The position numbers and the translations under genes are program-made. The notes beneath the pieces were generated by a model. That model had not been told where the DNA came from and made no database searches. It worked only from the letters and a program-made list of their open reading frames with translations. Shown here piece after piece: positions 1 through 64,000 of a stretch of DNA of 64,000 nucleotides. This DNA comes from Patescibacteria group bacterium (GTDB lineage Bacteria > Patescibacteriota > Minisyncoccia > Minisyncoccales > Staskawiczbacteraceae): assembly GCA_038065715.1 (NCBI GenBank), contig JBBTQL010000004.1, positions 35,693 through 99,692 of the forward strand, read 5' to 3'. Position 1 is the first letter of the stretch; each line of letters starts with the position of its first letter.

Positions 1-1
1 A

Positions 2-364
2 CCTAAAAAATTTAAAACGCAGGTTATACTAAAAAGAGATGAGTTTTTAAACCAAATTAAAACAGCATCTCTATTTTCTGGAAAAATCAACGAAGTAAAA
101 ATTACCATAAATGTTGAAAAAAAAGAAATAGAAATATTTGCTCAAAGCCCGGATCTTGGCGAAAATAAATCTATTATTATAGGAAAAATAGACGGAGAAT
201 CAATAGAAGCTTCTTTTAATCACAGGTTTTTAACAGATGGTCTATTAAATATAAAAAGCTCAGAAGTAATGTTTAATTTAAGCAAAGAAGAGGGGGCGTG
301 CATTTTAAGGCCGGTCGGCGACGCGAGTTATATTTATGTGGTAATGCCAATTAAATCAACATAG
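2..364 (+). CDS. dnaN: DNA polymerase III beta sliding clamp, C-terminal fragment (5' part outside window)
   Basis: Frame open from window edge to TAG 362-364. Translation ...IEASFNHRFLTDGLLNIKSSEVMFNLSKEEGACILRPVGDASYIYVVMPIKST resembles the conserved beta-clamp domain III ending. Confidence 0.7.
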   Translation, partial: PKKFKTQVILKRDEFLNQIKTASLFSGKINEVKITINVEKKEIEIFAQSPDLGENKSIIIGKIDGESIEASFNHRFLTDGLLNIKSSEVMFNLSKEEGACILRPVGDASYIYVVMPIKST

Positions 365-367
365 GTT

Positions 368-2497
368 TTATCTTCCGGCAGCCAGCCAATTATTAATTCC
401 TTGTTGCCAATAATTATATTGCGCGTCTGTGTTTGGATTTTGTGGAGGAGGGCCCAAAGGATCATCTTTATTTATATAATATAAAATAGTGTTAGTGTCA
501 TTAGAATTTAACTGGCCCAATAAAACAGGGCTTTTATTTATTATATTGTCTGGCGGATTAAAATTTTCAACAGCATGATTTTTAATTATTTTTTCTATAA
601 CTTTTCTCCATATTGGAGCCGCTAATCCAACGCCAACATCTTTTGTTGGAGAATTATCGCTGTTTCCAACCCACACCCCCACAACCGTGAAGGGAGAATA
701 TCCCATTGTCCAGCCGTCTTTTAAATTTGATGTCGTTCCTGTTTTAGCCGCAACCTGATAGTCTGGAAAATAAAGAGCGGAATTTGCGCCGAAAACAGGC
801 GCCCTTAAATTATTGTCTGATAAAATATTATTTATTTGCCTTGCGGTCTGCGTGTCTAAAACCTTAGTAGATTGTTTGTTTTTTTGTTCAATAATATTGC
901 CGCCGCTGTCTTCTATTTTTAATATACTAGACGGAGAGGTCAGTAAACCTTCTGTCGCAAAAACACCATAAGCAGAGGTTAATTCTAATAAATTTACTTC
1001 TCCTCCGCCCAACACCAAGGATAAGCCATAACGATCCGGATTATTTAAAGTTGTCATTCCAAAATCTTGCGCTGTTTTTAAAGCGTCTTTAAGCCCCGAC
1101 AAATATAATAATTTTACCGATGGAAGGTTTAAAGATTGCGCTAAAGATTGCCTTATAGTAACCTTTCCTCTATAAGCGCCGTCATAATTTTGAGGATGAT
1201 AACATTCTAACCCATACATGTCTTTTTGCTGGCCTCCGTTAGGGCTGCAATTAGGGTTAAATTCAGTTTTTGCGTCCCATAACACTGTATCTGGGGTAAA
1301 ACCTTTTTTAAGCGCTGTAGCATAAACAAATGGCTTAAACGATGATCCTGGCTGTCTTTGCCCCATAGTTGCCACATCATATTTTGGATCAAATAAACAA
1401 CTTCCTGCGGGCTTTTCATCACATCCTGAAGGATAGGGTTTTTCAAAATAATTTTTTGATCCAATTAGCGCTAAAATTTCGCCGGTTTTTGGGTCAAGAA
1501 CCACCACGGCTGCATTATTCGCCCCGCGGCTTTTATTTGTTTTTTCTGCGTCTTTTAAAATTTTCTCTGCATATTGCTGAATATCCCAGTCTATCGTTGT
1601 ATAAACCCTTAATCCTTTTTCCTTTAAAAAATCTTCGCCGTATTTTTTATTTAAATATTTTTGTACATACATTACAAAATGCGGAGCTTTTATATTTGTT
1701 CTGTCTTCTGAAAAAACTATTTTTTCTGCCTTTGATTTTTCCATTTGGTCTTTTGTTATATACCCCGCTTTCTGTACTTTTTCTAAAACATAATCTTTTC
1801 TTTTTAAAAGTTCGTTTTTATTAGAACCGTATGGAGAAAGATAACTTGGAGCCGGAAGCAGCGCCGTTAAAGTTGCGGCCTCTGCCACAGAAATATCAGA
1901 CGCCGGCTTATTAAAATATGTTTGGCTGGCAGACTCAACCCCATAAGTATTTTGTCCGAAAGGAACTGCGTTTAAATACCAATTAAAAATTTGGTCTTTT
2001 GAATATTTTCTTTCTAATTCTATGCTTAAAACAATTTCCCTGACTTTTCTTGATATGCTTTTTTGGCCAGTTAAATAAACAGACCTTATTAGTTGCTGGG
2101 TTATTGTAGATCCGCCCTGGCTGGCAGATTGCAGTTTTAAGTCAATTAGTATGGCTCTGAATATTCCTTCAAAATCTATTCCGCCATGCTGGTAAAACCT
2201 TGCATCCTCTGAAGCTAAAACGGCATGTTTTAAATTATCTGAGATTTTATCAAACGCAACAATTTCCCTTTTTTCTTCGCCATAAATATCATATAAAAGA
2301 ACCTTTCCTGTCCTGTCATAAATTTTAGTGGATTGTATAAATGGAGTTTCAGTGAATTTTTCGGGCTGGGGCAGATTATAAGTGTAATAAAAAAACAGCA
2401 ATAAAATAAAACCTAAGAAAGCCAAAAACAAATAAGACAGGTATTCCCCTATCTTAATTACTATTTTTAATCTTTTATCTTTAATATTTTTAAACAT
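368..2497 (-). CDS. Class A penicillin-binding protein (glycosyltransferase GT51 + transpeptidase)
   Basis: 709 aa with an N-terminal TM helix. GT51 motifs EDARFYQHGGID and GSTITQQL; transpeptidase motifs SSFKP (SxxK) and KTGTT (KTG). Confidence 0.9.
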   Translation of the reverse strand: MFKNIKDKRLKIVIKIGEYLSYLFLAFLGFILLLFFYYTYNLPQPEKFTETPFIQSTKIYDRTGKVLLYDIYGEEKREIVAFDKISDNLKHAVLASEDARFYQHGGIDFEGIFRAILIDLKLQSASQGGSTITQQLIRSVYLTGQKSISRKVREIVLSIELERKYSKDQIFNWYLNAVPFGQNTYGVESASQTYFNKPASDISVAEAATLTALLPAPSYLSPYGSNKNELLKRKDYVLEKVQKAGYITKDQMEKSKAEKIVFSEDRTNIKAPHFVMYVQKYLNKKYGEDFLKEKGLRVYTTIDWDIQQYAEKILKDAEKTNKSRGANNAAVVVLDPKTGEILALIGSKNYFEKPYPSGCDEKPAGSCLFDPKYDVATMGQRQPGSSFKPFVYATALKKGFTPDTVLWDAKTEFNPNCSPNGGQQKDMYGLECYHPQNYDGAYRGKVTIRQSLAQSLNLPSVKLLYLSGLKDALKTAQDFGMTTLNNPDRYGLSLVLGGGEVNLLELTSAYGVFATEGLLTSPSSILKIEDSGGNIIEQKNKQSTKVLDTQTARQINNILSDNNLRAPVFGANSALYFPDYQVAAKTGTTSNLKDGWTMGYSPFTVVGVWVGNSDNSPTKDVGVGLAAPIWRKVIEKIIKNHAVENFNPPDNIINKSPVLLGQLNSNDTNTILYYINKDDPLGPPPQNPNTDAQYNYWQQGINNWLAAGR

Positions 2498-2556
2498 ATA
2501 TTTTTGAATATAATTTAAGAATATAATACCACAAAACCCCTATTTTTACAAAAAAC

Positions 2557-2587
2557 AAAAACTCCGCTTAAATTCCACGGAGTTTTT
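2557..2587 (-). terminator. Intrinsic terminator-like hairpin between two minus-strand genes
   Basis: AAAAACTCCG / CGGAGTTTTT 10-bp stem with A/T runs on both sides. Confidence 0.6.
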
Positions 2588-2602
2588 GTTTTGTTGTTGT
2601 TA

Positions 2603-2788
2603 TTATTCTTCTTCCTCTACCATTGTATCATCATCGTCGTCAACCACTTCTTCGGCTTTTTCATCGTCGCCGTCATCATCCCAATTATCTTCATCAAAGT
2701 CATCTTCTTGATTTATAAGCCTATTTAAAAATTCTTCTTCCATTTTTTTTATTTTTTTAATTCTATTGTCCTTATTATATTTTTTCAT
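2603..2788 (-). CDS. Small highly acidic hypothetical protein
   Basis: 61-aa ORF with a D/E-rich C-terminal half, located upstream of the PBP gene. No recognisable family. Confidence 0.4.
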   Translation of the reverse strand: MKKYNKDNRIKKIKKMEEEFLNRLINQEDDFDEDNWDDDGDDEKAEEVVDDDDDTMVEEEE

Positions 2789-2833
2789 AAACTATTGTCA
2801 ACCCCGTTAAAAGCCTACTCTGTGGAAAACTTT

Positions 2834-3331
2834 TTAAGTCCAATAATTTTTTAACGAAGCGCAAATAGCCAGCCCCAAAGCATCAAAAGCATCGTCCTTT
2901 TTTCTATTGTTTTTTTTAAAATCAAACCCGTTTAAATCCAATGTTTTTTTTAGCATCTCTTGCATTTGTTTTTTTTCTGCCCTGCCATACCCAGTGATAG
3001 CCATTTTCACTTGCAAAGGAGTAAATTCTACAACTGGCAATTTTTTTTCTTCAGCCGCAAGCAGTATTACTCCCTTTGTTTGGCTTACGGGAATTGCTGT
3101 TTTTAAATTTTTAAAGAAAAATAAATTTTCAACAGCCATTATTTCAGGTTTATGCTTTGCAATCAGTTTTTCTGTTTCTTTGTATATTTTTTTTAATCTT
3201 TCTCCAGTGGTTGCAAACTGCTCTGTTATTATGCATCCAAAATCAATAACCTCAACGCGGCAGTCTTTATGCTTTTTGATAATAGAATAGCCAACCACCA
3301 CAGACCCCGGATCTATGCCTAAGATTATCAT
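2834..3331 (-). CDS. ruvC: Holliday junction resolvase RuvC
   Basis: 165 aa. N-terminal ILGIDPGSVVVGYSII RNase H-fold motif; C-terminal DAFDALGLAIC. Confidence 0.9.
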   Translation of the reverse strand: MIILGIDPGSVVVGYSIIKKHKDCRVEVIDFGCIITEQFATTGERLKKIYKETEKLIAKHKPEIMAVENLFFFKNLKTAIPVSQTKGVILLAAEEKKLPVVEFTPLQVKMAITGYGRAEKKQMQEMLKKTLDLNGFDFKKNNRKKDDAFDALGLAICASLKNYWT

Positions 3332-4057
3332 TTAGTTTTTTAGGTTAGAGTAAATATCGTTTACTGCATCGTTTTCGTCTAAGGCTTCAAAGAGTTTTTG
3401 CGCTTGTTGTTTTTCTTTTTCTGAAATTTCAACTTCTTCTTTAGCAACATAATCCAAAGACGCAGATTCAATTTTAATCCCCTTTTCTTCTAAGGATTTT
3501 TTTACGCTATCTAAATCTTCTATTTTTGTATAAATTTCAAGTTCGTCTCCGCGCCACTTTACATCATCTGCGCCAGCTTCTATGGCTAAAAGCTCCAGTT
3601 CTTCTTTTGTTTTATTGTTTCCGCTAACAGATATAGCTCCTTTTCTCTCAAACATCCATCTCACAGCTCCTTCGCCTGCCATTTTTCCGTTATTTTGGTT
3701 TAAAATAGATTTTATTTCTCCCAAAGTCCTGTTTGTATTGTCTGTAATGCCGTTAATTATTAAAGCGATTCCTCCTGGCCCAAATCCCTCAAAAGACACC
3801 TCTTCTAAAGTTTCTCCTGCCAATTCTCCGGTACCTTTTTTAATTGCCCGTTCAATATTTTCTTTGGGCATATTCATATTTTTAGCCTGTTCTATCACAG
3901 CCTTAAGTTTGGCGTTTTTAAATGGGTCTCCCGATCCCCCTCCTTCTTTGACGGCTATTGTAATTAACCGGCCATATTTAGAATATATTTTTCCTTTTTT
4001 GGCATCATTGGCCATCTTTGTGGCCATAATTGTTTTTGCATGACTATGTCCCGACAT
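3332..4057 (-). CDS. yebC: YebC/PmpR family DNA-binding regulator
   Basis: 241 aa. N-terminus MSGHSHAKTIMATKMANDAKKGKIYSK is typical of the YebC family; abuts ruvC. Confidence 0.9.
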   Translation of the reverse strand: MSGHSHAKTIMATKMANDAKKGKIYSKYGRLITIAVKEGGGSGDPFKNAKLKAVIEQAKNMNMPKENIERAIKKGTGELAGETLEEVSFEGFGPGGIALIINGITDNTNRTLGEIKSILNQNNGKMAGEGAVRWMFERKGAISVSGNNKTKEELELLAIEAGADDVKWRGDELEIYTKIEDLDSVKKSLEEKGIKIESASLDYVAKEEVEISEKEKQQAQKLFEALDENDAVNDIYSNLKN

Positions 4058-5057
4058 ATTTTTTAAAAAGTTTTAATTTAATTAATAATACAATTGCGGC
4101 TGAAATTATAGTTATAATTAAGGCTGTTAAAAATAAAAACCAAGGATTTGCCCCGCTAAAACTTTCGTTGGCAGTTTGGCTTATTGCGTCATTAATGCTT
4201 GCTGTTTTTAAATTTTCATCAACTTTATTACTATTACCAGATTTTTTAGAATTAGACAATATCTCTAAAACAATAATATTTGCAGTTCCCGGGGTAAGGG
4301 TCTTACTCCATTGCCAGCCTGCCTGCGCGGGCAGGCCATTATTCGTTTTATTGTAAGATTGGCCGAGAGGCGCCTTTGTGAGAGAAACTAAATCAATGGT
4401 TTTGCCATCGGGAGTTAACAAATTTAAGCCGTCCCCATCATTGTTCAGTATTATTTTAGTGTCTTGTCTTTTAAAAACTAAATATCCATTGGCAGATATT
4501 TTTACCTGCCTGCCTTCAGGCAGGTATTTAGAAATTGTAAAAGCCGTAATTGTGCCTGCTGTATCTTTTATTTGCCAGTTTGATAAATCAACTTCAAAGT
4601 TATTTGCGTTATATAATTCAATCCATTCGTTTGTTTCGTCTGCGCCTTCTGGTGAAGGCAAAATCTCATTTATAAAAATTCCGCTCGGATAAATTATCGC
4701 GCGTGTTGCCTCTGTCGTGTTTTGTGTATTTAAATTTTGAGAATTAGGATTTGTTTCGGATTTAGAATTTTGAATTTCGGATTTTTCGCCTACATAGGCG
4801 AGCCCCTGGTCTTTTATTTTTTGTAAAGTTTTTTCTCCTATTCCTTTAACTTTTATCAAATCGTCAACAGATAAAAATGGTCTTGCCTCTATTATTCTTT
4901 GCGCCAATACCGGCCCTATGCCAATTATCTCATCTAATTGCGCCAATGAGGCGGTATTTATTTCCACCTTATCTGCCCGCGCAGACAGGTCTGCCGCCAA
5001 AATAAGAGGCGGGCAAAAAGAAAAAACTAATAAAAAAATAATAAATATATTTTTCAC
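4044..5057 (-). CDS. Secreted/anchored ComEA-like helix-hairpin-helix plus lamin-tail-domain protein
   Basis: Signal-like N-terminus. HhH repeats (LAQLDEIIGIGPVLAQRII, VKGIGEKTLQKIK), LTD-like INEILPSPEGADETNEWIELYNANNFEVDLSNWQIKD, and a C-terminal TM helix. Confidence 0.7.
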   Translation of the reverse strand: MKNIFIIFLLVFSFCPPLILAADLSARADKVEINTASLAQLDEIIGIGPVLAQRIIEARPFLSVDDLIKVKGIGEKTLQKIKDQGLAYVGEKSEIQNSKSETNPNSQNLNTQNTTEATRAIIYPSGIFINEILPSPEGADETNEWIELYNANNFEVDLSNWQIKDTAGTITAFTISKYLPEGRQVKISANGYLVFKRQDTKIILNNDGDGLNLLTPDGKTIDLVSLTKAPLGQSYNKTNNGLPAQAGWQWSKTLTPGTANIIVLEILSNSKKSGNSNKVDENLKTASINDAISQTANESFSGANPWFLFLTALIITIISAAIVLLIKLKLFKKYVGT

Positions 5058-5070
5058 AATTCAGGCATGC

Positions 5071-6084
5071 TTAAATTAATGGACTTTGATTGTTCTTTGG
5101 TTTAAGCCCAAAATGTTCATAGGCAAGTTTTGAGGCGACTCTGCCCTTTGGAGTTCTTTCAATAAAACCGCATTGCATCAAATAGGGTTCGTAAATATCT
5201 AAAATAGAATCTTCTTCTTCCATGGCAGCAGCCGACAAAGATTGAAGCCCCACTGGACCGCCGTTAAATTTTTCTATCAAAGCTTTTAATATAGATCTGT
5301 CGCTGGAATCTAACCCCATTTTATCCACTTCTAAAGAATTTAGCGCATCATTTGCAATTTCTTTTGTGATAAATCCATCACTTTTAACTTCTGCAAAATC
5401 TCTAACTCTTTTAAAAAGTCGGTTGGCAACCCTTGGAGTAAAACGAGACCTCTTTGCTATAATTTTTACGGCTTCTGGCTCAATCCCCACATTTAAAATT
5501 TTTCCTGACCTTTCAATTATTTTTTCAATATCTTCATTTGAGTAAAAATTTAATTGAAAAGTCGCGCCAAAGCGATTTCTTAAGGGCGAGGACAAAAGCC
5601 CGGGCCTTGTTGTGGCTCCAATCATTGTAAAATGAGGCAACTTTAATTCCATTGTTCTTGCCATAGGTCCTTTGCCTAAAATTAAATTAAGCTTGTACTC
5701 TTCCATGGCAGGATATAAATATTCTTCAACCGTTTTATTTATTCTATGTATTTCATCTAAAAACAAAACATCGCCTTCTGATAAATTAGTTAGAATTGCC
5801 GCCAAATCTCCGGCTCTTTCTACGGCAGGGCCCGAAGTCACCCTAATGGACTTGCCCATTTCATTGGCAACTAAATATGCCAGCGTGGTTTTTCCTAATC
5901 CAGAGTTCCCATAAAATAATAAATGGTCAGGCGACTGGCTTCTTTTTTTTGCCGCTGTTATTATTATCCTGATATTTTCTTTGATTTTTTCCTGGCCCAC
6001 ATACTCTTGCCAGTTTTTTGGTCGCAAAGCAGAATCCAGCGCGTTATCGTCATTGTTTATTTTTTCTGGTAAAACTCTTGACAT
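5071..6084 (-). CDS. ruvB: Holliday junction branch migration helicase RuvB
   Basis: 337 aa. Walker A GNSGLGKTTLA and Walker B LFLDEIHR; full-length RuvB-like organisation. Confidence 0.95.
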   Translation of the reverse strand: MSRVLPEKINNDDNALDSALRPKNWQEYVGQEKIKENIRIIITAAKKRSQSPDHLLFYGNSGLGKTTLAYLVANEMGKSIRVTSGPAVERAGDLAAILTNLSEGDVLFLDEIHRINKTVEEYLYPAMEEYKLNLILGKGPMARTMELKLPHFTMIGATTRPGLLSSPLRNRFGATFQLNFYSNEDIEKIIERSGKILNVGIEPEAVKIIAKRSRFTPRVANRLFKRVRDFAEVKSDGFITKEIANDALNSLEVDKMGLDSSDRSILKALIEKFNGGPVGLQSLSAAAMEEEDSILDIYEPYLMQCGFIERTPKGRVASKLAYEHFGLKPKNNQSPLI

Positions 6085-6169
6085 AAGCTTTATAAGGTGA
6101 TATAATTAAATTTATTGACGCCTACAATTTATTATAACAAATTTGTTCGTATTATTTATAGGTTTTGCT

Positions 6170-6306
6170 AAAACAGCTCTGGAGTTGGAGGTTTTATATG
6201 GGTTTGTCTCAGTTTCCGGGTAATCTTGCTCCGGCTCGATTATTCCTCAGACAAACTTTTACTTATGTCCCAGACATAAAGACACCTCCAACTCCAGAGC
6301 TGTTTT
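6170..6306 (+). other. 137-nt element closed by a perfect 23-bp inverted repeat (structured RNA or MITE-like element)
   Basis: AAAACAGCTCTGGAGTTGGAGGT (6170-6192) is the exact reverse complement of 6284-6306. Two internal hairpins (GTTTGTCT..AGACAAAC and TATGTC-CCA-GACATA). Confidence 0.55.
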
Positions 6307-6343
6307 CCCCCGTTTCTAGTTCTTTGTTTTTAGGAGAAACGCC

Positions 6344-6520
6344 ATGAGAAAAATATGTATTATCGGGCATTCCATTTCCTGGGTGGCAGTTGTTCTATAT
6401 ATACTTGCTTGCACTTTTGCACCAGAGTTGGCCGGAAAGCACAACTGGGCAGCAATACTGTCTTTCGCCGCTCTTGGGATGTTCTCTTTTCTCCACTTCT
6501 CAGTTGTTGATGCTAAATAA
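6344..6520 (+). CDS. Small hydrophobic two-TM protein (58 aa), below ORF-track cutoff
   Basis: AGGAGA at 6333-6338 lies 5 nt before ATG 6344. Sequence MRKICIIGHSISWVAVVLYILACTFAPELAGKHNWAAILSFAALGMFSFLHFSVVDAK, followed by a terminator hairpin. Confidence 0.55.
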   Translation: MRKICIIGHSISWVAVVLYILACTFAPELAGKHNWAAILSFAALGMFSFLHFSVVDAK

Positions 6521-6538
6521 ACATTCAACAACCTCACA

Positions 6539-6578
6539 AAAGTCCTAGTAGGCTTCGCCCAACGGACTTTATTTTTTT
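6539..6578 (+). terminator. Intrinsic terminator (convergent gene pair)
   Basis: AAAGTCC...GGACTTT stem with an inner GGC-TTC-GCC hairpin, followed by ATTTTTTT. Confidence 0.6.
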
Positions 6579-6581
6579 AAA

Positions 6582-7913
6582 CTAACCAGCTGGCTGCTCT
6601 TCGTCTTCCTCGACAACCCTCAAAACTTCTTCTAATGTTGTATCTCCTAAAACAACATCAATTAAACCCGACTGGTACATTGTGACCATCCCCTTTTTGA
6701 TGGCTAATTCCCTAATTGATGAAACTGGAGGATTAGTTAAAATAAATTTTTCCATTTGCGAGTCTACTAAAAATACTTCAAATAATCCCTGCCTTCCTTT
6801 ATATCCTGTAAAGTTGCAAGCCTCGCACCCTTTTTCTTTTGTTTTTGCAATTTGTATTTTATTTAAATCAGGAAGGATAATATCGTTGGGCAGATTTTTT
6901 AACCCTTTTTTTATTTCAGATAATTCGCTTGCAGTCGGCTTTGCAAGGGTTGAGCATTTTTTGCATACTTTTCTTACCAATCTTTGGGCTACTGTCATTT
7001 TTAATCCTGATGCGATTGATGACGGTTCTGTGCCTAGGTCCACAAGCCTTGGAATGGTGCCAGCAGCGTCATTAGTATGTAAAGTTGATAATACCAAGTG
7101 GCCAGTTAAAGCCGCTTGCAGGGCTATTTTAGCGGTTTCAAGGTCTCTAATTTCACCAACCAATATAACATCGGGGTCTTGCCTTACTATTGACCTTAGC
7201 CCGTCTGAAAAGTCATATCCTTTTTCTGGAGCCACTTGTGTTTGAGAAACGCCTTTTAAGTGATATTCAATCGGGTCCTCAATTGTGATAATTTTAATTT
7301 CTGGATTTTGAATCTTCATTAAAAAAGCGTAAAGAGTAGTTGTTTTTCCAGAACCCGTAGGACCTGTAACAATTATCATTCCATTGGGCTTTTCAATTTC
7401 TTTTTGAAAAATTTTATATAAATCTTTTCTTAATCCTAAAGAATCTAACCCAATTAAATTTTTTGGATTTAAAATTCTCATTACAATTGATTCGCCATAT
7501 TCAGCCGGCAGGCTGGAAGTTCTTATTTCTATTAATGAGTCCTCAATTTCTATGGTAAACCTTCCGTCTTGCGGCTTATCTGTGATATTTAATTTAAGCC
7601 TAGAGAGAAGCTTTAATCTGGAAATTAAGCTGTGATATATTTTTTCGTCAAAAAAAACAACGTCCTGTAAGACGCCGTCTAACCTTATTCTTAACCTTGA
7701 GTTATTTTCCTGCGGCTCTATATGTATATCAGAAGTATCAAGCGCTATGGCTCCAAACAAAATAACATCTAAAAGATTTGTGGTATTTTGCGTTATGTAT
7801 TCTTCTATCTTTGCTTTAAAATTGGAAATACTTTTAACATCTTTTTTTACTTCAACTATAACATCTTTTGAAATAGCTACGGTTCCTAATAATTTTTTCT
7901 TTGTTTCATTCAT
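6582..7913 (-). CDS. Type II/IV secretion / type IV pilus assembly ATPase (GspE/PilB family)
   Basis: 443 aa. Walker A GPTGSGKTTT, Asp box LVGEIRD, His box TGHLVLSTLHTN, and a tetracysteine motif CKKC...CEAC. Confidence 0.9.
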   Translation of the reverse strand: MNETKKKLLGTVAISKDVIVEVKKDVKSISNFKAKIEEYITQNTTNLLDVILFGAIALDTSDIHIEPQENNSRLRIRLDGVLQDVVFFDEKIYHSLISRLKLLSRLKLNITDKPQDGRFTIEIEDSLIEIRTSSLPAEYGESIVMRILNPKNLIGLDSLGLRKDLYKIFQKEIEKPNGMIIVTGPTGSGKTTTLYAFLMKIQNPEIKIITIEDPIEYHLKGVSQTQVAPEKGYDFSDGLRSIVRQDPDVILVGEIRDLETAKIALQAALTGHLVLSTLHTNDAAGTIPRLVDLGTEPSSIASGLKMTVAQRLVRKVCKKCSTLAKPTASELSEIKKGLKNLPNDIILPDLNKIQIAKTKEKGCEACNFTGYKGRQGLFEVFLVDSQMEKFILTNPPVSSIRELAIKKGMVTMYQSGLIDVVLGDTTLEEVLRVVEEDEEQPAG

Positions 7914-8748
7914 TTTTATTAAAAATATTATTTTTTATTTCTTTTAAGTCGGCTCCCGTTTTCATTAAAAGCCCGGCAGTTTCAAAAATTTCCTGCGTTG
8001 TTTTTGAATTTCCAAAATTTTCTGTGTAAATTGCCAGTCCTGCCAAAAAGCAGTTGGCAGCCTGTTTTTTTACCCCGTTAGAAAGCCCATCTTTTGAGGG
8101 TTCCTTATTGGATGGGTCGTATGGCCCCGGTTGCTCAAGCTTTCTATCGGGGTTTACAAGATTTAACGCCATCTCTGACAAAGAATAATCTCTTATTATG
8201 TTTATTCTACCAAAGTTTTGGTTTTTTGTCCCGACTTCGTCGAGGATGCTCGATGGCGAAGCCATCGGCACACTTTCACTATCTATATTTAAAATAAGAG
8301 AATCCAGTAAAAACCCATAAGAGTTAAGCTTGCCAGCCAATTCAGTTTTAAAATCTTTTATTCCTAAAGTTATTGTAAGGTCTGGTTTTGTTTCTGAAAA
8401 ATAAAATAAGAGGTTTTCTTTTTTTATATTTCCCCTGTCAATCATTAAATGAATTTTTAATCCTTCTTCATTTTTTTCGTAGTAAACCTGCGAGATTTCA
8501 GCTGTTTTTTGAGGAATTGAAATCACAAAGTTTTTTGGATATGAAATATGGCCTAAGCTAGGCAATAAAAATCGAAATTTTTCTGGAAATTCTTCTATTA
8601 TTAAGTTTACATTTTTATTTAATTCTTTTAAAGTATAAAAAAGAGCCAAAGCAACTGGAATGCTTTCGCCATTTGGGTTATCATTTGGAATAATGCAGAT
8701 ATTTTTTGCTTCAGAAATTAATTGCTTTGCTTCTTGCGGTATTTCCAT
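7906..8748 (-). CDS. Hypothetical protein with a degenerate DHH/NrnA-like N-terminal region
   Basis: 280 aa. ICIIPNDNPNGESIPVALALFYTLKELNKNV resembles the DHH motif region, but the catalytic His/Asp are replaced. Carries GC-rich insert A1. Confidence 0.45.
   Translation of the reverse strand: MEIPQEAKQLISEAKNICIIPNDNPNGESIPVALALFYTLKELNKNVNLIIEEFPEKFRFLLPSLGHISYPKNFVISIPQKTAEISQVYYEKNEEGLKIHLMIDRGNIKKENLLFYFSETKPDLTITLGIKDFKTELAGKLNSYGFLLDSLILNIDSESVPMASPSSILDEVGTKNQNFGRINIIRDYSLSEMALNLVNPDRKLEQPGPYDPSNKEPSKDGLSNGVKKQAANCFLAGLAIYTENFGNSKTTQEIFETAGLLMKTGADLKEIKNNIFNKNE
8228..8271. repeat. GC-rich palindromic insert family A, copy A1 (in frame in CDS 7906-8748)
   Basis: GTCCCGACTTCGTCGAGGATGCTCGATGGCGAAGCCATCGGCAC encodes ..PMASPSSILDEVG.. 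on the minus strand. Related to copies at 21287, 41150 and 61452. Confidence 0.75.
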
Positions 8749-8805
8749 AAAATTTAAGATTTAATATACCCTATTCGATTTTAAAAAATAAGTCAATTGT
8801 GGATT

Positions 8806-9312
8806 ATGAGAAATAAAATTATAACAAAAAGTTTTAAAGAAACTCAAAAAATTGGCGAGAAATTGGCAGATGAAATTTTGAAATTACTGCCGCAAAAAAG
8901 CGCAATAATTTTAGGTTTGAACGGAAACCTTGGGGGAGGCAAAACAACCTTCTTGCAAGGTTTTGCAAAAGGGCTGGGAATTAAAGAAAAAATATTAAGC
9001 CCCACCTTTGTAATTTACAAAAAGTTTATTATTTCACCAATACTTATAAATAAGCGTACGCAGAATTTGGAGTATCGCCAATTTTATCACTTTGATTGCT
9101 ATCGCATAAAAAATTACAAAGACTTTTTGGCGATAGGATTTTCCGCCCAAGGCGGACCAGCCTCGGGCTGGAAAGAAATAATTTCAAACCCAAAAAATAT
9201 TGTGGCAATTGAATGGCCAGAAAAAATTAAAAAGATTTTTCCAAAAACTGCCGTAAAGATAAATTTTAAATTTATCAACGAAAGCGCAAGAGAGTTGACA
9301 ATTAATAAATAA
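8806..9312 (+). CDS. tsaE: tRNA t6A biosynthesis ATPase TsaE
   Basis: P-loop GNLGGGKTTFLQGFAKGLGI, SPTF and YHFDCYRI motifs. ATG 8806 preferred over the TTG at 8797 in the track. Confidence 0.85.
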   Translation: MRNKIITKSFKETQKIGEKLADEILKLLPQKSAIILGLNGNLGGGKTTFLQGFAKGLGIKEKILSPTFVIYKKFIISPILINKRTQNLEYRQFYHFDCYRIKNYKDFLAIGFSAQGGPASGWKEIISNPKNIVAIEWPEKIKKIFPKTAVKINFKFINESARELTINK

Positions 9313-9323
9313 TATGATAAACT
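9295..9323 (+). promoter_or_regulatory. Sigma-70-like promoter with TG-extended -10
   Basis: TTGACA, 17-nt spacer ending AATATGA, then TAAACT. The same architecture occurs at the DGR target, csrA and other promoters in this window. Confidence 0.55.
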
Positions 9324-9329
9324 CTAAAT

Positions 9330-9578
9330 TAGTTCCTGAAAAAACGTTTAGTTAGCGGCAAGGCGCCTTTTTTACCAACGGGGAAAGATGGAGCAATACC
9401 CATCTGAAAGCGCGTTGGATTGCTGAGATAATCTTTGTCACCCTGACACAAAGAAACGATTTTTGGCAAAGAGGCGCGCTGGAAAAGAAATGCCAGCCGA
9501 ATCTATTGGAGTCGATTCGGCGCCGCTAACCTTAAAGCCCCTTGTTTTGCAACTCGCAGAACAAGGGGCTGATTTTTT
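9330..9578 (+). ncRNA. Unclassified structured RNA with its own promoter and terminator
   Basis: Closing stem GTTAGCGGC (9351-9359) / GCCGCTAAC (9522-9530). At least 5 internal hairpins, then terminator AGCCCCTTGTT..AACAAGGGGCT plus T-run (9536-9578). No convincing ORF on this strand. Confidence 0.5.
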
Positions 9579-9632
9579 GAATAATTTGACATTATTATTA
9601 GTATAATAGTATTATAAATAATAATTAAATAT

Positions 9633-9845
9633 ATGTCTAAAAAAGTAATTTTATTAAAATCAACAGTAAGAAGGGAAAAAGGCGTGGTGGTTTTACCTTT
9701 GGAAAAATGGCAGAAACTGGAAAAAGAAAAATATGAACTTAAAGAGGTGGTAAAAGCGGTTTTAGAGGGAGAATTAGCGCTGAGGTCAGGGAAAACCAGG
9801 TCTTTTAGAGATTTTATAAAAGACAAATATGCCAAAGATTTTTAA
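9633..9845 (+). CDS. Type II antitoxin (partner of the RelE-like toxin)
   Basis: 70 aa, overlaps the downstream toxin gene by 17 nt, and has the typical small antitoxin size. Confidence 0.6.
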   Translation: MSKKVILLKSTVRREKGVVVLPLEKWQKLEKEKYELKEVVKAVLEGELALRSGKTRSFRDFIKDKYAKDF

Positions 9846-10101
9846 ATCGCATTCTACCCCTCATTTTGAAAGCAAATTTGATAAACTTCCGGAAGATATT
9901 AAAAAAATCGCGCTTAGAAAAATTTTACTTTTTGAAAGTAATTTTCTTCATCCCAGCTTAAATACGCACAAATTAAAAGGGCCCCTTTCTAACTTTTGGG
10001 CTTTTTATATTACTAAAAACTATAGAGTTCTTTTTCAGTTTTTAAAGAATAAAGAAGTCATCTATTATGATATTGATACCCACGATATTTATAAAAAATA
10101 A
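9829..10101 (+). CDS. RelE/YafQ-type mRNA interferase toxin
   Basis: 90 aa. Pattern ..HKLKGPLSNFWAFYITKNYRVLFQF....IYYDIDTHDIYKK is typical of RelE/ParE superfamily toxins. Confidence 0.75.
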   Translation: MPKIFKSHSTPHFESKFDKLPEDIKKIALRKILLFESNFLHPSLNTHKLKGPLSNFWAFYITKNYRVLFQFLKNKEVIYYDIDTHDIYKK

Positions 10102-10998
10102 ATGGAAACAAAACGGCTTATAATAATTGATTCTAATGCCCTGTTACATAGGGCATTTCATGCTTTGCCGCCTTTAACCAATAAAAAAGGCGAACCAACT
10201 GGAGCTGTTTACGGGTATCTGCTGATTTTATTTAAGGCAATAAAAGATTTAAAAGCAAATTACGTGGTTGCCTGTTTTGACACAAAGGCAAAAACTTTCC
10301 GCCACGAAGAATTTAAAGAATATAAGGCGCATAGAGTTGCCACGCCAGACGGCATAATCTCGCAAATACCAATAGCAAAAAAAGTCCTTCAGGCTTTCAG
10401 GATTCCTGTTTTTGCAAAAGATGGATTTGAAGCAGACGATTTAATTGCAACCATTGCTACAGAAGTCGCTAAAAAAGATAACTTAGAAGTTTATATTTTA
10501 AGCGGCGACTTAGATAATTTACAGCTTGTTTCAAATAATATAAAGGTTTATACTTTAGGTAAGGGCATAAAAGATACCGTGGTTTATGACAAAAATAAAG
10601 TTGTAGAACGTTTTGGAGTGGAGCCTTTGCAGATGAATGATTTTAAAGCGTTAACAGGAGACGCTTCAGATAATATTCCTGGGGTTCCCGGCATTGGCAA
10701 AACAACAGCGGCAGATTTAATACAAAGATACGGCAATATAAAAAATATTTATGACGAGCTTTCAACAGACACAGCTGTTTTAAAACCAAAAATAAAAGAA
10801 GCTTTGAAAAACAATAAAGAGTCAGCTTTTCTTTCTCTCAAGCTAGTAGAAACAAAAAAAAATGTTGATATAGATTTTAAAATTGATGATTGCGAGTTTG
10901 GCAAATTTGATTTTAAAGAAGTTGAAAATATTTTTAGAGAATTAGATTTTAATACTTTAATTGATCGTTTAAAATCAATAACAAACAGTAATTATTAA
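10102..10998 (+). CDS. Stand-alone 5'-3' exonuclease (Pol I N-terminal/FEN domain)
   Basis: 298 aa. LIIIDSNALLHRAFHA and the H3TH segment DNIPGVPGIGKTTAADLI; no polymerase domain. Confidence 0.9.
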   Translation: METKRLIIIDSNALLHRAFHALPPLTNKKGEPTGAVYGYLLILFKAIKDLKANYVVACFDTKAKTFRHEEFKEYKAHRVATPDGIISQIPIAKKVLQAFRIPVFAKDGFEADDLIATIATEVAKKDNLEVYILSGDLDNLQLVSNNIKVYTLGKGIKDTVVYDKNKVVERFGVEPLQMNDFKALTGDASDNIPGVPGIGKTTAADLIQRYGNIKNIYDELSTDTAVLKPKIKEALKNNKESAFLSLKLVETKKNVDIDFKIDDCEFGKFDFKEVENIFRELDFNTLIDRLKSITNSNY

Positions 10999-11013
10999 TT
11001 ACATAAATAAATT

Positions 11014-11610
11014 ATGATGAAAATTACATCAAGGATAGCTTTGCCAATAATACTTGCAGGATTATTTGCGATTGTCTCTTTGATAGCCATAGAATACGAT
11101 AGATTAGATACTAGTTTTTATATAGTATTTTTATTTCTTGCAATATATTTGTTTTTATTTGGTTTTGCTATAGGAGAAAGGGTTTCTCTTCCCGTAAAAA
11201 AAATATTACAAAGGGCAACTGAATTAAGCAAAGGAGATTTAAAATCAAGAATTTATTTAGGGGATAAAGACGAGCTTGGCGAGCTTGCAAAAGTTTTTAA
11301 TAAAATAGCAGAAGAACTTGAAAATAGCCGCCTTGAAGCTGGAAAAACAGAAAATTCGGTTAATATAAAAGTGAAAGCCAGAACAGAATCTTTAGAAGAA
11401 ACAATAAAAGCGTTAGAACAAAAAGTCGGGAATAGGGCTTTAGAGCTTGATAAAATAATAAATGAATCTAAAAAAATGCAGGAGATAGCGGCTAAAAAAG
11501 AGATGGAGGCTTTAGAATTAAAAAATGAGCTTTTATTTTTAAAAGAAAAAGCAAAAAGATATAAATCTAAGAAATGTCCGGTTCCGGTAAATGAGGATAA
11601 CGGACAATAA
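11014..11610 (+). CDS. Membrane protein with HAMP domain and coiled coil
   Basis: Two N-terminal TM helices, a HAMP-like PVKKILQRATELSKGDLKSRI...ELGELAKVFNKIAEELE, and a K/E-rich coiled coil. Confidence 0.65.
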   Translation: MMKITSRIALPIILAGLFAIVSLIAIEYDRLDTSFYIVFLFLAIYLFLFGFAIGERVSLPVKKILQRATELSKGDLKSRIYLGDKDELGELAKVFNKIAEELENSRLEAGKTENSVNIKVKARTESLEETIKALEQKVGNRALELDKIINESKKMQEIAAKKEMEALELKNELLFLKEKAKRYKSKKCPVPVNEDNGQ

Positions 11611-11619
11611 TAAAAAAAG

Positions 11620-12513
11620 ATGCCAGAGCTTCCAGAAGTAGAAACAACGGTGCGCGGTTTAAATTCAAAGGTCCTAAAAAGGGCCTTTGTTGATGTGTGG
11701 TCAGATTGGGAAAGAATAATTAAAAAACCAGACAATTTTGAAGTTTTTAAAAAAAATATAAAAGGTAAAAAAATAGAAAAAATATGGCGCCGCGCTAAAA
11801 ATATTATTTTTGATTTATCTGAAGAAAGTTCTCTTTTAATCCACCAAAAAATGACAGGCCATCTTTTGCATGGAACATGGAACATAAAACATGAAACATG
11901 GACGCCGGCTGAAAAAGGTCCATTGAATGACCCGATGAATCGTTTTATTCATTTAATATTTTTTTTAGACAATGGAAAAATGCTCGCTTTGTCTGATGCA
12001 AGAAAATTTGCCAAAGTTGAATTATGGAAAACAGAAGAATTATTAAAAGAATTTGATAATTTAGGGCCAGAACCGCTGGACAAAAATTTTACTTTTGAAA
12101 AGTTTAAAGAAAGATTGTTGCGGCAAAACCCGCCTTCGCCAAGGCTTCGGCGGGGCAAAGTAAAACAGGTTTTAATGAATCCAGAAATAATTGCAGGCAT
12201 TGGAAATATTTATTCTTCAGAGGCATTGTGGCATGCAAAAATACATCCAGAAAAAGAAATCCAAAAATTAAATGGCAAAGAACTAAAAAATATTTATAAT
12301 TCTATTAAAAAAGTTTTAGAGTTGGGGGTGAAATTGGGAGGAGAAAGTTTCTCAGACTACAGAAAACCAGACGGCAGCAAAGGAAATTTTGACACAGAAA
12401 GAAGGGCTTATAAAAGGGAGGGGCAAAAATGCCATAGATGCGGGACAAAAATAAAAAGAATAAAATTTGGCGGCAGAAGCGCATTTTTTTGCCCCCACTG
12501 CCAAAAACTATGA
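11620..12513 (+). CDS. mutM: Formamidopyrimidine-DNA glycosylase
   Basis: N-terminal MPELPEVET and a C-terminal zinc finger CHRCGTKIKRIKFGGRSAFFCPHCQ. Carries a GC-rich in-frame insert at 12129-12155. Confidence 0.95.
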   Translation: MPELPEVETTVRGLNSKVLKRAFVDVWSDWERIIKKPDNFEVFKKNIKGKKIEKIWRRAKNIIFDLSEESSLLIHQKMTGHLLHGTWNIKHETWTPAEKGPLNDPMNRFIHLIFFLDNGKMLALSDARKFAKVELWKTEELLKEFDNLGPEPLDKNFTFEKFKERLLRQNPPSPRLRRGKVKQVLMNPEIIAGIGNIYSSEALWHAKIHPEKEIQKLNGKELKNIYNSIKKVLELGVKLGGESFSDYRKPDGSKGNFDTERRAYKREGQKCHRCGTKIKRIKFGGRSAFFCPHCQKL

Positions 12514-12527
12514 TAAAAGCAAAAAAT

Positions 12528-12546
12528 AGAGACCCGATCTCGCACA
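12528..12546. repeat. REP-like sequence upstream of RAYT (degenerate, inverted orientation)
   Basis: AGAGACCCGATCTCGCACA is the near reverse complement of the downstream REP core GTGTGAGATCGGGTCTC. Confidence 0.6.
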
Positions 12547-12565
12547 ACTCACACAAAAAAATACT

Positions 12566-13303
12566 ATGCCATATAGAAAAGAACAATTTGTGAACGGAGA
12601 TATTTATCACATTACCAATAGAGCAATTGATGATAACTTAATTTTTAAAGATAAAAACGATTATTATCGCGGTATTTTTTCTATTTATGAATTTAATAAT
12701 GAAAAACCTGTGAATATATCTAATAGAAGACGAGATCGGATTGTCGAAAAAGAAAGAGAAAAACCGTGTGAGACCGGGTCTCATGCGAAGCTTTCTTCGG
12801 ATGAAAGGGAAAAGTTGGTGGATATTTTTGCATTTTGTTTTATGCCAAATCATATTCATCTTTTGGTAAAACAGCTGGAAGATAATGGAATAACTAATTT
12901 TATGAAAAAAGTCGGCATAGGATATGGAGGTTATTTTAATAGAAAATATCAGCGCAAAGGTTATGTTTTCCAAAACAGATTTAAATCAGTTCACATAGAG
13001 AATGACAATCAATTTATGGTGGTTGTGCCGTACATATTTACAAATCCCACCGCATTAATAGAGCCAGGGTGGAAAGGACAGGGGATCAAAAATCACTCCA
13101 CCAAAGAGGTGCTTAAATTTTTAGAAGAATACAAGTGGTCAAGTTATCAAGATTGTATTGGAATTAAGAATTTTGATTCTGTCACACAAAGAGATTTTTT
13201 ATTAGAAATGATGGCAGGCAAACAAGGTTGTAAAGACGCAGTTGAAAATTGGATAAAAAATAAAGTCGAAATTGGACAGCACGCAAATATTTTATTAGAT
13301 TAA
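12566..13303 (+). CDS. REP-associated tyrosine transposase (RAYT, IS200/IS605 Y1 HUH family)
   Basis: 245 aa. YHITNRA, the HUH motif in FMPNHIHLLV, and a C-terminal Tyr-containing region. Flanked by REP-like hairpins. Confidence 0.8.
   Translation: MPYRKEQFVNGDIYHITNRAIDDNLIFKDKNDYYRGIFSIYEFNNEKPVNISNRRRDRIVEKEREKPCETGSHAKLSSDEREKLVDIFAFCFMPNHIHLLVKQLEDNGITNFMKKVGIGYGGYFNRKYQRKGYVFQNRFKSVHIENDNQFMVVVPYIFTNPTALIEPGWKGQGIKNHSTKEVLKFLEEYKWSSYQDCIGIKNFDSVTQRDFLLEMMAGKQGCKDAVENWIKNKVEIGQHANILLD
12766..12786. repeat. REP-like hairpin inside the RAYT coding sequence (in frame)
   Basis: AAAACCGTGTGAGACCGGGTCTCATGC closely matches AAAACCGTGTGAGATCGGGTCTCACAC at 13303-13330. Encodes ..KPCETGSHA.. Confidence 0.65.
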
Positions 13304-13306
13304 AAA

Positions 13307-13332
13307 CCGTGTGAGATCGGGTCTCACACAGC
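13307..13332. repeat. REP hairpin downstream of RAYT
   Basis: GTGTGAGA-TCGGG-TCTCACAC, a perfect 8-bp stem, immediately after the RAYT stop. Confidence 0.75.
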
Positions 13333-13341
13333 TTGCTAAAA

Positions 13342-14316
13342 ATGATTTATTTTATTTACGGGGAAGATTCTTACAGGTCAAAAAAGAAATTAGAAGAGAT
13401 AATTTTAGGTTACAAAAAAGTCCATAAATCAGGATTAAATTTGGTTTATGTTGATGCTGGTAAAACAGACTTTAATGATTTTTACAGCAATTTTAAAATT
13501 ACCTCAATGTTTGCTGAAAAAAAACTGATAGTTTTAAAAAATGTTTTTTCTCGCCCTGAACGCGCCGAAGGGCCAAGTCAAAAGTTTCAGGAGGAGTTTT
13601 TAGAAAATTTTAAAAATTTAGAAAAAATTGAAGATATAATTATTGTTTTTGAATATGATGCGGTTGATGAAAGAAAAAAGCTTTTTAAAATTTTAAAAAA
13701 AGAAACAAAATGCCAGGAGCTCTCTTTTCTTTTTGGGCTAAGCCTAAAAAAATGGGCAAAAGAGGAGTTCGAAAAAAACAAAACAAAAATTAATCCTGAC
13801 GCAGAAGACTTGCTTTTGGCTTTTACGGGAAACGATCTCTGGCAATTAGCAAATGAGATAAATAAATTATCAAATTATAAAAGAGAGGGGTACTCGCTGC
13901 CAGGTCTTATAAAAAAAGAAGATGTTGAGCTTTTAGTAAGGCCTAAGTTAGAAAATGATATTTTTAAAACAATTGAAGCCATGGCTCAAAAAAATAAAAA
14001 AGAAGCTTTTTCTTTATTGCATAAGCATATTGAAAATGGAGACAACGCCCTTTATCTGCTTTCAATGATTGCCTACCAGTTTAAAAATCTTTTAATAATA
14101 AAAGAACTTATTGAAAAACGCCTGCCCTATGCTGTTGTTTCAAAAAACAGCGGGCTTCACCCGTTTGTTGTTAAAAAAACATATTATTTGTGCGGCCAGT
14201 TTTCATTTAACGAACTAAAAAAAATCTACCAAAAAATTTTTCAGGCAGATTTAGATATTAAAACAGGTAAGATTGATCCAGAACTCACCTTAGATTTATT
14301 AGTTTCAGAAGTATAG
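13342..14316 (+). CDS. holA: DNA polymerase III delta subunit
   Basis: N-terminus MIYFIYGEDSYRSKKKLEEII and overall length typical of HolA. ATG 13342 preferred over TTG 13333. Confidence 0.8.
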   Translation: MIYFIYGEDSYRSKKKLEEIILGYKKVHKSGLNLVYVDAGKTDFNDFYSNFKITSMFAEKKLIVLKNVFSRPERAEGPSQKFQEEFLENFKNLEKIEDIIIVFEYDAVDERKKLFKILKKETKCQELSFLFGLSLKKWAKEEFEKNKTKINPDAEDLLLAFTGNDLWQLANEINKLSNYKREGYSLPGLIKKEDVELLVRPKLENDIFKTIEAMAQKNKKEAFSLLHKHIENGDNALYLLSMIAYQFKNLLIIKELIEKRLPYAVVSKNSGLHPFVVKKTYYLCGQFSFNELKKIYQKIFQADLDIKTGKIDPELTLDLLVSEV

Positions 14317-14322
14317 TTATTT

Positions 14323-14583
14323 TTATTTTTTTTCTATCAATCTTGTTAATCTGGATTTTTTTCTTGACGCGGCATTCTTTTTTATAACCCCCTTTTTTGC
14401 CGCTTTATCTAAAATAGAATAAACCTCTGATAATAGTTTTTTTACTTCAACAGATTTTTTTTCTAAAACCAAACTGCGGGCCTCTTTAATGAGGCTTTTC
14501 ATTTTGTTTTTATAAACAAGATTTTGCTCTTTTCGCCTTGCGTTTTGGCGAATAGCTTTTTTAGCTGATTTTGTTATAGCCAT
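14323..14583 (-). CDS. rpsT: 30S ribosomal protein S20
   Basis: 86 aa, starting MAITKSAKKAIRQNARRKEQNLVYKNKMK. Confidence 0.9.
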   Translation of the reverse strand: MAITKSAKKAIRQNARRKEQNLVYKNKMKSLIKEARSLVLEKKSVEVKKLLSEVYSILDKAAKKGVIKKNAASRKKSRLTRLIEKK

Positions 14584-14724
14584 AATTTTTTATTTTATAT
14601 AAAAAAAGCATATCACATAATTATTATTTTTGCAATAGTTGAAGCTTTGTGCTATATTGTAAAAACAGTTTTTTACTTGCCCGTGTGGGCAGGTTTCGCA
14701 CATTGACATTAAGGGAGCTCAGAA

Positions 14725-16302
14725 ATGATTAGCAAACAAAAAAACAACGATTGGCGGTTGATAAGGATTATTGTTCCTGCGTCTAAGAGAGAAACTATAT
14801 ATAGCAGACCATTAAAGATTACTACATCTTTGGCGGCTGTGATTTTAGCAACTATTATCAATAAGATTTGGGGATGGAGGGTTGAGATAATAGATGAAAA
14901 CAATTTTAGGAGCGGTCCTTTAGATAAAAACGGTTTGCCAGACCATGCAGTTTTGCAAAGAGAAAATCCAGCTGTATTGGTTGGATTTTACTGCGGTTTA
15001 AGCAGCCAGATTGACAGAGTTTGGGATTTGGCCAAACTTTATAAAGAACAAGGAGTGGCCACTGTAGCAGGCTCTTGGCATTCTCACTATTTGCCAGAAG
15101 AAACCTTACGCCACGATATTGATTTAGTTGTGCACGGCGATGGAGAACCTGTGATAAAAAGAATTATCTCTAACTTCAGCGACGGAAAGCCTTTGTGGCA
15201 ATCTGTTCCAGGAGTTTCTTTTTTGAGAGATGGTAAAGTTTATCACAACTCTTTAAGCTTGCAAGAAATTCAAGGTATTCCAGATGAAGATGAATTTTTG
15301 AATGGCTTAATGAATAAGGCTTTTGACTTAAGCGACCAGCCCTATCCAGACTTTGGTTTAGTAAAACTTGCAAAAATCAAAATATACCCGATAGGTCGCA
15401 TTAGGGGGTGCAGTTTTAGATGCGAGTTTTGCAGTGTTAGGGGTTCTGCTAGATGGGCAAGCCCAGAATATTTATTTGGAACAGTTAATTGGCTGGTTCA
15501 AACAAGAAAAGCAAAAGAGTTTTTTATTGTTGACGACAGGCTTGAAGAAGATATTGAAGGCACAATAAGGTTTTTTGAAATGATTGCTAAAAAGTACGGC
15601 AACAAACTCAGTTTTATTGTGCAAGTTCGTCTTGGAGCCGCAGAAAATACAAGGCTCTTAGAGGTAATGGAAAAAGCAGGAGTTAGAGTTGTTTGTATTG
15701 GGTATGAATCTCCGATTCAAGAAGAATTGAAGGCAATGCGCAAAGGAGTGGCGGCAGAGAAAATGCTTGAACTAACTAGAATCTGGCGGAAACATTTTAG
15801 GATTCACGGAATGTTTATAGTTGGTTTTCCTCTGCAAGACAACCAACCGTCTCCGCCAGCAAAGAAAATTTACAAAGTCTACAAGGATTTTGTAAGAAAA
15901 GCTGGCATAGACAGCGTTCAGTTTCTTGTGGCAGGGCCGGTGCCGGGGTCTGACCTTAAAAAAAGGTTGAAAAAAGATCAAAGACTGCCCTTTTCTGACC
16001 AAGAAATGTCGTTGGCTGGCGATGGAAATTTTGTTTTGTTCAAACCAATTGGCATAACTGCAACAGAGCTTCAAAATACTACCATGCGGCTAATGAGATG
16101 GTTTTACGGGCCTCTGAACATTCCCAGATTTGTTTTTAGGCTCTTGTCTTTTCCATTTGATTGGCTGATAAGAGGATGGCAAAATTGGTACAAAGACTGG
16201 TGTAGAGACAAAATAAAACTTGGAGGCCATTATTTGTTAAGAAAATGGCAAAGAAGAAAAGAAGTAGCAGAGCTTTTGGAAGAGATTAAAAAGCGATGCT
16301 AA
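14725..16302 (+). CDS. B12-binding-domain radical SAM protein
   Basis: 525 aa with a CSFRCEFC (CxxxCxxC) cluster motif, an N-terminal Rossmann-like B12-binding region, and RBS AAGGGAG upstream. Confidence 0.8.
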   Translation: MISKQKNNDWRLIRIIVPASKRETIYSRPLKITTSLAAVILATIINKIWGWRVEIIDENNFRSGPLDKNGLPDHAVLQRENPAVLVGFYCGLSSQIDRVWDLAKLYKEQGVATVAGSWHSHYLPEETLRHDIDLVVHGDGEPVIKRIISNFSDGKPLWQSVPGVSFLRDGKVYHNSLSLQEIQGIPDEDEFLNGLMNKAFDLSDQPYPDFGLVKLAKIKIYPIGRIRGCSFRCEFCSVRGSARWASPEYLFGTVNWLVQTRKAKEFFIVDDRLEEDIEGTIRFFEMIAKKYGNKLSFIVQVRLGAAENTRLLEVMEKAGVRVVCIGYESPIQEELKAMRKGVAAEKMLELTRIWRKHFRIHGMFIVGFPLQDNQPSPPAKKIYKVYKDFVRKAGIDSVQFLVAGPVPGSDLKKRLKKDQRLPFSDQEMSLAGDGNFVLFKPIGITATELQNTTMRLMRWFYGPLNIPRFVFRLLSFPFDWLIRGWQNWYKDWCRDKIKLGGHYLLRKWQRRKEVAELLEEIKKRC

Positions 16303-16309
16303 TAATTGC

Positions 16310-16337
16310 AGACGAACGAAAGTTCGTCTTTTTTTTG
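16310..16337 (+). terminator. Intrinsic terminator
   Basis: AGACGAAC-GAAA-GTTCGTCT followed by T8. Confidence 0.85.
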
Positions 16338-16419
16338 AGTGGCTTGTTAGAAGTTTGACGTAATATGTGGCAAGTGGTAAAATTAAGTAAACTTTTTAAA
16401 AATAAAAAATAAAAAAAAT

Positions 16420-18360
16420 ATGGGAGAAAAACCAAACAGAGGAGAAAATGCCAAAAATATACAAATGGTAAAAAATATGGCCGAACAAGCCAAAGCACTT
16501 GAAGATAGTCAAGCTTCAACTAATCCAGAAATAACTCCACCGCAACTTCCACCAAAACCAGACGGAAGTCCAATACCTCCAGAAATTTTTGCTGGAGGTT
16601 TAAAAGGAGTAAAAGCGCCAGCGGAAGAGCTTGTTGGACAGGGAAAATTAGAAAATGTAATTAAACCCAACGAGTCTTTTATCGAAAGTGAAAAAAAATA
16701 TTTTCAAACAAAAGCATATTTTGAAAGATTGATAGAAGCTACTAATGACAAATTAGAAGAATTAAGTTTTAATTTGAAAGAAGGAAAAGGCGCGAAAGAA
16801 GACACAAAAAATGAAATAGCCGATGTAAAAAAAGATTATAAAAAAGTCTCGGATTTGCTTCACGATTTAGAAAACGGAAAAACCGAACAAGTAAAGGTAT
16901 TTATTGCCGACAGGCTGGAATTGGCAAAAAAACAAATTGAGATAGGAGAAATAAAAGAAGATGACGATAAATATACTCATCTTTTAGAGCTTGCTGAAGA
17001 GCTTGGTATACAGAAGGAGGCAGAAAAAGAAAATAAACCTCAAGTTACAGAAAAATTAATTCAGCCAAATGGAAATATAGAAGATGACAGCACAAAAAAA
17101 GTTTTAGATGCGGCAAAAGAAAAATTAGAAAAACAAAGACAAATTTTAGAGTCAGCTTATGGTTCTGGAGATAACACAATAGATGTTGGTGCAGAAGCGA
17201 AGCTAATTGTCAGCCAATTTGAAACGCCCCTGCTAGAGGAAATACCAGTTCCAAAAACAGAGGTTGAGCCGCTTGTTACAGAATCAAGTTTAGAAGAAGA
17301 AAAAGAACAGGGAGAAGCTGTTGTTAGTCCTGATGGCAAATTTATTTACATTAATGGAGAAAAAGAAAAGCCAGCCGTAGAAGAAAAGGTTAGAGTGGAA
17401 TCTGAAGAAGACAGAGAAAAAAGAGAAAAAGCAGAAGCACAGCTGGCTGAAGAAATGCGCTTGCAAAAAATCAAAGAAGCAAAAGAAGAATTAATAAAAA
17501 CAGCAGAGCAGATAAAAACTGCAGTTGCAGAAAAAAATAAAAGCAGTGAGGCGTTGTTATTAGAATCTGCCAAGGGGCCTTTTGAAACAGCAACTGGAGA
17601 AAATTTAGAAAGAAAGAGCGGTGAAAGAGCAGAATTGGTGGCTAAAGAAACAATGAATTGTAAAAGAGTAACTGTGGCAGAATATCTGCAAGAAAATACA
17701 AAAAAAGAAACAGGCATTGCTGAACAAAAACAGAGATTTAAAGCATTAAAAAAATATTGGGCTAATTTATCTAAGGAAGAACAAATACAATATGTTCATG
17801 ACGGTAAAGTTGATGCAAATAAAGTCGCTGTAGATTTGGATAAAAAAATAAATGATAAAAAAGCGGAGTTAGGTAAAAAAGGAATAGAACTTTCTACAAA
17901 TGCATTTTATGCAATGATTGATAATGGATTAAGGCCAGAAGAAATCAAGATATATAAACCATGGTATTCCTCCGTGTTTAAAATAGAAATTCCGCGTTTG
18001 TCTAAAAGAGATAAAAGCGGACCGGCTAAATATTCAGAAAAAGATTTTGCGGAGGAAATTAAAGAGATAGAGGGTGTTTTTAATAAATCAATTAGAAGCG
18101 ATGCAAGAGCCCAACTCGAAAGAAAAATTATATCAGGCAAGAATATATGGAAACAAATAAAGCAAAAGTGCATGAGAAATATAATTGAAGAAACAGCTGA
18201 TGAATATAAAAAACAACAAGAGAATCTGCAGGAAGAACAGGCCGAAAACGCCACAAATAATGTTGCGCCAGAAGTTAAAGTCAGGCGAAGAAAAAATCGA
18301 TTTACTGCGCCAAAAGCTGAGGGTAGACATAAAATAATAAAGAAAAAAAGTAAAAAATAA
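16420..18360 (+). CDS. Large K/E-rich coiled-coil hypothetical protein
   Basis: 646-aa ORF. Low complexity in the first two thirds, with a more ordinary C-terminal 200 aa. No recognisable family. Confidence 0.5.
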   Translation: MGEKPNRGENAKNIQMVKNMAEQAKALEDSQASTNPEITPPQLPPKPDGSPIPPEIFAGGLKGVKAPAEELVGQGKLENVIKPNESFIESEKKYFQTKAYFERLIEATNDKLEELSFNLKEGKGAKEDTKNEIADVKKDYKKVSDLLHDLENGKTEQVKVFIADRLELAKKQIEIGEIKEDDDKYTHLLELAEELGIQKEAEKENKPQVTEKLIQPNGNIEDDSTKKVLDAAKEKLEKQRQILESAYGSGDNTIDVGAEAKLIVSQFETPLLEEIPVPKTEVEPLVTESSLEEEKEQGEAVVSPDGKFIYINGEKEKPAVEEKVRVESEEDREKREKAEAQLAEEMRLQKIKEAKEELIKTAEQIKTAVAEKNKSSEALLLESAKGPFETATGENLERKSGERAELVAKETMNCKRVTVAEYLQENTKKETGIAEQKQRFKALKKYWANLSKEEQIQYVHDGKVDANKVAVDLDKKINDKKAELGKKGIELSTNAFYAMIDNGLRPEEIKIYKPWYSSVFKIEIPRLSKRDKSGPAKYSEKDFAEEIKEIEGVFNKSIRSDARAQLERKIISGKNIWKQIKQKCMRNIIEETADEYKKQQENLQEEQAENATNNVAPEVKVRRRKNRFTAPKAEGRHKIIKKKSKK

Positions 18361-18363
18361 TAT

Positions 18364-18410
18364 AAAAAAAGAGAGCTGAGGCCAATAAATTGGCTTCAGC
18401 TCTTTGCGTT
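18364..18410. terminator. Bidirectional terminator between convergent genes
   Basis: 13-bp stem AGAGCTGAGGCCA / TGGCTTCAGCTCT with an A-run upstream and a T-rich tail downstream. Confidence 0.75.
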
Positions 18411-18439
18411 TTCCCTATTCCCGATGATTCGGAGAACTG

Positions 18440-18865
18440 CTACTTGTTGGTTTTAGCCGGCTCTTTTGGCGCTGGGAAAAGCTCCACAAACTTTTCCTTT
18501 GCCATTACTGGCACTTCTCTGATGCCCAGAGGCTGGGAAACCTTGGCGTAGAAAACTTTGCCCGAGCTGTCTTCAACAAGCAATAAGGTTTTCTTGTCTT
18601 TTGTCTGGCCCTCCCACATCACGTGGTAGATGTCCTCTTCTTTCGGGGTGGCATCAGAGGCAGTTGTTGGCGACTTTGCAGGAGGTGCTAATCCCTTTTG
18701 CACCAACAAAAACCCCGCAAAAGCGAACATGAAACAGAAAACAACAAACACTCCCAACAGCCATGGCCGTATTTCCCATTTGATGCCGTAGCTAAACGAC
18801 ATCAAAACGAAAAACCCAGCCACGATTATTACCGTCAGGCCAAAACAAATCTGAAGCACGTCCAT
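18440..18865 (-). CDS. GC-rich small membrane protein (2 TM plus soluble C-terminal domain), hypothetical
   Basis: ATG at 18865 is preceded by AGGGAG; the track uses an upstream ATG at 18904. Composition is clearly more GC-rich than the flanks. Confidence 0.6.
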   Translation of the reverse strand: MDVLQICFGLTVIIVAGFFVLMSFSYGIKWEIRPWLLGVFVVFCFMFAFAGFLLVQKGLAPPAKSPTTASDATPKEEDIYHVMWEGQTKDKKTLLLVEDSSGKVFYAKVSQPLGIREVPVMAKEKFVELFPAPKEPAKTNK

Positions 18866-18923
18866 TTTCAGACTCCCTATAGTAGGAACTTTTTGACGCA
18901 ACATAGTGTCGCGTTCTTTATTT

Positions 18924-18952
18924 ATAGTATCATATTATATAATGGTTGTCAA
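18924..18952 (-). promoter_or_regulatory. Sigma-70-like promoter with TG-extended -10
   Basis: On the minus strand: TTGACA, 17-nt spacer (..AATATGA), then TACTAT. Confidence 0.55.
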
Positions 18953-19034
18953 CCCTTCACCTTTCCGTCAATACTTGTTCCTAAAAATATTCAAAATTAT
19001 AAGACTTCTATACGGCTTTTAAAAATTTGATTTC

Positions 19035-21083
19035 TTAAGGTGAAGGGTCAATAGCTGGTGGATTATTTATTAAATCTCTAATTTCTGCCGCTCTTTCAAA
19101 GTCTAAATTTTTAACGGCTATTTTCATTTCTTTTTCCAGTAATTTCCTGTCGTGTACTGCCCAAAATTCTTCTGAAACAACTTCTTTTTTTGAAAAACCC
19201 CAATCGCGTATGTCTTTTATTATTGCTTTTGGATTTATTTTATTTTTTTTATTGTAAGCTATTTGTATTTTTCTTCTTCTGTTTATTTCGTCAATGGCTG
19301 ACTGCATAGAAAAAGTAGTTTTGTCTGCATATAAAATAACGCGCCCCTGAAGGTGCCTTGCGGCCCTGCCCATTGTTTGTATTAAGGTTGTTTTATTTCT
19401 TAAAAAACCTTCTTTGTCAGCGTCTAAAATTGCAACCAATGAAACTTCGGGCAGATCAATCCCCTCTCTTAGAAGATTTATTCCAACTAAAACATCGTAT
19501 TTTCCCTCTCTTAAATCTTTTAAAATTTTAGGCCTTTCCATTGTTTTTATTTCAGAATGCAGATATTGGGTTTTGATTCCTCTTTCAATTAAATAATCAG
19601 AAATTTCTTCTGCCAATCTTTTTGTTAAAGTTACAACTAAAACCCTATGTTTTTTAGCAGTTTCTTTTTTAATTTCTTTTATTAAGTCTTTAATTTGATT
19701 CTCGGTTTTTTTGATTTCAATTGATGGTTCTAATAATCCGGTTGGCCTTATAAGCTGTTCAACAATATTTTTGCCTGATTTGTGTTTTTCATAATCGGCT
19801 GGAGTTGCTGAAACATAAATTGTCTGCCCGCCTGCAACGGCTATGCCGTAGGCATTGCGGGCAGGCTTTTGCCTTTTTTCAAATTCTGCAAAAGTTAAAG
19901 GCCTGTTATCAACTGCAGAGGGCAAACGAAATCCAAAATCAATTAAAGTTTCTTTTCTTATTTTATCTTGAACCGACATAGCGCGAATTTGCGGAATTGA
20001 AATATGCGACTCATCAATAAAAATTAACGACCCTTTAGGATTGAAGTAATTAAAATAATCAACCAAAGAAAATGGAGCTTCGCCATGTTTTCTAAATTCC
20101 AAATGCCTTGAATAGTTTTCTATTCCATGGCAAAAGCCAACCTCTTGCATCATCTCTACGTCATAATTTGTTCTTTGCCCTAATCTTTCTGCTTCCAGTA
20201 ATTTTTTTTGTTCATTTAATTTTTTTAGCTGTTCGTGCAATTCTAATTTTATATTTTCTATGGCTATATTTATTTTGTCTTTTGGAGCCACCCAAAAAGT
20301 TGCGGGGAATAGACATAAATTTGAAATTTGAAATTTGAAATTTGAAATTTCGATATTTTTATCGTTAGTTTTTTTTCTGTAAATTTTTTTTATAATATCA
20401 TTGCCAAATTCAATTCTAATAATTTCTTCGCCTGTTACTAAAAATATATCTATAATATCTCCCCTGACACGAAAAGTGGCTGGCTTAAAATCCCAGCCCG
20501 CATTGCTACGCGAAGCGTTGCTGGCGGGAATATCATTTCTTTTATATTGCAAAGCTATAAGATGTGAAATAAATTCTTTGCGTTTTATTTTTTGCCCGGG
20601 GTTTATATCCAAAGAAACATTTTGATAGTTTTCAGGCGAGCCAATATTATAAATGCACGACACAGAAGCCACTACAATTACATCTTTACGCGACAGAACA
20701 TCTTGAACTGCCGAATGCCTTAACCTGTCAATTTCTTCATTTATTTTTGCATCCTTTTCTATATATGTGTCTGATTGCGGGATATAGGCTTCGGGCTGGT
20801 AATAATCATAATAAGAAACAAAGTAATGCACGGCGTTGTTTGGAAAAAATTCTTTAAATTCCTGGTAGAGCTGGGCAGCTAAAGTTTTGTTTGGAGAAAT
20901 AACTAAAGTAGGTTTTTGGATTTTTTGTATAACATTAGCTAATGTGAAAGTTTTGCCCGAGCCAGTAACGCCTAAAAGCACCTGGTCTTTTACGCCATGT
21001 TTGAGATTATTAGTCAGTTCTCTTATTGCTCGTGGCTGATCTCCGGTAGCTGAGAATTTAGATTTTAATTTAAAGTTGGTCAT
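19035..21083 (-). CDS. uvrB: Excinuclease ABC subunit B
   Basis: 682 aa. GVTGSGKT, DESH, helicase motifs and a C-terminal UVR domain (FERAAEIRD). Carries two repeat inserts, at 19823-19866 and 20317-20350. Confidence 0.95.
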   Translation of the reverse strand: MTNFKLKSKFSATGDQPRAIRELTNNLKHGVKDQVLLGVTGSGKTFTLANVIQKIQKPTLVISPNKTLAAQLYQEFKEFFPNNAVHYFVSYYDYYQPEAYIPQSDTYIEKDAKINEEIDRLRHSAVQDVLSRKDVIVVASVSCIYNIGSPENYQNVSLDINPGQKIKRKEFISHLIALQYKRNDIPASNASRSNAGWDFKPATFRVRGDIIDIFLVTGEEIIRIEFGNDIIKKIYRKKTNDKNIEISNFKFQISNLCLFPATFWVAPKDKINIAIENIKLELHEQLKKLNEQKKLLEAERLGQRTNYDVEMMQEVGFCHGIENYSRHLEFRKHGEAPFSLVDYFNYFNPKGSLIFIDESHISIPQIRAMSVQDKIRKETLIDFGFRLPSAVDNRPLTFAEFEKRQKPARNAYGIAVAGGQTIYVSATPADYEKHKSGKNIVEQLIRPTGLLEPSIEIKKTENQIKDLIKEIKKETAKKHRVLVVTLTKRLAEEISDYLIERGIKTQYLHSEIKTMERPKILKDLREGKYDVLVGINLLREGIDLPEVSLVAILDADKEGFLRNKTTLIQTMGRAARHLQGRVILYADKTTFSMQSAIDEINRRRKIQIAYNKKNKINPKAIIKDIRDWGFSKKEVVSEEFWAVHDRKLLEKEMKIAVKNLDFERAAEIRDLINNPPAIDPSP
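20317..20350 (-). repeat. AAATTTC heptamer tandem repeat inserted in frame in uvrB
   Basis: Plus strand (AAATTTG)x4, which is coding strand (CAAATTT)n. Encodes ISNFKFQISNL, the same peptide as the leuS insert. Confidence 0.85.
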
Positions 21084-21181
21084 GTTTTTGGCTGGCCTTG
21101 CCCATCCGAAGCTTTAGCGGAGGAGGGTCGCCTGTTGGTTTAAATTTTGATTTTAATTTGAATTTCATATATTATTATTTA

Positions 21182-21787
21182 ATGATAGCATTTTTATCGG
21201 GTAAAATTTTATTAAAAAAGGACAAGTTTATCATTCTTGAAGCAGCTGGCGTTGGCTACAAAGTTTTTTTAAATCAGCAAACCCTATCCCGACTCGATCG
21301 AGGATCCTCGACGACTTCGTCGTCGGGATTAAAATTATCAGAAATAGGGCAGGATGTAAAGCTATTTTGCTTCCAAAATATAAAAGAAGATGCTTCGGAT
21401 TTATATGGGTTTTTAAGTTATGACGAGCTTGATTTTTTTGAGGTGCTAAACGATATTCATGGCGTAGGGCCAAAAGCTGCTTTGGAAATTTCTGTGTTAG
21501 GCCCCTTAGAAAAAATTAAGGACAGAATTTTAGCGCAGGACGAAAAAATATTTGAAGGAATTCCCGGAATTGGTTCAAAAAGGGCGTCGTCAATTATTTT
21601 AGAATTGACCGGAAAAATAATGGCGAAGTCCGCCTTTGCTAAAGCTTCGCCAGACGAAGCAGAAACCGCTTTAACCCAGCTTGGTTTTTCAAAACAGCAA
21701 GCAAAGGATGCCCTGGCTCGCGTGCCTGTTGCTGTTAAAAATTCTGAAGACAGAATAAAATTAGCGCTTAAAAATTTAGGAAAATAA
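21182..21787 (+). CDS. ruvA: Holliday junction DNA helicase RuvA
   Basis: MIAFLSGKI start and HhH motifs GVGPKAALEI and IPGIGSKRASSIILEL. ATG 21182 preferred over the upstream alternative start. Confidence 0.85.
   Translation: MIAFLSGKILLKKDKFIILEAAGVGYKVFLNQQTLSRLDRGSSTTSSSGLKLSEIGQDVKLFCFQNIKEDASDLYGFLSYDELDFFEVLNDIHGVGPKAALEISVLGPLEKIKDRILAQDEKIFEGIPGIGSKRASSIILELTGKIMAKSAFAKASPDEAETALTQLGFSKQQAKDALARVPVAVKNSEDRIKLALKNLGK
21287..21329. repeat. GC-rich palindromic insert family A, copy A2 (in frame in ruvA)
   Basis: ATCCCGACTCGATCGAGGATCCTCGACGACTTCGTCGTCGGGAT has perfect 8-bp termini. Encodes LSRLDRGSSTTSSSGL. Confidence 0.75.
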
Positions 21788-21791
21788 AAAT

Positions 21792-22097
21792 ATGAAAGAA
21801 ATTTATTTGTTATTAATAGGATTATTATTAGGCATAGTTTTAACATGGGTGTTTGAGTTGATTTTAAAAACTAATAAAAAATTGCGGGAGAAATATTATA
21901 GGCGCCATAAGCTTTTTTGGGGTTACCATATACACCACAGCACTTTTGGATTAGTGTTTATTGCGCTTAATGTGGTTTTATTTTTAATGGATAAAAAACC
22001 AACAGATTTAATTTATACAGCAATAGGCGTAGGAATTATTATTATGCACACTATTTCAGACGGCAGGTTTGTTTTTATAGAAAAACAAAGAAATTGA
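21792..22097 (+). CDS. Small membrane protein, hypothetical
   Basis: 101 aa with three predicted TM helices. Confidence 0.5.
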   Translation: MKEIYLLLIGLLLGIVLTWVFELILKTNKKLREKYYRRHKLFWGYHIHHSTFGLVFIALNVVLFLMDKKPTDLIYTAIGVGIIIMHTISDGRFVFIEKQRN

Positions 22098-22343
22098 AAT
22101 TTGACTTATTTTTTTGTATTTGCTATATATAAATATATGAACTTCCGAACAGCGGAAAACATAATTATTCTTAGTATTATTAACCTCTCTTAGAGAAGGA
22201 GCATTTTGGGAAATTAAAAAATTAGAAAACCAAGAAATTAAAAATGCCTCTTCTCAAAAAGAGGTTTTTGTTTTTTAGGGCACGGAAAGCTCTAAAATCT
22301 TTTTTTGAAGTTCGTTGACAATCTATCGGGAAAGGAAAACACT

Positions 22344-22562
22344 ATGTGTGATTTGAATGAGGCTCACGAAATAGCCAAGGTTGCATGGAAAAATTCTCCT
22401 ATGAAAAGTTCTTTGTCAAGAAAAAAATGCCCAAGATGTTTTGATAATTGGCAAAGAAATGGCTGCAAGGCAGAACAAAAGCCTCCCTATTTTCCTGCCG
22501 ATTATGAGGAAAATTGTCCTGTCTGTAAAAGCGAACTTTCTAGGCCAGGCATTCCTTTCTAA
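22344..22562 (+). CDS. Small Cys-rich (zinc-ribbon-like) protein, GC-richer than flanks
   Basis: ATG 22344 follows AAAGGAAAA. CPRC...CPVC pairs in 72 aa. A hairpin plus T-run follows at 22573-22598. Confidence 0.5.
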   Translation: MCDLNEAHEIAKVAWKNSPMKSSLSRKKCPRCFDNWQRNGCKAEQKPPYFPADYEENCPVCKSELSRPGIPF

Positions 22563-22788
22563 AATTAAGCCCGCCGGCTTGTATATAGCCGGCTTTTTAT
22601 TTTGCTTCATTCTTAAAAATAAATAAAAGCAAAATAACCCCTCGCCAATTTTACCAATATAGCTTGAACTGCCATAAAGGCCGGCGTAGCCGATTCGCCT
22701 TTCTGTATAAATATATTTAAGAAAAGTCGTTGAAATTGGCGACGGGGTTGCTACCATTATTTAAAACTTTGTGTTAGATTGGGTAAAT

Positions 22789-24039
22789 ATGAGGATAAAA
22801 GAAGCAGTTAAAAAAATATTAGGCAGAAATTTGTTGGGTTTTTATCATTATGGCATGGCTTTTTTGGGAGCTGTGATTTTTGGTTTTCCATCTAAAAATT
22901 TAACTGTTATAGGGGTTACAGGCACCAGCGGTAAATCAACTACTTCTGATTTTATCACAAGAATTTTAGAAGAACCCTTCGACGGGGCCCAGGGCAGGTC
23001 TGGCAATAAGGTGGCTTCAATTTCAACAATAAGATTTAAAATTGCAGAAAAAGAATGGGAAAATAAATATAAAATGACAATGCCCGGCCGTTTTGTTATT
23101 CAAAAGTTTTTAAGGCAGGCAAAAAAAGCAGGATGCAAATTTGTGGTTTTAGAAGTTACTTCGCAAGGCATTGAACAATATCGCCATAAATTTATAAATT
23201 TTGATACAGCTGTTTTTACTAATTTGTCGCCAGAGCATATTGAAAGCCATGGCAGTTTTGAAAATTACAGAAACGCAAAACTAAAACTATTTCGAGCAAC
23301 AAAAAACATCCATATTATAAATACTGATGACGCAAATTCAAAATATTTTTGGAATATTCCGGCAAAACAAAAAATTGGATTTTCAGCCAAAGATGCGCAA
23401 AACGCTAATTTAAAATTAAATTTAATTGGAGACTTTAATATTTTAAACGCCTTAGCGGCAATTTCTGCGGCAAAGGCATATGGCATTGATTTTAGCATTT
23501 GTAAAAGGGCGCTGGAAAAGGCCAAAGGAATTTCTGGCAGAATGGAAGTGATTCAAAAAGAGCCATTCAAAGTTATTGTTGACTATGCTCATACTCCAGA
23601 ACAACTCGAAAGTGTCTATAAGGCACTTTCTCAAAACCCAAAACCTCAAACTCCAAACCCCAAACTTATTTGTGTGCTTGGAAGTTGCGGCGGGGGAAGG
23701 GATAAATGGAAAAGGACTGTTTTAGGAGAAATTGCAAATAAATATTGCGACAAAATATTTATAACCAATGAAGATCCATATGATGAAAACCCCAACCAGA
23801 TTTTATCTGAAATAAAATCTGGAATTATCAATTCTCAATTTCCAATTTCCAATTTATATGAAATTTTAGACCGTAAAGAGGCAATTAAAACTGCAATAAA
23901 ATTAGCAAAATCAGATGATATTGTTATAATCACTGGCAAGGGTTCAGAATCCTGGATGTGCATAGCAAACGGTAAAAAAATCCCCTGGGACGACAGGCAA
24001 ATCGCTAAAGATGCGTTGGGGCTCCAAACCTTGACATAG
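22789..24039 (+). CDS. murE: Mur ligase, MurE-like UDP-MurNAc-tripeptide synthetase
   Basis: GVTGTSGKSTT P-loop, DYAHTP and GSCGGGRDKWKR. Carries in-frame repeat inserts at 22975-23004, 23630-23667 and 23835-23856. Confidence 0.8.
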   Translation: MRIKEAVKKILGRNLLGFYHYGMAFLGAVIFGFPSKNLTVIGVTGTSGKSTTSDFITRILEEPFDGAQGRSGNKVASISTIRFKIAEKEWENKYKMTMPGRFVIQKFLRQAKKAGCKFVVLEVTSQGIEQYRHKFINFDTAVFTNLSPEHIESHGSFENYRNAKLKLFRATKNIHIINTDDANSKYFWNIPAKQKIGFSAKDAQNANLKLNLIGDFNILNALAAISAAKAYGIDFSICKRALEKAKGISGRMEVIQKEPFKVIVDYAHTPEQLESVYKALSQNPKPQTPNPKLICVLGSCGGGRDKWKRTVLGEIANKYCDKIFITNEDPYDENPNQILSEIKSGIINSQFPISNLYEILDRKEAIKTAIKLAKSDDIVIITGKGSESWMCIANGKKIPWDDRQIAKDALGLQTLT

Positions 24040-24059
24040 ATGCTTTAATATGATATGAT
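24031..24059 (+). promoter_or_regulatory. Promoter of DGR-1 target gene
   Basis: TTGACA, 17 nt (TAGATGCTTTAATATGA), then TATGAT, with a TG-extended -10. Nearly identical to the promoter at 61997-62025. Confidence 0.65.
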
Positions 24060-24097
24060 TAATAATATAGCTCTTTTTTATTGTTACTTGCGAAATT

Positions 24098-24153
24098 GGC
24101 AGTTATAGCCAAAAGCTACTGAATTATATCGGTATCTTCTGGCTATGACTGCT
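24098..24153 (+). promoter_or_regulatory. Conserved 5' leader hairpin of DGR target mRNA (copy 1)
   Basis: 13-bp stem GGCAGTTATAGCC / GGCTATGACTGCT. The same stem occurs at 62068-62150 with A-U to G-U compatible changes and a larger loop. Confidence 0.6.
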
Positions 24154-24218
24154 ATGTCGGTACGTCAAGCAGAAACCAGCCTGTCATAATTGGCGGGCAA
24201 AACAGAAAGGAGATTGTC

Positions 24219-24878
24219 ATGGCTGTGCAAGTCATTGGCGATCTATATGTGGAGTTGGATGGGAAGTTGGCGGAGATTAAGCGGCAAATGAGGCAGCAGG
24301 GAGGCTATCCGTTTGACCCGGAGAAATTAAACAAGTTTCTCCAACTAGCTGTCGAGGGCAGGTTCAACGACAACCGGTGCTGGTGCGAGAAGGAAGGAGT
24401 GATCTACTTTGAGGTCACCTCTGACGGCACGACTGGACCCCAATGGATTGAGCGTCTGGAGAAGAAGGGTATCCAGCTCTCCAAGTGGGCCAAGGACGTC
24501 CTGCTGTCTCCGGACTTCAAGCCGACCAACGGCGTGACCACCGAGATCGCTGTCCTCAAGGGCGCGCTTTTTATGGACAATGATCGCATCACGTCTAAGA
24601 TCCGCGCTGAGGCCGACAAGCGCAAGCTCGTCAAGCCCGAAGCCGAACTCGGTTGCCTTATCCGCGACACGTTCACGGACGAGGAAATCGAAGCCATGGG
24701 TCTTGTGTGGATCGTGGCGTTCCACGAGCCCATCAAGGACTCTGACGGCGATCCGACGTTGCTCGGTGCGCGTCGCCTTGGCGATGGCCGTTGGCTGCGC
24801 GCGTGCTGCGGCCTGCCCGACCGCAGGTGGCTTCGCGACCGTGGCTTTGCCTTCGCCGTCTCGCAAGTATCTTCGTAA
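24219..24878 (+). CDS. DGR-1 variable (target) protein with C-terminal VR, no signal peptide
   Basis: 219 aa; RBS AAAGGAG before the ATG. Sampled 60-nt lines are about 60-65% GC versus about 30% for the genome. The C-terminal 42 codons are the VR. Confidence 0.85.
   Translation: MAVQVIGDLYVELDGKLAEIKRQMRQQGGYPFDPEKLNKFLQLAVEGRFNDNRCWCEKEGVIYFEVTSDGTTGPQWIERLEKKGIQLSKWAKDVLLSPDFKPTNGVTTEIAVLKGALFMDNDRITSKIRAEADKRKLVKPEAELGCLIRDTFTDEEIEAMGLVWIVAFHEPIKDSDGDPTLLGARRLGDGRWLRACCGLPDRRWLRDRGFAFAVSQVSS
24741..24866 (+). repeat. Variable repeat VR-1
   Basis: Gap-free 126-nt alignment with TR-1. There are 21 substitutions opposite TR adenines and one C/G difference; the last 25 nt are identical. Confidence 0.9.
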
Positions 24879-24974
24879 GTCCTTTGGGCTTGAGCCTTTG
24901 CTCTAGCCCTTGGATCCTCTGCCCTTTGCATTTCCTCACGGACTTGCACTGGGCAGATTTTTTTTGCTAAAATA

Positions 24975-25334
24975 TAAATGGTAATAGGTGAATCTTGCGG
25001 GAGATCAAGGTTTCCCGCGGCCGAATCCAGTATTCGTATGCTGAGAGCGTTTGCGATTAAGGTTGCAAACGGAGGGCATACGAATTACTTTCAAAAAAGA
25101 AGATACTTGGCGTGGGAAACTAGGGCATTACGATGCCGAATTCGATACAGCCCTGTGATCGTAAAACTACTTCAAGGGGCAGTGGCATAGATGGTTTCTT
25201 GCGTATTTCTGACGGCGATCCGAACTTGCTCAGTGCGAATCGCAATGACGATGGCCATTGGCTGAACGCGTACTACGACAAGCCCGACAACAGGTGGAAT
25301 CGCGACAATGGCTTTGCCTTCGCCGTCTCGCAAC
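24975..25334 (+). ncRNA. Putative DGR-1 template RNA (structured 5' region plus TR)
   Basis: Candidate promoter TTGCAC-18-TAAAAT (TG-extended) near 24940-24972. Extended hairpin at 25029-25089 and blocks conserved with locus 2 up to 14 nt before TR. Transcript ends are not determined. Confidence 0.5.
25209..25334 (+). repeat. Template repeat TR-1 (noncoding)
   Basis: Copy of the VR with A at 21 variable positions, mostly in AAC/AAT codons of the VR frame. No RBS or start codon. Confidence 0.9.
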
Positions 25335-25339
25335 TCTCT

Positions 25340-25699
25340 TCATTTCTCTCCTTGCTTAGGAGAGTTTTGTTTAATAATTTGTCCCGACCAACCACCGAGC
25401 ATTTTGCCAATTTCATCTAGTTTCAATGATAGAGCAATATATTTTTTGTTATCCAATGATTTTGTTTCCCAAAGAATCATTAAAAATATTTTTAACGTAT
25501 CGACCTTTCTAATTGCTAAACGTACATAGGACAATTTTTCTGATTGCCCAAGAAAACTTGCAGTCACTATTGCCTCTATTGCTTCAACAAAAAGTTTATC
25601 AATTTTTTCACCAAGAGAATATTTATGTATTTTTGGTATAATTAAATAGTGTTGGTACCAAAAAAGATAAGCTTCTTTCAACTTTTGCAAAACAGGCAA
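25340..25699 (-). CDS. avd: DGR accessory variability determinant (Avd-like four-helix-bundle protein)
   Basis: About 119 aa from a TTG start (LPVLQKLKEAYLFWYQ...). Homologous to the 122-aa ORF at 63274-63642. Helical pattern with C-terminal IGKMLGGW. The track ORF extends further upstream (25834), probably spuriously. Confidence 0.8.
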   Translation of the reverse strand: MPVLQKLKEAYLFWYQHYLIIPKIHKYSLGEKIDKLFVEAIEAIVTASFLGQSEKLSYVRLAIRKVDTLKIFLMILWETKSLDNKKYIALSLKLDEIGKMLGGWSGQIIKQNSPKQGEK

Positions 25700-25705
25700 C
25701 AGTCT

Positions 25706-25715
25706 GGGGGGGGGG
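25706..25715. repeat. Homopolymeric G10 tract in the avd/RT divergent gap
   Basis: G10 lies 6 nt from the avd TTG start and 24 nt before the RT ATG. The paralogous position in DGR-2 has G7. Confidence 0.9.
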
Positions 25716-25739
25716 ATTAAAAGCTGAGTTATTTTGATT

Positions 25740-32697: not shown

Positions 32698-34527
32698 ATG
32701 AAGAACAAGGAAATTGCTAAAATATTTTATGAAATAGCGAAATTTTTAGAAATAGAAAGAGTGGCTTTTAAGCCCTATGCTTATGAAAGGGCTGGTAATT
32801 CCTTAGAAGCATTGAAAGAAGATGTGGGCGATATTTATAGAAAAGGCGGGGCAAAGGCTTTGCAGGAAATTTCAGGAGTCGGCAAAAATATTGCAGGGCA
32901 TATTGAAGAGTATTTAAAAAATGGAAAGGTAAAAATCTACGAACAGCTTAAAAAGAAATTGCCCCTTAAAATAGATGAGTTGATTAAAGTAGAAGGTTTG
33001 GGCCCAAGAAAAATAAAAATTCTTTATCAAAAATTAGGCGTTAAAAATTTGAAAGATTTGGAAAAGATGGCTAAGGCGCATAAAATAGCCCCGCTTTTCG
33101 GTTTTGGAGAAAAAACAGAAAATAATATTTTAGAAGGCATTGAATTTTTAAAAAGAAGCAAAGGCCGGTCTCGTTTGGGAGACATAATGCCAATAGTAGA
33201 AGAAATTTTTGAAAATTTAAAAAATTTAAAAGAGGTTGAAAAAATCAGTTTAGCTGGCTCTTTAAGAAGAAGAAAAGAAACTATTGGAGATGTTGATATT
33301 TTAGTGGTTTCCCGCCCAGCAGGGCGAGGCTCGCCTGGTGAGGCGGCTAATAAAGTAATGGATTTTTTTGTTTCTCAAGAGGGCGTAGAAAAAGTATGGG
33401 GCAAAGGAGGAACAAAAGCATCGGTTCATATGAAATATGGATTTGATATGGATTTAAGAATTGTTCCCGAAAAAAGTTATGGCTCTGCTTTGCAATACTT
33501 TACCGGGTCAAAAGACCACAATATTGTTACAAGAAAAATTGCCATAGAAAAAGGCCTAAAATTAAGCGAGTACGGAGTTTTTAAAGGAAAAAAACAGATT
33601 GCCGGTAAAACAGAAGAAGATGTTTATAAAGCAATTGGTTTGCCATTTATAGAACCAGAATTAAGAGAAAACGAAGGCGAAATTGAGGCGGCTCTTCGAC
33701 AAGCTCAGGGTAAACTTCCGGGATTGCCAAAAATAGTTGAGTTAAAAGATATAAGGGGGGACTTACATTGCCATTCAAAACCCGATGGAGTCGCCCATTT
33801 GAATGTCGGAGAAAAATCGATTGAAGAAATGGCTAAAGTGGCAATGGCTATGGGTTACGAATATATTGGAATTTCTGATCATACAAAATTTTTAAAAATT
33901 GATGATGGTTTAGACGAGAAACAATTATTAAAACAAAATGAAGCAATAAAAAAAATAAATACCCGCCTCCGCCAACCTGCGCTTCGCCAAAGGCTTCGGC
34001 AAGGCGAGGGCTTCGGCGGGCAAGAAAAATTTCGCATACTTCACGGATGCGAGGCAAATATTCTACCGGACGGTTCAATAGATATTAAAGACGAAGTTTT
34101 GGCTCAATTAGATTATGTTATAGCTGGCGTTCACAATGCTTTAAAACAAGAAAAACTAAAAATGACAGAAAGGTTAATAAGAGCAATGAAAAATCCGAAT
34201 GTTGATATTATTTCGCATCCAACGGGCAGATTAATAGGCAGCAGAGACGAATATCAAATTGATTTTGATAAAATTTTAGAAATAGCAAAAGAAACCGGAA
34301 CAATTTTGGAAATTAATTCGTCTCCTTACAGATTAGATTTAAAAGACTTATATGTCAGAAGAGCAAAAAATGAAGGCGTGAAAATGATTATAAATACCGA
34401 CAGCCACCAAAAAGAGCAATTAAATCTTATGGAATATGGAGTTTCGCAAGCCAGAAGAGGTTGGGCGGAGAGAGAGGATATTATAAACACAAATTCATTA
34501 GACGGATTATTAAAATATTTTAAATGA
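32698..34527 (+). CDS. polX: Family X DNA polymerase with C-terminal PHP domain
   Basis: HhH motifs, GSLRRRKETIGDVDILV and the PHP motif GDLHCHS. Three GC-rich in-frame inserts, at 33311-33346, 33686-33723 and 33962-34020. Confidence 0.9.
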   Translation: MKNKEIAKIFYEIAKFLEIERVAFKPYAYERAGNSLEALKEDVGDIYRKGGAKALQEISGVGKNIAGHIEEYLKNGKVKIYEQLKKKLPLKIDELIKVEGLGPRKIKILYQKLGVKNLKDLEKMAKAHKIAPLFGFGEKTENNILEGIEFLKRSKGRSRLGDIMPIVEEIFENLKNLKEVEKISLAGSLRRRKETIGDVDILVVSRPAGRGSPGEAANKVMDFFVSQEGVEKVWGKGGTKASVHMKYGFDMDLRIVPEKSYGSALQYFTGSKDHNIVTRKIAIEKGLKLSEYGVFKGKKQIAGKTEEDVYKAIGLPFIEPELRENEGEIEAALRQAQGKLPGLPKIVELKDIRGDLHCHSKPDGVAHLNVGEKSIEEMAKVAMAMGYEYIGISDHTKFLKIDDGLDEKQLLKQNEAIKKINTRLRQPALRQRLRQGEGFGGQEKFRILHGCEANILPDGSIDIKDEVLAQLDYVIAGVHNALKQEKLKMTERLIRAMKNPNVDIISHPTGRLIGSRDEYQIDFDKILEIAKETGTILEINSSPYRLDLKDLYVRRAKNEGVKMIINTDSHQKEQLNLMEYGVSQARRGWAEREDIINTNSLDGLLKYFK

Positions 34528-34538
34528 AATTTAAAAAT

Positions 34539-34567
34539 TTGACACAGAGTTGAGGGGGGGGTATTAT
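34539..34567 (+). promoter_or_regulatory. Promoter with a G8 tract in the spacer
   Basis: TTGACA, 17 nt (CAGAGTTGAGGGGGGGG), then TATTAT. The G8 tract is at 34554-34561. Confidence 0.5.
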
Positions 34568-34664
34568 AAGATAATATCAAAAATATCAAATTTTTAGTTT
34601 TTAATTTCTAATTTTTTAAATAATTTTTCAATTTTAGAATTTTAAAATTAAAATTTAATAGCAT

Positions 34665-36359
34665 ATGAGAATAAAATATTTTTTAATAACAGCTGTTTTA
34701 GCAACATCAATTTTAGGTTCTGGCGGTTTTGTGAAAGCGCAAACCACAGACAATTCAGCGTTAATTGCCCAACTTCAAGCGCAAATTCAGGCAATTCTGC
34801 AACAAATAGCGCAACTGCAAGCTCAGCAAGATACAAACGCGGTCCAAAACTCTGCGTCAGAAAATGCTAATTCAGACAGTTCAAAAGCAAACTGGTGCTA
34901 TAATTTCAAACAAAACTTGTGGATTGGTAAAAATGGCAGGCCTGTTGAGGCTTTACAGATTGCTTTGTCTAAAGAAGGTTTGTTTGACGCCAGTTTAATT
35001 AAGAATCCATGGAGATTTGGCCCCTCTACCTTATTGGCAGTAATCAAGTTTCAGAATAAATATAGCATAAAACCAACAGGATATGTGGGCTTCGCCACAA
35101 ACAAAAAACTAAACGAACTCTACGGCTGCAAAACCACCGAGTCATCAGTTACAGTTACTTCGCCCAACGGCGGAGAGGAGTGGGTGCGAGGGTCAACTCA
35201 TAATGTTACGTGGACGTCTCAAAATGTGGAAAGAGATGTTTATCTTACAATTAAAAACTTTGACACAAACGTCATAAAGAGCATTTCTTTAGCGCCTGTT
35301 TCGCCGGTCAGCGATTCTGCTTCTTTTAATATTCCGTCTGATTTGGCCGTGGGAAACAAATATAAGGTTAGAGTGGGAAATAGCGATGTTTCAGATTACA
35401 GCGACAATTATTTTAGCATTCTTGATACAACAACTTCTTCAAATGCGTCTATTACCGTCACTTCGCCCAACGGCGGAGAAACATGGCAAGTCGGCGGAAC
35501 GCATAATATCACATGGTTCAGTCAGGGTGCAAATGCTATAAATTATAATGTTCAAATCGGAATTATTGATAATCGCTATAGTACGGAATCAGGAGATAGA
35601 TCCGAAAAAATTATAGTAAATTCTATTCCTAATACTGGCAGTTATTCTTGGACGGTGCCTCAATCTATTGGAACAATGAATCTGAATGATACTATCCAAC
35701 CGGTTTATAAAATTGTTGTACATTCTCGAAGTGATGCGGTTACAGGAGTGGCTCTTGGAGACTCGAGCGATAATCCTTTCAGTATTGTGGCGCCGACGGT
35801 TGCCTGTACGTCATTTACCTATTCAGCTTGGGGGGCTTGCCAGTCAAACAATACCCAAACAAGAACAGTTGTATCATCCTCGCCAACTGGATGCGCAGGA
35901 GGCAGCCCAATATTATCGCAATCTTGCGGAGTAGTAAAGACTGTATTCAGCAATAGCCAAATTTATCTTGACGCCAATAGCAAAGTAGCGCCCTTGTCTT
36001 GCACTAATTATAAGTGTAACGGCTCTTTTGGCTATTGCTCTGCTTCTTGCGGAGGAGGATATTATCCAGATAATTTAACAGCCCAGAAATTGTGCCAGAA
36101 AAAAGGTTACGATGCAGCTTCAAGTTTCACCATAAAAAATGGTTTTTATGCATCTTGCAGCGATAACTATATGTGGAAATGGAATGGGGTTAGCGCTGAA
36201 TATGTTTGGTCTTGCGTTAAAAATAGCGGTATAGACACTGTCACTTGCTCAAAAACTGTTGGGACTACGGCAAGCATTGATTCTCAAGATCAATTAGCGT
36301 CTATTTCTAGCGCAATACAAAGAATAGCTCAACAAATTCAAGCATTATTTGAAAGGTAA
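34665..36359 (+). CDS. Secreted protein with peptidoglycan-binding-like domain, repeated beta domains and Cys-rich C-terminus
   Basis: Signal peptide, PG_binding_1-like segment (VEALQIALSKEGLF...FGPSTLLAVIKFQNKYSIKPTGYVG), and two VTSPNGGExW..G.THN.TW repeats. Confidence 0.6.
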   Translation: MRIKYFLITAVLATSILGSGGFVKAQTTDNSALIAQLQAQIQAILQQIAQLQAQQDTNAVQNSASENANSDSSKANWCYNFKQNLWIGKNGRPVEALQIALSKEGLFDASLIKNPWRFGPSTLLAVIKFQNKYSIKPTGYVGFATNKKLNELYGCKTTESSVTVTSPNGGEEWVRGSTHNVTWTSQNVERDVYLTIKNFDTNVIKSISLAPVSPVSDSASFNIPSDLAVGNKYKVRVGNSDVSDYSDNYFSILDTTTSSNASITVTSPNGGETWQVGGTHNITWFSQGANAINYNVQIGIIDNRYSTESGDRSEKIIVNSIPNTGSYSWTVPQSIGTMNLNDTIQPVYKIVVHSRSDAVTGVALGDSSDNPFSIVAPTVACTSFTYSAWGACQSNNTQTRTVVSSSPTGCAGGSPILSQSCGVVKTVFSNSQIYLDANSKVAPLSCTNYKCNGSFGYCSASCGGGYYPDNLTAQKLCQKKGYDAASSFTIKNGFYASCSDNYMWKWNGVSAEYVWSCVKNSGIDTVTCSKTVGTTASIDSQDQLASISSAIQRIAQQIQALFER

Positions 36360-36373
36360 TCAATTAGAGAATG

Positions 36374-36403
36374 AAACCAGCCCAATGGGCTGGTTTTGTT
36401 TTT
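36374..36403 (+). terminator. Intrinsic terminator
   Basis: AAACCAGCCC-AAT-GGGCTGGTTT followed by TGTTTTT. Confidence 0.85.
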
Positions 36404-36424
36404 AATAGTTGATATAATAATCCA

Positions 36425-36916
36425 ATGCCAAAAGAAAAGTCAGCTGGAGTTATAATTTTTAGACGGGAACCCTTCGACCCGGCTCAGGGTAAAAAATCTG
36501 ATATTTTTTACCTGCTTTTGCATTATGCTCCGTCTGAGCCGGGAAAACATGGACACTGGGGGTTTGCAAAAGGGCATATTGAAAAAGGCGAAACAGACGA
36601 AGAAACAGCTAAAAGAGAAGTCGCTGAAGAAACTGGCATTAAAGACCTAAAAATAATTTCTGGATTTAAAGAATTAGAAAAATATTTTTTTAGGCAGGTT
36701 TACGGGCTAAAGGGCGAAGCAAGAAAAAAAGCGCCGTGGGTTTTCAAATCAGTTGTATTTTTTTTAGCTGAAACAAAAATTAAAGATGTTAAAATTTCAG
36801 AAGAACACGCTGGTTTTTTGTGGCTGGCTTACGGAGATGCTGTTAGAAAAATAAGTTTTAAAAACTCAAAAGAGCTATTAAAAAAAGCAAATGAATTTTT
36901 AGAAGAAAACAAGTAA
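36425..36916 (+). CDS. Nudix hydrolase
   Basis: Nudix box GHIEKGETDEETAKREVAEETGI. In-frame insert at 36464-36493 (EPFDPAQGK). Confidence 0.9.
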   Translation: MPKEKSAGVIIFRREPFDPAQGKKSDIFYLLLHYAPSEPGKHGHWGFAKGHIEKGETDEETAKREVAEETGIKDLKIISGFKELEKYFFRQVYGLKGEARKKAPWVFKSVVFFLAETKIKDVKISEEHAGFLWLAYGDAVRKISFKNSKELLKKANEFLEENK

Positions 36917-36918
36917 AA

Positions 36919-36957
36919 TAAAAAACCGTCCTTCGATAATCTTGGGACGGTTTTTCG
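36919..36957. terminator. Bidirectional terminator hairpin with a conserved loop (family B)
   Basis: AAAAAACCGTCC-TTCGATAATCTTG-GGACGGTTTTT, between convergent genes. Confidence 0.75.
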
Positions 36958-36968
36958 TTTTTAAATAA

Positions 36969-37319
36969 TTATTTTGATTTGACTTTTTCTATTATTTTCA
37001 CAAAAATTTCAGGATGCTTTTTTGCCAATTCAGACAAAATTTTTCTATCAAGCTCAATTTTATTTTCTTTTAATCCGTGAATGAGCCTGCTGTAATTTAT
37101 GCCGTTTTCTCTAGCTAAAGCATTAATTTGCAATTGCCAAAGCTGCCTGAAGTCTCTTTTTTTAATTTTTCTGTCGCGATACGAATAAGTCCACGCATGC
37201 CTTAAAGCATCTTTTGCCAGCTTATATTTTGATTTTCTGCCCCACTTAAAACCTTTCGCATGTTTTAATGTGTTTTTTCTATGTTTTCTGGCTGATACTG
37301 CTCTTTTTACTCTTGCCAT
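36969..37319 (-). CDS. rplT: 50S ribosomal protein L20
   Basis: 116 aa, starting MARVKRAVSARKHRKNTLKHAKGF. Confidence 0.95.
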   Translation of the reverse strand: MARVKRAVSARKHRKNTLKHAKGFKWGRKSKYKLAKDALRHAWTYSYRDRKIKKRDFRQLWQLQINALARENGINYSRLIHGLKENKIELDRKILSELAKKHPEIFVKIIEKVKSK

Positions 37320-37331
37320 ATTTTTGGATTT

Positions 37332-37520
37332 TTATATATGTAAAAATCTTTTAATTTTTTTAGTTTCGGATTTGGAAACTTGAATCCATTTACGGCCTTT
37401 TCTTTTCCTTGCGCCTGATTTTTTAGCTTGAAGATGGTTTTGCCCGGAAAGCCTTCTTAAAATTTTTCCGGTTTTTGTTATTTTAAACCTTTTTACTAAT
37501 GCTTTTTTTGTTTTATTCAT
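37332..37520 (-). CDS. rpmI: 50S ribosomal protein L35
   Basis: 62 aa from the internal ATG (MNKTKKALVKRFKITKTGKILRR...). In the infC-rpmI-rplT operon order. Confidence 0.85.
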   Translation of the reverse strand: MNKTKKALVKRFKITKTGKILRRLSGQNHLQAKKSGARKRKGRKWIQVSKSETKKIKRFLHI

Positions 37521-37530
37521 ATTTTTATTT

Positions 37531-38037
37531 TTATTCTTTTGAAACAATTACTGTGAATCCCTTTGGCTCTCTTTTCAATTCTCTTTCAACCTTTATTGGC
37601 ATTAATTTATCTATATTTTCTAAAAACATCAGCACTTTTTTCTTTGCAAAATCTCCCAATGCCTTTTCTCTTCCTCTTAATACCATAGACAATTTAACTT
37701 TGTCTCCGCCTTTTAAAAATTTTTCTGCCTGTTTTGCCCTAATATCCATATCATGCGGCGAAATATTAAAGGTAAGCCTTATTTCTTTTAATTCTCCGCC
37801 CTTAGGATGCGCTACTTTTTTTTCTTTCTTTTGCAAAGAGTAAAGATATTTTCCATAGTCTCCAATTCTGCAAACCGGCGGTTCAACTTTTTCTGTAACC
37901 TGGATTAAATCCAAACTCTTAGATTTTGCCAAATCAATAGCCTCAAATATACCCATTACCCCGAGCTGGTTTCCAGCCTCGTCTATAATTCTTACCTCTT
38001 TTGCCCTTATATAATTGTTTATTAAAACTTTATTCAA
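37531..38037 (-). CDS. infC: Translation initiation factor IF-3
   Basis: 168 aa with INNYIRAKEVRIIDEAGNQLGV. Non-ATG (TTG) start in the track, consistent with infC autoregulation. Confidence 0.9.
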   Translation of the reverse strand: MNKVLINNYIRAKEVRIIDEAGNQLGVMGIFEAIDLAKSKSLDLIQVTEKVEPPVCRIGDYGKYLYSLQKKEKKVAHPKGGELKEIRLTFNISPHDMDIRAKQAEKFLKGGDKVKLSMVLRGREKALGDFAKKKVLMFLENIDKLMPIKVERELKREPKGFTVIVSKE

Positions 38038-38054
38038 TTGTATTTATTATTTTA

Positions 38055-38403
38055 GTGGAAGCGCCGGGGTCGAACCCGGGTCCAGAAATTTTTTAAAAAT
38101 AAATCTACAAATTTATCTTGCTTTGTTGTTTGGATATTAAATAAGAAGCAAGAAAAATGTTTAATATCCTAATTCTCGTAAATCTCGACAGTTCCCCGAG
38201 AAATAAAACTGCCTATCCTGAAAATATAACACCCTCGGTCCATTTATCAGGAGTCAATGGCGAGGATGCAGCATTAAGCTAAAGCTAGTGCTGGTTGCCT
38301 ATTAAATAAATTAGCAATTATGTTTTTTCTATAAGTTTAACCAGGTTATAGAAAACTGGATTTGCATATTTTTAATGAAACATCTGTCAAAACTTACGCT
38401 CCC
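38055..38403 (-). ncRNA. ssrA: tmRNA (SsrA)
   Basis: 5' GGGAGCG pairs with 3' CGCTTCC-A, including a G3:U pair. T-arm GGACCCGGGTTCGACCCCGG. Tag frame GCT AAT ... GCT TAA predicts ANLFNRQPALALA. Adjacent to smpB. Confidence 0.85.
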
Positions 38404-38404
38404 A

Positions 38405-38848
38405 TTATCCTCTTAATTCGCGATTAACCTCGCGCTCTGTGTCTCTTTTCTTTATTTCCTCTTTTTTGTTGTATTTTTTCTTTCCCTTAGCCAATCCGAA
38501 TTCAAGTTTTATCCTACCATTTTTCTCGTAAACTTTCAAGGGTATCAGCGAAAAACCCTTCATATTTGACTTTCCTGCAAGAAAATTTATCTCTTTTTTG
38601 TTCAAAAGCAGTTTTCTTTGCCTTTCTGGATTATATCCCTCTGGCGCGTTTTTTGGCTGATAAGCTGGAATTTTAGCTCCTATTAAAAATACCTCTTCAT
38701 TTCTTAAAACAACATAAGAAGCAGTTAGAGTAATATGCCCGCCCCGAATTGATTTTACTTCTGTGCCAATCAAAACAAGCCCCGCTTCAAACTTGTCGAG
38801 TATTTCATAATCATAGTAGGCCTTTTTGTTTTCACTGAAAATTTTCAT
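38405..38848 (-). CDS. smpB: SsrA-binding protein SmpB
   Basis: 147 aa from the internal ATG (MKIFSENKKAYYDYEILDKFEAGLVL.GTEVKSIR). Confidence 0.9.
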   Translation of the reverse strand: MKIFSENKKAYYDYEILDKFEAGLVLIGTEVKSIRGGHITLTASYVVLRNEEVFLIGAKIPAYQPKNAPEGYNPERQRKLLLNKKEINFLAGKSNMKGFSLIPLKVYEKNGRIKLEFGLAKGKKKYNKKEEIKKRDTEREVNRELRG

Positions 38849-38955
38849 ATTTTTCTTTAAGCTTAGCAGTTGTTTTATATTACCACAACTATTGACAAAT
38901 GTAAACAATGGGTGTATAATTAATATAATATGATCTGTTGATTTATTTCTCTGCC

Positions 38956-38996
38956 GTCCCCGGTCAGATTCGTCTGATCGAGGGCTTTTTTATTGT
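38956..38996 (+). terminator. Intrinsic terminator with UUCG tetraloop
   Basis: GTCCCCGGTCAGA-TTCG-TCTGATCGAGGGC followed by TTTTTTATT. Confidence 0.75.
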
Positions 38997-39152
38997 TTTT
39001 TTGTCCGTGTGCGGCTTTTTCACTCGAGTGAAAAAGCCGCACCTTTTGAAAATTAGAAACCCGCTTCGCCCGCGAAGCGAGGCGAGTTGAAAATTGAAAA
39101 TTAGCCCATGAGCCCTTTAAATTTTAGCTAAAATAAGGTAGACTAAGAAATA

Positions 39153-39830
39153 ATGAATAAGGAAACTATAATAATTTCACTGGGTGGGTCGCTTGTAGCG
39201 CCGGGGGAAATTGATATTGGATTTTTGAAGAATTTTAAGCACGCTTTGTTAAAATACTTAAAGTTAAAGCGTTTTTTTATTATTGTAGGCGGAGGCAAAA
39301 TTTGCAGAAATTACCAAAAAACATTATCAGAATTTGGCGCAAAAGATGTTGATAAGGACTGGATAGGAATAAATGTTTCAAAATTAAACGCAGAAGTTGT
39401 AAAACAGGTTTTTTCTAAGTTTTCTTTTTCTGAAATTATTACAAACCCTACAAAAGAAATAACAACTAAAAAAGATATTGTTGTAGCGTCTGGCTGGAAA
39501 CCTGGCCGCTCTACTGATTACTGCTCCGTTGTGATGGCAAAAAAAGCCGGTATTAAGACGATTATAAACTTAACAAATATTGATTATGTTTACGATAAAG
39601 ACCCAAAACAGTTTCCTGGAGCTAAAGCCATAAAAGAAATAAGCTGGAAAGATTTTAGAAAAATTATTGGTGATAAATGGAGCCCTGGATTGTCAGCTCC
39701 CTTTGACCCTGAGGCTTCAAAAATTGCAGAAAAATTAAAATTAAAGGTGGCAATGATTAACGGCAAAAATTTAGAACGCCTTGAAGATTTTTTAAACAGT
39801 AAGCCATTTATTGGAACTATTATTCAATGA
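39153..39830 (+). CDS. pyrH: Uridylate kinase (archaeal-type amino acid kinase fold)
   Basis: 225 aa with IISLGGSLV at the N-terminus and an amino-acid-kinase family pattern. Confidence 0.75.
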   Translation: MNKETIIISLGGSLVAPGEIDIGFLKNFKHALLKYLKLKRFFIIVGGGKICRNYQKTLSEFGAKDVDKDWIGINVSKLNAEVVKQVFSKFSFSEIITNPTKEITTKKDIVVASGWKPGRSTDYCSVVMAKKAGIKTIINLTNIDYVYDKDPKQFPGAKAIKEISWKDFRKIIGDKWSPGLSAPFDPEASKIAEKLKLKVAMINGKNLERLEDFLNSKPFIGTIIQ

Positions 39831-41482
39831 TAAAAGAAGAAATAAAAAAAATAGTGGAAAACTCAATTAAAAACCTGCAAAAACAGGGCGCATTTTTAAA
39901 ATTAAAAATGCCAGAAATTTTAATTGAGCGGCCTAAAGAAAAAATACGCGGTGACTATTCAACCAACATTGCCTTTGTAATTGGAAAAGATGTTTTGAAA
40001 AATCCATTTGAAACGGCATTGCTTTTGAAAACAGAAATTGTCTCGCTTTGCGAGATCTCGCGCAGCGAGAAAAAACAAAAATCTGTAATAGAAAAAGTTG
40101 AGGTAGTGGGAGGGTTTATTAATTTTTTTGTTGCTGACGATTATTTTAAAAATCAGCTGCAAATTATTTTAAAACAAAAAAACAAATTTGGAGATTTAAA
40201 ACTTGGTAAAAGTCAAAAAGTAAACATAGAATTTATTTCTGCAAATCCAACAGGGCCGTTAACTTTAGGAAACGGCAGAGGAGGATTTTGTGGCGATGTT
40301 TTGGCTAATGTTTTAGAAAAAGCAGGATATAAAGTTGAAAGAGAATATTATATTAACAATACCGGAGCTCAAATTAAAAAACTTGGGCATTCTGTAATTG
40401 GAGATGCAGAAGCTGTTTACAAAGGAAAATATATTATTGATTTAAGAAACAAAGTTAAGGGAGATGACCCCGAGAAAGTTGGAGAAAAATCGGCAAAAAT
40501 TATTTTAGAAAAAATGATAAAGCCGTCTGTAAAAAAAATGGGAATTAAATTTGACACATGGTTTTCAGAAAAAACTCTCTATAAAAATAAAGAAGTAGAT
40601 AAAACAATACAAGAATTGGCTAAAAAAGGGTTCACCTATGAAAGCGAAGACGCTGTGTGGTTTAAATCTAAAGAATTGGGCGATGACAAAGACAGGGTTT
40701 TGGTGAGAGCCGACGGAATTAAAACATATTTTGCTTCAGATATTGCTTATTTTAAAAATAAATTTAAAAGAGGGTTTGGTAAACTTATTATGTTTTTGGG
40801 AGCCGACCACTATGGATATGTTCCGAGGCTAAAAGCTGCCTCGCTTGCTTTTGGTTTTAAAAAAGACAGTATTGATGCTATTGTTATGCAGTTGGTGCGG
40901 CTTTATGAAAAAGGCAAAGAAGTAAGAATGGCAAAAAGGACTGGTATTTATGTAACAATAGATGAGTTAATTGGCGAGGTTAGTTTGGATGTTGCCAGAT
41001 TTTTCTTTTTAATGATAAGCCCTAATACCCACATGAATTTTAATTTGGATTTAGCAAAAGAAAAATCAGAGAAAAATCCGGTTTTTAAAGTGCAATATGC
41101 GCATGCCCGAATTTGCTCAATTTTCCGAAAATTTGGAAATTTCAAATTTTCCCGATTTCATCGAGGATCCTCAATGGCAAAGCCATCGGGACAAATTTCA
41201 AATTTAAAATTATTAAATGAGCCGAGCGAGTTAGGGTTAATTAGAGAATTAATTAAACTTCCAGAAATTATTGAAGAGATAGCTAAAGATTATCAAGTTC
41301 AAAGACTACCGCAATACGCAATGGATTTAACTGATGCATTCCATAGATTTTATGAAAACTGTAAAGTCCTGAGCGAAGTCGAAGGATTGCGTGATGCCCG
41401 CTTGTCTCTTGTTATGGCAACAAAAATTGTTTTAAAAAATACATTAGACTTAATGGGAATATCTGCTCCTGAAAAAATGTGA
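39827..41482 (+). CDS. argS: Arginine--tRNA ligase
   Basis: 551 aa with SANPTGPLTLGNGRG and VQYAHARICS; ends in M. Carries inserts at 40049-40078, 41137-41205 and 41368-41392. Confidence 0.95.
   Translation: MIKEEIKKIVENSIKNLQKQGAFLKLKMPEILIERPKEKIRGDYSTNIAFVIGKDVLKNPFETALLLKTEIVSLCEISRSEKKQKSVIEKVEVVGGFINFFVADDYFKNQLQIILKQKNKFGDLKLGKSQKVNIEFISANPTGPLTLGNGRGGFCGDVLANVLEKAGYKVEREYYINNTGAQIKKLGHSVIGDAEAVYKGKYIIDLRNKVKGDDPEKVGEKSAKIILEKMIKPSVKKMGIKFDTWFSEKTLYKNKEVDKTIQELAKKGFTYESEDAVWFKSKELGDDKDRVLVRADGIKTYFASDIAYFKNKFKRGFGKLIMFLGADHYGYVPRLKAASLAFGFKKDSIDAIVMQLVRLYEKGKEVRMAKRTGIYVTIDELIGEVSLDVARFFFLMISPNTHMNFNLDLAKEKSEKNPVFKVQYAHARICSIFRKFGNFKFSRFHRGSSMAKPSGQISNLKLLNEPSELGLIRELIKLPEIIEEIAKDYQVQRLPQYAMDLTDAFHRFYENCKVLSEVEGLRDARLSLVMATKIVLKNTLDLMGISAPEKM
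41137..41205 (+). repeat. Composite insert in argS: family A copy A3 nested within an AAATTTC heptamer repeat
   Basis: AAATTTCAAATTT (41137-41149), then TCCCGATTTCATCGAGGATCCTCAATGGCAAAGCCATCGGGAC, then AAATTTCAAATTT (41193-41205). Encodes GNFKFSRFHRGSSMAKPSGQISNLK. Confidence 0.8.
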
Positions 41483-41536
41483 AATTTAGCTATGCTGAAT
41501 TTCATCCTGAGCTATTGCGAAGGATAAATTATTACT

Positions 41537-42106
41537 ATGAAACTAAATAATAAATACTATGTTTTACGCCATGGGGAGGCTTTGTCTAATGTTAAAAATA
41601 TTGTTTCTTGCTGGCCTGAAAAATTTGAAAATTCATTAACAAAAAATGGAATATCGCAGATTAAAATAGTTGCGCAAGAGTTAAGGAATAAAAATATAAA
41701 TTTAGTATTAGCTTCAGATTTATTAAGAACTAAACAAACAGCAGAAATCAGCGGCAATATTTTGGGAATAAAGCCGGAATATGATAAAAGGCTAAGAGAA
41801 ATTGATTTTGGGATCCTTAACGGGGGTTTGGCATCAGATTTCGAAAAATATTTTAAAAATTATTTAGAAAGAATAGACAAGGCCACGCCAGAGGGAGAAA
41901 ACTATAAAGATGTTTTTAAAAGAGTTGCTGATTTTTTTAAAGAAATAAATAATAAATATAAAGATAAAAATATCTTGATAATTAGCCACCAGGCCCCGCT
42001 TTTTCTACTGGAAGGATATATGAGGGGTTTTTCGATTGAACAAACTATCGAAAATTTTCCAGAAGAAAAAATGCTTCGCAACGGAGAATTAAGAGGATTA
42101 AATTAG
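41537..42106 (+). CDS. Histidine phosphatase family protein (phosphoglycerate mutase-like)
   Basis: RHGE motif (YYVLRHGEALSN), 189 aa. Confidence 0.8.
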   Translation: MKLNNKYYVLRHGEALSNVKNIVSCWPEKFENSLTKNGISQIKIVAQELRNKNINLVLASDLLRTKQTAEISGNILGIKPEYDKRLREIDFGILNGGLASDFEKYFKNYLERIDKATPEGENYKDVFKRVADFFKEINNKYKDKNILIISHQAPLFLLEGYMRGFSIEQTIENFPEEKMLRNGELRGLN

Positions 42107-42187
42107 AAGTATTGACAGATTTTTTAAAAAAGATAAAATGAATATGTAATACAAATTATTACATATTATAATTAATATTTTAATTTT

Positions 42188-42406
42188 ATGCGCTCAATTG
42201 TTAATATATCATTATCAAAAGAACTTGTTTCTGATTTGAATAAGGCGGTAAAAAAGGGAAAATATTCAAGCAAAAGCGAATTTTTGAGAGAACTTATAAG
42301 AGAAAGAATTGAACAGGAAGATTTGTTGAGGAGGGTAAGGATAAGTCAAAAAGAAATAAAACAAGGTAAAGGAAAAATTCTTAAGTCATTAAAAGATTTA
42401 AGGTAA
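42188..42406 (+). CDS. Ribbon-helix-helix (CopG-like) antitoxin
   Basis: 72 aa with ISLSKELVSDLNKAVKKGKYSSKSEFLRELIRE. Lies 7 nt upstream of the toxin gene. Confidence 0.7.
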   Translation: MRSIVNISLSKELVSDLNKAVKKGKYSSKSEFLRELIRERIEQEDLLRRVRISQKEIKQGKGKILKSLKDLR

Positions 42407-42413
42407 TTTTATC

Positions 42414-42671
42414 ATGCAGATTATTTATTCTCCGCAATTTGTAAAAGATTACAAAAAAATAAACGAGCAGACAAAGAGAAAAGCGGAGGCGAAAGAAAAT
42501 ATTCTTCGCAATAATCCTTTCGACAGCCGTTTAAAAACCCATAAATTAAGCGGTAAGTTTTATGATTTTTGGTCGTTTTCCGTTGATTATAATTGCAGAA
42601 TAATTTTTGAGTTTAAAAATGAAAAAATTGTTATATTCCATGCAATTGGTAGCCATTCTATTTATAAATGA
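42414..42671 (+). CDS. RelE/ParE-family toxin
   Basis: 85 aa with ...LKTHKLSGKFYDFWSFSVDYNCRIIFEF....IVIFHAIGSHSIYK. Confidence 0.8.
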   Translation: MQIIYSPQFVKDYKKINEQTKRKAEAKENILRNNPFDSRLKTHKLSGKFYDFWSFSVDYNCRIIFEFKNEKIVIFHAIGSHSIYK

Positions 42672-42728
42672 TGTAAAAAAAGAATTCACAAAGCAGAAAG
42701 AAGAGAATCAAATTAAATTTTAATAAAT

Positions 42729-43355
42729 ATGCTAAAAGAAAATATTTCAGAAATTGTAGAAGGACTTTTAAAACTTCAAAAAAAATATTCTTCTACTCCC
42801 AGATCTATAGTGACCTACGATAGGAATAAAAATATTATTGAATCGGGTTTATTAAAAGAATATAATTATGACTCTGAAATAATTCGCGAGCCGCTAATTG
42901 AACATGTTGGGCATCTGCCGATTATTGCATCTTATTTGCACCAATTTATTGAACATAAAAATAAAGTTGATTTAGGAAAGTCATTAATTATTTTATCAGT
43001 GCATGATATTGGGGAAACAGAAGTCGGAGACATGATAACTTATTCAAAAACAAAATCGCACGAAAAAGCAGAAGAGAAAGCCGCTTTTAAAATCCTGCCT
43101 GATTATTTGTATAAATATTTTATAGAATATGATGAGGCAAAAACCATAGATGCCAAGTTTGCCAAGTCGGTTGATTCTTTGGCGCCATTATTACACGAAT
43201 TAACATTGCCAAAAATTACAGCCGAAAGATTTAAATATCATAATTTCAGCGTTGATAAAATTGTTGTAAAGAAAAAAGTATATTTTAAATGGGATAATGT
43301 TTTATCTAAAATATTTGATTATGTGACAGACGAATTAAGAAAAATAGAAAAATAA
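42729..43355 (+). CDS. HD-domain hydrolase (YfbR-like)
   Basis: EHVGHLP...SVHDIGETEVGD pattern. Confidence 0.65.
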   Translation: MLKENISEIVEGLLKLQKKYSSTPRSIVTYDRNKNIIESGLLKEYNYDSEIIREPLIEHVGHLPIIASYLHQFIEHKNKVDLGKSLIILSVHDIGETEVGDMITYSKTKSHEKAEEKAAFKILPDYLYKYFIEYDEAKTIDAKFAKSVDSLAPLLHELTLPKITAERFKYHNFSVDKIVVKKKVYFKWDNVLSKIFDYVTDELRKIEK

Positions 43356-43364
43356 TTTTTAAAT

Positions 43365-46313
43365 ATGTATAATTTTCCAGAAGCAGAAAATAAAATCTTA
43401 AAGTTTTGGCAGGATAACAAAATTTTTGAAAAGTTAAGACAAAAAAATAAAAAGGGAAAACCATGGTCTTTTTTAGACGGGCCTATAACTGCAAACAATC
43501 CGATGGGCGCGCATCATGCATGGGGCAGAAGTTATAAAGATATTTTTCAGAGATATAAGGCGATGCAAGGTTATGACCAGCGATATCAAAATGGTTTTGA
43601 TTGCCAGGGATTGTGGGTTGAAGTTGAAGTTGAAAAAGAGCTGGGCTTTAAAAATAAAAAAGATATTGAAAAATATGGAATTGATAAATTTGTTGAAAAA
43701 TGCAAAGAAAGAGTTGAAAAATATTCAACCATACAGACGCAGCAGTCAATAAGATTGGGCCAATGGATGGATTGGGAAAATTCTTATTACACAATGTCTG
43801 ATGAAAACAATTATGCTATTTGGCATTTTTTAAAAAAATGTTGGCAAGAGGGCTATTTATATAAAGGCAGGGATTCGGTTCCTTGGTGTCCAAGATGCGG
43901 AACTGCAATTTCTCAGCATGAAATTTTAACAGAAGAATATAAAGAAATAACGCACAAAGCCATATATTTTAAGTTACCCGTGATAGAGGGCAAACTAAAA
44001 GGCAAAAAGTTTTTGGTTTGGACGACTACTCCATGGACAATTCCAGCTAACGTTGCTTTGGTCGTAAACCCAGATTTTGATTACGGAATTTATAAAAAAG
44101 ATAACGAAGAATTAATTTTATTGAAATCTTTAGCCGAAAAAGTTTTACATGCCCGCGAAGGCGGGGGTAAAGATTATATTTTAGAAAAGAAAATTAAAGG
44201 CAAAGATTTAAAGGGCATAAAATATGAAGGGCCGTTTGACAGCCTACCTAGAGTTAAAAAAATAAAAGAAGAAAAAATAGACACATTTCATACGGTTGTT
44301 TTAGATAAAGATTTAGTGACAGAAACAGAGGGAACGGGAATTGTGCACTGTGCGCCGGGCGCCGGCGAAGAAGATTTTAAAATAAGCCAAAGAGAGGGCT
44401 TAGCGGTAATTGATGTGATTGATGAAGCAGCAGTGTATTTGCCGGAAATGGAAGAATTTTCTGGAAAAAATGCAAAAAAAATTCCAGATATTATTTTTGA
44501 TTATTTAAAATCCAGTGAAAATGGAAAATTCTTTTTTAAGATAGAAGATTATACGCACCGCTATCCTACTTGCTGGAGATGTAAAACAGAATTAGTTTGG
44601 AGGGTTGTTGACGAGTGGTATATTTCTATGGATAAGTTAAGAAAAAATTTAGAAAAAATTACAAAAAAAATAAATTGGATTCCATCTTTTGGCAAAGAGC
44701 GTGAGCTTGACTGGTTAAAAAATATGCATGACTGGCTGATTTCTAAAAAAAGGTATTGGGGTTTGGCTTTGCCTATTTTTGAATGCGAATGCGGAAATTT
44801 TGAGGTTATTGGCTCAAAAGAAGAGCTAAAAAAGAGAGCGATAGAAGGTTGGGATAAATTTGAAAATAATTCTCCTCATAGGCCGTGGATAGACAATGTA
44901 AAAATAAAATGCAAAAAATGCAAAAAAATAGTTTCAAGAATTAAAGATGTGGGCAGCCCTTGGTTAGATGCTGGAATTGTTTCTTTTTCCACAATGAAAT
45001 ATTTTTCAGATAAGTCATATTGGAAAAAATGGTTTCCTATAGAATTAGTTTGTGAATCATTTCCCGGGCAATTTAAAAATTGGTTTTATAGTTTGTTAGT
45101 GATGTCAGTTGTTTTAGAAGATACAAATCCAATAAAAACAATTTTTGGTTATGCCTTAGTCCGCGATGAAAAAGGAGAGGAAATGCACAAATCAAAAGGT
45201 AATGCCATTTGGTTTGACGAGGCCGTAGAAAAAATTGGGGCTGATCCAATGCGCTGGATGTATTCAAAACAAAATCCAGCAGAAAATCTTAATTTTGGTT
45301 ATAATACAGCCGATGAAGTAAAAAGAAGACTGTTAACACTTTATAATGTTTATGCTTTTTTCAATACCTATGTTAAAAAAGAAGAATTTGAAAATATAGA
45401 TTTGAATCCAAAGCCGAAAAGTGTTTTAGATAAATGGATTTTGTCAAAAATAGACCATTTAATTGGCGCTTGTGAATTTAATCTTGAAAAATACGATGTT
45501 GCTAAAGTAGTTTTAGCCATAGAAGATTTTTTCATAAATGATTTGTCTTTATGGTATATAAGAAGGTCAAGGAAAAGATTTCATCCTTCGGCGGACTCGG
45601 GGCAAGTCAATGATAGCCAAGATAGGTCAGAGGCGATGTCAGCTCTTTATTATGCGCTTTTGAATATTACAAAGCTAATAAGTCCGATAATGCCATTTTT
45701 TGCAGAAGAAATGTATCAAAATTTAAAAACAAACAATATGCTAGAATCGGTTCATTTGTGTAGTTGGCCTCAATTAAAAAAAGAAGGTTATGTTGATTTA
45801 GAACTTGAAGGCAAAATGGACGAAGCCCGCAATATTGTTAATTTGGCCTTAGCAGAAAGGGCCGAAAAAGTAATCAAAGTAAGACAGCCAATTGCTTTGA
45901 TTAAAATAAAAAATAAGAAATTAAAAATTGAGGGCGATAAAGAAATATTAGAATTGATAAAAGACGAGGTTAATACAAAAAAAATTGTTTTTGATGTCAA
46001 AATTAAAAATGAGATAGAGCTTGATACAAAAATTACGCAAGAGTTAAAAGAAGAAGGAATGGTCAGGGAAATAATTAGGTATATTCAAAATATGAGGAAA
46101 GAGGCGGGCTTAATACCAGAAAACAAAATTTTGGTTTTCTTTTTTGGCGGACTCGGAATAAACAAGGTTTTGGAGAAAAATAAAGAGTTTTTATTGAAAG
46201 AAATTAATGCAAAAGATTTTTATTTAGATAAAAAATCAGGCCCAGCTTGCGATATGGAAAAAGAATTTTTAATTGATAACCAAAAAATATTATTAAAAAT
46301 AAAAAAAATATAA
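43365..46313 (+). CDS. ileS: Isoleucine--tRNA ligase
   Basis: 982 aa. HIGH-like PMGAHHAWG, KMSKS-like MHKSKGN, and zinc-binding CWRC/CPRC. GC-rich inserts at 44152-44165 and about 45585-45625. Confidence 0.95.
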   Translation: MYNFPEAENKILKFWQDNKIFEKLRQKNKKGKPWSFLDGPITANNPMGAHHAWGRSYKDIFQRYKAMQGYDQRYQNGFDCQGLWVEVEVEKELGFKNKKDIEKYGIDKFVEKCKERVEKYSTIQTQQSIRLGQWMDWENSYYTMSDENNYAIWHFLKKCWQEGYLYKGRDSVPWCPRCGTAISQHEILTEEYKEITHKAIYFKLPVIEGKLKGKKFLVWTTTPWTIPANVALVVNPDFDYGIYKKDNEELILLKSLAEKVLHAREGGGKDYILEKKIKGKDLKGIKYEGPFDSLPRVKKIKEEKIDTFHTVVLDKDLVTETEGTGIVHCAPGAGEEDFKISQREGLAVIDVIDEAAVYLPEMEEFSGKNAKKIPDIIFDYLKSSENGKFFFKIEDYTHRYPTCWRCKTELVWRVVDEWYISMDKLRKNLEKITKKINWIPSFGKERELDWLKNMHDWLISKKRYWGLALPIFECECGNFEVIGSKEELKKRAIEGWDKFENNSPHRPWIDNVKIKCKKCKKIVSRIKDVGSPWLDAGIVSFSTMKYFSDKSYWKKWFPIELVCESFPGQFKNWFYSLLVMSVVLEDTNPIKTIFGYALVRDEKGEEMHKSKGNAIWFDEAVEKIGADPMRWMYSKQNPAENLNFGYNTADEVKRRLLTLYNVYAFFNTYVKKEEFENIDLNPKPKSVLDKWILSKIDHLIGACEFNLEKYDVAKVVLAIEDFFINDLSLWYIRRSRKRFHPSADSGQVNDSQDRSEAMSALYYALLNITKLISPIMPFFAEEMYQNLKTNNMLESVHLCSWPQLKKEGYVDLELEGKMDEARNIVNLALAERAEKVIKVRQPIALIKIKNKKLKIEGDKEILELIKDEVNTKKIVFDVKIKNEIELDTKITQELKEEGMVREIIRYIQNMRKEAGLIPENKILVFFFGGLGINKVLEKNKEFLLKEINAKDFYLDKKSGPACDMEKEFLIDNQKILLKIKKI

Positions 46314-46314
46314 A

Positions 46315-46614
46315 ATGTCATTATTTGATAAAAAAGGGCAATTACCGAGAAAAGAATTTAGGGATATACTTAAAAGAAGCGATATAAAAACAGGACCAAC
46401 AAAGGGGCTGAATATTAAAGAAAGACTTAAAATAGAAGAAGATGTTTTTCCTAAAAAACACGGTGAAATAATATCAAAAAGTATCTTTGACAGGGGGCTT
46501 AATAATCTTAAAAAGAAAGGCGCATGGGAAGTTGATCTTATAAAGAAATCGAAAATACATAAAAAAATAAAATACTTAAAAAAATTAGAAGAAACAGGAG
46601 GCACAGATAAATAA
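46315..46614 (+). CDS. Basic hypothetical protein
   Basis: 99-aa ORF tightly packed between ileS and recO. Confidence 0.4.
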   Translation: MSLFDKKGQLPRKEFRDILKRSDIKTGPTKGLNIKERLKIEEDVFPKKHGEIISKSIFDRGLNNLKKKGAWEVDLIKKSKIHKKIKYLKKLEETGGTDK

Positions 46615-46615
46615 T

Positions 46616-47371
46616 ATGGCAGTTCATTATAGAACCAAAGGTTTAATCTTTAAAGAAAATAACTGGGCTGAGGCAGATAAAGTTTTTTCTATTTTTACTT
46701 GTGATTTTGGAAGGCTTGAAGTTTTTGCTAAGGCCATAAGAAAAATTACTTCAAAATTAAGAGGAGGAATTGAAATTTTTTCTTTATCTGAAATCGAGTT
46801 TATACAAGGCAAAAACCGCAAAACCTTAACCGACGCAGTTTTTATAAACAATTTTAACAATATAGCGCATGATTTGGAAAAATTAAGAATTGCCAGCAAA
46901 GTTATCCAAGCTTTAGACAACTTTGTTAAAGGCCAAGAGAAAGATGAAAAAATTTGGAATTTGATAATTGATATTTTTGAAAAAATAAATAGCCCATTAT
47001 TATCTCAAGAAAAATATCAATTAACTTATTATTATTTTATTTGGAATTTTTTTTCTATATTGGGATATAAGCCCGAAGTTTCAAAGTGCGCTATATGCCA
47101 GAAAAAGTTAAATCCCTATAATTTATATTTTTGCAATCAAGAAGGAGGAATTATTTGCAAAAATTGTTTTTCAAAAAAAAGAGATGTTAAAAAAATAAAC
47201 TCCAGTATTGTTAAAGTTTTAAGGCTGTTTTTTAAAAAAGACTGGCAAACTATACAAAAATTAAAAATTGAGTTTTCTTTAATAAATCTTTTGAAAGAAG
47301 TTTCTGAAGATTATTATCTTTATCTTTTATCATCGCATTCTTTTAAAGACAGCATAAATGATGTAATATAA
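46616..47371 (+). CDS. recO: DNA repair protein RecO
   Basis: 251 aa. N-terminal OB-fold pattern (GLIFKENNWAEADKVFSIFTCDFGRLEVFAKAIRK) and zinc motif CAIC...CKNC. Confidence 0.8.
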   Translation: MAVHYRTKGLIFKENNWAEADKVFSIFTCDFGRLEVFAKAIRKITSKLRGGIEIFSLSEIEFIQGKNRKTLTDAVFINNFNNIAHDLEKLRIASKVIQALDNFVKGQEKDEKIWNLIIDIFEKINSPLLSQEKYQLTYYYFIWNFFSILGYKPEVSKCAICQKKLNPYNLYFCNQEGGIICKNCFSKKRDVKKINSSIVKVLRLFFKKDWQTIQKLKIEFSLINLLKEVSEDYYLYLLSSHSFKDSINDVI

Positions 47372-47376
47372 AAAAT

Positions 47377-49041
47377 ATGAACAAAAAAGCAACTTTTATA
47401 TTGTTATTTATCGTTATTATGTTAGGTTTTTTAGGATTTTGGTATTACAGAAATACGATTTTTTCAAAAGAAATTTTAAAATTAGAAATCCTTGGACTTG
47501 ATTCTGCTAAAATGGGAGATGAAATTAAGTACACTGTAAAATATAAAAATAACGGCAATTTTGTTTTAGAGCAGCCAAAGCTGATTTTTGAGCTTCCTGA
47601 TAATTCTTTAACCGAGGACGGAAAAACAAGATTTGAAAAGGACCTAAAAGATATTTATCCTGGAGTTGAAGAAATTGTGCAATTTAACGGCAGGCTTCTC
47701 GGAAAAGAGGGCGACTTAAAAGTAGCCAAAGCCTCTCTTTCTTATATTCCAAAAAACATAACAGCCCGCTATGAATCAAGCACTACATTTACCACAAAAA
47801 TTGATGCTGTTGCCATAACTTTAGATTTTGATTTGCCTTCAAAAATAGAAAAAGGCAAGGAAATTTCTTATTCTCTTAATTATTTTTCTAACATAGATTA
47901 TCCTTTAGAAAATCTAAGCATGAAAATTGATTCTGTAAACGGTTTTAACTTTGAGTCGGCAACTCCCTCTTCATTAGATAATTCTGAATGGAAATTACAA
48001 ACATTAAACAAGGCCCAAGGTGGCAGGATAAATGTTAAGGGAGCAATTACGGCCTCTGCTAATAGCCGCATAATATTTGGCGCAACGCTTGGCGTATGGC
48101 AAAACGGAGCATTTATCGCAATAAAACAAACCAACGCAGATATTGAGGTTATTGATCCTTTATTATTTATATCGCAGCAAATAAACGGATCTTCTAATCA
48201 CATTGCTTCTCCCGGTGAAAAGCTGCATTATAAAATATTTTTTAGAAATATCGGCTCCAGTTCTTTTGATAATTTATTTATGATAGTAAGGTTAGACGGT
48301 TTAGCTTTTGATTTGTCTACGCTTCAGTCACAGCAAGGGCAAGCAAGGCCAAATGACAATTTAATTGTTTTTGATTCAAAACAAGTTTCAGAATTAACTC
48401 ATTTAAACCCCCAACAAGAAAACAAAGTTGAATTTGATGTTAAGTTAAAAGACAGCTGGCCTCCTGTTCCAGCTGAAAAAAACAATACAGTTATAAAAAG
48501 CAAGGTTAATATTTCTGATATCAGCCAGGAATTTGATACTAAAGTTAATTCAAGATTAGAAGTTTCTCAAAAAGCATATTACTCAAATCAAGGGAATGTA
48601 GAAAATTCAGGGCCTGTCCCTCCAGAGGTTGGCAAAGCTACCACATATACTATAGTTTGGCAGATTAAAAATTATTTTAACGATGTTAAGAATGTAAAGG
48701 TAAGAGCTGTTTTGCCCCAAGGCGTTGTTTTAACCGGGAAAATACTGCCAGACAATCAAATAGCCAATTTTTCTATGGATAATGGCAGCAGGGAAATTGT
48801 TTGGTCTGCTGGAGATATTTCAGCTGGCGCAGGAATTTCAAGTTCTGGGCCGTCATTATTTTTTCAGGTTTCTTCAACTCCAAGTTCTTTCCAAAAAGGA
48901 GGGACAGCGAGCCTTATTGGCCAGGCAACAATTTTTGGCGAAGACCAATTTACTAATTCCACTGCTCAAAGCAATGCGCCAGCGGCAGATACTAATTTGC
49001 CAGATGACCAAAATAATTCTGGCGGCGGAATCGTGCAGTAA
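47377..49041 (+). CDS. Membrane-anchored protein with repeated Ig-like (DUF11/CARDB-like) domains
   Basis: 554 aa with an N-terminal TM helix and repeated beta-rich segments. Confidence 0.5.
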   Translation: MNKKATFILLFIVIMLGFLGFWYYRNTIFSKEILKLEILGLDSAKMGDEIKYTVKYKNNGNFVLEQPKLIFELPDNSLTEDGKTRFEKDLKDIYPGVEEIVQFNGRLLGKEGDLKVAKASLSYIPKNITARYESSTTFTTKIDAVAITLDFDLPSKIEKGKEISYSLNYFSNIDYPLENLSMKIDSVNGFNFESATPSSLDNSEWKLQTLNKAQGGRINVKGAITASANSRIIFGATLGVWQNGAFIAIKQTNADIEVIDPLLFISQQINGSSNHIASPGEKLHYKIFFRNIGSSSFDNLFMIVRLDGLAFDLSTLQSQQGQARPNDNLIVFDSKQVSELTHLNPQQENKVEFDVKLKDSWPPVPAEKNNTVIKSKVNISDISQEFDTKVNSRLEVSQKAYYSNQGNVENSGPVPPEVGKATTYTIVWQIKNYFNDVKNVKVRAVLPQGVVLTGKILPDNQIANFSMDNGSREIVWSAGDISAGAGISSSGPSLFFQVSSTPSSFQKGGTASLIGQATIFGEDQFTNSTAQSNAPAADTNLPDDQNNSGGGIVQ

Positions 49042-49058
49042 TTAAAAAAGAAAAAATT

Positions 49059-50369
49059 ATGAAAAAAGAAGAAAATAATTTAATGGAAAAAATAGTGTCT
49101 TTATGTAAAAGAAGAGGGTTTGTATTTCCTGGTTCTGAAATTTATGGAGGCATGGCAAACAGTTATGATTACGGCCCTTTGGGCGCCGAAGTTTTTAATA
49201 ATATACGTAATTTATGGTGGAAAAAATTTGTGCATGAAAGAGACGACATGGTGGGTGTAAGGGGACCCATTATAATGAATTCAAAAGTTTGGGAAGCTTC
49301 CGGACATATTAAAAATTTTACAGACCCCTTGGTTGAATGCAAAATTTGCCATACAAGATTACGTTCAGATAAGACAATGGAAATTAAAGAACATGAAAAA
49401 TCGCATAAAGAAAAAGTTGAGTGGGCAGATCCTAAAAATTTTAATTTGCTATTTAAAACGTTTATAGGGGCAACAGAAGATAAAACATCCGAAGTTTATT
49501 TACGCGGAGAAACTGCGCAAACCATGTTTACAGATTTTAAGCTTGTTATGGATTCTATGAGGCGCAAACTTCCCTTTGGAATTGCGCAAATAGGCAGGTC
49601 GTTTAGAAATGAAATTACCACTGGAAATTTCATTTTCAGAATGAAAGAGTTTACCATTGCCGAATTTGAATATTTCGTAAAACCAGAAAGTGATGATAAA
49701 TCTTTTTCTGAACTTTTAGATTATCAGCAAGATTTTTTTATAAATAGTTTAGGCATTAAAAAGGAAAACATAAAAACTGTTGAGTTGTCAAAAGACGAAT
49801 TAGCTCATTATTCAAAACGAACAGTTGATACGTATTTTAATTTTCCTTTTGGATGGGACGAGGTTGCTGGAATAGCAAATCGCGTAGATTACGATTTAAA
49901 AAATCATATTGCGTTATCTGGCGAAAATCTTTCATATAAAGATGAAGAAACAAAAGAGGAATTCGTTCCCTATGTGATAGAGCCGACTTTTGGTTTAGAC
50001 AGATTATTGCTAGCCGTATTAACTGATGCATATAAAGAAGAAGCAAACAGGGTTGTTTTGAAATTAAAGCCGAGTTTGGCGCCATATAAGGCTGCTGTGT
50101 TTCCGCTTTTAAAAAACAAGCCAGAGTTAGTTAAAAAAGCAAAAGAAATTTACAACGTATTAAGAAAGGAATTTAATATTGCTTTTGACGACAGGGGAAA
50201 TATAGGCAAGCGTTATTATAGCCAAGACGAAATTGGCACGCCCTATTGCATTACTATTGATTTTGACACATTAAAAGATGATACAGTAACCGTCCGCGAC
50301 CGCGACACAATGAAACAAGAAAGAGTAAAAATTCCCGATTTAATAAAAAAAATATCAGAATTTTTATAA
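49059..50369 (+). CDS. glyQS: Glycine--tRNA ligase (dimeric class II)
   Basis: 436 aa with RRGFVFPGSEIYGG and FRNEITTGNFIFRMKEFTIAEFEYF. Confidence 0.9.
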   Translation: MKKEENNLMEKIVSLCKRRGFVFPGSEIYGGMANSYDYGPLGAEVFNNIRNLWWKKFVHERDDMVGVRGPIIMNSKVWEASGHIKNFTDPLVECKICHTRLRSDKTMEIKEHEKSHKEKVEWADPKNFNLLFKTFIGATEDKTSEVYLRGETAQTMFTDFKLVMDSMRRKLPFGIAQIGRSFRNEITTGNFIFRMKEFTIAEFEYFVKPESDDKSFSELLDYQQDFFINSLGIKKENIKTVELSKDELAHYSKRTVDTYFNFPFGWDEVAGIANRVDYDLKNHIALSGENLSYKDEETKEEFVPYVIEPTFGLDRLLLAVLTDAYKEEANRVVLKLKPSLAPYKAAVFPLLKNKPELVKKAKEIYNVLRKEFNIAFDDRGNIGKRYYSQDEIGTPYCITIDFDTLKDDTVTVRDRDTMKQERVKIPDLIKKISEFL

Positions 50370-50374
50370 AAATA

Positions 50375-51361
50375 ATGGAAGGAGAAAAAAGAGAATCAGA
50401 AAAAATACCAGAACAAAAAATTAATATTCCTCAAAATGAGGGTAAAATTTTAGGAATTAACTCAGAAACCACAAAAGAAAGGGAGGCTGAAGAACAAGTG
50501 GAAATTAAAGAATTAAAAAAAGAAATTGAGAAATCATTTACTGACGAAAATCCTAATACAACAGAAAAATCGGTCAATTCTCCAGAAAAAGAATTTGAAG
50601 AAAAATCAGCGCAAGGAAAGAATGAAAGTATTGCTAAAAAATTTGGCGTCTTCATTGGGAAATCATTGAGCTGGATGTTCGGTTCATTAGAAAGCAGAGT
50701 TAAAAATTTTGATGTTGAACTTTCAGGGTCTGAAAATTTAAGAGAGTTAGAGGGTAGACCGTATATATTAGCGGCTAACCATATTAAACCAAAAAACATT
50801 CTAATGCAGGCAATAGGGTTGTCTCCCGATTCTTTTGTAATTAGAAGAGTCGTTCAGGAAGAAACCCAGCGGATGCCCCATGTCATTGCAAATGTATCAA
50901 GCAAGATAAGAAAAATTCCGATTTTTGGGCAAATAGATAAGATATGGTCTCCATTTCGAGAGGGAATAATGCAGGGAGCAGGTTTTATCCCTGTAAAAAT
51001 GAGGAGAGGAGGAGAATCGACAGGATTTAATCGTAATTTCATCGAAAGGTTTCGAGAGGTAGTAGACAAAAAAGAACCGGTTATTATTTTTCCTCAAGGC
51101 CATTGGGATAAAGATTTTAATCCCGAGAGAGAATTTGAAACTGGGACAGCTACGCTTGCTAGGAACTATGGCTTGCCGATAGCACCGGTTTACATTCAAG
51201 GATGTCAATCATGGTCACCAAAGGGAAGAGCGTCGGTTAGTATTGGTCAAATTATTGATCCTGCTGAAAAAAATAAAGAAGAGATAACGGATGAAATTAA
51301 AAAAAGCATAATCTGCATGAAAGAAGTTAAAGCAGGCAGTAATGACACAACAAAAAAATGA
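50375..51361 (+). CDS. Acyltransferase (PlsC/LPLAT-like), divergent
   Basis: The C-terminal 200 aa resemble lysophospholipid acyltransferases (ILAANHIKP..., IIFPQGHW). The N-terminus is E/K-rich. Confidence 0.5.
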   Translation: MEGEKRESEKIPEQKINIPQNEGKILGINSETTKEREAEEQVEIKELKKEIEKSFTDENPNTTEKSVNSPEKEFEEKSAQGKNESIAKKFGVFIGKSLSWMFGSLESRVKNFDVELSGSENLRELEGRPYILAANHIKPKNILMQAIGLSPDSFVIRRVVQEETQRMPHVIANVSSKIRKIPIFGQIDKIWSPFREGIMQGAGFIPVKMRRGGESTGFNRNFIERFREVVDKKEPVIIFPQGHWDKDFNPEREFETGTATLARNYGLPIAPVYIQGCQSWSPKGRASVSIGQIIDPAEKNKEEITDEIKKSIICMKEVKAGSNDTTKK

Positions 51362-51921
51362 GCAGGTTTTTTAGAAACATAATACACAAAATAAAAAATA
51401 AAGGAGCAAAAGATAGGATTAAAAAGATTAGGCCATATTTAAACAAAAAAGATAAAATTTTAGATATTGGGGCCGGTTCTTGCATTGTTTGCGAAGCACT
51501 GCGAGAAGAAGGTTATCATATTACGCCGATCGATATTAAAAACTCGAGTTTTGCTAAGGATATCAAGCCGATTATATATGGCGGTGTAAAAATACCGTTT
51601 AAGAGAGATGAATTTAATACAGCTTTAATTTTAACGGTTTTGCATCATACGCCTTCTCCCAGAAAAATTTTAGAAGAAGCTAAAAGAATATCAAGGGTAA
51701 TTATTATTATAGAAGATATTTATACAAATATATTTAATAAGTATATGACCTATTTTATTGACAACCTGCTTAATTTAGAATTTATTGGTTGTTATCATAC
51801 AAATAAAAATGACAGAGAATGGAAAAAAATATTCGATAAAATGAATTTGAAATTGCTTGACACTAAATACTATAAATCCTTTTTCAGAGTTAAGCGTGCG
51901 GTATATTATCTTAAAAAATAA
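51358..51921 (+). CDS. Class I SAM-dependent methyltransferase
   Basis: ILDIGAGSCIV motif I. Confidence 0.7.
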   Translation: MSRFFRNIIHKIKNKGAKDRIKKIRPYLNKKDKILDIGAGSCIVCEALREEGYHITPIDIKNSSFAKDIKPIIYGGVKIPFKRDEFNTALILTVLHHTPSPRKILEEAKRISRVIIIIEDIYTNIFNKYMTYFIDNLLNLEFIGCYHTNKNDREWKKIFDKMNLKLLDTKYYKSFFRVKRAVYYLKK

Positions 51922-51951
51922 TCTTTTACAGGAAAATAACGACATCGGCTA

Positions 51952-52821
51952 ATGAAATTTTTGATAAATCTTTTCAAGCTTACAAGACCACTAAGCAATG
52001 TAAAAAACATTGCAATAGTTGTCCTAGCTTTTTATTTTTCAAAAAAGGGATTTGATTTATGGCTGTTTTCAGGTTCTCTGATTTCTTTATCGTTGGTCTG
52101 CTCGGCTTTTTATGCCTATAACACTTTATCTGACTTTGATTTAGATAAAGATAATAAAAATAAAAAGCATTATCTGGAGGCGGTTAATTATTTTGGAAAA
52201 AATAAAAGTTTTATTATTTTTATAACTCTTTTAATTGCGGGGCTGTTCATCGGATATTTTATAAATTTATACTTTTTTATATTTTTATTGCTTTTAGCTT
52301 TAACCGATTTTTCATACTCTTTTAAGTATACTCGGTTTAAAGAAAAATTTATTTTAGATATATTGTTTGGCGCTTCTTTTACTTTTTTATTCAGATTTCT
52401 TGCTTTTTGGTTTGTTTTTTCGTCTGCCTTTCCGCCATTGTTGGTTGTGGCAGGATTGGTTTTTGCCAAAAGCGGAGGATATTTTTTGTATAAATCATTG
52501 GATTATCAGTATTTACTAAAAGAAAACATAAAAAATTCAATAACAATTTTAAATCAAAAAACAAAAATTATTGTTTCTATTTTATTTTGGGTTATTGCCC
52601 TCATTTCTTTTATATTTTTGTGCTTTAATTCTTATTTTAAAATCGGATTGATTGGAGAGCTTCCTTTTAAGTTTTTGTTTTTAGGGCTACTTGCAGTTCC
52701 TCCACTTGCTGTAATTTATCTTTCAGTTTTCGGAAAGATTAAAATAAAAATTAAAAATTTAAGAACTGCAGGATACATTTATTGGGCGGCAGTTTTGGCC
52801 ACTACCTTAACTTTTATATGA
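51952..52821 (+). CDS. UbiA-family prenyltransferase
   Basis: Polytopic, with the NTLSDFDLDKDN Asp-rich motif. Confidence 0.65.
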   Translation: MKFLINLFKLTRPLSNVKNIAIVVLAFYFSKKGFDLWLFSGSLISLSLVCSAFYAYNTLSDFDLDKDNKNKKHYLEAVNYFGKNKSFIIFITLLIAGLFIGYFINLYFFIFLLLLALTDFSYSFKYTRFKEKFILDILFGASFTFLFRFLAFWFVFSSAFPPLLVVAGLVFAKSGGYFLYKSLDYQYLLKENIKNSITILNQKTKIIVSILFWVIALISFIFLCFNSYFKIGLIGELPFKFLFLGLLAVPPLAVIYLSVFGKIKIKIKNLRTAGYIYWAAVLATTLTFI

Positions 52822-53330
52822 AAAAAGGATTTATTAGAAATTTATTGCCTGACCATAGGTTTGAAAAAATTATAGATATTATGTCGGATTTTTTTTCAGG
52901 CAGTCAGCTTGTTATTTTTGATTTGGATAATACGCTGGTTTTTTCTGAAAAAACAGAATCGACAAAAGAAATTATTAATTGGATAGCTTCTATTAAAAAC
53001 AGATACAAGTGCGTATGTATATCCAACAGCAGAACTGCCAAAGATAGAGCTCAGAAAATTTCAAAAGCGCTTGACATTGATATTTTTTTAAGCAAAGAAA
53101 AAAAGCCATCAAAAAAGTTATTTGAGGAAATCAAAAAAAAATATAATTTAGGAAATGGCAAAATATTTGTTGTTGGCGACAGAGTTTTTACAGATATTTT
53201 GTTTGGCAATTTAAATGGGGCGGCAACTGTCTTAATAAAACCTTTAAGCAGGAAAGAAAATATTTTAATTAAAATTATAAGGAAAATTGAAAACGCAATT
53301 CTTTTTTTAGTCAATTTAATATATACTTAA
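52818..53330 (+). CDS. HAD-superfamily phosphatase (YqeG-like)
   Basis: VIFDLDNTLV motif I and VGDRVFTDI motif IV. ATGA overlap with the upstream stop. Confidence 0.75.
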   Translation: MKKGFIRNLLPDHRFEKIIDIMSDFFSGSQLVIFDLDNTLVFSEKTESTKEIINWIASIKNRYKCVCISNSRTAKDRAQKISKALDIDIFLSKEKKPSKKLFEEIKKKYNLGNGKIFVVGDRVFTDILFGNLNGAATVLIKPLSRKENILIKIIRKIENAILFLVNLIYT

Positions 53331-53335
53331 AATAT

Positions 53336-54607
53336 ATGTATAAAAAAACAACATTAAAAAACGGATTAAGGGTGATAACAATTCCAATGGAAAACGCCAA
53401 TAGTGTTACTGTTTTAATCTTGGTTGGCACAGGTTCAAAATATGAAACAAAAGACATAAACGGCATTTCTCATTTTTTAGAACATATGTTTTTTAAAGGC
53501 ACTGAAAAAAGGCCAACCACTTTAAAAATTGCCGAAACCTTAGATATGGTTGGCGGCGAATATAATGCTTTCACATCAAAAGAAATTACTGGATTTTGGG
53601 CTAAAGTAGATAAAAAACACACAGATGTTGCTTTAGACTGGATATCTGATATGTTTTTAAATTCTAAATTTGACGAAAAAGAAATAGAAAGAGAAAAAGG
53701 AGTAATAATAGAAGAGGTAAATATGTATTTAGACACCCCAATGGCCTATGTTGGAGAATTATGGGAAGATTTGCTTTACAAAGACCAGCCGGCCGGCTGG
53801 CGGGTTATAGGCGAAAAAGAAAACATACTGAACTTTAACAGAAAAAAAATTATAAATTATTATAAAAATCATTATTCGCCAAAAAATACAATAATTTGCG
53901 TGTCGGGAGGCATTGAGCAAGATAAAATTGCATCAAAAATACAGAGTTATTTTTCCCCCTTCGGGGGATCCGCCGTAGGCGGAAAAGTTAAAGTAAAAGA
54001 ATACCAAAAAGAGCCTGAAATATTGTTTCACCATAAAAAAACAGACCAGACCCATTTTTGTTTAGGGGTAAGGGCATACGATATGTTTCATCAGCAAAAA
54101 TATGCTTTGGTTTTACTGGCTATTATTTTGGGGGGAAACATGAGCTCGCGTCTTTTTATTAAAGTAAGGGAAAGAAGCGGTTTGGCTTATTCTATTCACA
54201 CATCTGTTGACGCTTCTACTGACACCGGATATTTGGTCACGCAAGCTGGAATTGACCATAAAAATTTAGAAAAATCAGTAAAGCTTATTTTACAGGAATA
54301 TAAAAACATTAAAGATACAAAAATTACAGAAAGAGAATTGCAAAAGGCAAAAGATTATTTAAAGGGAACTATGTCTTTGTCTTTAGATTCGTCAGACAGC
54401 CAAGCTTCTTTTTATGCCGTGCAAGAATTGCTTGAAAAGGAAGTTTTATCTCCTGAAGAAAAGTTTAAAAAAATTGACACAGTTTCTGTAAATGATATAA
54501 AAAAGGTAGCAGAGGATATATTTTTACCAGAAAAGTTGAATTTGGCAGTTATCGGCCCGTTTGAAGAAAATAAAAAAGAAGAGTTTAAAAAAATACTAAA
54601 AATATGA
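53336..54607 (+). CDS. M16-family zinc peptidase
   Basis: HFLEHMFFKGT (HxxEH). In-frame double tetraloop-hairpin insert at 53955-53983. Confidence 0.9.
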   Translation: MYKKTTLKNGLRVITIPMENANSVTVLILVGTGSKYETKDINGISHFLEHMFFKGTEKRPTTLKIAETLDMVGGEYNAFTSKEITGFWAKVDKKHTDVALDWISDMFLNSKFDEKEIEREKGVIIEEVNMYLDTPMAYVGELWEDLLYKDQPAGWRVIGEKENILNFNRKKIINYYKNHYSPKNTIICVSGGIEQDKIASKIQSYFSPFGGSAVGGKVKVKEYQKEPEILFHHKKTDQTHFCLGVRAYDMFHQQKYALVLLAIILGGNMSSRLFIKVRERSGLAYSIHTSVDASTDTGYLVTQAGIDHKNLEKSVKLILQEYKNIKDTKITERELQKAKDYLKGTMSLSLDSSDSQASFYAVQELLEKEVLSPEEKFKKIDTVSVNDIKKVAEDIFLPEKLNLAVIGPFEENKKEEFKKILKI

Positions 54608-55635
54608 GCCAAAGCCAAACATTGGACATTTCTTGGGAAGCTATAATAAAAATATTTATAGCAATTTTTGTTTTATATATGATTTATTTGGCGCGGAATA
54701 TCGTCCTTTGGTTTTTCTTTGGGCTGGCAATATCTGTTTTATTGGATCCTGCAATTAATTTTTTAAGAAAGCTATGGATACCTAAAATGCTGGCAATAGT
54801 TGTGATTTATTTTTCTATTTTTGGATTATTAGGAATTTTAATTTATTTAATGGCGCCTCTTTTTATAAGCGAGTTAAAGCAATTTTCCAGTTATTTGCCT
54901 GATTATTTTAATCAAATAAATCCGGTTTTGCAAAAATTCGGGATAGATGCCGCCCAAAGCTTTAACGAATTTATCGGTTCGCTGGTAGGCGGGTTAGAGC
55001 AAAGTTCAAGGGGAGTGATGGACGCATTATTCACATTCTTTGGAGGGTTATCTTCAACTGTTATTATTTTAACAATAGCCTTTTTTCTATCGCTGGAAGA
55101 CAGGGGCCCAGAAAAGTTTTTGGCGCTGGTTTCGCCTAAAAAATACCAGGATAAAATTGTTTTATTTTTTGAAAAAGCCCAGACTAAGGTTGCAGGATGG
55201 TTTGGCGCAAGGATAATTGCCTGTCTTTTTGTGGGAGCAGCATCTTTTATAGTATTTTATATTTTTAACATAAAATACGCCTTTTTATTGGCATTAATTG
55301 CCGGTATTTTTAATTTTGTTCCATATATAGGACCGTTAATAACCGCTATTTTGCTGATTGTATTTGTTTTTGTTTCTGCCGGATCTTGGCTTATTACAAT
55401 GTATATTTTGCTGGCTATTTGGGTTGTTCAGATAATAGAAAATAATATTTTAACTCCTTTTTTAATGAAAAAAATGATAGACATTCCGCCAGTTTTAGTT
55501 TTAATATCTTTGCTGTTTGGAGCCAAAGTTTTTGGTTTTTTGGGGACTATATTTGTAGTGCCAGTTTTTGGAATTATATATGAATTTACAAAAGAGATGC
55601 TGGAAAAGAGAAAAGAAGAAACGTTTTCTGATTAA
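54604..55635 (+). CDS. AI-2E family transporter (PerM-like)
   Basis: 343 aa with about 8 TM helices and a family-typical C-terminal region. Confidence 0.8.
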   Translation: MSQSQTLDISWEAIIKIFIAIFVLYMIYLARNIVLWFFFGLAISVLLDPAINFLRKLWIPKMLAIVVIYFSIFGLLGILIYLMAPLFISELKQFSSYLPDYFNQINPVLQKFGIDAAQSFNEFIGSLVGGLEQSSRGVMDALFTFFGGLSSTVIILTIAFFLSLEDRGPEKFLALVSPKKYQDKIVLFFEKAQTKVAGWFGARIIACLFVGAASFIVFYIFNIKYAFLLALIAGIFNFVPYIGPLITAILLIVFVFVSAGSWLITMYILLAIWVVQIIENNILTPFLMKKMIDIPPVLVLISLLFGAKVFGFLGTIFVVPVFGIIYEFTKEMLEKRKEETFSD

Positions 55636-56078
55636 AATTTTAATAAAATAACAGAAATAATAATTATTATAATCTGGCTTGAAATTCTCCATAAGTTGGA
55701 GATTTTTTTGTGTTTTAGAAAATGGTTTTTTTCGTGAAAATTACTATGAATTTGCAATAATCTGTTTCTAAAAATCATATTTAAAATATTAAGTATGTCG
55801 GGCAGGACGGCAAAAAAAGCCACTATAAAAATTATTGGCTGGCTGTTTGAAAATATTAAAATAAGAAGTATTCCAAGAGAAAAATCCAGGAATACTCTTA
55901 AAAAATCCGGGAAAGCTTTAAGCCATTGCCTATTTTTAATATTTTCAATAGGATATTCAATATGGGGAATAGCATCTAAAATATAATGGCTTAAAAAGCT
56001 TAAAGTTATTGATAGTGGAATATATTTTATTTTAGAAGCAATAACAGCCCCTAAAAGCAGGTGCGCAATTAAAATCAT
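55632..56078 (-). CDS. Membrane protein, possibly a YdjM/DUF457-like metal-dependent hydrolase
   Basis: 148 aa, 4 TM helices, His-rich loops. Confidence 0.35.
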   Translation of the reverse strand: MILIAHLLLGAVIASKIKYIPLSITLSFLSHYILDAIPHIEYPIENIKNRQWLKAFPDFLRVFLDFSLGILLILIFSNSQPIIFIVAFFAVLPDILNILNMIFRNRLLQIHSNFHEKNHFLKHKKISNLWRISSQIIIIIISVILLKF

Positions 56079-56135
56079 ATGAAATTTAATAAAAAAATGA
56101 TAAAATCAACTTAAACCAATTAGACCTATTATACT

Positions 56136-57569
56136 ATGTTTGGCAAAAAGAAAAAGTTTTATATAACGACAACTTTGCCCTATGTTAATGCCGACCCGCA
56201 TCTCGGCCATATTTTAGAATTTGCGCAAGCAGATGTGGCTGCGCGATATCATAAGTTATTAGGCTATGATGTATTTTTTAATACAGGCGTTGACGAGCAC
56301 GGATTAAAAATTTATCAAAAAGCGCAGGAAAGAAAATTAGATCCGCAGGAATATTGCGATATTTATGCTAAAAAATTTGATAATTTAAAAAGCGCGTTTA
56401 ATCTAAGCTATAATAGTTTTATTAGAACCACAGACGAACATCACATTAAAGCCGCGCAAGAATTTTGGCGACGATGCCAAAAGAACGGGGATATTTATAA
56501 AAAAATATATAAAATAAAATATTGCATCGGCTGCGAATTAGGAAAAACTGAATCAGAAATAGTTGGCGGCAAATGCCCCATACACCCAAATTTAGAAATA
56601 GAAATTATTGAAGAAGAAAATTATTTTTTTAAGTATTCAAAATATCAAAAATCACTTTTAAATTTTTATAAAAAAAATGCAGATTTTGTTGTTCCAGAAT
56701 CAAGATTTAACGAAATAAAAGAATTTACTAAAAGAGGTTTGGAAGATTTTAGCATATCCAGACTAAAAGAAAAAATGCCATGGGGCGTTCCAGTTCCCGA
56801 TGATAACAATCATATTATGTATGTTTGGTTTGATGCCCTTGTAAATTATATTTCTGCTTTAGGCTGGCCTGAAAATTCAAAACAATTTAAAGATTTCTGG
56901 CCAGGACTCCAAATAGCAGGAAAAGACAATCTTCGCCAGCAGTCTTCAATGTGGCAAGCTATGCTTATGTCTGCTGGACTGCCAAATTCAAAACAGATTT
57001 TTATTCATGGATTCATTACGGTAAATGGGCAAAAAATGTCAAAGAGCTTGGGAAATGTAATTGACCCGTTTGAGTTAGTAAAAAAATATGGAACAGATGC
57101 CGCGCGTTATTATTTATTGAGAGAGATTTCTCCAACAGAAGACGGCGATTTTACTTATGAAAAATTTGAGCGAAGATATAATTCAGATTTAGCTGGAGGA
57201 ATAGGAAATTTAGTTGCAAGAACAATGGCTCTGTTTTTAAAACTGAATATAAAGACAAAAAAACCAAGCTTGTTTATAAAAAAGGCAGTAGAAAAGGCCA
57301 ATAAAGATTGTTTTGGCTTTTTAGAAAATTACAAATTCAGCGATTCATTAAAATCAATTTGGGAGCTTATTTCTTTTTGCGACAAATATATAAATAATGA
57401 AAAGCCGTGGGAAAACAATGGCAGTTCTTTGCAAGTTATTTCAGATGTAATTTTTGCTTTGGAAAATATTGTAGAATTATTGAGTCCATTTTTGCCAGAA
57501 ACATCAGAGAAGATTAAAAAAATAATTAAAGCCGGAAAAAATTCAGAAATTCTATTTCTAAGGATTTAA
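56136..57569 (+). CDS. metG: Methionine--tRNA ligase
   Basis: PYVNADPHLGH (HIGH) and KMSKSLGN. Confidence 0.95.
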   Translation: MFGKKKKFYITTTLPYVNADPHLGHILEFAQADVAARYHKLLGYDVFFNTGVDEHGLKIYQKAQERKLDPQEYCDIYAKKFDNLKSAFNLSYNSFIRTTDEHHIKAAQEFWRRCQKNGDIYKKIYKIKYCIGCELGKTESEIVGGKCPIHPNLEIEIIEEENYFFKYSKYQKSLLNFYKKNADFVVPESRFNEIKEFTKRGLEDFSISRLKEKMPWGVPVPDDNNHIMYVWFDALVNYISALGWPENSKQFKDFWPGLQIAGKDNLRQQSSMWQAMLMSAGLPNSKQIFIHGFITVNGQKMSKSLGNVIDPFELVKKYGTDAARYYLLREISPTEDGDFTYEKFERRYNSDLAGGIGNLVARTMALFLKLNIKTKKPSLFIKKAVEKANKDCFGFLENYKFSDSLKSIWELISFCDKYINNEKPWENNGSSLQVISDVIFALENIVELLSPFLPETSEKIKKIIKAGKNSEILFLRI

Positions 57570-57600
57570 AGGTGTTTTTTAGTTGTACTTGTTGACGCTA

Positions 57601-57629
57601 TTGACTTTATTTTAGCATTATGATATCAT
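57601..57629 (+). promoter_or_regulatory. Promoter of csrA
   Basis: TTGACT, 17 nt (..CATTATGA), then TATCAT, with a TG-extended -10. Confidence 0.55.
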
Positions 57630-57698
57630 AAAAGTAACTCTTTATTTCAGTCAAGATGACCGAAAAGAGTTAGACCCCCCCAGAAAGGAGAGTGCAAG

Positions 57699-57953
57699 AT
57701 GCTGGTTTTGTCCCGCAAGAAGAACGAGAGCATTGTCATCAACGACGATATCACGATTGTCGTGATAGAAATCCGCGGCGACAAGGTTCGCCTCGGCATT
57801 GATGCGCCAAAAGAGGTGCCTGTCCACCGGCGCGAAGTGTTTGACGCGATACGTCGCGATGATGCTTCAGCAGCTAGTACGGGGATTAAAACCTCCGAGA
57901 CCCCCGATAATCTGGAGGATCCCGCCGAGGAAAGCCCTCAAGACCCAGGTTAA
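57699..57953 (+). CDS. csrA: Carbon storage regulator CsrA, GC-rich island
   Basis: MLVLSRKKNESIVINDDITIVVIEIRGDKVRLGIDAPKEVPVHRREVF, plus an acidic, Pro-rich tail. RBS AAAGGAGAG. Confidence 0.85.
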   Translation: MLVLSRKKNESIVINDDITIVVIEIRGDKVRLGIDAPKEVPVHRREVFDAIRRDDASAASTGIKTSETPDNLEDPAEESPQDPG

Positions 57954-57988
57954 TTCTTGGGAACACAGCACAAGGCGCGAAAGCGCAT

Positions 57989-58018
57989 AACGGATAACCG
58001 CTGGTTATCCGTTTTTTT
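57989..58018 (+). terminator. Intrinsic terminator
   Basis: AACGGATAACC-GCT-GGTTATCCGTT followed by a T-run. Confidence 0.9.
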
Positions 58019-58036
58019 ATTTGTTATTATAAAAAC

Positions 58037-58945
58037 ATGATTATTGATACACATTCTCATTTAAGTTTTAAGGCATATGATAGCGATAGAGATGAGGTTA
58101 TAAAACGCACTCAAAAAGAGGGTGTTGTTTGTATTGATGTTGGCACAAAATATGAAACAAGCAAAAGGGCAGTTGAATTAGCAGAAAAATATGAAAATAT
58201 ATATGCAGCCGTTGGAATGCATCCAATTCATATAAAAACAGATTTATTAAAATTAAAATTAGACAAAGAAGAGGGCGCATTTGCTCCGCTTGGCGAAGAG
58301 TTTGATAAAGCGAAATACAGAGAACTTGTTATAAATAGTGAAAAAAAAGCCGAAGGTCCTAACTCGAGAAGGACCGAAGGCTCTGAGGAGCTAAAGCGAC
58401 GAAGAGTGGTAGCGGTTGGTGAAATTGGATTAGACTATTATTATAAGCCAAAAGGAACAGCTAAAAAAGAACAATTTAAAGAAAAACAAAAACAAGTTTT
58501 TTTACAGCAATTAGAATTGGCAGAAGAATTAAATTTACCGGTAATTGTTCATTGCAGAATGGCGCATCAGGATGTTATAGAAATTTTGAAAAATAAAAAT
58601 GTTGAAGGAGTTATTCATTGTTTCACAGGAAATTGGGAAGAAGCGCAAAAATATATAGATTTAGGATTTTATATTGGCTTAAACGGAATTATTTTTTCTG
58701 CCCTAGGCAGACCCGCCTCGGGCGGGAAATTACCGCTAGATGATGTTGTTACGCAGTGTCCCCTAGATAAAATTTTAACAGAAACAGATTGCCCATATTT
58801 AACACCCTTGCAGGAAAACGGAAAAAGAAACGAACCGATTTTTGTAAAACACGTTATTCAAAAAATCGCTGACTTAAAAAGTGTTAGTTTCGCCGAAGTT
58901 GCCGACAAAACTACCCAAAACGCCAAAAAATTATTTAATATTTAA
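58037..58945 (+). CDS. tatD: TatD-family metal-dependent hydrolase
   Basis: MIIDTHSHL; 302 aa. Inflated by GC-rich inserts at about 58343-58400 and 58712-58726. Confidence 0.9.
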   Translation: MIIDTHSHLSFKAYDSDRDEVIKRTQKEGVVCIDVGTKYETSKRAVELAEKYENIYAAVGMHPIHIKTDLLKLKLDKEEGAFAPLGEEFDKAKYRELVINSEKKAEGPNSRRTEGSEELKRRRVVAVGEIGLDYYYKPKGTAKKEQFKEKQKQVFLQQLELAEELNLPVIVHCRMAHQDVIEILKNKNVEGVIHCFTGNWEEAQKYIDLGFYIGLNGIIFSALGRPASGGKLPLDDVVTQCPLDKILTETDCPYLTPLQENGKRNEPIFVKHVIQKIADLKSVSFAEVADKTTQNAKKLFNI

Positions 58946-58948
58946 AAC

Positions 58949-58987
58949 AAAAAAAGACCGCCCTTAGACTTTGCTCAAGGCGGTTTT
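58949..58987. terminator. Bidirectional terminator hairpin (family B-like loop)
   Basis: AAAAAAGACCGCC-CTTAGACTTTGCTCAA-GGCGGTTTTT. Confidence 0.7.
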
Positions 58988-58998
58988 TGATTCGGAGA

Positions 58999-59337
58999 TC
59001 AACGGTCCACAATGCGCGTAACACACCATTCTTTCAAAACATCTTCTGACACACTATAAACAATGGTGTATACCGTTTTTCCGTGTTCATCTTTTGATGT
59101 TAGCACGGCCATGTTTTTTTTGAAGTCGGCGAAGTATAAGTTGTATGTTACACCTGCTTTGATCATCTCGCCTTCGGAAACAGGATTTTGAGATTTGACC
59201 ATTTCCATGATTGTCAAAGAAAGTTGGTCAATTTGACGCTGTTGGTCAATAAATTGTCCCATAAGAGTGACATAAACAATCGTCACAGTTACAAGAAAAA
59301 CACCAAAATGTGTTGGGGCAGTAAGAATTCTTTTCAT
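58999..59337 (-). CDS. GC-richer small membrane-anchored hypothetical protein
   Basis: 112 aa with an N-terminal TM helix. RBS GGAGGTG, its own promoter and a leader hairpin. Confidence 0.55.
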   Translation of the reverse strand: MKRILTAPTHFGVFLVTVTIVYVTLMGQFIDQQRQIDQLSLTIMEMVKSQNPVSEGEMIKAGVTYNLYFADFKKNMAVLTSKDEHGKTVYTIVYSVSEDVLKEWCVTRIVDR

Positions 59338-59404
59338 TTCACACCTCCGATGGTTGAAAACCTTGTTTAAAGAGGCGAAATGCCTCTTTGTTTGTGCTGG
59401 TTGA

Positions 59405-59433
59405 AGATTATCATATTATTATATTAATGTCAA
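59405..59433 (-). promoter_or_regulatory. Sigma-70-like promoter with TG-extended -10
   Basis: On the minus strand: TTGACA, 17 nt (..AATATGA), then TAATCT. Confidence 0.55.
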
Positions 59434-59467
59434 GATTTACCAGATCAAATAATTCTGTTATTATTAT

Positions 59468-64000: not shown

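What the first reader, a model, noticed from the sequence alone, without database searches (positions are those of the whole stretch)
6170..6520. 137-nt element with a perfect 23-bp closing stem upstream of a small hydrophobic ORF
Seen in sequence:
- 6170-6192 and 6284-6306 are exact reverse complements (23 bp).
- They enclose two hairpins, giving a three-way-junction-like shape.
- 25 nt downstream are AGGAGA and a 58-codon ORF (6344-6520) encoding a two-TM peptide, followed by a terminator (6539-6578).
- The ORF-track entries here (6165-6347 plus strand and 6316-6537 minus strand) look spurious.

Inference, with three alternatives:
- a long structured 5' UTR controlling a small membrane peptide, the arrangement typical of type I toxin loci;
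- a MITE with 23-bp terminal inverted repeats, although I see no target-site duplication;
- an independent ncRNA.
Basis: partly seen in the sequence, partly recalled or inferred. Interest (0 to 1): 0.5.

Follow-up and report, generated by a model that had tools for sequence, protein, structure and literature searches.

The report
Conserved structured small RNA gene
The 137-base hairpin-rich element is a previously undescribed, single-copy structured small RNA gene kept at one genomic spot in a whole clade of tiny groundwater (CPR) bacteria. The small membrane-peptide ORF behind it is a recent add-on found only in this genome.

Summary
6170-6192 and 6284-6306 are perfect reverse complements that close a three-way junction.

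It is not a MITE, and it did not originate as a peptide leader.
- The same 132-139-nt element occurs once per genome, always between the ruvB start and the pilB end.
- It was present in about 70 loci of Candidatus Staskawiczbacteria-type bacteria, including 10 of 10 loci found through RuvB alone.
- In 54 distinct sequences, 28 of 48 base pairs show compensatory changes.
- No Rfam family matches.

The plus strand is the likely RNA strand.
- A near-consensus promoter (TTGACA-17-TGnTATAAT) lies upstream in 40 of 46 loci; the minus strand has none.
- The closing helix is followed by a U-run in relatives, which makes it an intrinsic terminator.

The 58-aa ORF has no homologue. It lies in a roughly 260-nt insertion that cut the U-run to four U, so read-through from the sRNA promoter probably expresses it. 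The same point is an insertion hotspot in relatives. There it holds NYN or PemK toxin cassettes, and seven loci carry a repeat of the element's 3' end.

The molecular function of the RNA is unknown.

The parts
6078..6106 (+). Sigma-70 promoter of the sRNA: -35 TTGACA at 6078-6083 (it overlaps the ruvB start codon at 6082-6084), a 17-nt spacer with a TG extension, and -10 TATAAT at 6101-6106
   Evidence: 12/12 match with TG. The same promoter is present on the plus strand in 40 of 46 related loci, with none of comparable score on the minus strand.
6107..6169 (+). Variable 5' leader between promoter and closing stem. It is long here; in relatives the -10 box ends 14-77 nt before the stem.
   Evidence: Only its first ~30 nt are conserved in relatives.
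6170..6306 (+). The conserved 137-nt structured RNA, a three-way junction
   Evidence: Covariance model score 157.9 bits; single copy in the window. Homology to relatives stops exactly at these ends. 54 distinct homologues were aligned.
6170..6192 (+). P1 5' arm of the closing helix. Columns 1-22 pair in all sequences; a 23rd pair forms in the window.
   Evidence: 12 of 22 pairs show compensatory change. The core GUUGG/CCAAC is invariant.
6202..6256 (+). P2 arm: lower helix 6202-6209/6249-6256; upper helix 6218-6225/6238-6246 with a bulged U; a 2x2 internal loop; a 2-bp helix; and UCCG tetraloop at 6230-6233
   Evidence: 12 of 18 pairs are compensatory. The tetraloop variants UCCG, UUCG, UCUG and UUUG fit a UNCG-like loop on the plus strand.
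6262..6281 (+). P3 hairpin: 6262-6269/6273-6281, with invariant loop CCA at 6270-6272
   Evidence: 4 of 8 pairs are compensatory, and two of them change in 26 of 54 sequences.
6284..6306 (+). P1 3' arm ending in UUUU. In relatives this arm plus a U5-8 run forms the intrinsic terminator and is the part that is repeated beyond inserted cassettes.
6307..6566 (+). Lineage-specific insertion into the U-run (end approximate). It carries the SD, the 58-aa ORF and a hairpin.
   Evidence: Absent from the closest relatives L009, L013, L035 and L060. No blastn or tblastn match in any locus fetched by then.
6344..6520 (+). Orphan 58-aa ORF with two hydrophobic segments, preceded by AGGAGA at 6332-6337
   Evidence: No homologue and no Pfam family. 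SD motifs are rare in this genome: 6 of 48 genes.
6539..6578 (+). Terminator of the inserted unit: a hairpin followed by a U-run that is probably the displaced original U-run of the sRNA
5071..6084 (-). ruvB, the conserved left neighbour, transcribed away from the element
   Evidence: Pfam RuvB_N, AAA_lid_4 and RuvB_C. Synteny holds in the loci whose flanking DNA was recovered.
6582..7913 (-). pilB/gspE-type ATPase (T2SSE), the conserved right neighbour, convergent with the element
   Evidence: Pfam T2SSE; synteny

Best explanation
The element is a stand-alone, vertically inherited gene for a structured small RNA of about 140-200 nt on the plus strand.

**Shown**
- It is single-copy.
- It is present in every related genome examined, at the same place and in the same orientation.
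- It folds into a three-way junction. All four helices are supported by compensatory changes, and the junction strands and loops are nearly invariant.

**Inferred from sequence signals**
- Transcription starts at a near-consensus sigma-70 promoter whose -35 box overlaps the ruvB start codon.
- In most relatives transcription ends at the closing helix P1 plus a U-run. P1 therefore both pairs the two ends of the RNA and acts as the intrinsic terminator.

**Inferred, ~50%**
- The RNA works in trans as a folded particle bound by a protein partner. The reason is that the conserved nucleotides lie in the junction, the loops and the inner P1.
- A 6S-like RNA polymerase decoy is the only named model whose architecture resembles it: closing stem, open 5' bubble strand, hairpin in the 3' bubble strand, apical stem. 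I give that about 10%.

**Shown in relatives**
- The point just 3' of P1 is an insertion hotspot. Relatives carry single-gene NYN or PemK/MazF-like cassettes there.
- In seven loci the far end of the insert carries a copy of part of the element's 3' portion (18-48 nt).

**In this window**
- A ~260-nt block with an SD-led 58-aa hydrophobic ORF sits at that hotspot. It cut the U-run to four U and has no promoter of its own.
- The ORF is therefore probably expressed by read-through, which would make the old sRNA a secondary 5' leader here (inferred, ~35%).
For: - **Copy number and synteny.**
  - The exact 23-mer gave one locus in each of 11 species genomes.
  - 49 metagenome loci were found with an interior pattern that does not include the stem.
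  - All complete loci have the order ruvB / element / pilB in the same orientation.
  - The element is present in 10 of 10 loci chosen only through RuvB homologues.
  - The covariance model finds one copy in the window and one full copy per locus.
- **Structure.**
  - With 47 sequences, 97.2% of cells are paired and 23 of 48 pairs are compensatory. Slid controls give at most 4, and 0 of 500 shuffles reach this.
  - With 54 sequences, 28 of 48 pairs are compensatory, including 12 of 22 in P1.
- **Strand.**
  - The promoter TTGACA-17-TGnTATAAT lies on the plus strand in 40 of 46 loci and never on the minus strand.
  - The U-run after P1 averages 5.7 U, with 7.8 U in the first 10 nt, on the plus strand. 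The minus strand gives 4.4 and 5.8.
  - The tetraloop is UNCG-like on the plus strand.
  - The plus strand folds better in 36 of 47 sequences.
  - Cassette repeats copy the plus-strand 3' end.
- **Not a known family.** Rfam gives nothing at E <= 10.
- **The ORF is secondary.**
  - It is absent from relatives and has no homologue.
  - The window has the shortest U-run of 49 loci.
  - No promoter lies near the ORF.
- **Hotspot.**
Against: - There are no expression data, so transcription, RNA ends and abundance are inferred from sequence signals only.
- Pairing statistics do not decide the strand. RNAalifold gives -53.5 (plus) against -55.7 (minus). Each strand has G-U pairs that are A-C on the other.
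- The element would be transcribed head-on to the presumed direction of replication and opposite to all its neighbours.
- ruvB starts only 34-36 nt from the element in several loci, and no minus-strand promoter was found. Minus-strand read-through, and hence a minus-strand RNA copy, may therefore also exist.
- In many loci a small hairpin plus T-run lies between the strong promoter and the element. That promoter may not always drive the element.
- Against a 6S-like role:
  - there is no Rfam 6S hit;
  - 137 nt compares with about 200 nt for 6S;
  - the closing helix is perfect, whereas 6S arms are interrupted;
  - no alternative release hairpin appears when the template strand is blocked.
- No partner protein or target was identified.
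Confidence: 0.68

Rival explanations
1. Cis-antisense RNA and bidirectional terminator. The plus-strand RNA is perfectly complementary to the pilB 3' end or to the pilB-ruvB intercistronic RNA. Together with its strong promoter sitting on the ruvB start, it would control pilB or ruvB expression through RNA duplex formation, RNase III cleavage or transcriptional interference. P1 would terminate transcription in both directions.
For: - The position is fixed between pilB and ruvB in every locus.
- The -35 box overlaps the ruvB ATG.
- Both strands fold with similar energy and both end in a U-run.
- No separate ruvB promoter was found, and the spacing is as short as 34-36 nt.
Against: - The whole neighbourhood is syntenic, so a fixed position is expected anyway.
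- An antisense or terminator role does not explain the near-invariant junction and loop nucleotides or the 28 covarying pairs in three separate helices.
- No minus-strand promoter signal was found.
Confidence: 0.13
2. One reading: the element is the structured 5' UTR of a small toxic membrane peptide, that is, a type I toxin locus.
For: - In the window the ORF follows the element by 37 nt. It has an SD that a local hairpin can sequester, and its own terminator.
- The U-run after P1 is reduced to 4 U.
- L067 has a different SD-led 59-aa ORF with an N-terminal hydrophobic helix at the same place, after an element without a U-run.
- The hotspot otherwise collects toxin genes.
Against: - The ORF is missing from all other loci, about 70, including the closest relative (RuvB 95% identical). 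The element is present in all of them.
- The ORF has no homologue among 5.8 billion protein clusters.
- No antisense promoter was found.
- In relatives the element ends in a good terminator facing the end of pilB.
- The two ORFs are not alignable.
Confidence: 0.05
3. Minus-strand element: an intercistronic structured RNA in a pilB-ruvB transcript. It could be an RNase III processing stem or the pilB terminator.
For: - All neighbouring genes are on the minus strand.
- The minus-strand fold has z = -6.9 and ends in UUUU.
- Several stem variants are G-U on the minus strand but A-C on the plus strand.
- No separate ruvB promoter was found.
Against: - No promoter requirement would explain the conserved plus-strand consensus promoter.
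- The U-run is weaker on the minus strand.
- The loop CRRA is not a known stable tetraloop, whereas UNCG is.
- Terminators and processing stems do not usually keep invariant junctions.
- The cassette repeats would then copy the 5' end of the RNA, which is unusual.
Confidence: 0.07
4. DNA-level element: a recombination or attachment site folded in single-stranded DNA (integron attC-like or dif-like), or a cruciform, rather than an RNA.
For: - Inserts accumulate exactly at its 3' end, with repeats of that end.
- The length of 137 nt and the long stem with a branched tip recall long attC sites (from my own knowledge of integron attC structure).
- The strand is not resolved by pairing.
Against: - There is one full copy per genome, not an array.
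- The repeats contain only the 3' part, not a full site.
- I saw no unpaired central spacer and no extrahelical bases in P1.
- R boxes (RYYYAAC/GTTRRRY) are not matched beyond AAC...GTT.
- No integrase lies in the inserts or next to them.
- A conserved strong promoter points into the element.
Confidence: 0.05
5. MITE with 23-bp terminal inverted repeats.
For: - The element has perfect terminal inverted repeats.
- Genuine palindromic MITE-like insertions do exist in the same intergenic region of relatives.
Against: - There is one copy per genome in 11 species genomes and in 64 kb of this one.
- The position is orthologous in every locus examined.
- Helices covary.
- No target-site duplication was seen.
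- There is no match in phages, plasmids or viral contigs.
Confidence: 0.01

Closest known systems
6S RNA, in particular the Firmicutes 6S-1 type (Rfam RF00013)
   Same: - The 5' and 3' ends pair in a closing stem.
- The 5' strand of the central region is open and conserved.
- A small hairpin lies in the 3' strand of the central region.
- An interrupted apical stem is capped by a loop.
- The gene is single-copy and has a strong sigma-70 promoter.

PMC8876501 describes this layout, and also that truncated 6S-1 RNAs with short arms still bind RNA polymerase.
   Different: - There is no covariance-model hit even at E <= 10.
- The length is 137 nt, against about 200 nt.
- The closing helix is a perfect 22-bp duplex, not an interrupted one.
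- No alternative hairpin forms when the presumed template strand is blocked.
- RNA polymerase binding and product-RNA synthesis are untested.
tRNA and tmRNA genes as integration sites of genomic islands
   Same: - It is a conserved stable-RNA-type gene.
- Foreign DNA is inserted at its 3' end.
- A direct repeat of that 3' end (18-48 nt) lies at the far side of the insert in seven loci.
   Different: - The inserts are 0.5-1.6 kb with one or two genes and no integrase.
- The repeat length varies between loci, so precise site-specific recombination is not shown.
- The window's own insert has no repeat.
Type I toxin mRNAs with long folded 5' UTRs (hok, tisB, zorO and similar)
   Same: In this genome and in L067, a stable structure with paired ends precedes a short hydrophobic ORF whose SD can be sequestered locally.
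   Different: - The structure is far older and more widespread than the ORFs.
- In most genomes it ends in a terminator with no ORF behind it.
- No antisense RNA gene was found.
Rfam-type orphan structured sRNA motifs found by comparative genomics
   Same: It is defined by covariation, has a promoter and an intrinsic terminator, is restricted to one lineage, and has no known function.
   Different: - It is not in Rfam 15.
- The 22-bp terminal helix is unusually long and conserved in sequence.
- It is coupled to an insertion hotspot.

Membership tests
MITE | Many dispersed copies in a genome | tested here: not met
   There is one locus per genome in 11 species genomes and one copy in the 64-kb window. 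Each related locus has one full copy.
MITE | Terminal inverted repeats flanked by a target-site duplication | tested here: not met
   Inverted repeats are present, but they covary as an RNA helix. I saw no flanking duplication in the aligned flanks.
Type I toxin-antitoxin locus | Small hydrophobic toxin ORF conserved together with its leader | tested here: not met
   The ORF is absent from the other loci, about 70 in all, and has no homologue. The only other ORF in this position (L067) is not alignable.
Type I toxin-antitoxin locus | Antisense sRNA gene that overlaps the toxin mRNA | tested here: not met
   There is no minus-strand promoter in 5900-6800 in the consensus scan. A relaxed scan of 6290-6640 found only one weak 8/12 match.
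Type I toxin-antitoxin locus | Toxicity of the peptide on expression | not testable with these tools
   This needs an expression experiment.
6S RNA | Match to the family covariance model (RF00013 and relatives) | tested here: not met
   There is no 6S hit at E <= 10 in the window region or in 10 related loci.
6S RNA | Rod of about 200 nt: interrupted closing stem, central bubble, interrupted apical stem | tested here: inconclusive
   The layout is comparable (description in PMC8876501). However, the element is 137 nt and its closing helix is perfect.
6S RNA | Rearrangement into a release hairpin or collapse helix after product-RNA synthesis | tested here: not met
   Folding with the 5' bubble strand and inner 5' arm blocked gives no new helix that involves the freed 3' arm, in the eight representative sequences printed.
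6S RNA | Binding to the sigma-70 holoenzyme and templating of product RNA | not testable with these tools
   This needs biochemistry.
Intrinsic (Rho-independent) terminator | Stable stem directly followed by a U-run | tested here: met
   In relatives P1 is followed by a run of 4-8 U (mean 5.7), with a mean of 7.8 U in the first 10 nt. In the window only 4 U remain, followed by CCCCC, so the terminator is weakened here.
Integron attC site | Arrays of full sites, R''/R' boxes, unpaired central spacer, extrahelical bases, integrase nearby | tested here: not met
   There is a single full copy. The repeats hold the 3' part only. P1 is a perfect duplex. No recombinase lies in the inserts.
Integration site in the 3' end of a stable RNA gene (as in tRNA and tmRNA) | Direct repeat of the gene's 3' end at the distal border of the insert | tested here: met
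   L003 48 nt, L053 35 nt, L018 28 nt, L044 25 nt, L049 25 nt, L029 20 nt; L063 18 nt. It is not present in the window.
Integration site in the 3' end of a stable RNA gene (as in tRNA and tmRNA) | Integrase encoded by the inserted element | tested here: not met
   The inserts encode only NYN, PemK-like or unknown small proteins.
Riboswitch or cis-regulatory leader | A downstream gene on the same strand in most members | tested here: not met
   In most loci the element is followed within 47-110 nt by the convergent end of pilB.

The most novel reading that the evidence does not exclude
This would be a new class of stable, protein-bound small RNA specific to a CPR (Patescibacteria) lineage. Its sequence-conserved terminal helix would serve three roles at once: end-protecting stem, transcription terminator, and conserved landing pad for integrase-less toxin cassettes (an NYN or MazF-like RNase plus a small convergent RNA) and small membrane-peptide genes. 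Some of those inserts would hijack the sRNA promoter by deleting the U-run.
Probability: 0.3. Interest if true: 0.7.

Novelty: new member of a known kind. Interest (0 to 1): 0.55.

Why it matters
- In the full-text searches I ran, I found no paper describing lineage-specific small RNAs of CPR bacteria. Those searches cover open-access papers only.
- This element is a well-supported candidate. It was present in every related genome examined, has 28 covarying base pairs and a consensus promoter, and matches no Rfam family.
- A covariance model built here could annotate it across Patescibacteria genomes.
- The element also marks a small, precisely located hotspot where toxin cassettes and small membrane-peptide genes come and go. 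That offers a tractable case of how accessory genes are captured in very small genomes.
- For annotation, the ORF calls at 6165-6347 (+) and 6316-6537 (-) should be dropped. The 58-aa ORF should be treated as an unconfirmed orphan.

Tried and rejected
- **Rfam.** Four scans (window region and ten loci at E <= 10; whole window and 14 loci at gathering score) returned only tmRNA elsewhere in the window and chance miRNA-hairpin hits.
- **tRNA.** ARAGORN found no tRNA in 43 loci. A T-arm-like string in L013 turned out to be the inverted-repeat end of a MITE-like insert.
- **Viral, phage or plasmid origin.**
  - One viral-contig hit to the 18-mer is a chance match inside a coding sequence with no second arm.
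  - blastn against phages and plasmids found nothing.
- **Coding potential of the element.** A four-codon AUG...UAG frame after GGAGG is common but not universal (absent in the window, L014, L047 and L058). The genome hardly uses SD sequences. Rejected.
- **Trans targets.** Complements of the invariant loop or of the P1 arm show no meaningful second site in 64 kb.
- **Loop-junction pseudoknot.** A CCA/UGG pairing is not supported by eye: G32 changes to A in about eight sequences with no compensating change.
- **Strand from pairing statistics.** Inconclusive.
- **Replication origin.** The GC-skew minimum and the gene-strand switch lie near 8.7 kb. DnaA boxes are at chance level and none lies in the element.
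- **6S-type rearrangement.** None was found.
- **SRP RNA, Y RNA, 5S rRNA, hammerhead.** Considered from memory of their conserved motifs. None fits, and Rfam gives no hit.
- **More distant relatives through RuvB.** The 120 best RuvB homologues are all 76-100% identical, so the edge of the family's distribution was not reached.
- **Literature.** Five full-text searches (CPR/Parcubacteria ncRNA, Patescibacteria stable RNAs, 6S RNA with CPR, Staskawiczbacteria, 6S architecture) turned up no description of this RNA.

Full report
**1.

- The arms 6170-6192 and 6284-6306 are exact reverse complements: 23 nt, 91 nt apart.
- The 23-mer occurs nowhere else in the window, and none is expected by chance.
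- The plus strand folds into a closing stem with two hairpins at -73.4 kcal/mol (z = -7.6). The minus strand folds almost as well, at -69.4 kcal/mol (z = -6.9).
- AGGAGA, the 58-codon ORF at 6344-6520 and a hairpin plus U-run at 6539-6578 are all present.
- A perfect sigma-70 promoter lies at 6078-6106: TTGACA, 17 nt with a TG extension, TATAAT. Its -35 box overlaps the ruvB start codon.

**2. Who has it**

- The genome is a low-GC CPR bacterium.
- A scan of species-representative genomes with the 23-mer found one locus in each of 11 assemblies. Most are named Candidatus Staskawiczbacteria.
- Similarity to the window (81-87% identity) begins and ends exactly at the ends of the stem. The ORF block is not found.
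- That set was selected through the stem, so I rescanned metagenomes with a pattern made only of interior motifs. This returned 49 further loci.
- Lastly, I chose ten RuvB homologues at 76-95% identity without regard to the element. All ten loci contain it.
- In every locus complete enough to judge, the element lies between the ruvB start and the 3' end of a T2SSE/PilB ATPase gene. It always points away from ruvB (Pfam).
- A covariance model finds one copy in the 64-kb window and one full copy per locus.
- Nothing similar exists in the phage, plasmid or viral collections.
- This rules out a MITE.

**3. The structure is real**

- On 47 distinct sequences aligned with MAFFT, 97.2% of cells form standard pairs.
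- 23 of 48 pairs have changes on both sides. Slid controls give at most 4, and no shuffle out of 500 reaches this.
- With 54 sequences aligned to the model, 28 of 48 pairs are compensatory.
- In the closing helix, 12 of 22 pairs are compensatory. Only its core GUUGG/CCAAC is invariant in all sequences.
- The junction strands are nearly invariant: UUUUAUAUGG, UUUUACU and AUGACG.
- So are the CCA loop of P3 and the apical UUGC-UCCG-GCUC of P2.
- No Rfam family matches, even at E <= 10.
- Literature searches found no description of it.

**4. Which strand**

Pairing does not decide. Both strands give similar consensus energies, and each has G-U pairs that would be A-C on the other. Four other lines favour the plus strand.

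- **Promoter.** TTGACA-17-TGnTATAAT is present within 110 nt upstream in 40 of 46 loci. Nothing comparable exists on the other strand. Several of the six exceptions have MITE-like insertions that push the promoter further away.
- **U-run.** P1 is followed on the plus strand by a longer and richer U-run: mean 5.7, with 7.8 U in the first ten bases. The minus strand gives 4.4 and 5.8.
- **Tetraloop.** The apical tetraloop varies as UCCG, UUCG, UCUG and UUUG. That is UNCG-like on the plus strand and meaningless on the minus strand.
- **Insert repeats.** Repeats left by inserted DNA copy the right-hand end. That is the 3' end only if the gene is on the plus strand.

Three caveats remain.

- The gene would be transcribed opposite to all its neighbours.
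- In many loci a small hairpin with a T-run lies between the strong promoter and the element.
- ruvB starts as little as 34-36 nt from the element with no recognisable promoter of its own. A minus-strand transcript across the element cannot be excluded.

**5. The ORF**

- The 58-aa product is not in the protein collection.
- It has no detectable homologue and no Pfam family.
- Its DNA has no counterpart in any related locus.
- Alignment with the closest relatives shows that about 260 nt (6307 to about 6566) were inserted into the U-run that follows P1.
- The window is left with UUUU followed by CCCCC, the poorest U-run of 49 loci.
- The insert has no promoter on either strand.
- Its AGGAGA is unusual, because only 6 of 48 genes in the window have any SD-like motif.
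- If the ORF is expressed, the likely route is therefore read-through from the sRNA promoter.
- One other locus, L067 (RuvB 85% identical), has a different ORF at the same place.
  - The ORF encodes 59 aa, with AAGGAGG upstream and an N-terminal hydrophobic helix.
  - It follows an element that has lost its U-run altogether.
  - The two inserts are not alignable, apart from a by-eye resemblance of their terminators.

**6. An insertion hotspot**

- In most loci, 47-110 nt separate the element from the end of pilB.
- In about twenty loci the gap is 0.2-1.6 kb. Many of those hold one or two minus-strand genes: NYN-domain proteins, PemK/MazF-like proteins without a neighbouring antitoxin gene, or unknowns.
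- Next to the element these inserts start with a conserved plus-strand promoter (TATTGACA-17-TGCTATAMT). It is followed by a short hairpin-rich RNA with its own terminator, convergent with the toxin gene.
- At the far end, seven loci carry a copy of part of the element's 3' portion:
  - L003: 48 nt, from the J2/3 junction through P3 and the 3' arm;
  - L053: 35 nt;
  - L018: 28 nt;
  - L044 and L049: 25 nt each;
  - L029: 20 nt;
  - L063: 18 nt.
- This resembles island integration into the 3' ends of tRNA and tmRNA genes. The differences are that no integrase is present and the repeat length varies. The mechanism is therefore open.

**7. What the RNA does**

- This cannot be settled by computation.
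- The conservation pattern argues for a folded RNA recognised by a specific partner, not a mere terminator or antisense transcript. That pattern is an invariant junction and loops, a sequence-conserved inner P1, and freely covarying outer P1, P2 and P3.
- The architecture resembles a miniature 6S-1 RNA as described in PMC8876501.
  - Shared: a closing stem, an open 5' bubble strand, a hairpin in the 3' bubble strand and an interrupted apical stem.
  - Against membership: there is no 6S model hit, the element is short, and its closing helix is perfect.
  - Against membership: no release hairpin forms when the presumed template strand is blocked.
  - I therefore give the 6S-like model about 10%.
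- The main rival, at about 13%, is a cis-antisense role with bidirectional termination on pilB and ruvB.

**8. Verdict**

- The finding is a genuine, previously undescribed structured small-RNA gene of a CPR lineage.
- The MITE reading is refuted.
- The type I toxin leader reading applies at most secondarily to this genome.

Noticed in passing
L003:300-1080 (- strand view); L018, L044, L049, L053, L029, L063 downstream of the element: Small cassettes are inserted right after the element. Each has a conserved plus-strand promoter TATTGACA-17-TGCTATAMT, a short hairpin-rich RNA with its own terminator, and one convergent gene (NYN domain or PemK/MazF-like, with no protein antitoxin gene). At the far end lies an 18-48-nt copy of the element's 3' end. 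They look like RNase-toxin modules with an RNA partner.
   Followed up: partly
L067:2069-2248 (- strand): A 59-aa ORF (MLICICIAVTLVVGFAIGYWWGSK...) with AAGGAGG upstream sits directly after an element that has no U-run. It parallels the window's 58-aa ORF but is not alignable to it. Their terminator hairpins look alike by eye.
   Followed up: partly
L013, L007, L004 and L046 between ruvB and the element; L011:555-770 inside hairpin P2: Long palindromic MITE-like insertions of 200-400 nt, each with its own terminal inverted repeats and unrelated to the element, interrupt the promoter-element spacer. In L011 one interrupts the element itself.
   Followed up: partly
window, upstream of 48 ORF starts: Only 6 of 48 genes have an SD-like motif. 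Start codons are preceded by A/U-rich runs, which suggests largely SD-independent translation initiation in this organism.
   Followed up: partly
window:8748-8797 and 1-10000: All large ORFs to the left of about 8.75 kb are on the minus strand, and nearly all to the right are on the plus strand. The cumulative GC skew has its minimum there, as at a replication origin. DnaA boxes are at chance level.
   Followed up: partly
window:38053-38403 (-): A tmRNA gene (112 bits) with tag peptide ANLFNRQPALALA.
   Followed up: no
window:9313-10101: About 790 nt without an ORF of 150 aa or more, close to the strand-switch point. The content was not examined.
   Followed up: no
window:24001-26000 and 62001-64000: G+C is locally high (0.46 and 0.43, against about 0.34). 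One gene there (24219-24878) is among the few with a clear SD. This may be foreign DNA.
   Followed up: no
Several relatives (e.g. L006, L017, L038, L046, L053), between the strong promoter and the element: A short hairpin of the form UGGGU-loop-ACCCA, followed in several loci by a T-run, lies just downstream of the consensus promoter. After it comes a conserved CGTAnTATAAT box 12-25 nt before the element. This could be an attenuator plus a second promoter.
   Followed up: no
window:2834-3331 (-): The 165-aa ORF downstream of yebC corresponds in related loci to a RuvC gene of the same length in the same position. The region is thus a pilB / sRNA / ruvB / comEA-like / yebC / ruvC block.
   Followed up: partly

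What the first reader, a model, noticed from the sequence alone, without database searches (positions are those of the whole stretch)
9295..9578. Independent, highly structured roughly 250-nt RNA of unknown class
Seen in sequence:
- A strong promoter lies at 9295-9323 (TTGACA, 17 nt, TAAACT, with TG-extended -10).
- The closing stem is 9 bp: GTTAGCGGC / GCCGCTAAC (9351-9359 and 9522-9530).
- Internal hairpins are CCAACG/CGTTGG enclosing GATGG/CCATC, TCTTTGT/ACAAAGA, GCTGG/CCAGC and CCGAATC/GATTCGG.
- A strong terminator lies at 9536-9578.
- There is no credible ORF. The 110-aa minus-strand ORF in the track is low-complexity antisense.
- The next gene is a toxin-antitoxin pair, so a riboswitch role is unlikely.
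- I could not match it to RNase P, SRP, 6S, TPP, M-box or c-di-AMP consensus features by eye.

Inference: it is either a housekeeping RNA too divergent to recognise by eye or a novel lineage-specific ncRNA.
Basis: seen in the sequence. Interest (0 to 1): 0.5.

Follow-up and report, generated by a model that had tools for sequence, protein, structure and literature searches.

The report
Orphan structured RNA beside tsaE
A 180-base stretch that folds into an unusually stable multi-hairpin RNA, with a promoter before it and a strong terminator after it, is really there, but it matches no known RNA family and was found only in this one groundwater bacterium, so its function stays unproven.

Summary
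The stems, promoter match and terminator sit at the stated coordinates. The 180-nt core (9351-9530, + strand) folds at -69.8 kcal/mol (z = -5.4), clearly better than its reverse complement (z = -3.8). Its GC is 49%, against 30-35% for the flanking genes and the window's tmRNA.

It matches none of the 4227 Rfam families, even at E <= 10, and has no coding potential or protein-level relatives.

The element is an orphan. The closest relatives (TsaE 61-64% identical, same synteny) have tsaE followed 11-66 nt later by the 5'-3' exonuclease gene. So window ~9324-10101 (RNA unit plus toxin-antitoxin pair) is inserted sequence seen only in this species. TA homologues up to 90% identical sit in many other contexts without the RNA.

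A single-sequence covariance model, pattern scans of metagenome and viral collections, and phage and plasmid BLAST found no second copy. The three contigs that carry it are clonal, so covariation cannot be assessed.

No antiterminator competes with the terminator, which argues against a riboswitch.

Best reading: a species-restricted, stand-alone non-coding transcript laid out like a 3'UTR-type sRNA with its own promoter. A functionless foreign relic remains a serious rival. Interest is modest.

The parts
9295..9323 (+). Sigma-70-type promoter match (TTGACA, 17 nt, TG-n-TAAACT) overlapping the tsaE stop codon at 9310-9312. The predicted start is near 9330.
   Evidence: 10 of 12 positions, TG present. 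The -35 lies in the last codons of tsaE. Part of the -10 region resembles the ancestral tsaE-exo spacer of relatives. Promoter-like sites are at chance density here, so it is inferred, not shown.
9330..9350 (+). Predicted unstructured 5' leader (UAGUUCCUGAAAAAACGUUUA).
   Evidence: Unpaired in the MFE and centroid folds. The start point is inferred from the -10 position.
9351..9530 (+). Structured core, 180 nt, 59 predicted base pairs. P1 (9351-9359/9522-9530) closes a junction with three branches: P2 (9363-9371/9469-9477), hairpin C (about 9478-9497) and hairpin D (9496-9521). P2 leads to a three-way junction bearing hairpin A (9375-9418) and hairpin B (9421-9468).
   Evidence: -69.8 kcal/mol, z = -5.39, pair probabilities mostly above 0.9. 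GC is 49% against 30-35% for flanking genes and the tmRNA. The + strand folds better than the - strand.
9375..9418 (+). Hairpin A: 6-bp outer stem, asymmetric purine-rich internal loop (GGGAA / GAAAGCG), 6-bp inner stem, 8-nt loop AGCAAUAC.
   Evidence: The 5-nt complementarity of its loop (CAAUA) to loop D (UAUUG) is not significant: 12% of loop shuffles do as well.
9421..9468 (+). Hairpin B: 8-bp lower stem with four G-U pairs, internal loop, and TCTTTGT/ACAAAGA upper stem.
   Evidence: The G-U pairs would be A-C mismatches on the other strand, where this stem is lost.
9478..9521 (+). Hairpins C (GCTGG/CCAGC, 10-nt A-rich loop) and D (GCCGAATC/GATTCGGC, 10-nt loop UAUUGGAGUC).
9536..9578 (+). 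Intrinsic terminator: 15-bp stem, 5-nt loop, then GAUUUUUUG.
   Evidence: strongest in 20 kb. On the minus strand the hairpin is followed by only UUU.
9324..10101 (+). Sequence absent from the closest relatives. It holds the RNA unit, a second promoter (9586-9615), and the antitoxin (9633-9845) and RelE/HigB-like toxin (9829-10101), between tsaE and the 5'-3' exonuclease gene (10102-10998).
   Evidence: relatives: tsaE stop, 11-66 nt, exo ATG. (this spacer varies among 37 related genomes examined). (Pfam). (TA nucleotide homology to other genomes starts only at about 9603-9620).

Best explanation
This is a species-restricted, stand-alone non-coding RNA gene. The transcript is about 250 nt on the + strand. 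It starts either at the sigma-70-like promoter overlapping the end of tsaE or by read-through of tsaE mRNA. It folds into a compact 180-nt core: P1 closes a junction whose branches are P2, which carries two long hairpins, and two further hairpins. It ends at a strong intrinsic terminator.

This is the layout of a 3'UTR-type sRNA with its own promoter inside the upstream coding sequence and a terminator shared with the mRNA. The unit lies in inserted sequence between two genes that are adjacent in relatives. It is separate from the mobile toxin-antitoxin pair next to it.

Most of the molecule is locked in stable helices, and no alternative fold couples it to the terminator. I therefore infer that, if functional, it acts in trans as a structured scaffold or ligand- or protein-binding RNA, rather than as a cis switch or a classical seed-pairing sRNA.

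Shown: the structure, its strand bias, the boundaries, the absence of coding potential, the absence from all known families, and its status as an insertion. Inferred: transcription, the 5' end, and any trans activity.
For: - **Structure.** The core has z = -5.39 with high pair probabilities. The + strand is favoured over the - strand (-69.8 against -61.0 kcal/mol; z -5.39 against -3.77).
- **Composition.** It is a GC island: 49% against 33% for tsaE, 30% for the TA pair, 33% for exo and 35% for the tmRNA.
- **Boundaries.** A promoter match with perfect -35, 17-nt spacer and TG lies upstream, and the strongest terminator in 20 kb lies downstream.
- **No coding signal.** There is no ORF of at least 30 aa within the core on the + strand. 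A six-frame translation finds nothing among 5.8 billion proteins at E <= 10.
- **Separate from the TA pair.**
  - The TA pair has its own promoter.
  - TA nucleotide homology to other genomes begins only at about 9603-9620.
  - TA homologues at 70-90% identity sit in many contexts with upstream spacers of about 15-225 nt and no match to the RNA model.
- **Not a switch.** The terminator's 5' half does not pair with the core, even when the terminator's 3' half is blocked.
Against: - No homologue was found anywhere, so there is no covariation or conservation evidence.
- The three contigs fetched that carry it are essentially clonal: 0-3 differences in up to 6.3 kb, none in the RNA. Purifying selection cannot be assessed.
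- Promoter-like matches are at chance density in this genome.
- Its GC content differs even from the native tmRNA. That is equally what a recently acquired, functionless foreign fragment would look like.
- No expression data could be consulted.
Confidence: 0.45

Rival explanations
1. Functionless relic. A short GC-rich fragment of foreign or mobile DNA, such as a MITE-like element with 9-bp terminal inverted repeats or the scar of a larger insertion, landed in a spacer that tolerates insertions. Its hairpins are DNA-level or incidental, and the RNA has no role.
For: - It lies in sequence absent from the closest relatives, in a spacer that holds different small inserts in different genomes.
- Its GC of 49% is foreign to a genome whose own tmRNA is 35% GC.
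- It has perfect 9-bp terminal inverted repeats.
- No homologues and no conservation were found.
- A mobile TA pair sits immediately beside it.
Against: - There is only one copy in 64 kb and none in about 180 related or TA-bearing loci.
- No clear target-site duplication flanks the inverted repeats.
- Folding is strand-asymmetric, with G-U pairs that work only on the + strand. This is not expected for a DNA palindrome.
- It is neatly framed by a promoter match and a canonical terminator.
- It has no protein-coding ancestry.
Confidence: 0.25
2. Cis-acting 3' end of tsaE. The element is simply a long structured 3'UTR with a terminator. It stabilises tsaE mRNA and insulates it from the inserted, self-regulated TA-exonuclease transcription unit. 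It has no trans function.
For: - In the closest relatives examined, tsaE and exo lie 11-66 nt apart, so they are presumably co-transcribed.
- Here the strongest local terminator follows the element, and a new promoter serves TA-exo.
- Transcription from tsaE into the element is expected whether or not the internal promoter is real.
Against: - A terminator hairpin alone would do this job. A 180-nt, 59-bp multi-junction fold is far more than insulation or stabilisation needs.
- Other TA insertions of this family carry no such upstream element.
Confidence: 0.15
3. Riboswitch or attenuator. The core is a ligand-sensing aptamer, and the downstream terminator controls read-through into the TA-exonuclease genes.
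For: - The element is of aptamer-like size and complexity and is directly followed by an intrinsic terminator.
- The exonuclease gene lies downstream on the same strand, and in relatives it sits directly after tsaE.
Against: - No antiterminator exists. The core and the terminator fold independently, and blocking the terminator's 3' half does not recruit its 5' half into the core.
- The TA pair has its own good promoter after the terminator.
- Relatives regulate exo without any leader.
- It matches none of the riboswitch classes in Rfam.
- The putative aptamer is not conserved anywhere searched.
Confidence: 0.05
4. A divergent housekeeping RNA (6S, RNase P, SRP or similar) that covariance models fail to recognise.
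For: - Its size of about 180 nt is similar to 6S RNA.
- It appears to be an independent transcription unit.
- Patescibacteria have divergent RNAs.
Against: - No Rfam hit appears even at E <= 10 with permissive filters, while the tmRNA of the same genome scores 112 bits.
- The fold is branched, with no central bubble and no P4-type long-range helix.
- It is absent from the orthologous locus of the closest relatives and lies in inserted sequence.
Confidence: 0.03
5. An RNA partner of the adjacent toxin-antitoxin pair, for example an extra antitoxin or regulatory RNA that moves with the cassette.
For: - It is immediately adjacent to the TA pair.
- Both lie within the same stretch of about 780 nt that relatives lack.
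Against: - Fourteen distinct TA contexts (12 loci groups at 71-81% identity plus one at 90%) have no such RNA and usually under 100 nt of upstream spacer.
- Cassette homology starts at about 9603-9620, downstream of the RNA and its terminator.
Confidence: 0.03

Closest known systems
Type I 3'UTR-derived sRNAs, such as DapZ of Salmonella, which has its own promoter inside the 3' end of dapB and shares the mRNA's terminator (from my own knowledge: Chao et al. 2012; Miyakoshi, Chao and Vogel 2015)
   Same: - A promoter match overlaps the last codons and stop codon of the upstream gene (tsaE).
- The transcript would share the intrinsic terminator that also ends the tsaE mRNA.
- Its size is in the 100-300 nt range.
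- It is non-coding.
   Different: - Those sRNAs are mostly unstructured apart from the terminator, and they use a conserved single-stranded seed with Hfq or ProQ.
- This one is almost entirely locked in helices, shows no evident seed, and lies in recently inserted sequence rather than in a conserved 3'UTR.
- Expression and targets are untested.
Orphan structured ncRNA motifs of unknown function found by comparative genomics (raiA, and the much larger ROOL, GOLLD and OLE classes; Weinberg et al. 2010, PMC2864571, and the 2017 follow-up recalled from my own knowledge)
   Same: - A complex multi-stem fold.
- A GC-rich island in an AT-rich genome.
- No obvious cis-regulated gene.
- Function unknown.
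   Different: - Those classes are defined by many homologues with covariation, and all are in Rfam.
- This RNA matches none of them and has no known homologue at all.
Transcription-terminating riboswitches
   Same: A structured domain of about 180 nt closed by a P1 helix and followed within 5 nt by an intrinsic terminator.
   Different: - There is no competing antiterminator.
- There is no conserved aptamer.
- The downstream genes have their own promoter.
- Relatives lack any leader.
Miniature inverted-repeat transposable elements (MITEs) and other small non-autonomous insertions
   Same: - About 180 bp bounded by perfect 9-bp inverted repeats.
- It sits in inserted sequence at a spacer that tolerates insertions.
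- Its base composition looks foreign.
   Different: - It is single-copy in the DNA available.
- There is no target-site duplication.
- Folding is strand-asymmetric, with G-U pairs.
- It has its own terminator.

Membership tests
Any Rfam 15 family (4227 covariance models) | Score at or above the family's gathering threshold | tested here: not met
   the only hit in the 64-kb window is the tmRNA at 38053-38403; the best scores over 9250-9650 are 12-21 bits against thresholds of 35-100, all to unrelated eukaryotic or enterobacterial families.
6S RNA | Rod-like fold: a long closing stem, a large central bubble and a terminal stem; match to RF00013 | tested here: not met
   The MFE and centroid folds are multi-branched. 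P2's 3' strand continues directly from hairpin B, so there is no bubble. No RF00013 hit appears at E <= 10.
RNase P RNA / SRP RNA | Conserved P4 helix and CR-I to CR-V blocks (RNase P); domain IV loops with a GNAR tetraloop (SRP); match to the Rfam models | tested here: not met
   No hits at E <= 10. GGGGAAAG at 9380-9387 pairs locally within hairpin A, not in a long-range P4.
Terminator-type riboswitch | Mutually exclusive terminator and antiterminator structures | tested here: not met
   with the terminator's 3' half absent or blocked, the core is unchanged, and the terminator's 5' half forms only a weak local hairpin.
Terminator-type riboswitch | Aptamer conserved upstream of a functionally coherent gene set | tested here: not met
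   No homologue in 80 related tsaE loci, the closest relatives, TA loci, or the metagenome and viral pattern hits.
Type I 3'UTR-derived sRNA | Own promoter within the 3' end of the upstream coding sequence | tested here: inconclusive
   A good consensus match lies at 9295-9323. Such matches occur at chance density in this genome, and there are no 5'-end data.
Type I 3'UTR-derived sRNA | Shares the Rho-independent terminator of the upstream mRNA | tested here: met
   The only terminator between tsaE (stop at 9312) and the next gene is at 9536-9578.
Type I 3'UTR-derived sRNA | Accumulates as a discrete RNA and acts on trans targets | not testable with these tools
   No expression or interaction data are available.
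MITE / small mobile DNA repeat | Terminal inverted repeats | tested here: met
   9-bp perfect inverted repeat at 9351-9359 and 9522-9530.
MITE / small mobile DNA repeat | Multiple dispersed copies and target-site duplication | tested here: not met
   There is a single copy in the 64-kb window. The flanks ...CGTTTA| and |CTTAAA show no clean duplication. The whole genome could not be scanned.
Integron attC site | 5'-RYYYAAC ... GTTRRRY-3' core sites in that order, one imperfect hairpin with a short central spacer | tested here: not met
   The order here is reversed (GTTAGCG ... CGCTAAC). GTTAGCG does not fit GTTRRRY. Two extra hairpins totalling about 44 nt lie between the two 3' strands.
Retron msr-msd RNA | Adjacent reverse transcriptase gene downstream of the ncRNA | tested here: not met
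   The downstream genes are the antitoxin, toxin, 5'-3' exonuclease, a HAMP protein and Fpg. The only RT in the window belongs to a DGR 16 kb away.
TA-associated RNA (type I/III antitoxin or cassette-borne RNA) | Conserved linkage to the toxin gene; tandem repeats for type III | tested here: not met
   No RNA lies upstream of homologous TA pairs. Only two short two-copy direct repeats (15 and 8 nt), and no tandem array, occur in 9250-9650.

The most novel reading that the evidence does not exclude
The element could be the first sighted member of a new class of compact structured RNAs (a protein- or ligand-binding scaffold, or a ribozyme). On this reading it is carried on small mobile insertions in Patescibacteria. 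Its relatives would be invisible here only because the searchable collections could be queried by exact patterns, not by a covariance model.
Probability: 0.12. Interest if true: 0.6.

Novelty: new member of a known kind. Interest (0 to 1): 0.3.

Why it matters
If it is expressed and functional, it would be a rare documented non-housekeeping structured RNA in a Patescibacteria (CPR) genome. These organisms have tiny genomes and little room for non-essential sequence. It would also be an example of an RNA gene acquired by insertion into a tight operon junction, rewiring tsaE-exonuclease co-transcription.

As it stands, it is a well-formed but orphan candidate. Without homologues or expression data, it adds one entry to the long list of unexplained structured intergenic elements.

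Tried and rejected
**Known families**
1. Rfam at gathering and at E <= 10 gave nothing relevant.
2. ARAGORN found only the tmRNA.

**Synteny-based homologue search**
3. I fetched 80 tsaE loci from GTDB species representatives and the closest TsaE relatives. blastn, nhmmer and covariance model R1 found no copy. This showed instead that the RNA lies in inserted sequence.

**Linkage to the TA pair**
4. I examined TA homologues at 71-90% identity in 14 distinct contexts. None has the RNA.

**Coding or pseudogene origin**
5. A concatenated six-frame translation against 5.8 billion proteins gave nothing at E <= 10.

**Pattern scans**
6. The hairpin-A internal-loop motif was scanned in metagenome contigs (31 hits) and viral contigs (37 hits).
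7. The P1 inverted repeat (38 hits) and hairpin D (60 hits) were scanned in viral contigs.
8. All hits are at chance level. None is recognised by R1 beyond the seeded hairpin (best partial hit 15.5 bits, E = 0.055), and none folds like hairpin A.

**Other databases and strain variation**
9. Phage and plasmid BLAST gave no match.
10. The carrying contigs are clonal, so strain variation is uninformative.

**Structural ideas**
11. Antiterminator search: none found.
12. Loop A to loop D kissing interaction (CAAUA/UAUUG): 12% of shuffles do as well, so it is not evidence.
13. attC, retron, 6S, RNase P and SRP readings were rejected on defining features (see the membership tests).

**Literature**
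14. Searches for described Patescibacteria structured RNAs found nothing applicable.

**Limits**
- The genome contigs and metagenome-contig scans are single-use and pattern-based. Divergent homologues elsewhere in relatives' genomes could not be sought with the covariance model.

Full report
**Source and setting.** The window is from a Patescibacteria (Parcubacteria-type) metagenome-assembled genome from Hainich groundwater. The carrying record is ENA ERZ1292632, contig Hain_H43_01um_R2_27. NCBI proteins MEK7658354.1 and MEK7658356.1 come from a 'Patescibacteria group bacterium'. The window GC is 34%.

The finding lies between two genes:
- tsaE at 8806-9312 on the + strand (Pfam TsaE)
- a toxin-antitoxin pair: an antitoxin at 9633-9845, and a 90-aa toxin at 9829-10101 with sub-threshold HigB-like and YafQ Pfam matches, which sources name RelE/StbE family

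The 5'-3' exonuclease gene follows directly at 10102-10998.

**Checking the observation.**
- The promoter match TTGACA-17-TAAACT, with TG two bases upstream, is at 9295-9323.
- The 9-bp closing stem is at 9351-9359 and 9522-9530.
- The four hairpins are confirmed, along with a further 9-bp helix at 9363-9371/9469-9477.
- The terminator at 9536-9570 is followed by a T-run. With 15 pairs, it is the strongest terminator-like site in the first 20 kb.

The 180-nt core folds at -69.8 kcal/mol, against -47.3 +/- 4.2 for dinucleotide shuffles (z = -5.39). Most pairs have probability above 0.9. The reverse complement folds worse (-61.0 kcal/mol, z = -3.77), because hairpin B's lower stem uses four G-U pairs. 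With the T-run, this favours the + strand.

The core is a GC island at 49%. For comparison, tsaE is 33%, the TA pair 30%, exo 33%, and the genome's own tmRNA 35%.

One caveat applies. Promoter-like matches occur at chance density in this AT-rich DNA, with 59 found and 61.5 expected over 20 kb. The promoter is plausible but not statistically compelling. Transcription from tsaE read-through is expected in any case.

**What it is not.**
- **Not a known RNA family.** Rfam at gathering thresholds finds only the tmRNA at 38053-38403. A permissive scan of 9250-9650 at E <= 10 returns only noise. ARAGORN finds no tRNA-like gene here.
- **Not coding.** There is no credible ORF. A concatenated six-frame translation finds nothing among 5.8 billion proteins even at E <= 10. 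That also rules out a recognisable pseudogene fragment.
- **Not a terminator-type riboswitch.**
  - The core and the terminator fold independently. Removing or blocking the terminator's 3' half does not draw its 5' half into the core.
  - The TA pair has its own 11-of-12 promoter after the terminator.
- **Not a 6S-like rod.** It has no P4-type or SRP domain IV features either.

**Evolutionary context.** This is the main new result.

I fetched 80 tsaE loci from GTDB species representatives, at 42-61% TsaE identity. I also fetched the closest TsaE relatives in the protein collection, at 61-64% identity. The closest relatives keep the local gene order of T2SS ATPase, a protein of about 240-280 aa, tsaE, then the exonuclease. 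Their tsaE stop codon lies only 11-66 nt from the exonuclease start. In 37 of the 80 loci examined, tsaE is usually followed at once by a roughly 300-aa ORF. Where there is a gap, it holds unrelated small inserts.

So window ~9324-10101 (about 780 nt, the RNA unit plus the TA unit) is sequence these relatives lack.

The TA pair itself is a widespread mobile two-gene module of Parcubacteria. Homologues at 70-90% identity sit next to histidine kinase, ribosomal-protein, HicAB, PIN, Sua5 and other genes. They mostly have under 100 nt of upstream spacer, at most about 225 nt. Nucleotide homology to the window begins only at about 9603-9620, inside the TA promoter region and downstream of the RNA and its terminator. 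The RNA is therefore not part of the TA module.

**Search for homologues.**
- A covariance model was built from the single sequence and its MFE structure (R1: 180 positions, 59 pairs). It recovers the window copy at 227 bits.
  - It finds nothing in the window's other 63.8 kb, the 80 tsaE loci or the first TA loci.
  - It finds nothing in the closest relatives or the further TA loci.
  - The best non-self scores in these sets are under 10 bits.
- blastn and nhmmer agree.
- Phage and plasmid collections give no match.
- Exact-pattern scans gave hit numbers close to chance expectation. They used the purine-rich internal loop of hairpin A (metagenome contigs, 31 hits; viral contigs, 37 hits), the P1 inverted repeat (viral, 38 hits) and hairpin D (viral, 60 hits).
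  - None of the hits is recognised by R1 beyond the seeded hairpin (best partial hit 15.5 bits, E = 0.055), and none folds like hairpin A.
- The three fetched contigs that carry the RNA are clonal, with 0-3 differences over up to 6.3 kb and none in the RNA.

There is therefore no material for covariation analysis, and conservation cannot be shown. This is a real limitation of the evidence. It is also a limitation of the tools, since large collections could only be queried with exact patterns.

**Most likely explanation.** I commit to a species-restricted, stand-alone non-coding transcript of about 250 nt on the + strand. It starts at the promoter overlapping the tsaE stop, or arises as the tsaE 3'UTR, and ends at the strong terminator. 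The arrangement is that of a type I 3'UTR-derived sRNA such as DapZ (from my own knowledge of that literature).

The molecule is almost entirely helical and has no alternative fold tied to the terminator. A trans-acting scaffold or binding RNA is therefore a better guess than a seed-pairing sRNA or a cis switch. Confidence is 0.45.

- Shown: the fold, its strand bias, the boundaries, the lack of coding potential, non-membership of known families, insertion status, and independence from the TA pair.
- Inferred: transcription, the 5' end, and function.

A 5-nt complementarity between loops A and D (CAAUA/UAUUG) is not significant (12% of shuffles). I do not count it as evidence.

**Rivals.**
- A functionless foreign or mobile relic (0.25). 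This is supported by the foreign GC content, insertion status, the 9-bp inverted repeats and orphan status. It is weakened by the single copy, the lack of a target duplication, the strand-asymmetric folding and the tidy promoter-terminator framing.
- A purely cis 3'UTR or insulator for tsaE (0.15).
- A riboswitch or attenuator (0.05).
- A divergent housekeeping RNA (0.03).
- A TA-linked RNA (0.03).

**Verdict.** The interpretation 'novel lineage-specific ncRNA' remains possible but unproven. The 'divergent housekeeping RNA' option is very unlikely.

With no conservation, covariation or expression evidence, this is an orphan candidate of modest interest (0.3). I file it as a new member of a known general kind: an independently terminated small structured RNA at a gene's 3' end. 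The decisive work is strand-specific transcript mapping from the Hainich samples and a covariance-model search of complete Patescibacteria genomes and the Hainich assemblies.

Noticed in passing
window 24219-26726: A complete diversity-generating retroelement.
- The target gene is at 24219-24878. Its 3' variable region (24741-24874) is 82% identical to a template repeat at 25208-25341. All 24 differences fall at template adenines, the A-to-N pattern expected for a DGR.
- A bAvd-like gene lies at 25340-25834 on the - strand.
- A reverse transcriptase gene lies at 25734-26726.
- The region reaches 70% GC in a 34% GC genome.
   Followed up: partly
L084 about 1660-1730 and 2300-2390; L093 about 1720-1790 and 2275-2390; L094 about 1760-1790 and 2275-2300: In other Parcubacteria, the homologous TA pair is flanked by a diverged direct duplication of the 3' end of the upstream gene, including a TTGACA promoter element. 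The duplication is about 60 nt in L084 and L093 and about 20 nt in L094. This suggests the cassette inserts with a long target duplication or by recombination at promoter-bearing gene ends. No such duplication is evident in the window.
   Followed up: partly
window 9633-10101; L278 2117-3273; L178 609-1773: The same TA family sits directly after a t6A-pathway gene in three genomes: tsaE here, and Sua5/TsaC-family genes in L278 (90% identical toxin) and L178 (80%). This may be coincidence or a preferred landing site.
   Followed up: no
window 62234-63219 and 57788-57937: Further strongly GC-rich islands (54-65% and 59% GC over 150 nt) in a 34% GC window. They show no significant similarity to the DGR template repeat and were not examined further.
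   Followed up: no
window 12566-13303: A 245-aa ORF with an IS200-like Y1 transposase domain (Pfam Y1_Tnp, E = 1.8e-8), longer than typical TnpA. It lies 3 kb downstream of the finding, and no TnpB or associated RNA was seen.
   Followed up: no
window 38053-38403 (- strand): A tmRNA gene scoring 112 bits, with tag peptide ANLFNRQPALALA. It is only 35% GC, showing that native structured RNAs of this genome are AT-rich.
   Followed up: yes
L006 about 2985-3084: A run of 100 N directly after tsaE in a Staskawiczbacteria MAG. The length fits a standard scaffold gap, so that spacer cannot be read there.
   Followed up: no

What the first reader, a model, noticed from the sequence alone, without database searches (positions are those of the whole stretch)
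12528..13332. REPtron-like unit: RAYT transposase flanked by REP hairpins, one inside its own gene
Seen in sequence:
- CDS 12566-13303 has HUH (HIH in MPNHIHLLV) and Y1-transposase features.
- It is followed by a perfect hairpin, GTGTGAGA-TCGGG-TCTCACAC (13310-13330).
- It is preceded by an inverted, degenerate copy (12528-12546).
- It contains a third copy in frame (12761-12790, AAAACCGTGTGAGACCGGGTCTCATGC).

Established knowledge: RAYTs are domesticated IS200/IS605-like enzymes flanked by the REP sequences they bind and probably disseminate.

Inference: this enzyme is a candidate driver for at least part of the hairpin-element load in this genome. However, the other families (A, B and the rest) have different sequences.
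Basis: partly seen in the sequence, partly recalled or inferred. Interest (0 to 1): 0.55.

Follow-up and report, generated by a model that had tools for sequence, protein, structure and literature searches.

The report
Transposase-like gene with three matching hairpins
A gene for a single-strand DNA-cutting enzyme in a tiny uncultured bacterium carries one DNA hairpin before it, one after it and one inside its own coding sequence; in about 80 related genes the three hairpins match each other but differ from gene to gene, a new variant of the known REPtron arrangement.

Summary
CDS 12566-13303 encodes a 245-aa HUH/Y1 nuclease (NHIH; YIFTNP). Its best structural match is the E. coli REP-associated transposase bound to a REP hairpin.

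The motif GTGTGAGAYCGGGTCTCAC occurs three times in 64 kb and nowhere else:
- a degenerate copy upstream;
- a copy in frame in the CDS;
- a perfect copy 5 nt after the stop.

The triad is a family trait. In 80 Patescibacteria loci the three hairpins share a median 19-20 identical bases within a locus, against 8 between loci.
- The hairpin apex is conserved: GAGR-[T/A]CGGG-YCTC.
- The lower stem is private to each gene, even for two adjacent paralogues.
- The internal copy always lies in a disordered linker before the HuH strand, in any reading frame and either orientation.

Genes are multi-copy per genome (53-79% identity) and under purifying selection. Several, including this one, are syntenic across species. 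The unit is nevertheless absent from the same site in the closest relative and present elsewhere in another.

Verdict: a REPtron-like unit and a new variant of a known kind. In-frame REPs inside RAYT genes were already reported for subclass 2.4. There is no GTAG foot and little dispersal. The claim that this enzyme drives the genome's other hairpin families is not supported.

The parts
12521..12558 (-). Upstream (UP) hairpin copy, degenerate and chimeric: AAAAAATAGAGA-CCCGA-TCTCGCAC, followed by a second CTCACAC. The core matching the motif is 12527-12545.
   Evidence: 3 mismatches, minus orientation; only a 4-bp stem, -2 kcal/mol; the left arm and loop are identical to the ATAGAGA-type hairpin of L081, L085 and L091, while the right arm resembles the GTGTGAGA type. 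DNA homology with the relocated unit L081 begins here.
12566..13303 (+). CDS for a 245-aa class-2 Y1/HUH single-strand DNA nuclease (RAYT-like). HuH is H96/H98 (12851-12859). The catalytic Tyr is Y156, with N160 (13031-13045). A C-terminal helical domain carries the YKWSSY motif.
   Evidence: ORF and family scans; profile hit to 4er8. AF2 model with pLDDT 85.9. Foldseek best hit 4ER8_A, E 1.2e-5. NHxH and Y[IV]xxN present in 81 of 81 homologues; dN/dS 0.06-0.20.
12760..12786 (+). Internal (MID) hairpin copy, in frame: AAAACC-GTGTGAGA-CCGGG-TCTCAT-GC, with core 12766-12784. It encodes (K)PCETGSH in the linker between helix 51-65 and strand 85-92.
   Evidence: 1 mismatch; 6-7 bp stem; residues 70-76 have pLDDT below 50; a hairpin at CDS nt ~188-211 in most homologues; covariation count.
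12786..12799 (+). Second small GC hairpin inside the same linker: CGAAG-CTTT-CTTCG. Absent from the shorter linkers of L081 and L085.
   Evidence: fold. (comparison with L081 and L085).
13304..13334 (+). Downstream (DN) hairpin copy: AAACC-GTGTGAGA-TCGGG-TCTCACAC-AGCTT. The perfect 8-bp stem is 13309-13329, 5 nt after the stop codon.
   Evidence: 0 mismatches; z -3.1 and -4.2; homology with L081 ends here; nearly identical in the syntenic orthologue L084 although dS is about 1.2.
11620..12513 (+). Left neighbour fpg/mutM (formamidopyrimidine-DNA glycosylase). It is a context marker, not part of the unit.
   Evidence: fpg-[Y1]-holA synteny in many species, and an empty fpg-holA site in L090.
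13343..14316 (+). Right neighbour holA (DNA polymerase III delta). It is a context marker, not part of the unit.

Best explanation
This is a REPtron-like unit. A class-2 Y1/HUH single-strand DNA nuclease gene (RAYT/TnpAREP-like) sits together with its own cognate hairpins.

Proposed mechanism, by analogy with E. coli TnpAREP and IS200/IS605 TnpA (inferred, not shown):
- The enzyme binds the hairpin when the DNA is single-stranded, for example on the lagging-strand template.
- It reads the conserved apex (GAGR-[T/A]CGGG-YCTC) and the gene-specific lower stem.
- It cuts and rejoins DNA next to the hairpin through Y156 and the HuH-bound metal.

Shown by comparison:
- The two outer hairpins are the ends of the unit. 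Homology between units in different genomic contexts starts and stops at them.
- The whole unit, hairpins included, is missing from the fpg-holA site of the closest relative.

The third hairpin lies in a disordered, length-variable linker just before the HuH strand, so the protein tolerates it.
- Shown: all three copies are kept matched to each other, while the stem differs between genes, even adjacent ones.
- Shown: mixed and chimeric triads occur, and the internal copy occupies all three reading frames and both orientations.
- Inferred from these: hairpins are replaced one at a time as cassettes, most likely by the enzyme's own cut-and-rejoin activity or by conversion seeded on the shared 13-nt apex. 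Slow point-by-point co-evolution would not give this pattern.

Most likely consequence of the internal site (inference): it makes the gene a substrate or binding site of its own product, and in part of the family a premature terminator. That would limit its own expression or activity.

The unit is mostly inherited vertically and is under purifying selection. Whole-unit gain, loss or relocation is rare, and solo hairpins are spread only at low level.
For: - Protein identity. Pfam Y1_Tnp. REP_Tyr_transpos scores 41.9 bits against 13 bits for IS200. The profile hit to 4er8 aligns HuH, the FQ/WQ position and YIxxNP. Foldseek's best hit is 4ER8_A, ahead of IS608 and ISDra2. The catalytic motifs are present in 81 of 81 homologues. 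dN/dS is 0.06-0.20.
- Gene-specific triad. The identical stretch shared by UP, MID and DN within a locus has a median of 19-20 nt, against 8 nt between loci and 8 nt for a control CDS segment. All three copies match in 52 of 80 loci, and at least two match in 78 of 80. Positions are fixed. Hairpins are enriched only at -50..0, CDS nt 150-250 and 0..+50 after the stop.
- Stem covariation in the intragenic copy: 88.5% of cells paired against 55% in shuffles, with 161 double-sided changes against 50.
- Conserved apex across 148 hairpins.
- Private hairpins in two adjacent paralogues of L068.
- The unit is bounded by its hairpins. Window versus L081 aligns from -51 to +22. L081 versus L085 aligns from -35 to +28. 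Further pairs behave the same way. L090 is an empty site.
- Cassette-like turnover. At one syntenic site L085 has three ATAGAGA hairpins and L084 has three CCGTGTGAGA hairpins, while L091 and the window are mixed. The internal copy uses all three frames, both orientations, and linkers of 41-64 aa.
- The linker is disordered.
- Solo copies exist away from the gene.
Against: - No biochemistry. Binding, the cleavage site and strand specificity are all inferred.
- No GT[AG]G foot or any other conserved guide-like tetranucleotide was found, so the way a cleavage site would be chosen is unknown.
- The orientation of the outer hairpins is not consistently inverted. By loop reading, UP is 30 + and 22 -, and DN is 41 + and 9 -.
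- In the window itself the upstream copy is barely a hairpin, so this particular unit may be partly decayed.
- About 10 of 80 loci have lost the internal copy while keeping intact catalytic motifs, so it is not essential.
- The A-tract/stem/T-tract shape would also fit intrinsic terminators.
- The window shows no dispersed copies.
Confidence: 0.68

Rival explanations
1. It is an ordinary autonomous insertion sequence of the IS200/IS605 type. The outer hairpins are the subterminal left- and right-end structures, the gene is its transposase, and the element is currently transposing by peel-and-paste.
For: - Hairpin-bounded units share homology only within the unit while sitting in different contexts.
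- Presence and absence occur at the same site.
- There are several copies per genome.
- The fold is shared with IS608 and ISDra2 TnpA.
Against: - The Y motif is Y---NP (class 2), not Y---Q.
- NCBIfam IS200 scores 13 bits against a cutoff of 55.
- Within-genome copies are 53-79% identical. None is near-identical, whereas real IS200 copies are about 99% identical (PMC6006769).
- The fpg-Y1-holA synteny has persisted across species whose Fpg proteins are 60-75% identical.
- dN/dS is about 0.1.
- No tnpB neighbour appears in any annotated locus.
- Each copy has a different hairpin.
- The protein carries an extra 80-aa C-terminal domain.
Confidence: 0.15
2. The hairpins are mainly RNA or transcription elements: bidirectional intrinsic terminators or mRNA stabilisers flanking the gene, plus an intragenic attenuator. 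They resemble each other for reasons unrelated to recognition by the enzyme.
For: - The consensus is an A-tract, a GC-rich stem and a T-tract.
- The scan calls the window's internal copy terminator-like on both strands.
- Several internal copies (L001, L002, L018, L020, L059) are textbook terminators.
Against: - A nearly invariant apex (G-A ... T-C around a CGG-containing loop) is not needed for termination.
- Stems are private to each gene yet identical at three places, even when a neighbouring paralogue's different hairpin lies only 100-250 nt away.
- Many copies lack a T-run, including the window's downstream copy.
- Unit homology and the empty site show that the hairpins travel with the gene.
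- No Rfam family matches.
Confidence: 0.07
3. The internal hairpin has no function. It is an old REP insertion in a permissive loop and stays matched to the flanks only as a by-product of hairpin turnover.
For: - It lies in a disordered linker.
- It is read in any frame and either orientation.
- It is lost in about 10 of 80 loci whose catalytic motifs remain intact.
- In-frame REPs of variable position are known in subclass 2.4 genes and in unrelated genes (PMC6006769).
- Other palindrome families sit in frame inside ORFs of this very window.
Against: - It is retained at one position (CDS nt ~188-211) in most of a family spanning 50-100% identity, and also in a 39%-identical paralogue.
- It remains a good hairpin although synonymous sites are saturated.
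Confidence: 0.35

Closest known systems
REPtrons: RAYT/TnpAREP genes flanked by cognate REPs (E. coli yafM; Nunvar 2010; Ton-Hoang 2012 PMC3333891; Messing 2012 PMC3479197; Corneloup 2021 PMC8266576)
   Same: - A class-2 Y1/HUH enzyme (HuH, Y---NP) bracketed by palindromes that are specific to that gene.
- Several differing gene/hairpin pairs can coexist in one genome.
- Inheritance is largely vertical.
- The best structural match is the TnpAREP-REP complex 4ER8.
   Different: - There is no GT[AG]G foot. A conserved apex GAGR-[T/A]CGGG-YCTC and A/T tracts take its place.
- Solo copies are few. None occurs in this 64 kb, and about 14 genuine ones were seen among 18 seed matches in 422 kb of related flanks.
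- At least six paralogues were found in one small genome.
- The protein is 245 aa with a long N-terminal linker and a C-terminal WSSY domain.
- Whole-unit gain, loss or relocation is seen.
- A third cognate hairpin sits at a fixed place inside the gene.
TnpAY1 subclass 2.4 (Quentin, Siguier, Chandler & Fichant 2018, PMC6006769), whose REPs are inserted in frame inside the tnpAREP gene
   Same: Cognate REPs lie inside the enzyme's own gene without breaking the frame, in a peripheral variable region, in addition to the flanking REPs.
   Different: [quoted passage not shown]
- Here a single hairpin lies N-terminal to HuH at a constant position across the family. It lacks GTAG and occurs in Patescibacteria.
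- The HuH-to-Y spacing here is the ordinary 60 aa.
TnpAY1 subclass 2.1 / TIRYT (PMC6006769; De Nocera 2013, PMC3733652)
   Same: The motif pattern and size fit best: NHxH, FQ in place of WQ, Y[IV]xxNP, an 'SS' tail motif, about 238 aa, and more than one diverged copy per genome (Table 1).
   Different: - Subclass 2.1 was reported to have no REP-like hairpins nearby, or terminal inverted repeats with GGGG[AT][CG]A[CG]. This family has clear cognate hairpins.
- Assignment by the authors' own HMM profiles could not be done here.
IS200/IS605 insertion sequences (IS608, ISDra2)
   Same: - Y1/HUH fold.
- The gene is bordered by subterminal hairpins that match each other and differ between elements.
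- The unit is delimited by the hairpins.
   Different: - The Y motif is Y---NP, not Y---Q.
- There is no tnpB.
- There are no near-identical copies.
- Hairpin orientation is mixed.
- Residence at one site is long-term and syntenic.
In-frame palindromic insertions in coding genes (Rickettsia palindromic elements; REPs inside genes noted in PMC3733652)
   Same: A GC-rich palindrome is translated as part of a tolerated loop. The window also holds other palindrome families inside ORFs.
   Different: Here the palindrome is the cognate site of the very protein that encodes it, and it co-varies with the gene's flanking copies. The comparison with Rickettsia elements rests on my own knowledge, not on a test made here.

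Membership tests
Class 2 TnpAY1 (RAYT/TnpAREP-like HUH nucleases) | Y1_Tnp core with an HuH motif and the class-2 tyrosine motif Y---NP | tested here: met
   - NHIH at residues 95-98 and YIFTNP at 156-161.
- Pfam PF01797, E 1.8e-8.
- NHxH and Y[IV]xxN in 81 of 81 homologues. The final P is replaced by G, S or A in 22 of them.
Class 2 TnpAY1 (RAYT/TnpAREP-like HUH nucleases) | Fold and sequence closer to TnpAREP than to IS200 TnpA | tested here: met
   - Foldseek: 4ER8_A E 1.2e-5, against 3.9e-4 or weaker for IS608 and ISDra2.
- hmmsearch: 4er8 E 0.019, covering HuH through YIxxNP.
- NCBIfam: REP_Tyr_transpos 41.9 bits against IS200 13.1 bits, both below their cutoffs.
REPtron (RAYT plus cognate REPs) | Gene immediately flanked by copies of one palindrome specific to that gene | tested here: met
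   - Window: copies at 12527-12545 (degenerate) and 13309-13329.
- Family: UP and DN share at least 10 nt in 84% of loci. The median shared stretch is 20 nt, against 8 nt between loci.
REPtron (RAYT plus cognate REPs) | Flanking REPs in inverted orientation | tested here: inconclusive
   - Window: UP is inverted relative to DN.
- Family: the commonest oriented pattern is (-,+,+), but (+,+,+) and other patterns also occur.
- Many 3-nt loops cannot be oriented.
REPtron (RAYT plus cognate REPs) | REP carries a conserved 5' GT[AG]G tetranucleotide at the foot of the stem | tested here: not met
   - The logo of 148 hairpins shows an A-rich 5' flank and a T-rich 3' flank, with no GTAG.
- AGCT on the 3' side is only mildly enriched: 11.5% against 3.2% background.
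REPtron (RAYT plus cognate REPs) | Cognate REPs dispersed genome-wide in many copies | tested here: inconclusive
   - No extra copy in this 64 kb.
- The 11-mer seed search gave 18 matches outside the unit in 422 kb of related flanks. About 14 were genuine hairpin copies on inspection.
- Three solo copies of this exact hairpin occur in JGI metagenome contigs without an adjacent Y1 gene.
- The rest of this genome could not be read.
REPtron (RAYT plus cognate REPs) | Single copy per genome, vertically inherited, with no mobility of the gene | tested here: not met
   - At least two to six diverged paralogues were found per MAG.
- Vertical inheritance is supported at the fpg-holA site.
- However, the site is empty in the closest relative, and a unit is found relocated elsewhere.
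IS200/IS605 insertion sequence | Tyrosine motif Y---Q, and a match to the IS200 transposase model | tested here: not met
   The motif is YIFTNP. NF033573 scores 13.1 bits against a cutoff of 55.
IS200/IS605 insertion sequence | Multiple near-identical copies in a genome | tested here: not met
   35 within-genome pairs: median identity 62%, maximum 79%.
IS200/IS605 insertion sequence | Frequent tnpB partner gene | tested here: not met
   The neighbours here are fpg and holA. None of the annotated related loci has an OrfB/TnpB family next to the gene.
TnpAY1 subclass 2.4 (intragenic REPs) | [quoted passage not shown] | tested here: not met
   The hairpin lies before HuH (residues ~66-75). The HuH-to-Y distance is 60 aa. 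There is no GTAG.
TnpAY1 subclass 2.1 | Membership by the authors' subclass HMM profiles or tree | not testable with these tools
   Only motif-level agreement with Table 1 of PMC6006769 could be checked (NHxH, FQ, Y[IV]xxNP, SS tail, about 238 aa). The profiles are not available here.

The most novel reading that the evidence does not exclude
The three-hairpin unit is a self-addressing system. Each paralogous Y1 nuclease recognises a private lower-stem 'address' and actively rewrites its own three sites, including the one inside its coding sequence, by enzyme-catalysed hairpin cassette exchange. The internal copy would serve as a built-in feedback site or master copy. Small Patescibacteria genomes would then maintain several orthogonal nuclease/hairpin pairs. 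That would be a natural, evolvable set of sequence-specific single-strand DNA recombinases, with a mechanism of concerted evolution not described for RAYTs.
Probability: 0.2. Interest if true: 0.75.

Novelty: new variant of a known kind. Interest (0 to 1): 0.6.

Why it matters
How RAYT enzymes recognise, move and co-evolve with their hairpins is still unsettled. The dissemination mechanism is unknown, and the role of the GTAG foot is only partly understood (PMC8266576).

This Patescibacteria family offers a compact natural data set of enzyme/hairpin pairs.
- More than 1,500 protein clusters at 90% identity matched the window protein in the protein search, so many more pairs than the 80 examined here are probably available.
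- The recognition element has an invariant apex and a variable 'address'.
- Three copies per gene report on turnover.
- Mixed triads catch replacement in progress.
- One site forces a coding sequence to obey a DNA-structure constraint.

This makes specificity swapping and cassette exchange directly testable with oligonucleotides.

It also shows that streamlined CPR genomes keep several such units under purifying selection. That argues for either a host benefit or an unusually stable selfish strategy.

It is not a new kind of system. The REPtron concept and in-frame REPs in RAYT genes were already described.

Tried and rejected
- Guide-like tetranucleotide. I looked for a conserved GTAG-like motif or other cleavage motif beside the stem. 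There is none. AGCT on the 3' side is only mildly enriched (17 of 148 against 3% background) and is not a defining feature.
- Target-site duplications outside the hairpins. Only sporadic cases exist: 14-17 nt of the holA start in L091 and 26 nt in L077. This is not a family rule.
- Other hairpin families in the window. I tested whether families D9, D10 and others belong to this enzyme family through the conserved apex. They do not.
- Rfam scan of 12300-13600. It gave only a chance snoRNA match at E 0.73.
- First AlphaFold run. With 23 close sequences it gave pLDDT 47 and was discarded. A 138-sequence alignment gave pLDDT 85.9.
- phmmer of the single protein against PDB sequences found nothing. 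The alignment profile was needed.
- Proximity-driven gene conversion as the sole cause of matching hairpins. This is rejected, because adjacent paralogues in L068 keep different hairpins that lie 100-250 nt apart.
- Pre-existing hairpins at the insertion site, such as an fpg terminator used as a target. This is rejected, because the empty site in L090 carries no family hairpin.
- Counting hairpin copies in the rest of this genome. This was not possible.
Full report
**1. What is in the window**

The window has 34% G+C. The protein is identical to one annotated in a Patescibacteria (CPR) MAG.

Between fpg (11620-12513) and holA (13343-14316) lies a 738-nt CDS, 12566-13303, encoding 245 aa.
- It carries NHIH (H96, H98) and YIFTNP (Y156, N160).
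- Pfam Y1_Tnp matches residues 72-157 (E 1.8e-8).
- NCBIfam scores REP_Tyr_transpos at 41.9 bits, below its cutoff of 80, and transpos_IS200 at 13 bits.

The motif GTGTGAGAYCGGGTCTCAC, allowing up to 3 mismatches, occurs at exactly three places in 64 kb (expected 0.01):

| Copy | Coordinates | State |
|---|---|---|
| Upstream (UP) | 12527-12545 | inverted, 3 mismatches, only a 4-bp stem |
| Internal (MID) | 12766-12784 | in frame, 1 mismatch, encodes CETGSH |
| Downstream (DN) | 13309-13329 | perfect 8-bp stem, 5 nt after the stop |

Fold energies are -2, about -8, and -7.5/-8.8 kcal/mol respectively, with z down to -4.2.

**2. The triad is a property of a whole gene family**

The protein search returned 1,565 clusters at 90% identity. 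The 120 best were 60-100% identical and about 245 aa long, and every source name given was a Patescibacteria lineage.

A scan of one genome per species returned 80 loci, all Patescibacteria and often several per MAG.

In most of these loci the best hairpin upstream, inside the CDS and downstream has the same stem. The stem differs from locus to locus.

Quantitatively:
- The longest identical stretch between the three regions of one locus has a median of 19-20 nt.
- The median is 8 nt for regions taken from different loci, and 8 nt for a control segment of the same CDS.

All three copies match in 52 of 80 loci, and at least two match in 78 of 80.

Positions are fixed:
- UP ends 0-50 nt before the ATG.
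- The internal copy starts at CDS nt ~188-211.
- DN lies 0-25 nt after the stop.

An unselected profile of perfect stems of at least 7 bp along 77 loci shows enrichment only at three places:

| Region | Loci with a stem of at least 7 bp |
|---|---|
| -50..0 before the ATG | 55% |
| CDS nt 150-250 | 25-36% |
| 0..+50 after the stop | 69% |
| Most other 50-nt CDS windows | 0-8% (one window, nt 350-400, reaches 21%) |

**3. Anatomy of the hairpin**

I aligned 148 hairpins on their loop. The consensus is AAAA - N6 - G(87%) A(91%) G R - [T/A]CGG[G/A] - Y C T(91%) C(89%) - N6 - TTTT.
- The apex is conserved across the family.
- The six-pair lower stem is free to vary and uses all four Watson-Crick pair types.
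- There is no GT[AG]G foot.

For 47 intragenic copies the tool count gives:
- 88.5% of cells paired, against 55% in shuffles;
- 161 double-sided changes, against 50;
- a covariation score of 0.83, against 0.19 in shuffles and 0.12-0.22 when the partners are slid.

These 47 rows were pre-selected for having a hairpin. One search is the unbiased measure.

**4. The internal copy**

It sits in a linker of 41-64 aa between the conserved EFN motif and the NHxH strand. It is read in all three frames and in both orientations. The resulting peptides include CELGAH, GDRVS, RGRAS, GGPSS and DRHRVSI.

The amino-acid sequence there follows the DNA, not the reverse.

An AlphaFold model built from 138 sequences (pLDDT 85.9) places it in a disordered loop between helix 51-65 and strand 85-92. 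Residues 70-76 have pLDDT below 50.

About 10 loci have lost the internal copy or hold only remnants, yet their catalytic motifs are intact.

**5. The protein**

- Foldseek's best PDB hit is 4ER8_A, the E. coli REP-associated tyrosine transposase bound to a REP hairpin (E 1.2e-5). IS608 and ISDra2 TnpA follow.
- A profile search aligns HuH, the FQ (WQ) position and YIxxNP to 4er8.
- NHxH and Y[IV]xxN are present in 81 of 81 homologues.
- dN/dS between orthologues is 0.06-0.20, with dS around 1.

By the motif table of Quentin et al. 2018 (PMC6006769) this is a class-2 protein (Y---NP). Subclass 2.1 fits best: NHxH, FQ, an SS tail, about 238 aa, and more than one diverged copy per genome. That subclass was reported to lack REPs.

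An exhaustive phmmer search finds 13,441 representatives at E of 1e-3 or lower, but only about three above 50% identity. The triad family is therefore a tight group inside a very large superfamily.

**6. Residence and mobility**

*Long-term residence.* The order polA-5'exo, HAMP protein, fpg, [Y1], holA, S20 is shared by at least ten species. Their Fpg proteins are 60-75% identical to the window's and their Y1 proteins 61-67% identical. This means long vertical residence at the site. The stems nevertheless differ between these orthologues.

*Not an expanding IS.* Within-genome paralogues are 53-79% identical.

*Evidence that whole units do move:*
- The closest homologue (82% aa identity, L081) lies between a hypothetical gene and murB. 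Its DNA homology to the window starts at the upstream hairpin and ends at the downstream hairpin.
- Other pairs show the same unit-only homology.
- The closest Fpg relative (82% identity, L090) has fpg followed directly by holA, with no Y1 gene and no family hairpin.

The hairpins therefore belong to the unit, not to the site.

**7. How the three copies stay matched**

At this one syntenic site the hairpin types are distributed as follows:

| Locus | UP | MID | DN |
|---|---|---|---|
| L085 | ATAGAGA | ATAGAGA | ATAGAGA |
| L084 | CCGTGTGAGA | CCGTGTGAGA | CCGTGTGAGA |
| L091 | ATAGAGA | GTGTGAGG | GTGTGAGG |
| window | chimeric (left arm ATAGAGA type, right arm ~GTGTGAGA type) | GTGTGAGA | GTGTGAGA |

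Together with the frame and orientation changes of the internal copy, this points to replacement hairpin by hairpin.

Simple proximity-driven conversion is excluded. In L068 two adjacent, diverged paralogues each keep a private triad, although their hairpins lie only 100-250 nt apart.

The downstream hairpin of the window and that of L084 are almost identical over about 24 nt even though dS is about 1.2. The hairpins are therefore constrained or recently renewed.

I infer, but have not shown, that the enzyme's own cut-and-rejoin activity does the replacing, or else conversion seeded on the shared 13-nt apex.

**8. Dispersal**

The hairpin has no further copy in the window.

In the related loci, the 11-mer seed search gave 18 matches outside the units in 422 kb. 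About 14 of these were genuine cognate copies on inspection. Some are doublets or triplets, and some lie inside long open frames.

A JGI metagenome scan for this exact hairpin found three solo copies with no Y1 gene nearby.

Spread therefore exists but is modest. The window's other GC-rich palindrome families lack the apex.

**9. Comparison with what is known**

The arrangement is a REPtron in the sense of Ton-Hoang 2012 and Corneloup 2021 (PMC3333891, PMC8266576). The closest precedent for the internal copy is subclass 2.4 of Quentin et al. 2018. [quoted passage not shown]

Differences here:
- no GTAG foot;
- a conserved apex;
- one internal copy at a constant position before HuH;
- multi-copy private pairs;
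- evidence of whole-unit gain or loss;
- a phylum not covered by those surveys.

Full-text searches combining Patescibacteria with IS200 and 'palindromic', and for TnpAREP or REPtron, listed no paper whose title or abstract describes this family.

I classify it as a new variant of a known kind.

**10. Shown and inferred**

Shown:
- the sequences and the statistics of triad matching;
- stem covariation and the conserved apex;
- the fold and the catalytic motifs;
- purifying selection;
- synteny, the empty site and unit-bounded homology;
- mixed triads.

Inferred:
- that the protein binds and cleaves these hairpins as single-stranded DNA;
- that it mediates hairpin replacement and rare unit movement;
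- that the internal site limits the gene's own expression.

Noticed in passing
window 9139-9168, 29277-29306, 53951-53980, 58694-58723 (family D9); 8229-8270, 21287-21328, 41150-41191 (family D10): Two other GC-rich palindromic repeat families lie inside long open reading frames, apparently in frame. D9 translates as ..SAQGGPASG.. and D10 as ..SRLDRGSSTTSSSG... They lack the GAGR-WCGGG-YCTC apex, so they are not cognate sites of this enzyme family. In-frame palindrome insertion seems to be a general habit of this genome.
   Followed up: partly
window 13548-13580 (inside holA): A GC-rich stretch (CGCCCTGAACGCGCCGAAGGGCCAAG), translated SRPERAEGPSQ, sits in an otherwise AT-rich holA gene. It may be another in-frame insertion.
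   Followed up: no
window 25730-26029 vs 63676-63975; 24741-24874 vs 25208-25341; 62704-62820 vs 63165-63281; 24031-24083 vs 61998-62050: Two regions about 38 kb apart share diverged repeats (78-82% identity). These include an internal ~465-nt periodicity and a similar promoter-like stretch (TTGACA...TATGATATGAT). This suggests a duplicated gene cluster.
   Followed up: no
L090 3900-3960 (GCA_964555955.1, CAZKUM010000007.1): Empty site: the closest Fpg relative has fpg followed by holA after 37 nt, with two small unrelated hairpins and no Y1 unit.
   Followed up: yes
L091 4835-4890 and 5627-5720: The Y1 unit is flanked by a 14-nt exact duplicate of the start of holA (ATGATTATATTTTT; 17 nt with one mismatch). 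This is reminiscent of a target duplication, which Y1 transposition is not expected to make. L077 shows a 26-nt flank duplicate.
   Followed up: partly
L068 194-952 and 1251-2006: Two tandem, strongly diverged Y1 paralogues each have a private hairpin triad: GTAGCGGGG-TCAGA-CCCCGCTAC and AGCGGAGA-CCCGA-TCTCCGCT. The second has three tandem upstream copies.
   Followed up: yes
L087 1961-1981; L088 2321-2341; L025 2507-2527 and 2735-2755; L046 4252-4272: Solo copies of family hairpins lie inside long open frames of other genes, so these hairpins can also sit in frame in unrelated coding sequences.
   Followed up: partly
L007, L031, L047, L049, L053, L065, L074, L079 (UP, MID or DN positions): In some loci the hairpin is replaced by a REPIN-like doublet. 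Two inverted copies form a 17-25 bp stem, often with AGCT at the centre, and this also occurs inside the CDS (L007, L031, L074).
   Followed up: partly
L057, L060, L062, L066, L071, L073, L077: A sub-clade with short linkers (41-43 aa) and mostly F[YW]FMP instead of FCFMP before the HuH motif uses a CAG/CTG loop (GGAGAACAGTTCTCC) instead of CGG. The apex therefore changes together with the protein clade.
   Followed up: no

What the first reader, a model, noticed from the sequence alone, without database searches (positions are those of the whole stretch)
18440..18952. Scattered GC-rich monocistronic islands in an AT-rich genome
Seen in sequence:
- Six short genes are conspicuously GC-richer than their surroundings. 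Sampled 60-nt lines are about 47-65% GC, compared with AT-rich neighbouring lines as low as 12%.
- They are 18440-18865(-), 22344-22562(+), DGR target 1 (24219-24878), csrA (57699-57953), 58999-59337(-) and DGR target 2 (62202-62822).
- Five of the six have their own strong promoter of the same form: TTGAC(A/T), 17 nt with TG-extended -10, then TAnnnT.
- All six have their own terminator or hairpin, so each is an independent transcription unit wedged between housekeeping genes.
- The avd and RT genes of the DGRs are AT-rich like the host genome.
- The two small membrane-anchored proteins (18440 and 58999) have a similar layout: TM segments followed by a short beta-rich domain.

Inference: these may be cargo acquired from a high-GC donor, conceivably the host organism of an episymbiont, placed under native promoters. 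Alternatively a compositional constraint may be linked to DGR targeting.
Basis: partly seen in the sequence, partly recalled or inferred. Interest (0 to 1): 0.6.

Follow-up and report, generated by a model that had tools for sequence, protein, structure and literature searches.

The report
Conserved GC-rich genes in AT-rich bacterium
Four short, separately transcribed genes in this AT-rich groundwater Patescibacteria genome really are GC-rich, but they are not recent foreign imports: the same genes sit in the same places and are just as GC-rich in distant relatives, so something keeps these particular genes GC-rich over long evolutionary time.

Summary
The window is a 34.5% GC Parcubacteria/Patescibacteria contig from Hainich groundwater.

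**Observation.** Four of the six listed genes are strong compositional outliers, with GC3 0.58-0.75 against 0.28 for the background:
- the focal gene 18440-18865(-)
- csrA
- the two DGR target genes

The other two (22344-22562 and 58999-59337) are not outliers.

**Recent HGT fails its own refutation test.**
- The focal gene encodes a small membrane protein with two TM helices and a beta domain. Its family is known only from Patescibacteria. It lies in conserved synteny (uvrB/ruvA - gene - large ORF - rpsT - holA) and is GC-rich in three other genomes.
- csrA lies in the same aaRS-csrA-tatD slot in a Staskawiczbacteria genome and is equally GC-rich there. Its fourfold sites are as saturated as those of the flanking genes.
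- In 29 of 29 related Patescibacteria DGR loci the non-VR part of the target is GC-richer than both the RT and the flanks.
- Eight phage DGRs show no such excess, so the effect is not intrinsic to DGRs.

**Best reading.** A gene-specific, long-maintained GC-rich equilibrium. Each unit has a consensus extended -10 promoter and a 5' stem-loop; a clear intrinsic terminator was found for csrA and the focal gene. I favour selection on the mRNA, for example for nuclease resistance. That step is inferred, not shown.

**Side findings.** DGR-target leaders carry a conserved 20-26 bp hairpin. A conserved poly-G tract lies upstream of the RT.

The parts
18924..18952 (-). Promoter of the focal gene: TTGACA, 17 nt, TG-extended TACTAT
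   Evidence: 10 of 12 matches, TG present. The same architecture stands upstream of the orthologs in L086, L088 and L090.
18896..18914 (-). 5'-proximal stem-loop in the focal gene leader (8 bp, loop CUA)
   Evidence: leader MFE -14.2, z=-3.0. The leaders of the orthologs have an 8-11 bp hairpin at the same position with a different sequence.
18440..18865 (-). Focal GC-rich gene: a 141-aa membrane protein with two TM helices (3-25, 34-58), a linker, and a four-strand beta domain (79-119). Its function is unknown.
   Evidence: GC 0.479, GC3 0.577. The SD sequence GGGAG lies 8 nt upstream of the ATG at 18865. The family is small, with 14 relatives among 1.84e9 representatives. AF2 model with pLDDT 66. 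Syntenic GC-rich orthologs.
18364..18403 (-). Intrinsic terminator after the focal gene (14-bp stem, T-run), shared with the convergent 646-aa gene
   Evidence: Read directly from the sequence. Equivalent hairpins with T-runs follow the orthologs.
24031..24059 (+). Promoter of DGR target 1 (TTGACA, 17 nt, TG-TATGAT)
   Evidence: 11 of 12, the best match in the region.
24083..24154 (+). Conserved DGR-target leader: TACTTGCG box followed by a long hairpin (24097-24154)
   Evidence: MFE -35.7; z=-5.4. The box and hairpin recur in related loci.
24219..24878 (+). DGR target gene 1 (219 aa); VR at 24741-24874
   Evidence: GC 0.582, GC3 0.736; non-VR part GC3 0.747. VR/TR pair with 21 of 24 mismatches at TR adenines.
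25208..25341 (+). Template repeat 1, followed by a hairpin terminator at 25346-25364
25340..25834 (-). avd 1 (bAvd domain at residues 50-150 of this ORF; the true start is probably internal)
   Evidence: PF22296, E=3e-11.
25706..25715 (+). G10 tract between avd(-) and RT(+)
   Evidence: present in 55 of 71 related loci.
25740..26726 (+). DGR reverse transcriptase 1, AT-rich (GC 0.29)
   Evidence: RVT_1, E=1e-24.
57601..57629 (+). csrA promoter (TTGACT, 17 nt, TG-TATCAT)
57635..57672 (+). 5'-proximal stem-loop of the csrA leader
   Evidence: An equivalent stem-loop is present in L176.
57699..57953 (+). csrA (84 aa), GC 0.541, GC3 0.600
   Evidence: Pfam CsrA, E=4.8e-26. Syntenic GC-rich ortholog in L176/L177.
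57989..58020 (+). csrA intrinsic terminator (11-bp stem plus T-run)
61998..62026 (+). Promoter of DGR target 2 (TTGACA, 17 nt, TG-TATGAT)
   Evidence: 11 of 12.
62053..62150 (+). DGR-target leader 2: TACTTGCA box followed by a long hairpin (62068-62150), homologous to leader 1
   Evidence: MFE -37.8.
62202..62822 (+). DGR target gene 2 (206 aa from the ATG at 62202; the ORF is open from 62142); VR at 62704-62820
   Evidence: GC 0.573, GC3 0.681; VR/TR pair.
63165..63281 (+). Template repeat 2, followed by a hairpin at 63288-63308
63274..63642 (-). avd 2. A G7 tract follows at 63649-63655. RT 2 starts near 63686 and runs off the window.
   Evidence: bAvd, E=3e-9; genes called in L002.
22344..22562 (+).
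   Evidence: GC3 0.315, p=0.28; no Pfam hit.
58999..59337 (-).
   Evidence: GC3 0.363, z=1.6; no BLASTP similarity to the focal protein.

Best explanation
The four real GC-rich islands are resident genes conserved within the lineage, not recent foreign cargo. Each is its own transcription unit with a consensus TTGACA / TG-extended -10 promoter and a stem-loop in the leader. A clear intrinsic terminator was found only for csrA and the focal gene. The coding sequence is kept GC-rich at all three codon positions.

The same genes are GC-rich in the same genomic slots in other AT-rich Patescibacteria, even though their synonymous sites have turned over completely. A gene-specific force must therefore hold them at a GC-rich equilibrium against the AT-biased mutation pressure that shapes their neighbours.

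**Shown**
- The outlier composition.
- Conserved synteny.
- The same composition in orthologs.
- Saturation of synonymous sites.
- Decoupling of DGR-target GC from host GC, while RT GC tracks it.
- Absence of the effect in phage DGRs.

**Inferred (about 0.3-0.35 on its own)**
The force is selection on the transcript. A GC-rich, A-poor body bounded by a 5' stem-loop and a 3' hairpin would resist AU-directed endonucleases and exonucleases. That would give long-lived mRNAs for a global RNA-binding regulator (CsrA), the DGR variable proteins and a small envelope protein, in very small, slow-growing cells.

The focal gene itself encodes a 141-aa protein with two TM helices and a beta domain. Its biochemical function is unknown, and the family is known only from Patescibacteria.
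For: **Composition**
-.

**Focal gene**
- The family is small. Its two source-named members are both Patescibacteria, and other members come from Hainich groundwater contigs.
- Orthologs at 27-36% protein identity to the window lie in conserved synteny: uvrB or ruvA, then the gene, then a convergent large ORF with no Pfam hit, then rpsT, then holA.
- They have GC 0.42-0.48 and GC3 0.40-0.57, against GC3 of about 0.16-0.38 for their immediate neighbours. L086 also holds a separate GC-rich cluster 6 kb away.
- UvrB is 73% identical between these genomes.
- Fourfold sites are at or near random identity in comparisons with the window, and less so between relatives.

**csrA**
- The order proS...M16 peptidase, AI-2E transporter, aaRS, csrA, tatD is the same in Staskawiczbacteria L176/L177. 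There csrA has GC 0.549 and GC3 0.633, against 0.23-0.38 for neighbours.
- Flanking proteins are 63-74% identical.
- Fourfold-site identity in csrA is 0.32-0.41 against 0.29-0.31 expected at random. The flanks give 0.38-0.45 against 0.28. Yet GC4 is 0.52-0.76 in csrA and 0.29-0.35 in the flanks.
- In 73 non-Patescibacteria csrA genes, GC3 tracks flank GC (slope 1.86, r=0.85). The gene therefore has no intrinsic GC requirement. The window and L176 lie 8 sd above that line.

**DGR targets**
- In 29 of 29 related loci the non-VR part of the target has higher GC (mean 0.543; GC3 0.66) than the RT (0.362; 0.39) and the flanks (0.412).
- RT GC tracks flank GC (slope 0.93, r=0.87). Target GC does so only weakly (slope 0.45, r=0.51).
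- GC3 is flat along the CDS and drops upstream of it.

**Not general translational selection**
- rpsT, tig and clpP in the relatives have ordinary GC3.

**Transcript architecture**
- Promoters.
- 5' stem-loops.
- Terminators.
Against: - No direct evidence bears on mRNA stability or abundance.
- With a synonymous-codon shuffle as the null, island coding sequences are not more structured than control genes (z about -2.1 against -1.25). Any benefit would come from composition alone.
- No nuclease-type k-mer is specifically avoided.
- GC1 and GC2 are shifted as well as GC3. That fits a force acting on the DNA, such as biased gene conversion or repair, at least as well as selection on the RNA.
- 5' UTRs are only moderately GC-enriched.
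- Only a few highly expressed control genes could be examined.
- The focal-gene evidence rests on four genomes, and the csrA synteny evidence on two lineages plus L020.
- csrA is more than 90% identical over its domain to Planctomycetota csrA, so an old inter-phylum transfer remains likely for that gene.
Confidence: 0.55

Rival explanations
1. Recent horizontal acquisition from a high-GC donor, possibly the host of an episymbiont, with the cargo not yet ameliorated.
For: - Codon usage and amino-acid usage of the islands resemble a 55-60% GC organism.
- The closest csrA genes among 185,579 species genomes are overwhelmingly Planctomycetota, with 85-91% identity over the domain. Their csrA GC matches their own genomes.
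- The csrA C-terminal tail in L176 resembles that of one Planctomycetia MAG.
- DGR cassettes are sporadic: the corresponding slot in L086 has none.
Against: - The focal gene has relatives only in Patescibacteria and is syntenic and GC-rich in four genomes.
- csrA is syntenic and GC-rich in a relative whose flanking proteins are 63-74% identical.
- Fourfold sites are saturated.
- Codon identity to any Planctomycetota csrA is at most 0.6, like background comparisons.
- No integrase or tRNA gene is next to the islands, and no direct repeats were seen around the two DGR loci.
- RT composition has equilibrated to each host while the adjacent target has not.
Confidence: 0.08
2. A compositional constraint imposed by the DGR mechanism itself. 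Examples are adenine avoidance to escape A-mutagenesis, or a GC-rich template or target transcript required for retrohoming.
For: - In 29 of 29 related DGR targets the gene is GC-rich outside the VR.
- A3 is depleted more strongly than T3 in both window targets: 0.09-0.11 against 0.16-0.21.
- The GC-rich block runs from the target start through the spacer to the TR terminator, as if target and TR formed one transcript.
- A conserved leader hairpin occurs only upstream of the two DGR targets in the window.
Against: - Eight phage or viral DGRs, including AT-rich ones, show target GC3 close to RT GC3 and ordinary flank GC.
- csrA and the focal gene show the same anomaly. In relatives no DGR lies within 8-10 kb of them.
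- There is no gradient of GC3 toward the VR.
- T3 is also depleted, which pure A-to-N mutagenesis would not produce.
Confidence: 0.12
3. GC-biased gene conversion or repair at local recombination hotspots. These loci recombine often between strains, and mismatch repair biased toward GC raises GC at all codon positions.
For: - All three codon positions are shifted.
- The focal protein and the DGR targets evolve fast, as expected for diversifying surface or interaction proteins.
- A strain-level recombination breakpoint lies just upstream of csrA (L004).
- The only SNP cluster in 4.7 kb between two strains lies inside the focal gene.
Against: - From my own knowledge, reported GC3 effects of recombination in bacteria are a few percent, not 0.28 to 0.6-0.75.
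- Boundaries follow the coding sequence or transcript closely.
- The CsrA domain is extremely conserved, which does not fit a diversifying locus.
- The population evidence is anecdotal.
Confidence: 0.13
4. Rare-codon translational control. GC-ending codons are rare in this genome, so these genes are translated slowly, or only when particular tRNAs are available. This would form a small regulon, comparable to bldA/TTA control in Streptomyces.
For: - Island genes use codons that are rare elsewhere. Examples (island against background): ATC 0.61 against 0.06, CGC 0.50 against 0.11, CTC+CTG 0.50 against 0.09, AAG 0.71 against 0.15.
- The enrichment is strongest within the coding sequence.
Against: - GC1 and GC2 are also shifted, which codon choice alone does not explain.
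- The shift is a general rise in GC rather than enrichment of a few codons.
- The very strong promoters suggest high expression rather than throttled expression.
- The tRNA gene set could not be examined; the window has no tRNA genes.
Confidence: 0.1
5. Chance, amino-acid composition, or an assembly artefact.
For: Two of the six listed genes are indeed within normal variation.
Against: - Binomial p values are 6e-10 to 5e-45 at third positions.
- Identical sequence was assembled from several independent samples.
- The same pattern appears in unrelated datasets.
Confidence: 0.01

Closest known systems
Horizontally acquired genomic islands with atypical GC and codon usage (the amelioration framework of Lawrence and Ochman; from my own knowledge)
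   Same: Short blocks whose GC and codon usage differ sharply from the host. For csrA, the closest relatives are in another, high-GC phylum.
   Different: - The genes are syntenic and equally GC-rich in diverged relatives.
- Synonymous sites are saturated.
- There are no mobility genes, tRNA genes or flanking repeats.
- The composition behaves as an equilibrium, not as a decaying signal.
Patescibacteria-restricted, cell-encoded DGRs (DGR clade 2 of Roux et al. 2021, PMC8144416)
   Same: RT, avd, and a TR/VR pair with adenine-specific mismatches. The VR lies at the 3' end of a short target gene. The elements are chromosomal, in a Patescibacteria genome.
   Different: I did not find the following features described in the DGR papers I could read:
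- a GC-rich target next to an AT-rich RT
- a TACTTGCG box plus a 20-26 bp leader hairpin
- a poly-G tract upstream of the RT

Clade membership itself was not tested by phylogeny.
GC-rich stable RNA genes (rRNA, tRNA, tmRNA) in AT-rich genomes (from my own knowledge)
   Same: Composition is decoupled from genomic mutation bias and conserved across lineages, presumably through selection on the RNA product.
   Different: These are protein-coding mRNAs. There is no specific conserved fold in the coding body and no Rfam match.
The Borrelia vls antigenic-variation locus, which is GC-rich in an AT-rich genome (from my own knowledge)
   Same: A diversification locus whose GC content is far above that of its AT-rich host genome and is maintained there.
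   Different: - The diversification mechanism differs: segmental gene conversion rather than retrohoming.
- Here non-variable genes (csrA and the focal gene) share the anomaly.
- No consistent GC skew was seen.
5' stem-loop mRNA stabilisers such as the ompA, ermC and aprE leaders (from my own knowledge)
   Same: A stem-loop in the leader of a monocistronic mRNA with a strong promoter, a few nucleotides from the predicted start for csrA and the focal gene and about 30-45 nt downstream for the DGR targets. A clear terminator was seen for csrA and the focal gene.
   Different: - The function has not been tested here.
- The DGR-target hairpins are much longer, at 20-26 bp. They could instead be RNase III substrates, or cruciforms acting at the DNA level.

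Membership tests
Recently acquired horizontal-transfer island | Composition and codon usage atypical for the host | tested here: met
   GC3 is 0.58-0.75 against 0.28, for four of the six listed genes.
Recently acquired horizontal-transfer island | Absent from the syntenic position in related genomes | tested here: not met
   The focal gene is present in the same slot in L086, L087/L088 and L090. csrA is present in the same slot in L176/L177, and is followed by tatD in L020.
Recently acquired horizontal-transfer island | Closest homologs in a distant, compositionally matching donor, with unsaturated synonymous sites | tested here: not met
   - Focal family: relatives only in Patescibacteria.
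- csrA: closest relatives are Planctomycetota, but codon identity is at most 0.6 and fourfold sites are saturated.
Recently acquired horizontal-transfer island | Mobility signatures such as an integrase, a flanking tRNA gene or direct repeats | tested here: not met
   The window has no tRNA genes. No integrase appears among the genes called in the csrA-to-DGR2 part of the window. The only direct repeats found around the two DGR loci are the VR/TR pairs.
Diversity-generating retroelement | Reverse transcriptase gene | tested here: met
   RVT_1, E=1.2e-24, for 25734-26726. RT2 is called in L002.
Diversity-generating retroelement | TR/VR repeat pair whose mismatches fall at TR adenines, with the VR at the 3' end of a target ORF | tested here: met
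   Two pairs, each with 24 mismatches, 87.5% at TR adenines. The VRs end 2-4 nt before the stop codons.
Diversity-generating retroelement | Accessory variability determinant (Avd) | tested here: met
   bAvd (PF22296), E=3e-11 and 3e-9. The first reaches Pfam's cut-off (44.0 bits against 40); the second is just below it (37.8 against 40).
Diversity-generating retroelement | C-type lectin fold in the variable protein | not tested
   No Pfam or PDB sequence match for either target. No structure was predicted.
CsrA/RsmA RNA-binding regulators | Full-length CsrA domain | tested here: met
   PF02599, E=4.8e-26, residues 1-52 matching profile positions 1-52 of 53. The protein contains the conserved stretch GIDAPKEVPVHRREV.
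CsrA/RsmA RNA-binding regulators | Binds GGA motifs and regulates translation | not testable with these tools
   GGA motifs are present in the L020 csrA leader, but no binding data exist.
Translationally selected codon bias of highly expressed genes | Other highly expressed genes share the same bias | tested here: not met
   rpsT, tig and clpP in the related loci have GC3 0.21-0.38, like their neighbours. Only a few such genes were available.
Structured non-coding RNA mistaken for a gene | Rfam match, or folding beyond what composition predicts, together with no coding signal | tested here: not met
   - The only Rfam match in the window is tmRNA.
- z-scores against a synonymous shuffle are similar to those of control genes.
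- Protein families are conserved.

The most novel reading that the evidence does not exclude
AT-rich Patescibacteria maintain a small, defined set of 'hardened' transcription units whose GC-rich composition is actively kept at equilibrium over long evolutionary time. The set includes csrA, the clade-specific DGR variable-protein genes and a conserved small envelope protein. This would be a previously undescribed form of gene-specific compositional selection or biased repair.

The Patescibacteria DGR cassette would have its own regulatory anatomy: a GC-rich target (perhaps co-transcribed with the TR), a conserved TACTTGCG box with a 20-26 bp leader hairpin, and a length-variable poly-G tract that could switch avd and RT expression on and off.
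Probability: 0.3. Interest if true: 0.8.

Novelty: new variant of a known kind. Interest (0 to 1): 0.6.

Why it matters
Atypical GC and codon usage are routinely read as evidence of horizontal transfer, including in surveys of Patescibacteria and of DGRs. Here the same signal is a conserved, vertically inherited property of specific genes. Composition-based HGT calls in these genomes will therefore produce systematic false positives.

If a selective or repair mechanism holds chosen genes at GC3 0.6-0.75 inside genomes at 0.28, that gives a tractable case for studying selection on synonymous sites and mRNA design in ultra-small, uncultured bacteria.

The contrast within the cassette (GC-rich target, AT-rich RT), the conserved leader hairpin and the poly-G tract are concrete, testable features of the Patescibacteria DGR clade. 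They may bear on how these retroelements are expressed and controlled.

Tried and rejected
**Dead ends**
- A genome-contig scan with the neighbouring 646-aa protein found no relatives.
- Cluster look-up of csrA relatives returned no names.
- PDB sequence searches with both DGR targets gave nothing.
- The first RNA-fold script timed out.
- Paul et al. 2017 is not held in the library. Searches of the accessible DGR and Patescibacteria literature found no description of the target/RT GC contrast.

**Tests with negative results**
- A scan for avoided k-mers (the nuclease-motif idea) showed only off-frame stop codons and homopolymers under-represented.
- The test for a specific RNA structure in the coding bodies was no different from controls.
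- A recent Planctomycetota-to-Patescibacteria csrA transfer was suggested by the shared tail of L176 and L027, but codon identity of 0.57 is not above background.
- Homology between the two small membrane proteins: none.

**Ideas considered and rejected**
- A-to-N retro-mutagenesis of whole transcripts as the cause of A depletion. Rejected because T3 is also depleted, and because non-DGR genes and genomes share the effect.
- csrA as intrinsically GC-rich. Rejected because its GC3 tracks genome GC in 73 other genomes.
Full report
**Source and setting.** The window has 34.5% GC. It carries a tmRNA but no tRNA genes. Exact-protein look-ups place it on contigs from Hainich groundwater wells; L002 is 100% identical to the window from position 47699 to its end at 64000. 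A source names the organism 'Patescibacteria group bacterium'. Flanking housekeeping proteins are 63-74% identical to those of a Candidatus Staskawiczbacteria genome.

**Checking the observation.**
- Forty background genes of at least 165 aa have pooled GC3 0.278 (sd 0.033, maximum 0.354).
- Four of the six listed genes are far outside this range.
  - 18440-18865(-): GC3 0.577.
  - DGR target 1: GC3 0.736, and 0.747 outside the VR.
  - csrA: GC3 0.600.
  - DGR target 2: GC3 0.681.
  - Binomial p values run from 6e-10 to 5e-45.
- Genes 22344-22562 (GC3 0.315) and 58999-59337 (GC3 0.363) are within or barely above normal variation.
- GC1 and GC2 are raised too.
- Codon usage changes across the board, for example ATC 0.61 against 0.06, AAG 0.71 against 0.15 and CGC 0.50 against 0.11. 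A3 drops most.
- The four real islands each carry TTGAC[AT], 17 nt, then TGnTAnnAT. These are the best promoter matches in their regions.
- csrA and the focal gene have clear intrinsic terminators.
- Both DGRs are real. Each VR/TR pair has 24 mismatches, 87.5% at TR adenines. There is an RVT_1 reverse transcriptase and bAvd proteins encoded on the opposite strand.
- The two small membrane proteins are not detectably related.

**The focal gene.**
- The protein is 141 aa. The start at 18865 follows a GGGAG Shine-Dalgarno sequence.
- A word-indexed search of 5.8e9 proteins found only its own strain variant.
- An exhaustive HMMER search of 1.84e9 representatives found 14 relatives of about 110-200 aa, most of them 126-139 aa.
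- A profile search recovered named members from 'Parcubacteria group bacterium Licking1014_1' and 'Patescibacteria group bacterium'.
- The conserved C-terminal motif is roughly EKDFYxVxWEExTxxGKTxVxxKDSSGxLYxxEFxEPLGVKKVLVVxKERFxPLLP.
- The decisive result is context. In three other genomes the ortholog lies between uvrB (or ruvA) and a convergent large ORF with no Pfam hit, followed by rpsT and holA. This matches the window's arrangement of uvrB, the focal gene and the convergent large ORF.
- The large ORFs are themselves weak homologs of one another.
- Each ortholog is again the local GC outlier: GC 0.42-0.48 and GC3 0.40-0.57, against about 0.16-0.38 for its immediate neighbours.
- Each has the same promoter form, a 5'-proximal hairpin and a terminator.
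- Protein identity to the window is 27-36%, while UvrB is 73% identical. Fourfold sites are at or near random identity in comparisons with the window.

**csrA.**
- The protein is a full-length CsrA.
- Among one genome for each of 185,579 species, the best 80 relatives are overwhelmingly Planctomycetota, plus a few Patescibacteria.
- In Planctomycetota, csrA GC matches the genome. Across 73 non-Patescibacteria loci, csrA GC3 tracks flank GC (slope 1.86, r=0.85). The gene therefore has no built-in GC requirement.
- In AT-rich Patescibacteria it stays GC-rich. The window and L176 lie 8 sd above the regression line, and L020, L028 and L049 lie 5-6 sd above it.
- In Staskawiczbacteria L176/L177 csrA occupies the same slot (M16 peptidase, AI-2E transporter, aaRS, csrA, tatD). 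There it has GC3 0.633, against 0.23-0.38 for neighbours.
- Fourfold-site identity between the window and L176/L020 csrA is 0.32-0.41, against 0.29-0.31 expected by chance. This is comparable to the flanking genes (0.38-0.45 against 0.28). Yet GC4 is 0.52-0.76 in csrA and 0.29-0.35 in the flanks.
- No Planctomycetota csrA shows unsaturated synonymous similarity.
- An old inter-phylum transfer is plausible, but it cannot explain why the gene is still GC-rich.

**DGR targets.**
- A metagenome scan with RT1 returned 80 related loci at 58-76% RT identity.
- My VR/TR finder recovered both window DGRs when tested on the window. In the related loci it identified 29 non-redundant complete targets with usable flanks.
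- In 29 of 29 loci the non-VR part of the target is GC-richer than both the RT and the flanks.
  - Target: GC 0.543, GC3 0.66.
  - RT: GC 0.362, GC3 0.39.
  - Flanks: GC 0.412.
- RT GC follows host GC (slope 0.93, r=0.87). Target GC follows it only weakly (slope 0.45, r=0.51).
- GC3 is flat, at 0.60-0.74, from the first 30 codons onward, and GC falls to 0.35-0.46 upstream of the start.
- As a control, eight phage or viral DGRs, including AT-rich crAss-like phages, Bacillus phage BalMu-1 and Psychrobacillus phage Perkons, show target GC3 close to RT GC3 and ordinary flank GC.
- The contrast is therefore specific to this Patescibacteria DGR lineage. That lineage is plausibly the Patescibacteria-restricted 'clade 2' of Roux et al. 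(PMC8144416), but I did not test this by phylogeny.
- A scan of 584 ORFs in 41 AT-rich Patescibacteria loci flagged mostly DGR targets, csrA and the focal family, with only a few others.

**What keeps them GC-rich.**
- Orthologs are saturated at synonymous sites yet retain the composition, and a gene less than 1 kb away (the RT) equilibrates to the host. So a gene-specific force is needed.
- General translational selection is unlikely, because rpsT, tig and clpP are ordinary.
- A DGR-intrinsic cause is unlikely, given the phage controls and the two non-DGR genes.
- A specific RNA fold in the coding body is not supported, and no k-mer is conspicuously avoided.
- What the units share is their architecture. 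Each has a consensus extended -10 promoter, a stem-loop in the leader and a GC-rich, A-poor body. The stem-loop lies near the predicted 5' end in csrA and the focal gene and further downstream in the DGR-target leaders. A clear strong terminator was found for csrA and the focal gene.
- I therefore favour selection for nuclease-resistant, long-lived mRNAs. This is an inference, with a probability of about one third.
- GC-biased conversion is a serious rival. All codon positions are shifted, and there are hints of local recombination.
- Rare-codon control and a DGR-linked constraint remain possible for subsets of the genes.

**Comparison with what is known.**
- The pattern mimics a horizontally acquired island but fails the defining tests: presence or absence in relatives, donor similarity and mobility signatures.
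- It resembles the decoupled GC of stable RNA genes, and the GC-rich Borrelia vls locus (both from my own knowledge).
- I found no description of the target/RT contrast in the DGR papers I could read. Wu et al. 2018 discuss GC deviation of whole DGRs only as evidence of HGT.

**Side findings.**
- Leaders of the two window targets are homologous to each other. Many related leaders share a TACTTGCG box followed by a 20-26 bp near-perfect hairpin whose sequence varies between loci.
  - Nine of nine related-locus leaders selected by eye and folded have z of -5 or lower.
  - 26 of 32 leaders have an 80-nt MFE of -25 or lower, against 72 of 232 controls (Mann-Whitney p=3e-11).
- A G6-G12 tract lies 20-40 nt upstream of the RT start in 55 of 71 related loci, where 0.028 per 160 nt is expected. 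One near-identical pair of loci differs in tract length, and one locus has a (TG)9 repeat there instead. This suggests a phase-variable switch, which is untested.

**Verdict.** The HGT reading is not supported. The 'constraint' reading is right in spirit but is not specific to DGRs. The finding is a conserved, gene-specific compositional anomaly of unknown mechanism. It is moderately to highly interesting, and it is a practical warning against composition-based HGT calls in these genomes.

Noticed in passing
window 24083-24154 and 62053-62150; related loci L094, L098, L105, L106, L113, L114, L119, L125, L142, L146 and others: The 5' leaders of Patescibacteria DGR target genes carry a conserved TACTTGCG box. 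It is followed by a 20-26 bp near-perfect hairpin whose sequence differs between loci (MFE -22 to -39 kcal/mol, z -5 to -11). 26 of 32 leaders have such a hairpin, against 72 of 232 control upstream regions. In the window it occurs only upstream of the two DGR targets.
   Followed up: partly
window 25706-25715 (G10) and 63649-63655 (G7); 55 of 71 related loci: A conserved poly-G tract (G6-G12) lies 20-40 nt upstream of the RT start, in the gap between the divergent avd and RT genes. The near-identical loci L149 and L151 differ in tract length (G9 against G10), and L141 has (TG)9 there instead. It may be a slipped-strand phase-variation switch for avd and RT.
   Followed up: partly
window 18531-18535 compared with L001: A strain variant from another sample differs from the window over 4.7 kb by only four substitutions, apart from a short run of N in L001. 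Three of them are clustered inside the focal gene, and the fourth is in uvrB.
   Followed up: no
window 56397-57306 compared with L004: Contig L004 is 100% identical to the window across csrA and tatD (57300-58643) but only 95.7% identical in the aaRS gene just upstream. This suggests a recombination breakpoint between strains next to csrA, or a chimeric assembly of two strains.
   Followed up: no
window 38938-39090: A GC-rich intergenic stretch (GC 0.48) beside the tmRNA gene contains a perfect 17-bp palindrome at 39009-39042. It has no Rfam match and could be an unannotated small RNA or a terminator.
   Followed up: no
window 6084-6582: An intergenic region of raised GC (0.42) holds only a doubtful 73-aa ORF (6316-6537, GC3 0.46). 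It is a possible non-coding RNA, with no Rfam match at gathering threshold.
   Followed up: no
L020 3476-4774(-); L086 16612-20245; L098 12677-12919: Other GC-rich genes occur in related AT-rich genomes. One is a 432-aa ORF with no Pfam hit directly upstream of csrA in a Staskawiczbacteria MAG. Another is a radical-SAM/SPASM cluster with GC 0.48-0.52. A third is an 80-aa membrane protein. These may be true HGT islands or further members of the same phenomenon.
   Followed up: no
L176 8001-8237 compared with L027: The variable C-terminal tail of the Staskawiczbacteria CsrA (NEAMAAKQAPAKADTAEPADEDDES) closely resembles that of one Planctomycetia MAG (NEATTAKQAPAKADTVEPADES). Codon identity is only 0.57, which points to an old link between the two phyla rather than a recent one.
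   Followed up: partly
window 24879-25345 and 62823-63285: The GC-rich block continues from each target's stop codon through the spacer to the hairpin terminator after the TR. The scan listed no promoter in the DGR1 spacer and only a weak 9-of-12 match (62971-62998) in the DGR2 spacer. The target and TR may therefore be co-transcribed from the strong target promoter.
   Followed up: no
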